DNA from: Archangium sp.
GTDB taxonomy: Bacteria > Myxococcota > Myxococcia > Myxococcales > Myxococcaceae
Length of the DNA: 20,020 nucleotides
Direction of reading: 5' to 3'
Assembly (NCBI GenBank): GCA_031367385.1
Contig: JANLPS010000517.1
Location: 1-20,020, forward strand
Shown: positions 1 through 20,020 of the stretch, piece after piece
Layout: each line of letters opens with the position of its first letter
How positions within the stretch are numbered: position 1 is the stretch's first letter
Notes under the pieces: generated by a model
What the model saw: the letters and a program-made list of their open reading frames with translations, nothing else
Told to the model about the DNA's origin: nothing
Database searches by the model: none
Position numbers and translations under genes: made by a program

Positions 1-96
1 CCAGCGCTGACGGTTTGGGCGAAGAACCGCCTGCGAGCCACCGAGTGGTCCCCTGGATCTCGGTGATGCCGGTGGAAGTGGATCACCTCGGCGTCG

Positions 97-573
97 GTGG
101 CGACATTGCTGGGCGCTGCCAACCGCATCTTGCAGAACGCCGTGGGGTACGCGCGCATCGCGGCCGCCAACAACAGCGCTCCCGGAGTGCCCAATAACGC
201 CGAGGGCCGCCACGCCCCCGCGTGCATGGGCTGCCACTACGAAGGCCCCTACGCGCTCGACCCCTTGGCCCGGGTGCTGCCTCGCAAGCACGTCGACGCG
301 AACGGTGGAGTCACCTTTCTGCCTGCTCCAGGGACGCCTGAGAAGATGCTCAACACCACCATCTCGTCGCAGCGGCAGCTCATCGAGACTTTGGTCGACT
401 CAGAGGCCTTTCGCTTCGCCAGCTGCCGGTTGGCCTTCAAGTTCGTCTACGGCCGCGAGGAGTACGCCTGCGAAGCGCCGCTCTTCGATCGCTGCGTCGA
501 CGTGTTCACCGAGACCGGCATGATGCAAGACGCGGTCAAGACGTTGGTGACCGACCCGGGGTTTTGCTGGTGA
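97..573 (+). CDS. C-terminal part of a CxxCH-containing protein (DUF1588/DUF1585-like partner of DUF1501 operons), probably 5'-truncated or frameshifted
   Basis: Contains the CMGCH motif and a Cys-rich helical C-terminus (FASCRLAFKFVYGR...LVTDPGFC). Its stop overlaps the next start (GTGA 570-573). The frame is closed upstream by TGA at 64-66 and no signal peptide is visible. Confidence 0.6.
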   Translation: MATLLGAANRILQNAVGYARIAAANNSAPGVPNNAEGRHAPACMGCHYEGPYALDPLARVLPRKHVDANGGVTFLPAPGTPEKMLNTTISSQRQLIETLVDSEAFRFASCRLAFKFVYGREEYACEAPLFDRCVDVFTETGMMQDAVKTLVTDPGFCW

Positions 574-1253
574 GCCCCCTGCGCGCCACACTCGGGCTGT
601 TGCTCTGCGCCTGCAGCGGCACGATTATGAGCCCGTCGCCGTCGGTGCCCGGAGAGCTCGCGGGCCCCGGCTCCGACCCCTCGCTCGACACGCCGATCAT
701 TCACTTGCCCGCGGCGGTGGCGTGCAATGGCGCCTCGGTAGGCCGCAGCTACCACGGGTTCGCGGGAGAAACCCTCGACGCCAACCGCCTGCCCCTCGGA
801 GGTGGGCAAGATCTCGCGCGGGTTCGCGATGGGTCAGATCTCGGTACGCAGTTCGGCGGCCGCAGCCTCGATCTCGCCAACGTGACCCGCAGCGACGCGC
901 AAGCCTTCGGCGTGGCTCCGTCGAATTGGTACGAGCCCGCGGAGGCCAGCTTCGCCACGGCCTACCGCGTGTACGCACTGGGCTTCGAGGGCTGCCTCAA
1001 AAAGCTCAAGAACCCTGCCAACTACCACCCCTTCGGCCACGCTGATTTCGCAAGCGCTCCGACGACGGAGTCGGCGACGAGGCAGTGTCAGAAGATGGGG
1101 CAGATCATGTGGTGGCGAGACATGACCCCCGAAGAGCTCGCGCCGTGCGTCGAATACGCCGAGGAGGTGCGCTCCCTCGAGCCCGTACCCCAGCGCCAAT
1201 GGGCCTACGTCTGCGCCGCGGTCGCCGGGTCGGCAGGCTTTCTCGTGTACTGA
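570..1253 (+). CDS. Cys-rich putative lipoprotein, hypothetical
   Basis: GTG at 570 overlaps the upstream TGA. N-terminus MSPLRATLGLLLCAC is lipobox-like and is followed by a Pro/Ser linker. C-terminus WAYVCAAVAGSAGFLVY resembles proteins encoded next to DUF1501 genes. Confidence 0.7.
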   Translation: MSPLRATLGLLLCACSGTIMSPSPSVPGELAGPGSDPSLDTPIIHLPAAVACNGASVGRSYHGFAGETLDANRLPLGGGQDLARVRDGSDLGTQFGGRSLDLANVTRSDAQAFGVAPSNWYEPAEASFATAYRVYALGFEGCLKKLKNPANYHPFGHADFASAPTTESATRQCQKMGQIMWWRDMTPEELAPCVEYAEEVRSLEPVPQRQWAYVCAAVAGSAGFLVY

Positions 1254-1268
1254 AAACAAAGAGCCATC

Positions 1269-2465
1269 ATGCGACTGAGCCGAAGACAGATAATGCGGAG
1301 TGCCCTTGGGCTCGCGGGAGCGTCGCTGGTGCCGGGTGCCGCGCTCGCCGCGCCGGCCGACAAGACCACCGTGGTGGTCGTCAACTTGCCAGGCGGGCTG
1401 CACTCGCTCTACGCCCAAGCCGACAGCTTCGTATCGAAGGGGTGGTACGGCTGCACGGGGTCGAACACCCTCGACGTCGGCAACGGAGTCGTCGTCGACT
1501 CCTCGACGTTCGGTACGCTGGGCGCGGCGACCCTCTCGCGCATGTGCAACCTCGGGGTCTGGCACGGCATCACCGCCCACGACCTCGCACAGACCTCGCT
1601 GATGGTCGACCCGACCGGTCAGAGCTACCCGCTGCAGTTGGCGCGGGCCATGGGTAGCGGCGCGGCGGTGGCGTGCGCCAACCTCAGTGACACCTTGGCG
1701 GGCCGGCACAAGCCGATCGGCACGACCAACATCTCCAAGCTGGCTGACTCGGGAGCGGTGCTGGCGGCGTTGGGGGTCAGCCCGAGCGATGAATTCACGC
1801 CAGATCGCGCGGGGGCGATGGCTGGGCTGAAGGCCTCGCTGCGCATGTCGGCGCCCCTGCTCGCCAAGAACCAACGCTCGCTCGAGTCGGTGCAGGGCGG
1901 TCTGAACGGCGTCATTCGCGCGCTCAACAGCCCTCCGGTGGCGATTGACTGGCCAGCCGTCGCGGCGGCGTACGGGTTGAGTCCCGGCGATACGTTGCTC
2001 GGTGGGTTCGCGACCCAGTTCGCGGCCGCCGAGCTGTTGGTGCAGGCGGGCACCAATGTGGTGTTGGTCGGCGGCGGAGGCCCCTCATGCAGCTTGGGGT
2101 GGGACACGCACAGCGACAACAGCGGCGAGTGTGCCCGCTCGGGCATGGTCGACATCGTGCTTGGCCCGTTACGCACGTTCTTGTCACGCACCCTGGCAAT
2201 GCCCGGGCACAACGTGATCACCGTCATCACCGGAGACTTCACCCGCGCCTACGGGTCCGAACACGCGGGCAACCTGGTGGCGAGTGTGTGGGGGCCGAAG
2301 CTTCGAGGCGGTACCAGCGGCGCGTTCACGCCGACGGGCGCCTACAGCAGCTACGTGCCGGTGAATGGGCAGACGCCGGGCATCAAACAGATGTGGTCAT
2401 TTCTGGCGGCCGCAGCCGGGGCCGAGAGCAACCCCTTCGGCGAGAACCCACACCCCTTCGTGTGA
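1269..2465 (+). CDS. Tat-exported DUF1501-like protein
   Basis: Twin-arginine signal LSRRQIM...ALAA. Family-like motifs VVVNLPGG, GWDTH, ITGDFTR and a late EH. Confidence 0.75.
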   Translation: MRLSRRQIMRSALGLAGASLVPGAALAAPADKTTVVVVNLPGGLHSLYAQADSFVSKGWYGCTGSNTLDVGNGVVVDSSTFGTLGAATLSRMCNLGVWHGITAHDLAQTSLMVDPTGQSYPLQLARAMGSGAAVACANLSDTLAGRHKPIGTTNISKLADSGAVLAALGVSPSDEFTPDRAGAMAGLKASLRMSAPLLAKNQRSLESVQGGLNGVIRALNSPPVAIDWPAVAAAYGLSPGDTLLGGFATQFAAAELLVQAGTNVVLVGGGGPSCSLGWDTHSDNSGECARSGMVDIVLGPLRTFLSRTLAMPGHNVITVITGDFTRAYGSEHAGNLVASVWGPKLRGGTSGAFTPTGAYSSYVPVNGQTPGIKQMWSFLAAAAGAESNPFGENPHPFV

Positions 2466-2466
2466 G

Positions 2467-2991
2467 CTACGAGCTGGGGCGGCGATTGCCTTTGGGGACT
2501 GTGTCGCTCGTGTACATGCCGGGTCTGGTCGCCGCTGACTTCGCCCAGCCCTCCTTGTTCGCGAAGGTCTTGAAATCGACCGGCGAAACATGCTCGAGCG
2601 CAGACCCGGTCTTGAGCTCGTAGGCGCCAGCGGCGAGCGACAACAGCGCCTCGAAGTCTGCGTCTTTCTGCATCTCGGTCGGTTGGCTCACCACGCTGTC
2701 GTAGTGCGCGATGCATCCTCCGACGGCGAAGCAGCGGGCATACAGAAAGGCATCGGCCGACAAGTACTGGTCACCATCGTCGGGGTCGAAGTCTGAAAAG
2801 GCCTGCCGGGCGTGCTCACGCGTGTCGATGGCGTGCAGTTTTTCTGCGAGCACATCTGCGAACTCGCAGATGTCGGCTAGTGATCTCGCCGCGAGCGCCT
2901 TCAATGCGGGCTTGAGCACCGCCTCATCGTCGCCAGCCTTCTTCCAATTCAGCTTGGCGATGATCTGCCAGAACTTCTCTTCACAGGTCAT
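2467..2991 (-). CDS. DUF4240 domain protein
   Basis: EEKFWQII N-terminus, LSADAFLYARC and FEALLSLA..AYE motifs match DUF4240 as I recall it. ATG at 2991 has GAGG upstream and is preferred over the start at 3048. Confidence 0.75.
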   Translation of the reverse strand: MTCEEKFWQIIAKLNWKKAGDDEAVLKPALKALAARSLADICEFADVLAEKLHAIDTREHARQAFSDFDPDDGDQYLSADAFLYARCFAVGGCIAHYDSVVSQPTEMQKDADFEALLSLAAGAYELKTGSALEHVSPVDFKTFANKEGWAKSAATRPGMYTSDTVPKGNRRPSS

Positions 2992-3054
2992 CACGCGCCT
3001 CGAAGGGGGGAAAGGTTGGACTGAGGGGCAGTGATACCTTGGTTTCACCTGCGT

Positions 3055-3320
3055 CGATCGGGCCCGATTCGGTGTTTCGGCGACTTCGAAATGGTCGAAT
3101 GTGCAATTTGGCCGGTGCTGAAGGCTTAAGTCGGTCTCAAACGGGGGTCATGACCATTTCGAAATGGTCGTGGGTACGCGTTGGCACGGCGCTTCATCGT
3201 TAAGTCGGTCTCAATAGGTGGGCACGGCCATTTCGAAATGATCGCGGAGCCAGTTGGCACGGCGCTTCATCGTCAAGTCGGTCACAAACGCTGGTCACAA
3301 CCATTTCGAAATTTCGAAAA
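3055..3320. repeat. Non-coding tandem array of about 4 imperfect 73-74 bp units, each with a palindromic (CCAT)TTCGAA(ATGG) core
   Basis: TTCGAA cores at 3085, 3158, 3232 and 3305 (spacing 73/74/73). T(T/C)AAGTCGGTC(T/A)CAA blocks at 3126, 3200 and 3273. Segments 3180-3214 and 3253-3287 match at 33 of 35 nt. Perfect 18-bp palindrome GACCATTTCGAAATGGTC at 3152-3169. Confidence 0.9.
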
Positions 3321-3463
3321 CGCGATTTCGAGCTCGAGTCCACGACGGGAGACTGCTCGATTTACGCGTCGTTCGGTATTCCGAGCGCTTACGTTGGCCT
3401 GACAGTTGAACAGAGGGTTCTCCACGAAGCGCAATCCTGCGCGATGCAAAATGGGAGTGCCCG

Positions 3464-4177
3464 ATGGCTGTTTTTCCGAAGACGTTTTTTTCGAAGTTGA
3501 CCTACGAGACGGTGATGCGGCTGTGCAACGACGAGTCGTCAGCCGTCAGTCGCATCGCGACCGAAGATGGAAAACCGCTCATGCACCGGCTCGACGCCAA
3601 GCAAGCCGATGCACTCGCCTTCGGCGCGAGAATGGAGAACGCGTTCGAGAAACGGGCGGAGGCGGGGGCCGCGCTTGACGTTTCTACTCGGAGGTTCGGC
3701 GGCGCAGTGAAGATGGCGCTCGCTTTGGGAAGAGCACTGGACCTTCTGAACTTCGACACCAAGTTCAAGAATGCCCTGTCTTCAATGGCCGAATCACTCA
3801 GCCCGCGCCTCGCGGAGCTCACCGAGCCGCCCGCCAAAGAGGTCAAACACTTCTTGGACACCACGGCCAAGGCCTATCGCCACGACACGGTGAAGTTCGC
3901 TGAGGCGTGCGAAATGGTGAAAGTGCTCGACGCGGAGTGGTTCGCCCTGTCGAAGGCGCTCACTCGATTGGTCCGCATGGCCAAGGTGCTCCAGGCGGCC
4001 GACGGCCTGAAGGTGAGTCGCCGAAAGCGAAAATCGAAGGTGGTCGCCACGACGCCGGATCCGGTGGTGACTCCGGAGACCCCGGTCGCGGCGATACTCG
4101 TGCTGATACCGACGCCGGCGGCCCCGGTTGCGCCGAATGCCGTGGGGGCGCCTGACCCCGTTGACGTGACGGGGTAG
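3464..4177 (+). CDS. Hypothetical, mostly alpha-helical protein with basic RRKRKSK patch and Pro/Thr/Val-rich tail
   Basis: 237-aa ORF with GGGAG just upstream of the ATG. Ala/Leu/Lys/Glu-rich. No family recognised. Confidence 0.7.
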   Translation: MAVFPKTFFSKLTYETVMRLCNDESSAVSRIATEDGKPLMHRLDAKQADALAFGARMENAFEKRAEAGAALDVSTRRFGGAVKMALALGRALDLLNFDTKFKNALSSMAESLSPRLAELTEPPAKEVKHFLDTTAKAYRHDTVKFAEACEMVKVLDAEWFALSKALTRLVRMAKVLQAADGLKVSRRKRKSKVVATTPDPVVTPETPVAAILVLIPTPAAPVAPNAVGAPDPVDVTG

Positions 4178-4258
4178 TGGCCGGGTCGTTCGACTTCGCT
4201 GGAGGACGAACGGAGAAAGCAGACTAGAGTTCGCCCCCTCGACTGGTTGAAGGGGCGA

Positions 4259-4801
4259 ATGGGCGAACTGACTTCGGTTGAAATCACGGGCGACCCGACG
4301 ATGCCGGCTGACCTGTGCTGCAATTGTGGGCGCAGTGACGACCTGGTTCACCCCACCGTCAGCCTTCGCCTGACCCGGTTCATGCTGATCGGGGGCCCGG
4401 AGTGGAGCTTGCCGGTGACGCTCCCGTTCTGTTCTGCATGTAGCGAGACCGCGCAACGGCCGGCCCCGAGTCGCGCCACCTACGTCTGGGCATGGCTGCT
4501 GTGGACGTGGCTGGTCTTCATGGCCTGCCTTCTCGCCGCGATGTGGGCCGAGAAACGCGTGACGCTCTTCATCACGCCCGCGCTCGCTGCGGCCGGAGTG
4601 ATCGCCGCTGCCGCCCTGTTCGCGTTCTACTCAGGGCGGAAGCCCAAGGCCGGCCAGTCGAGCTACTACCAACCGGTGCGCCTGCTGCACCTGCGGCAAA
4701 AGCTGCTCGGGCAGACCACTGGCATGGTGCTCGGGTTCACCAACGCCGCGTTCGCCACCCGCTTCGTGAGTCTCAATGACGGAGTGCCGCCACCCGGGTA
4801 A
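4259..4801 (+). CDS. Hypothetical membrane protein with two CxxC pairs (possible zinc ribbon) and two TM helices
   Basis: CCNC and PFCSAC motifs, then hydrophobic segments (YVWAWLLWTWLVFMACLLAAMW and FITPALAAAGVIAAAALFAFY). ATG at 4259 follows AAGGGG. Confidence 0.7.
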   Translation: MGELTSVEITGDPTMPADLCCNCGRSDDLVHPTVSLRLTRFMLIGGPEWSLPVTLPFCSACSETAQRPAPSRATYVWAWLLWTWLVFMACLLAAMWAEKRVTLFITPALAAAGVIAAAALFAFYSGRKPKAGQSSYYQPVRLLHLRQKLLGQTTGMVLGFTNAAFATRFVSLNDGVPPPG

Positions 4802-4867
4802 CTCCGGGGGGTCGTTGAGCTCAGTGCACAACCGGCAACCGCCAACCGCCACGGCCGATAATCCTGC

Positions 4868-5347
4868 ATGGTCGTAAAACGCACAACACAGGCGGTCGTC
4901 TCTCAGGCTTCGAGAAACTCCTTTGACGCACGTCGAACGGTGACGCTCGCCAAGGCCTCGCTGGCCACGGTCACGCAAGCGCTCAAGCCGCGGCAGGTGA
5001 CCGAATCACCCTGGGGCGCGTTCTTGTCTCCGGTCGAGGGTGCCGAGGTGTTGGGCATCGCGAAAAATTCGATTCAAAGCGTGCTCGACAGCGTGCCTGA
5101 AGGGCAGCGCGTACCGCCCAAAGCGCTCGAGGCGATTGAAGCGACGTTCGCGTTGCTCAAGTCGAACCTGCCGACCAACAGCAAGACGGGCGAGGTCGAG
5201 CCGCGCTTGTGCGAATTGGTCATGACGCTGATCTCGCCTGACAAAGATGGCCGCCGAGTGCGGGTCGACCCCGACGTGCAGAACGCTGAGAACCGTTCGA
5301 CCTACCTGGAGCTGAAGAATACGATCGCGGCGCTGCGCCGACGCTAG
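4868..5347 (+). CDS. Hypothetical protein
   Basis: 159-aa ORF filling the gap and converging on the next gene. GATAAT lies 5 nt before the ATG, suggesting a possible leaderless transcript. Confidence 0.6.
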   Translation: MVVKRTTQAVVSQASRNSFDARRTVTLAKASLATVTQALKPRQVTESPWGAFLSPVEGAEVLGIAKNSIQSVLDSVPEGQRVPPKALEAIEATFALLKSNLPTNSKTGEVEPRLCELVMTLISPDKDGRRVRVDPDVQNAENRSTYLELKNTIAALRRR

Positions 5348-5349
5348 CG

Positions 5350-6459
5350 TCAGCCCCGGCGGGCTCGAGGCGCGAAGCCCAGCTCAGCGAGAATCTCATC
5401 GGTGTGCTGGCCCTCACCTGGGGGCGGCCGAGTCACCACCGCGGGAGTCACGCTCAACCGAGGCGCTGGGGCCGGCTGAGCGACGCCGTTGATCTCGGTG
5501 AAGGTGCCGCGTGCAGCATTGTGCGGGTGGAGCGGAGCGTCGGCCCACGTCAACACCGGCGCGTAACAGGCATCGAGCGGAGCGAAGATCGCGTCCCACT
5601 CCGCGCGGGTCTTGGTCTTGAACCGTCGCGCGAATTCGAGCTTGAAGGCGGGCCAATTCGCCGGGCTCACATAGTCTTGGTACGCCGGGTCGGTGATCGC
5701 GAGCGCGCTGAGCAGATCTGTATAGAAATGCGGCTCGATCGCCCCGACGCTGACGAAGAGGCCGTCTTTGGTCTCGTACAGGTTGTAAAAGTGGGCACCG
5801 CCATCGAGAAAATTCTCTTCTCGCCCCATGCGCCATTGGCCCATCGCACGCAGCCCAGAGAAGATCGTCGCGAGTGAAGCCACCCCATCGACCATGGCGG
5901 CGTCGACGACTTGTCCTTGGCCACCGCGCTGTACGTTGAGCAACGCGGTGAGTATGCCGAAGGCGAGAAACATCGCGCCGCCGCCGAAGTCAGCGACCAG
6001 GTTCAAGGGGATGATCGGGCGCTCTTTGAGACCGATGTGGCCGAGCGTGCCCGAGACAGCGAGGTAGTTGATGTCGTGCCCCGCGACCTTCGCGAGGGGG
6101 CCGGTCTGACCGAAGCCGGTCATGCGGCCGTACACGAGCTTTGGTTTTCGCTCGAGGCAGACGTCGGGGCCGAAGCCGAGGCGCTCCATCACGCCGGGGC
6201 GCATGCCTTCGAAGAGTACGTCGGCAGAATCGATCAGCTTCCACAGCACTTCGCGGTCTTCAGCGCTCTTCAAGTCGAGCGCGATGCTACGCTTGCCGCG
6301 GGCGATCACGTCGAGAGACGGGTCGAGCAGCGTCAGTGCCGGCACCGGGCGGTCAACGCGAATCACCTCGGCGCCGAAGTCGGCGAGCAACATGCCGCAG
6401 TAGGGCCCCGGCCCAAGCCCGGCCATCTCGATGATGCGAATGCCTTCAAGTGGTCTCAT
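5350..6459 (-). CDS. CaiB/BaiF family III CoA-transferase / alpha-methylacyl-CoA racemase-like
   Basis: Motifs PLEGIRIIEMAGLGPGP, LADFGAEVIRVD, RGKRSIALDLK, RPGVMERLG, GHDINY, NLVADFGGG and PAPAPR. Confidence 0.93.
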   Translation of the reverse strand: MRPLEGIRIIEMAGLGPGPYCGMLLADFGAEVIRVDRPVPALTLLDPSLDVIARGKRSIALDLKSAEDREVLWKLIDSADVLFEGMRPGVMERLGFGPDVCLERKPKLVYGRMTGFGQTGPLAKVAGHDINYLAVSGTLGHIGLKERPIIPLNLVADFGGGAMFLAFGILTALLNVQRGGQGQVVDAAMVDGVASLATIFSGLRAMGQWRMGREENFLDGGAHFYNLYETKDGLFVSVGAIEPHFYTDLLSALAITDPAYQDYVSPANWPAFKLEFARRFKTKTRAEWDAIFAPLDACYAPVLTWADAPLHPHNAARGTFTEINGVAQPAPAPRLSVTPAVVTRPPPGEGQHTDEILAELGFAPRARRG

Positions 6460-6472
6460 TGCGAGCTTTCGT

Positions 6473-7525
6473 TCAGATGGGGCCGCCGCCGATGACGGCG
6501 ACTCCAGCCTGGGCCATGCCGCGCACTGCTTCGGGCATGATCAGGTAGCGCTGCTCGGTGGTCTTGCCGAGAACGAGGCGCTGATACAGCTGCTGCAGCG
6601 AGATCAACATGCGAAACAAGCCGAGCACGTAGTACCAATTCAAGTGCGTGAGATCGCGGCCGGTCTTTTCGGCGTACCGCGCGGCGAATTGCGAACGGGT
6701 CAGGTTTCCAGGCAAGTGAGTCGGCCCGAAGCGTGCGGCCTGAAGCCTGGGCGGGTCACCAGCCTCCTGCCACAGCGCGAGCGCGGCGCCGAGATCGACG
6801 AGCGGGTCTCCGATGGTGGCCATCTCCCAGTCGAGCACGCAGACGACGCGCTCGAGCTGGCGGTCGATCAGCACGTTGTCGTACTTGAAGTCGTTGTGGA
6901 GCATCGTCGGTGCCTGCGCGGCGGGGACGTTCGCTGCAAGCCACGCCGCCATCGCGTCGATGTCGGGCAACTCTTCGGTTTTGGCCTTGTGGTACCGCTC
7001 CGACCACCCCGCGACCTGGCGTTCGAGAAACCCATCGGCTTTGCCGAGGGCACCCAGGCCCGCTTTGACGTAGTCGACGGCGTGATACTCGACGAGCGTG
7101 TCGACGAGGCTCTCGGACAGCCGCTTCATCACGTCGGGCCCCAGGCCCGCGGAGTCACGGCGAAGCACGACGCCGTCCACGCGCTCCATCAAGTAAAAGG
7201 GCGCGCCGATGACGGTGGTGTCGTCGCAGAACGCGATTGGCCGTGGAGACTTCGACCACATCGGCGCGAGACCGACCAACGCCTTGTACTCGCGGCTCAT
7301 GTCATGAGCGCCTTTGATGACGACTCCGGCGGGGCCCCGGCGCATCACCAGCTCGCGGCCGCCAATGGTGAGCAGGTAGGTGAAGTTCGAATACCCACCA
7401 CCGAACTCACGCACCTCGAGGGGCCCGGCCACGTGCAGGGTCTGCTCCACGTACTTCTCGAGGGCCACGCGGTCGAAGCCGTGGCCTTCGATGACTGCCG
7501 TCGCCTCATTGCCGATGGCGATCAC
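6473..7525 (-). CDS. APH-family phosphotransferase (ACAD10/11 kinase domain or LvaA-like)
   Basis: Motifs FGGGYSNFTY, AHDMSREY, GAPFYLME, HNDFKYDN (catalytic loop) and LDWEMATIGDP. Confidence 0.9.
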   Translation of the reverse strand: MIAIGNEATAVIEGHGFDRVALEKYVEQTLHVAGPLEVREFGGGYSNFTYLLTIGGRELVMRRGPAGVVIKGAHDMSREYKALVGLAPMWSKSPRPIAFCDDTTVIGAPFYLMERVDGVVLRRDSAGLGPDVMKRLSESLVDTLVEYHAVDYVKAGLGALGKADGFLERQVAGWSERYHKAKTEELPDIDAMAAWLAANVPAAQAPTMLHNDFKYDNVLIDRQLERVVCVLDWEMATIGDPLVDLGAALALWQEAGDPPRLQAARFGPTHLPGNLTRSQFAARYAEKTGRDLTHLNWYYVLGLFRMLISLQQLYQRLVLGKTTEQRYLIMPEAVRGMAQAGVAVIGGGPI

Positions 7526-8712
7526 GCCGATGCCTTCAACAGAGCCCGCGCGACGACCGATTTGTGCACTTCATCGGGCCCGTCGTAGATGCGCGAGCCG
7601 CGTTCGTGCCGGTACCACCACGAGACGATGAGATCGTCGGTCATGCCGAGCGCGCCGTGCACTTGCAACGTGCGGTCGATGATCTTCATCATCACCTCCG
7701 GCACGAAGAACTTGATGCACGAGATCTCGATGCGGGCCTTGTCGGCGCCGCGCGTCTCGATTGCCTCGGCCGCGTTGAGCACCAGCAACCGGGCAGCGTC
7801 GATGTCGGCCCGGCTCTCTGCGATCCACTGCTGAATGGTCTGCATGTCGCCCAAGGTGCGATTGTCGCTGAGCTTTCGGCTGCGCGCGCGGCTGATCATG
7901 ATCTGAAGCGAACGTTCGCAGATACCAATCCACCGCATGCAGTGGTGAATGCGGCCGGGCCCGAGCCTGTCTTGCGCGAGCTTGAAGCCCTGGCCCTCAC
8001 CGCCGAGCAGGTTGCTCTTGGGCACGCGGCAATTTTCGTAGCGCACCTCGGAGTGGCTGAAGAAATCATGCCCCTCGTGCCCCATCACCGAGATGTTGCG
8101 GAGAATCTTGAAACCCTTCGTCGGCAGCGGCACGAACAGCATGCTCGCCCGCTCGTGCGGAGCCGCGTCGGGGTTGGTGACGACCATCGCGATCGCAAAG
8201 CCCGCTCCGTCGGCACCGGTGCTGAACCATTTGGTGCCGTTGATGACGTAGTCGTCGCCATCGCGCACGGCGGTGGTCGAAAGGTTCACCGGGTTCGACC
8301 CCGCGTTCATTGGCTCGGTCATGGTGAAGCAGCTGCGAATTTCACCGCGCACCAGGGGTCGCAAGAAGCGCTCGCGTTGCTCGGGGGTCGCGTGTTTGTA
8401 CATCAGCTCCATGTTGCCGGCGTCAGGCGCCTGCGAGTTGAACGCGAGCAGGCCGATCGGGCTCTTGCCGAGCTCTTCGCTGATTCGGGCGAACTGCGTG
8501 AAGTGCAGCCCGCCACCCCCCGCGTCTTTGGGTATGTGCATTGAGAGCATGCCGAGCGTCTTCACCTTCTCTCGGAGCTGTTTGATCTCAGGCAGAAACT
8601 GATCGAACGGCACGCTGAGAAACTTCTGCTCGAGCGGGTAGATCTCGCGCTTCATGAAGTCGCGCACGATATCGATCTTGGCTTGGAGCTCTGGGGCGAT
8701 GTCGAAGGCCAT
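7522..8712 (-). CDS. Acyl-CoA dehydrogenase (ACAD10/11 or LvaC-like subgroup)
   Basis: Motifs APDAGNME, RSCFTMTEP, INGTKWFSTGA, AQDRLGPGRIHHCMR, QVHGALG and RIYDGPDEVH. Overlaps the kinase gene by ATGA. Confidence 0.95.
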   Translation of the reverse strand: MAFDIAPELQAKIDIVRDFMKREIYPLEQKFLSVPFDQFLPEIKQLREKVKTLGMLSMHIPKDAGGGGLHFTQFARISEELGKSPIGLLAFNSQAPDAGNMELMYKHATPEQRERFLRPLVRGEIRSCFTMTEPMNAGSNPVNLSTTAVRDGDDYVINGTKWFSTGADGAGFAIAMVVTNPDAAPHERASMLFVPLPTKGFKILRNISVMGHEGHDFFSHSEVRYENCRVPKSNLLGGEGQGFKLAQDRLGPGRIHHCMRWIGICERSLQIMISRARSRKLSDNRTLGDMQTIQQWIAESRADIDAARLLVLNAAEAIETRGADKARIEISCIKFFVPEVMMKIIDRTLQVHGALGMTDDLIVSWWYRHERGSRIYDGPDEVHKSVVARALLKASA

Positions 8713-8715
8713 GAC

Positions 8716-9492
8716 TCAATGCTCCTGAAGAAAGTGGAAGGGGTCGTTCAAGGTGGCGCCGCCGTCGGCGACGATGGTTTGACCCGTGATGAAGCCCGCT
8801 GCGTCGCTTGCGAGAAAGCAGGCGAGGCCGGCGATCTCGTGTGGCTCTCCGATTCGGCCGAGGGGGCTCGCGTGGCTGATGGCTTTATTGATGGTGGGGT
8901 TTTCCCAAAGGGCTTTGGCCATGTCGGTCTTGATCAGCCCCGGGGCGATGGTGTTCGCGCGAATGCCTTTGCTGCCCCATTCGACGGCGAGGTTTCGGCC
9001 GAGCGCAGCGTCAGCGGCCTTGGTGATGCCGTACACGCCGATGGTGCCCTGGCCGACCAGGCCCGCGATGCTGGCGATGATGGTGATCGAGCTGCCGCGC
9101 GGCATTTGAGGCGCGACCATGTTGCACAGCCAGAAGTTGCTTCGCAGGTTGGTGCCCACCATCTTCTCGAAGTCTTCGTCGGTGGTCGTGTGCATCGGGC
9201 CCATGTGGGTGCTCGCCGCCGCGTTGCAGACGAGAATGTCGATTTTGCCCCACCTGGCGATGGTGCCGTCGACGAGCGCTTGCAGCTGCGCCTTGTGCCC
9301 GATGTGACAGGGCAGGGCGATGGCTTCTTGCCCCTTGGCGCGAATCGCGGCGGCGACCTGCTCGCAGGGCTCGGGCTTGCGGCTCGAGATGACGACCTTG
9401 GCGCCCAGCTCGGCCATCGACTCGGCGGTGGCGCGGCCGATGCCCTTGCTCGAACCGGTGATCACGGCGACTCTGTTTTTCAGGCTGAACAT
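8716..9492 (-). CDS. Short-chain dehydrogenase/reductase (DHRS4-like)
   Basis: Real start is MFSLKNR at 9492. Motifs TGSSKGIG, ISSRK, YGITK and APGLIKTD. Confidence 0.92.
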   Translation of the reverse strand: MFSLKNRVAVITGSSKGIGRATAESMAELGAKVVISSRKPEPCEQVAAAIRAKGQEAIALPCHIGHKAQLQALVDGTIARWGKIDILVCNAAASTHMGPMHTTTDEDFEKMVGTNLRSNFWLCNMVAPQMPRGSSITIIASIAGLVGQGTIGVYGITKAADAALGRNLAVEWGSKGIRANTIAPGLIKTDMAKALWENPTINKAISHASPLGRIGEPHEIAGLACFLASDAAGFITGQTIVADGGATLNDPFHFLQEH

Positions 9493-9497
9493 GGCGC

Positions 9498-10229
9498 TTA
9501 GGCCCTCAACGTGAGACCGCCGTCGACCAGGAGGCCTGCGCCGGTGATGAAGCTCGCTTCGTCTGATGCGAGAAAGACGATCGCGTGGGCGATCTCGATG
9601 GGTTCGGCGATTCGACGCAGGGGCGATTTCTTGACCCAGAGGTCGCGAATCTTGTCGTCGTCGAAGCTGCGCTTGGTCATGCCGGTGCGAATGGCGCCGG
9701 GCATGACGTAATTGGCGGTGATGCCCTTGGGGCCGAGCTCGAGGGCGAGGGCCTTGGTGGCTCCGGCGATGGCGTGCTTCGAGGCGGTGTAGGCGATCAG
9801 GCCCTTGTCGGTGCGCTCCGACATCACCGAGCCCAGGTTGATGATGCGGCCCTTGCCTGAGGCGATGAGCATCGAGAGGCAGGCGCGAACCAACTGAAAT
9901 GGAGCGCGGCTGTTGACGGCGAAGGTCAGGTCCCACGTCTTGTCGTCGGTGTCTTCGACCTTGGCCCAGGTCGCGATGCCGGCATTGTTGACCAGCACGT
10001 CGAGGCCACCCAGCTCGTTTTGGGCGAGCTCAGCCAGGCGTTGCGAGGCCCCGTCAGCGGTCACGTCTTCGTGCCCGGTGGCGGCGCCGGTGAGCCCAGA
10101 GAGGTCAGCGGCAGGCCTGTCGACCGCGAGAACCTTCGCGCCCTCTTCGATGAATCGCAGGGCGGTGGCGCGACCGATGCCTGACGCCGCCCCGGTGATC
10201 AGGGCCCGTTTGCCTTTGAGACGATTCAT
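9498..10229 (-). CDS. Short-chain dehydrogenase/reductase (FabG-like)
   Basis: Motifs TGAASGIG, NNAG, YTASK, PGAIRT and VDGG. GAGGGAG RBS upstream. Confidence 0.92.
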   Translation of the reverse strand: MNRLKGKRALITGAASGIGRATALRFIEEGAKVLAVDRPAADLSGLTGAATGHEDVTADGASQRLAELAQNELGGLDVLVNNAGIATWAKVEDTDDKTWDLTFAVNSRAPFQLVRACLSMLIASGKGRIINLGSVMSERTDKGLIAYTASKHAIAGATKALALELGPKGITANYVMPGAIRTGMTKRSFDDDKIRDLWVKKSPLRRIAEPIEIAHAIVFLASDEASFITGAGLLVDGGLTLRA

Positions 10230-10424
10230 GATTCTCCCTCGGTTGTTCGCGACCCGACGATTCTGCGTACCTTGCCCGAGGCGGGTGAGCCGAGGCGCAA
10301 AATGTGGCCGGTGACGCTTGGCTTTCGCTCGTTTCGAGGTGTAATTTGACCGGGCTGAGGCCAGACGTGCCGAGGCAGCCGCTTCAAATTCATTGAGGCG
10401 GTCACACTTGAAAGCAGACAGTAC

Positions 10425-10631
10425 ATGGCAACTGGTACCGTGAAGTGGTTCAACGATGCGAAGGGCTTTGGGTTCATCTCACAAGACGGCGGCGGCGAAG
10501 ATGTTTTCTGCCACCACACTGCGATTCAGGCCGACGGCTTCCGCACGGTTGCGGAAGGTCAGAAGGTCGAATTCGAAGTGAAGAAGGGCCCGAAGGGCCT
10601 CCAAGCAGCAAACGTCAAGGTCATCTCTTAA
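10425..10631 (+). CDS. Cold-shock protein (CspA family)
   Basis: [18 protein letters not shown] (RNP1), DVFCH (RNP2) and KGLQAANV. Confidence 0.97.
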
Positions 10632-10656
10632 CGTTTCGGTAAGCCACTTTTTACCC

Positions 10657-10698
10657 GACGGCCCGTTTTCCTGTGAAGGAAACGGGCCGTTGAATTTT
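10657..10698 (+). terminator. Probable intrinsic terminator after the csp gene
   Basis: Hairpin ACGGCCCGTTTTCCT-GTGA-AGGAAACGGGCCGT (one bulge) followed by TGAATTTT. Confidence 0.7.
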
Positions 10699-11328
10699 GT
10701 GACCACCTTTCAACACGCCCTCGAGCAGAACCCCGCTCCGAAGCGGTTGGGCGACGTCATGCTCAGGTTCGAGCCGTCGATGTTGATCGGTGAGACCCGC
10801 GGTGCGCTTCGTAGCGTGTGGCCGACGGTGTGCTCGAGCGCTGGCATCGTGGGGGTCGTCGCCGCGATCGCTTCGTTGGCCTTCTCGACCGAGGTCGAGC
10901 TCGCGATGGCGTTGGCCGTCTTCGCCGCGGTGGGGTTTGCGGCAGGCGTGCTGCTCGATCGCTTCGATCGGCGCCGCCGGGCCTTCGTCGCCAACTTCGC
11001 CACCACCAGCCTTCGCCTCGACTTCGTGACGCCGATCGCCGGGCACCCGAAGACGCTGATCGTGCACTTCGATGGGGTGCGCGCGCTGGGGTTCTACGAG
11101 CAGGGCGACGGGCGAGAGGTGCTCACCGTCGACTTCGTGCCGACCGAGACCTCGAGTGAGGTGCTGCGCGAAGTGCTGGTCGCCTCCATCACCCAGGCCG
11201 AGCACGAAGACGCACATCGGCTGTACCGGGTGCTGTGTGGGGCCTTTGGGCTGGGAGACGTACCCGCCAACAGCCCGTGGATTGAGCCGCCCCCGGCGGG
11301 TCGTGATGAGCCCAGCCCTCACGGGTGA
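10699..11328 (+). CDS. Hypothetical two-TM membrane protein
   Basis: Two hydrophobic helices, then RRRR and a beta-rich domain. GC3-rich codons. Start uncertain (10690, 10699 or later). Confidence 0.7.
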   Translation: MTTFQHALEQNPAPKRLGDVMLRFEPSMLIGETRGALRSVWPTVCSSAGIVGVVAAIASLAFSTEVELAMALAVFAAVGFAAGVLLDRFDRRRRAFVANFATTSLRLDFVTPIAGHPKTLIVHFDGVRALGFYEQGDGREVLTVDFVPTETSSEVLREVLVASITQAEHEDAHRLYRVLCGAFGLGDVPANSPWIEPPPAGRDEPSPHG

Positions 11329-11427
11329 CCCTTCGGCCTGAAGAATGTCATCACCTCAAACCGAAATGACATCGAGCGCTTGGGCGCCTCCGAGGCCCGG
11401 CATGGCGGCTGCTCAGGGCGTTGGCCC

Positions 11428-12579
11428 ATGCTTCATCGACTCGCCGTTCTCTTCGCGCTGACGCTTGCGCTGCCCAGCGCTGCCTACGATCTCCGACACG
11501 ACTCCACTGGCGCGCTGGTTCGCTGGTCGGGTCGCGTGGAGTTCGTGCTCGATGCCCAGGCGGCCATTCACCTGCGGGTGACGAAACTCGAGCAGGCTGC
11601 TCGCGCGGCCCTCGCGACCCTCTCCAAGGTGGCGCCCGATGTGACCCTCGCTCTGCGGGTCGGAGCGTCGAGCGGGCTTGGGTATCTCGGCGCTCCCGCC
11701 AAAGATCAGAACGATCTCGTCGTACTCACCGACTGGCCATACAGCGACGCAGCGCTGGCTGCGACCATCGTCACGGTCAACGCGAAGACCCACGAGATCG
11801 TCGACGCCGACATCGCCTTCAATGCGTCGAACAACCAGTTCGGCGTTCTCGACGAGACCGACTCGCGGCAGGTCAACGACGTGCAGAACACGCTGACCCA
11901 CGAGCTCGGTCACGCGATGGGGCTGCTCCACAACGCGAAAGACGCCGCCGTCGTGATGTACCCCTCGGCTCCGCTGGGTGAGGTCTCGAAGCGCACATTG
12001 GCCGACGACGACGCACAGGCGCTCGAGGCGCTCTATGCGGTCGGTTTCGCATCTGAGGTGCCGCCGCCGGTTGGGTGCTCGGCCACAGGCGCTGACGCGT
12101 CGCTGATGACCCTCGCCCTCGTCGCGATGGCGTTGCTTGGGCGTGGGCGGCGACTCGCGTGGGTGCTCGTGGCAATGCCGGCGTTGGCGGCGAACCCACC
12201 GGGGCTCGACCTCTCGAAAGCCGATGAAATCGCAGTGGGTTTCGTGGTGAGCGCGCGCAGCTCGATTCGCGCCGGCCTGTTCTTCACCGAGCTCGAGGTC
12301 GCCGTGAGCCAGTGCCACGCAGGAGAATGCGGTCAGCGGCTGTTCGTGACGGTGCCCGGCGGCAAAGTCGGAGATCTCGAGCAGACCGTCGTCGATCACC
12401 CCGTGCCTGCGGTCGGCGAACCCCTCGCCGTAACTCGCGAGATCACCCACCTGCGAGTGCATCGCCTGGCCGATGCCGAGACTCGAGCGCGCTTCGAGAC
12501 GGCCCTCCTCATGCGCGGTGGGTCGCAGCAGCCCCAGCGGTCACCAACACCCAGGGCCCCCGCCCGCAACCAGCCATGA
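11428..12579 (+). CDS. Secreted matrixin (M10-like metzincin) metalloprotease with internal MYXO-CTERM-like segment and extra C-terminal domain
   Basis: Signal peptide MLHRLAVLFALTLALPSAA, DADIAFN, zinc motif HELGHAMGLLH, Met-turn VMYP, then GCS + TM helix + RGRR. Confidence 0.85.
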   Translation: MLHRLAVLFALTLALPSAAYDLRHDSTGALVRWSGRVEFVLDAQAAIHLRVTKLEQAARAALATLSKVAPDVTLALRVGASSGLGYLGAPAKDQNDLVVLTDWPYSDAALAATIVTVNAKTHEIVDADIAFNASNNQFGVLDETDSRQVNDVQNTLTHELGHAMGLLHNAKDAAVVMYPSAPLGEVSKRTLADDDAQALEALYAVGFASEVPPPVGCSATGADASLMTLALVAMALLGRGRRLAWVLVAMPALAANPPGLDLSKADEIAVGFVVSARSSIRAGLFFTELEVAVSQCHAGECGQRLFVTVPGGKVGDLEQTVVDHPVPAVGEPLAVTREITHLRVHRLADAETRARFETALLMRGGSQQPQRSPTPRAPARNQP

Positions 12580-12595
12580 ACACCGGGCCATTTCG

Positions 12596-12611
12596 TGGCA
12601 CCCCGTTTGAA
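12596..12611 (+). promoter_or_regulatory. Possible sigma-54 (-24/-12) promoter for the RR-HK operon
   Basis: TGGCACCCCGTTTGAA matches TGGCAC-N5-TTG, but has GA instead of GC at -12. It lies about 30 nt before the ATG, which has an AAGGAG RBS. Confidence 0.45.
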
Positions 12612-12641
12612 GTGCCTGAACCCACCAAGGAGCATCACTCA

Positions 12642-13208
12642 ATGGCTACCGCACAACCCAATCGCAGAATTCTGATCGTCGACGATGAAGAAAACGTCTG
12701 CCACGCCCTGCGTCGCAGCCTCCGTAAAGAGGGCTACGAGCTCTTCTTCGGCCATGAGCCCGCCGAGGGCCTCGAGGTGCTCAAGAAACAGCCGGTCGAC
12801 ATGGTGATCAGCGATCACCTGATGCCGAACATGACCGGGCTCGACTTCTTGAAGCTGGTGCGCGACCGCTACCCCGACGCGATGCGCCTGATGCTGACCG
12901 GCCACGCCGACATGCAGACGGCGATCGACGCCATCAACCAGGGCAACATCTACCGCTTTCTCACCAAGCCGTGGGACGACACCGAGCTCAAGGTCACGCT
13001 GTTCTTGGCCTTCGAGCAGCTCGACCTCGAGCGTGAAAACCGCCGCCTGCTCGCGATGGTTCGCCGCCAGTTCGATTTGATCAAGCGCATCGAGGTCGAG
13101 CACCCGGGCATCGGCCACGTGGTTCGCGACGAAGAGGGCGCGATCTTGATCGATGAAGATGCCAACTCGGCCCGCGGCCAGGTCGACGTCACCGTTCAGT
13201 CTGCCTGA
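12642..13208 (+). CDS. Response regulator (receiver domain plus short coiled-coil tail, no obvious DNA-binding domain)
   Basis: Motifs ILIVDDE, ISDHLMP (phosphoacceptor Asp), MLTG and YRFLTKPW. AAGGAG RBS. Confidence 0.92.
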   Translation: MATAQPNRRILIVDDEENVCHALRRSLRKEGYELFFGHEPAEGLEVLKKQPVDMVISDHLMPNMTGLDFLKLVRDRYPDAMRLMLTGHADMQTAIDAINQGNIYRFLTKPWDDTELKVTLFLAFEQLDLERENRRLLAMVRRQFDLIKRIEVEHPGIGHVVRDEEGAILIDEDANSARGQVDVTVQSA

Positions 13209-15298
13209 GCCACGCCATGTCCTCGGGGGTTACTCCAGAGGTGTTGTTGGTCATCGTCAGCGACGAGCTCGCGCGGCGCATCTGCTTCGTGCTCGACGCC
13301 TGGGGGTTGATTGCTCGTCGGGTCAGCGAGCCTGAAGCGTTGATCAAGATTGAGCAAGACGTCACCCGGGTGGTGCTGGTCGAGCGACACCCCGAAGCCC
13401 GGCTCTTCATCGAGCGCCTGCGCGCGGCCGGAGCGTCGTTGGTCGTGCTCGGTCAAGAGGGCATTGCCGCTGGCAGTGATCTCGGTTTTCAAGAAGTGCC
13501 CGTCGAGCTGCTCACCGCGATCTTTCGCGCCCAGGGCCGCGCCGCCGGAGTCGAAGCCAGCAGCCTCGAGCGCATCAACCGTTTCTCTCAGGCCATCGCG
13601 ACCCAATTCACCTTGCCCGCATTGATGCAGATGGCGATCAGCAAGACCCGCGAGCTCTGCGAGGCCGACGGCGCCAGCTTGTTGTTGGTCGACGCCCAGA
13701 CCGGCGAGCTCTACTTCGACACCATCGACGGCGGGGCCACCAGCCAGATCGACCGCGTTCGGCTGGCCCGAGGCCGCGGCATCGCCGGCAAGGTCGCCAT
13801 CGAAGCCACCGCCCGCCTCGTCGCCAATGTGCAGGAGTGCCCCGACTTCGAGCCGGCAATCGACCGGCGCACCGGCTTCATCACCGGCTCGGTGGTGGCG
13901 GCCCCATTGATTCTGGGCGGCGACATCTTGGGCGTGCTGATGGCGGTGCGGAGCGTCGAGAAGCCCCCTTTCGCCGCGATTCACCTTCAGCGCCTTTCAC
14001 AGCTGGCCCCGCACGTGGCGATCGCCGTGCACAACGCGCAGATCACTACCGCGCTGCGAACTTCTCAGACTGAGACGATGCAGGCCAACGCCAGCCTCGA
14101 GCAGAAAGTGCGTGAGCGCACCGCGATGATCTCGCGTGCGAAGCAAGAATGGGAGCGCACCTTCGACGTGCTCGACGAGCCGATCGCCCTGATGGATGGG
14201 TTTCTCATTCGGCGAGCGAACAAGGCGTACGCCAGACAGGTGCACCTGCCGGTCAAGGAGCTGCCCGGCAAGACCTGCCACAAGGTGCTCGCGGGCCGTG
14301 ATTCACCCTGCGAGGGGTGCCCGTTGATCTCTGGCCGAGGCGCGGTGCTGAGCGCAGAGTTGGAGTTGCCCGAGGGGTCAGTCAACCGCGGCGCCACCCT
14401 CCGCTTCAACGGGTACTGGATGTCAGACGACGCGACCGACGCTTCGGTAGTGGTGCACTACCAAGACGTGACGCAGTCGAAGCAGCTCGCCGAGCGTCTT
14501 CGTGACTCCGAGCGCCTGGCGGCGGTGGGCCAGCTTGCTTCTGGCGCGGCGCACGAGATCAACAACCCGCTGGGGTTCGTGACCTCGAACTTGCGATCGC
14601 TGCGCGGCGTGGTCGACGAGGCCAGGGCCGAGGTCACGACGTTGGGCGACGCGGTGAAGCTGGCCAAAGAGAAGAAGGTCGCCGAGCTGCTCGAGCTGCT
14701 CGCCAAGGCGATCGAACCCGACCGGCAAGTCATCGATGATGGCTTGGCGATGATCGACGAGTCTCTCGACGGCGCTCGCCGGGTGGGCGACATCGTCAAG
14801 GGGCTGCGCGAGCTCTCACGCCTCGAAATTGGCAAGCGCGAGCCCGCCAACGTGAACAGCTCGATCACCCGCATGGTGCGTTCGGAGTTTGGTGAGAACG
14901 CGGCGAACGTGACCGTGACGCTCGATGCCGATTCTCCTGCTGACGTCGCTCCGTTGCAGCTCGATCAAGCGCTGGGGCACGTGCTCAAGAACGCGAACCA
15001 GGCGACCCAGCGGTCGAAACAGGCGGTGATGATTCGAACGTGGTGCCAGGGCAGTGAGGTGGTGGTGCAAGTTCGCGACGAAGGCCACGGCATCTCCAAA
15101 GAGAACCTGCGTCGCGTCTTCGAGCCCTTCTTCACCACCCGCGGCGTCGGCAAGGGCATCGGCCTTGGGTTGACCGCGGCCTACGGCATCGTCAAGCGCG
15201 CCGGCGGAGCGCTCGAGATCGAGTCAGACGGCGCCGACAAGGGCGTCACCGTCACCTTCAAGTTCGCGCGAGTCGAGACCGCCGCACCGCGTGACCCG

Positions 15299-17605
<2,307 letters not shown>

Positions 17606-17682
17606 GGGTAAAAAACCGTGTAAGACCGAGCACCTGCAGAGCCAAACCCATGGCCCCGCGATTGCTGACCGAAACGCCCGAC

Positions 17683-18636
17683 ATGGTTCGATTCATCACA
17701 GCCCTCAGCGCGTTCATGGTGGCGACCGCGGCGTTTGCGCAGACGACTCCAGTGACCACCGTCACCCAGCCGCTGATCATTCGCAGCCCCAGCGACAACC
17801 TCAAAGACACCTTCACCTTCGGCCCCGACACCTGCGCCCAGACACTCACCCTGAACTGGACATACACGCCCAGCTTCGGGGTCGTGTGCTCGGACATCAC
17901 CTTCTGGGCGACCGACGCCAGCAGCTGTGGTGATGCCCCCGTTGGTGCCGATGTGCCTTACACCTCGGCCTCGTACGCGACCGTGCTCTCGGCGAGAACG
18001 GGCCCGATCTACGTGAAGGTCGCCGAGCTGCCCGGCTTCGTCAGCACCACGCTCGCTGACGGCGGCGTCACCAGCGCGACCACCTGCGGCGCGGCCGATA
18101 CCTACAAAGTGCACCGCATTTGCGGCGCGGCGACCGCGGGCAGCTTGGGCAGCTGCCAAGTCTTCGGCGGGGCGACCACCACCAAGCTCCACGCTTCTGA
18201 TCTCAAGCTCGTCTACGACACCCAGCCTCCGAGCGCTCCGGTGATTACCGGCTCCACCGCCACCAATGCCACCGCGACCATCGCCTTCACCGTGAACGCC
18301 GACGCGCTCCACGTGCAAGCGATCACCACCGCGAGTACCGATGGCGGAGACGCCGCGTCAGTCACTCACCCGGTCGAGATCGCCAGCACCGGCTCTGCCA
18401 AGGTGACCGAGCTGCAGAACAACACGACCTACACCGTACAGCTTCGGTTCATCGACGCCGCCGGCAACGTCGGCCCACTCTCTGACCCGATAACGGTGAC
18501 GCCGATTCTCACGTACGGCTTCTGGGGCGCCTACCGCGCGGCGGGGGGCACCGATCAGGGTGGCTGCTCGATCTCGTGGGGCTTGATGCCAATGCTGGCG
18601 GCGCTGTGGTTCATGATGAGGAGAGCTTCACGATGA
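17683..18636 (+). CDS. MYXO-CTERM-anchored surface protein with FN3-like domain (MXAN_2561 family-like)
   Basis: Signal peptide ending AFA. Cys-rich, Thr-rich N-domain. DTQPPSAP...LQNNTTYTVQLRFIDAAGN looks like FN3. Ends with FWGAYRAAGG..QGGCS + TM helix + RR. Confidence 0.8.
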   Translation: MVRFITALSAFMVATAAFAQTTPVTTVTQPLIIRSPSDNLKDTFTFGPDTCAQTLTLNWTYTPSFGVVCSDITFWATDASSCGDAPVGADVPYTSASYATVLSARTGPIYVKVAELPGFVSTTLADGGVTSATTCGAADTYKVHRICGAATAGSLGSCQVFGGATTTKLHASDLKLVYDTQPPSAPVITGSTATNATATIAFTVNADALHVQAITTASTDGGDAASVTHPVEIASTGSAKVTELQNNTTYTVQLRFIDAAGNVGPLSDPITVTPILTYGFWGAYRAAGGTDQGGCSISWGLMPMLAALWFMMRRASR

Positions 18637-19346
18637 TGAGGTTGGTGTTTGCAGCAGCAGCGCTGGCAGCGACCGCAGCGAGTGCCGACATGGTGTACGG
18701 CGAGTCTCCTCGAAACTTCATGATCGAGGTCAAGGCCGGCCCGTACACGCCGCTGATCGATCGCGCGTTCGACCCGCTGAAAGGGCCGTTCTTCAATACC
18801 TTCGGCAACTCGCCGTTGATCTTGGGAGAGATCGAGCTCGACTATCAAATCTGGCAGAAATTCGGGTCTGTTTCGGTCGGTCTCTCTGGCGGGTACACCG
18901 AGAAGTTCGGGCGCTCACGTGACGCCACCACGGGCGACCTGGCCTTGTCGTCGACGGGCCTTCGCCTTTTTCCCATCAAGCTGCTCGGCATTTACCGCTT
19001 CGACTACTTCGCCCTGCGCAAGGGCGTGCCCCTCGTGCCGTACGCCAAGCTCGGGCTGGTCGCGATGCCCTTCTCGGTGGTCAACGGCGGCACCATCGAA
19101 GTCTCCGGCGGGTACCCAGCCGCTGGAGCCCGTTTCGGCGCGGTCGGCGTGCTCGGGCTCTCGTTCTTGCTCGACGTGCTCGACCAGCGACTGTCGCGCG
19201 ACTTCGACAACAGCATGGGCGTGAACCACAGCTACCTGTTCGCCGAGTTCGCCTATCAAGAGGTGAACAACTTTCACGCGACCGTGGCCGGTGATCTCGA
19301 CCTGTCGAGCCGCCACTTCATGTTCGGCCTCGGGTTCGAATTCTAA
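18633..19346 (+). CDS. Outer-membrane beta-barrel protein (MXAN_2562 family-like)
   Basis: ATGA-coupled to the upstream gene. Signal peptide, ESPRNFMIEVKAGPY.P.ID motif, alternating beta strands, GVNHSYLFAE and C-terminal GLGFEF beta-signal. Confidence 0.85.
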   Translation: MMRLVFAAAALAATAASADMVYGESPRNFMIEVKAGPYTPLIDRAFDPLKGPFFNTFGNSPLILGEIELDYQIWQKFGSVSVGLSGGYTEKFGRSRDATTGDLALSSTGLRLFPIKLLGIYRFDYFALRKGVPLVPYAKLGLVAMPFSVVNGGTIEVSGGYPAAGARFGAVGVLGLSFLLDVLDQRLSRDFDNSMGVNHSYLFAEFAYQEVNNFHATVAGDLDLSSRHFMFGLGFEF

Positions 19347-19372
19347 GCAGAAGCGCGTATAACCCGGCGCGA

Positions 19373-20020
19373 ATGCGCCTCGGTGTGGTCCTCCTTCTCG
19401 TGGCGTGCACCCAGGTCGTGAGGCCCGAGGTGCGCGAGGCCCCGGTCGAAGCCGGAGTACCCGTCACCTTCACCGACTCCGCCCCCCTCACGTGGGACTT
19501 TGGCGATGCCACGCCTCGGGTCACCGGCGCGAGCGTGTCGCATGCCTTCGGGCACGTCGGCCGCTTCGTGGTGCAGGCCTATGACGGGCAGACCCTCGTT
19601 CGCCGCATGACGACCGTGGTCGAGCCTCGCCCCGCCTTTCACTCGGTGCCGGCCACCGCGACCAGCCTGGTGATCGCGCGAAACGCAGATGATCTCGCCC
19701 CCGCCGTCGACCTGGGTGAGCGCGTCGTCGGAGCGGGCACGATGCAGCGCTGGCTCGACGAGCTCCCCTTGCTGGCCTTCGTGCTCGATCAAGGCAGCGG
19801 CCGCAGCTCGCTCGTCGAGGCCAGGGGTGGGTTGGGCGTCTTCTCGCTGCCGACGCCAGACGTCTCGGTCTCATTCATCGCGGTCTCCGACACCGCGCGA
19901 GCGCTCAAGCTCTTCGCCCCTTGGCTCATCGACCATGGGTGGGAAGGCGGGCCAGAGGTCTTCACACACGACGGTCGACAGCTCGAGGTCTTCGTCGATC
20001 GCGGCGTGCTCTATGCGGCG
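19373..20020 (+). CDS. PKD-domain lipoprotein (partial, runs off the window end)
   Basis: Translated by hand: MRLGVVLLLVAC lipobox and LTWDFGD...SHAF...GRFVV PKD motif. The frame stays open to 20020. TATAAC lies 9 nt before the ATG. Confidence 0.8.
   Translation, partial: MRLGVVLLLVACTQVVRPEVREAPVEAGVPVTFTDSAPLTWDFGDATPRVTGASVSHAFGHVGRFVVQAYDGQTLVRRMTTVVEPRPAFHSVPATATSLVIARNADDLAPAVDLGERVVGAGTMQRWLDELPLLAFVLDQGSGRSSLVEARGGLGVFSLPTPDVSVSFIAVSDTARALKLFAPWLIDHGWEGGPEVFTHDGRQLEVFVDRGVLYAA

Follow-up and report, generated by a model that had tools for sequence, protein, structure and literature searches.

The window, a stretch of 20,020 nucleotides from an Archangium sp. contig, contains a row of palindromic repeats in a non-coding region upstream of a gene for a predicted helical protein. 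The question raised by this locus is what the row does and whether it belongs with the gene. The initial annotation proposed an array-plus-protein module with CRISPR-like dimensions and an alternation of segments loosely reminiscent of TIGR arrays, acting either as a platform of DNA-binding sites or as an array of processed RNAs. In the reading favored here, to which a probability of about one half is assigned, the locus is one copy of a recurring cassette in which the array would function in its double-stranded DNA form, and the basic-tailed protein, predicted to be rod-shaped, would bind its own palindromes as a dimer. The array, the gene family, their linkage, the quantized spacing, the dyads, the gene-less kin and the variable flanks are observed, and comparison gives strong support to the DNA geometry; binding, dimerization, autoregulation and any role in mobility are inferred. 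The cassette is composed of phased dyads, a promoter-like motif, the helical-protein gene and a 3' hairpin, which are arranged in the window as follows.

3075-3320, no strand: phased array in non-coding DNA, with 73/74/73 bp spacing (seven helical turns) and about 3.4 units
3083-3092, no strand: dyad core 1, degenerate, ACTTCGAAAT
3156-3165, no strand: dyad core 2, ATTTCGAAAT, the dyad extending to 18 bp
3230-3239, no strand: dyad core 3
3303-3319, no strand: dyad core 4 (3303-3312) and an overlapping extra TTTCGAAA (3312-3319) that ends the array
3128-3283, plus strand: second constant box AAGTCGGTC at 3128, 3202 and 3275, 28 nt ahead of each core
3406-3411, plus strand: TTGAAC motif, 58 nt ahead of the start codon, putatively promoter-like
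3429-3442, plus strand: weak hairpin of 4 pairs, GCGC(AATCCT)GCGC, in the leader upstream of the ribosome-binding site
3464-4177, plus strand: gene for a 237-aa member of an unnamed protein family, predicted to form a long bundle of helices and carrying a K/R patch and a Pro/Ala tail
4019-4039, plus strand: RRKRKSK basic patch after a nearly invariant Gly181
4228-4269, plus strand: terminator-like hairpin 3' of the stop codon

A phased array upstream of a helical-protein gene

The 73/74/73 bp array was confirmed by several measures. Tandem Repeats Finder reported a period of 73 at 3126-3312 (2.5 copies, 81% matches, score 253) and 3.4 copies with laxer scoring, so that the initial count of about four fits the number of cores, the units themselves numbering about 3.4. 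The first letters of the TTCGAA cores are at 3085, 3158, 3232 and 3305, in steps of 73/74/73, and the lag score of the array was 103, against a maximum of 46 among 100 Markov resamples. The region is also of lower GC content, as had been seen (0.55 across 3201-3600 and approximately 0.65 in the rest of the window). The 37-nt blocks at 3106, 3180 and 3253 are present as claimed, with identities of 25/37, 25/37 and 33/37. The parts between them are interrelated, again in agreement with the initial annotation, sharing a common 12-nt core and 6-8 of 11-13 flanking bases. An accompanying proposal, that short variable segments alternate with constant blocks, was not borne out: the core-flanking parts described as variable are 46-64% alike (7/11 and 6-8/13 bases identical). 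Because the flanks of the core are mutually similar, the array is best described as one degenerate 73-bp unit and not as repeat plus spacer.

A CRISPR array was accordingly rejected as a candidate (blocks 25-33 of 37 identical, intervening parts related, no Cas1). Neither Cas1 (PF01867; the cas family searched) nor the Nop domain (PF01798, E<=0.1) was matched in the host genome (G000, 98% complete), and Nop was also absent from 24 family members; the initial annotation had recognized no cas or Nop-domain gene in the window. In TIGR-Tas systems the unit measures 36 nt and contains two short variable spacers set between UG...CCA repeats, as described in the available text of PMC12045711. Like TIGR-Tas and CRISPR arrays, the window array lies beside a small protein gene, and its unit can be divided into 37 + 36 nt. 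Unlike them it has no unique spacers, relatives have no 36-nt unit, and the stretch between CCA and TG is the invariant core. The CRISPR- or TIGR-sized reading is not supported: the 36/37 split is peculiar to the window copy, and units of relatives are 31-32 bp.

The 237-aa open reading frame with its RRKRKSK patch is present at 3464-4177, and its helical character is supported by prediction. Helices of the window protein were predicted at residues 11-29, 36-91, 105-117 and 122-179, and the basic patch is kept in 27/27 family members, with 3-7 K/R per 10 residues. In an AlphaFold model computed from 11 sequences (pLDDT 84, pTM 0.70), a long bundle of helices is followed by a basic tail that is disordered; the window protein is modeled as four helices, two of them of approximately 57 residues, with no short-helix head and no helix-turn-helix. 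Fold searches returned generic helical bundles alone, with no specific match (best Z 10.3), and the Nop fold was not among the matches listed. A Pfam scan of 24 family members gave no family common to more than two of them and no catalytic motif. In the window gene third-position G is 0.45, and G-avoidance at silent sites is absent.

Several apparent protein relationships were set aside. A PDB sequence match to a plant protein (E 5e-4 over 73 positions) was taken as coiled-coil noise. DUF6261 (PF19775) had no match in the host genome or in 24 family members, and the Atlas leads to it were weak (0.81 and 0.86, covering 16% and 32% of members). A possible link between Porphyromonas gingivalis hagB and 72/73-bp repeats found no confirmation in the literature searched, and DUF6261 was without match. 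In Atlas, one family member has unnamed clusters of 207-217 aa, for the most part from Bacteroidota, as neighbors (0.95-0.96), and the neighbors of the window protein are unnamed Myxococcota clusters (0.90-0.91); the recognition values are below the tool's threshold, and these placements serve as leads only.

Recurring features also lie between array and gene and after the gene. TTGAAY occurs at -53 to -63 in five of the six paralogues of the host genome and at -87 in the sixth (background 53/3389), and no sigma-70 consensus promoter was found in 2950-4300. A leader hairpin with a six-base loop at -60 to -31 was seen at 12/28 loci, a count without a control, and is stronger in relatives than in the window. 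The 3' hairpin reaches -20 kcal/mol or lower at 28/31 family loci versus 52/146 controls. Elsewhere in the host genome, C112:2906-2979 resembles, at 68% over 74 nt (E 0.027), the part of the window leader that surrounds TTGAACAG, and no family gene was detected there.

Distribution of the protein family and its linkage to arrays

Database searches returned few relatives (P0003, 53%; P0007, 44%; P0008; P0009): word-based protein searches gave 1-3 matches and a full scan gave four. No DNA loci of the window's own subclade (P0003, P0007) were found in metagenome or viral contigs. The host genome contains three further 73-bp arrays with the window's core, at C163, C364 and C367, of which the C364 array lies approximately 200 bp upstream of a paralogue 28% identical to the window protein. 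Relatives were traced by way of this array, which led to the paralogue and then to a profile, and the profile search of the host genome yielded six paralogues. Iterated profiles detected the family in 15/368 genomes of the class, namely the host and 14/207 others of the Myxococcaceae-type family, and in 0/160 genomes from other families of the class; with 7-8 candidates scored per genome, distant members may be missed in these counts. Among 401 genomes sampled over the phylum, the 10 with a family member all belong to the same family as the host, and the single same-genus genome has none (0/1). The description of the protein as an orphan is thereby corrected.

Searches with the DNA were less productive. 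A close second copy of the window's unit is absent from the host genome, a strict two-core pattern had matches in 0/60 relatives, and the C367 array DNA had matches in 0/207 family genomes. The array sequence is lineage-specific, so protein-anchored searches were the only ones that worked. A profile built from the C163, C364 and C367 arrays recovers the window cores only at E 1.6-8.6; those arrays carry AAGT in the same register as the AAGTCGGTC box, and kinship with the window array is weakly suggested by core, period, in-register AAGT and a BLAST E of 0.01.

Linkage was assessed at 32 family loci, 30 of which had at least 150 nt of upstream sequence. All lags of 18-135 were scanned (p<=0.01), and exclusion of three truncated genes and one second gene of a tandem pair left 26 first-in-line genes. 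A significant upstream array was found at 14 of these 26, and all 14 top lags were 30-32, 63 or 72-73 (lags scored as pairs d, d+1). Such a top lag was found in 8/561 upstream regions of other long open reading frames, at a looser threshold. The locus counts overstate independence because G221:C5, G223:C223, G228:C153 and L121 are close kin. In the host genome, 59,321 windows contained six non-triplet 73/74-bp loci, comprising three sequence types, and none at 31/32. A held-out set of six metagenome loci contained two new intact ones (L120 and L121), both with 31/32-bp arrays, L121 being close kin of a locus already counted; the remainder were one repeat of an array-less locus, one without upstream DNA and two interrupted array-less fragments. 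These results support the array-plus-protein module as such. The expectation that homologues consistently have upstream arrays held only in part, with six intact members lacking an array by lag score, TRF and dyad chain (G231:C57, G017:C54, G030:C14, G213:C194, G212:C144 and G223:C326).

One variant arrangement was seen at G078:C40:13814-15138 (L073/L049), where tandem family genes, 75% identical, lie behind a single 73-bp array.

Dyad spacing and the nature of the array

Sixty dyad-to-dyad distances from 15 arrays were 31 (14), 32 (29), 33 (1), 73 (8) and 74 (8) bp, with dyad anchors and search ranges hand-chosen from the lag scan and dyad chain results. The mean distances of 31.7 and 73.5 correspond to 3 x 10.57 and 7 x 10.50 bp per turn. 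Weaker arrays gave distances of 74; 73/73; 126 and 95; 31 and 42; and 32 (four times). Unit sequences are unrelated between clades, and the period is retained. On a midpoint-rooted protein tree of 30 rows, the period follows the clades: two groups have the 73/74 period, and a sister lineage of each belongs to the 31.5 class. The matched protein core remains at 187-205 aa whether the period is of 3 or of 7 turns. No scaling of period with protein length was seen, and the constant core makes protein length no simple ruler. Both the 3- and 7-turn spacing classes and the switching of period at constant protein length are new here.

Dyad centers are 0-3 nt across arrays, and dyad mismatches show no wobble bias (17 G-T versus 16 A-C, the 33 mismatches coming from related units and being non-independent). 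The window array folds better than shuffles on both strands, with z -3.2 on the plus strand and z -4.7 on the opposite strand. Quantized spacing, the lack of wobble bias and the similar folding of both strands together favor a function as double-stranded DNA. Because many relatives of the gene in other myxobacteria have palindrome rows that are unrelated in sequence yet spaced by three or seven turns, the array is likely a DNA landing strip, which the predicted rod-shaped protein would coat. The last dyad lies mostly 95-250 bp ahead of the start codon and does not overlap the TTGAAC motif.

Gene-less arrays and instability of the cassette

Three of the arrays in the host genome (C163, C367 and C265) have no family gene and are sequence kin of gene-linked ones. 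Those at C163 and C367 share 71-76% identity with the array at C364, and the C265 array is related to the C40 array. The genes that flank gene-less arrays are 42-57 bp apart in two relatives versus 1.0-1.3 kb in the host genome; each such host gap also contains an extra gene, and the empty sites of relatives thus differ by the array together with this gene. The initial annotation had named a dispersed REP- or MITE-like element unlinked to the gene as grounds for refutation, and the gene-less arrays agree with this to a degree, but they are few and related to gene-linked arrays. A REP/BIME or MITE in the sense of many dispersed copies was rejected, the window unit having no close second copy and only six arrays being present in the 59,321 windows.

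Truncated copies were also observed. At G231:C141 an array is fused to the last 34 codons and the 3' hairpin, and two further family copies lack the 5' half. The G221 and G223 cassettes, with 6 and 11 dyads, are 95% identical over a stretch that begins with the array and ends 200 bp beyond the gene, and they sit in unrelated flanks, with DruA versus HsdM as the array-side gene; G223:C223 and G228:C153 have the downstream gene in common. Array-side open reading frames at 6/15 loci were defense- or phage-like (HsdM (2), DruA, DUF5131, a Schlafen-group helicase and a PLD-like protein), in a neighbor scan that covered 44 of 69 extracted open reading frames and four from the host genome and has no background rate. 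A 151-nt contig in two runs of one study joins 3102 to 4414, omitting most of the array and the whole gene. With a depth of 2.3-2.6, 11 differences and 85% likeness, this joint may stem from another organism and is a weak hint only. At the C364 locus, mapped contigs revealed point variants as well as cross-mapping from the C367 array; an empty site was not seen.

In G221:C5 and G223:C223, duplicated 3' ends of the family gene (L051 and L109) are found downstream of the intact copies. In L123 and L124, short family-gene fragments are joined to one and the same unrelated stretch, which resembles a transposase remnant.

A proposed mechanism and its alternatives

In the favored reading, the predicted protein would bind its cognate dyads as a symmetric dimer by way of its basic tails. 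Whole-turn spacing would place all sites on one DNA face, and bound protein would consequently be aligned along that face, so that the rods could line, tile or bridge the array. The simplest output would be control of the cassette's own promoter, and gene-less sister arrays may be extra docking sites, possibly for bridging, or leftovers. Several observations count against this proposal. The lack of a helix-turn-helix or a specific fold match makes the reading of unrelated dyads hard to explain; the position of the last dyad, 95-250 bp away and clear of TTGAAC, is unlike a classical operator; protein length is no simple ruler for the period; and six intact members lack an array. An extended version is a geometry-coded system in which rod dimers tile their own palindromes at three- or seven-turn spacing in a paralogue-specific manner, and gene-less arrays are remote docking sites through which the chromosome would be looped or rearrangements seeded where defense-gene hotspots border other DNA; this version is doubtful.

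The absence of a DNA-binding fold in the model would be explained if the array were a DNA platform read by another factor, such as a regulator or nucleoid protein encoded elsewhere, with the helical gene as its regulated output. The independence of period from protein length and the persistence of gene-less arrays at three host sites are also in keeping with such a reader. It is nevertheless unlikely, since the dyads change with the protein clade, even between same-genome paralogues, which is hard for one shared reader, and the basic patch is conserved. Patchy presence (14/207 family genomes, 0/1 same-genus), the near-identical G221 and G223 cassettes in unrelated flanks, the defense- or phage-like neighbors, the truncated copies and the 3102-4414 joint could alternatively indicate a selfish or mobile cassette whose array is the end used in recombination or capture, comparable to the repeated transposase sites that border mobile elements. 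That explanation seems distinctly improbable given that 24 members show no catalytic motif or common Pfam match, that neither terminal inverted repeats nor target duplications were identified, that two of the cassettes share a downstream gene, and that the joint is a low-depth contig of possibly foreign origin.

The choice left by the initial annotation between a DNA platform and an RNA array was narrowed in favor of the platform by the whole-turn spacing and the 17 G-T versus 16 A-C mismatches. Transcription and processing of the array into repeated structured RNAs bound by the protein would account for the better-than-shuffled folding of the plus strand and for dyads that could form small hairpins, and transcription of 52-nt Bacillus repeats is reported in the available text of PMC8161180. 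We consider it very unlikely: the opposite strand folds equally well or better, wobble bias is lacking, both size classes of spacing fit the pitch of B-DNA, the promoter-like motif is downstream of the array, and an Rfam search of the window array found no family (best E 3.1). Neutral minisatellites arising by slippage in a long leader would be expected to vary in copy number, as do the near-identical cassettes with 6 and 11 dyads, and to be missing from some members. Two whole-turn periods with unrelated sequences would be unexpected of slippage, and other non-triplet repeats of the host genome are spread over many periods; this origin is largely refuted by the quantized spacing and is given hardly any credence.

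Comparison with known systems

Plasmid centromeres and iterons (F sopC, parC, Rep iterons) are rows of protein sites, often helix-phased, beside the gene of their reader, and by analogy the cassette would work most like such a centromere or an iterated operator. The cassette loci differ in lying among chromosomal genes, with up to six per genome, and no match to ParA, ParB, ParM or Rep was found in the family protein, seven window proteins or 48 neighbors. REP/BIME elements are intergenic repeat arrays with copies at several sites. In the BrickBuilt MITE of Porphyromonas gingivalis a single 23-nt unit is repeated 19 times and the ends are inverted repeats (PMC4596501, as far as its available text describes). 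The cassette resembles both in that its repeats form arrays between genes and occur without the gene at several sites, and differs from BrickBuilt in having two or three copies per sequence type and in that most arrays precede one gene family.

KfrA of plasmid RA3 is, like the window protein, a long alpha-helical protein with an iterated site beside its own gene (PMC7783346). According to that report KfrA is autoregulatory, its helix-turn-helix has been mapped to the N terminus, and the promoter is overlapped by five repeats of 9 bp. Unlike KfrA, the window protein has no such motif in its model, its basic patch is C-terminal, and its dyads are widely spaced and upstream of the promoter-like motif. 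Assignment to the KfrA type, in which a helix-turn-helix head is joined to a coiled-coil tail, is not supported.

Tandem repeats of constant size and variable sequence, of 20-21 and 52 nt, were described by Subirana and Messeguer in Bacillus and other bacteria (PMC8161180). In the available text, 20-21 nt is equated with two helical turns and a polymerizing protein is proposed on such repeats. With fixed unit length, free sequence and non-coding position, the arrays studied here fall within that description; they differ in their periods of 31-32 and 73-74 bp, the dyad in the unit and the tie to one gene family, a tie that the available text of PMC8161180 does not report. No mention of Myxococcus was found in the available text of PMC6749651. 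The pairing of an array with a helical protein was not found described in the open-access literature, although the repeat tables of PMC8161180 and PMC6749651 could list such repeats, and the cassette is apparently undescribed. According to the available text of PMC8161180, constant-length, sequence-free bacterial repeats are so far unexplained, the polymerizing protein being merely postulated, and the cassette supplies a candidate for it. Six same-genome paralogues with different dyads, two spacing classes at constant protein length and gene-less sister arrays form a natural test panel. If cognate binding is true, the family would represent a new type of small DNA-binding protein without a recognizable reading head, and would provide orthogonal protein-site pairs and a possible organizer of variable defense loci.

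Neighboring genes and other repeats

The first three genes of the window (97-2465; L078 and L027) form a block that in G012 lies between ligD and a ThiF-family gene. In G078 an array-plus-gene cassette occupies that ligD/ThiF-family block junction, which suggests an insertion hotspot. In run X4 a related strain carries other DNA beyond 2465; the flank on this side therefore varies within the population. A DUF4240 gene at 2467-2991 on the minus strand is divergent from the cassette. Downstream, at 4259-5347, are two hypothetical genes with no Pfam match above cut-off and third-position GC slightly below that of core genes. Transfer RNA genes adjoin the cassette at 2/29 loci, with tRNA-Asp and tRNA-Val on the array side at L064 (2597-2768) and tRNA-Met approximately 800 bp downstream at L052 (2876-2950).

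Other non-triplet arrays of the host genome are found at C524:7302-7773 (113 bp), C394:7893-8192 (119), C413:12929-13257 (127) and C102:1682-1882 (98). The 113-bp unit at C524 holds CTTGAACA, and the 98-bp unit at C102 holds a AAAAGACCCCGTTTG motif resembling the C253 dyad. Several 38-52-bp arrays with CTCACCATGAG / GGTTCGACAGGCTCAC-like motifs, at C56, C269, C301, C447 and C520, are a second dispersed repeat family of this genome.
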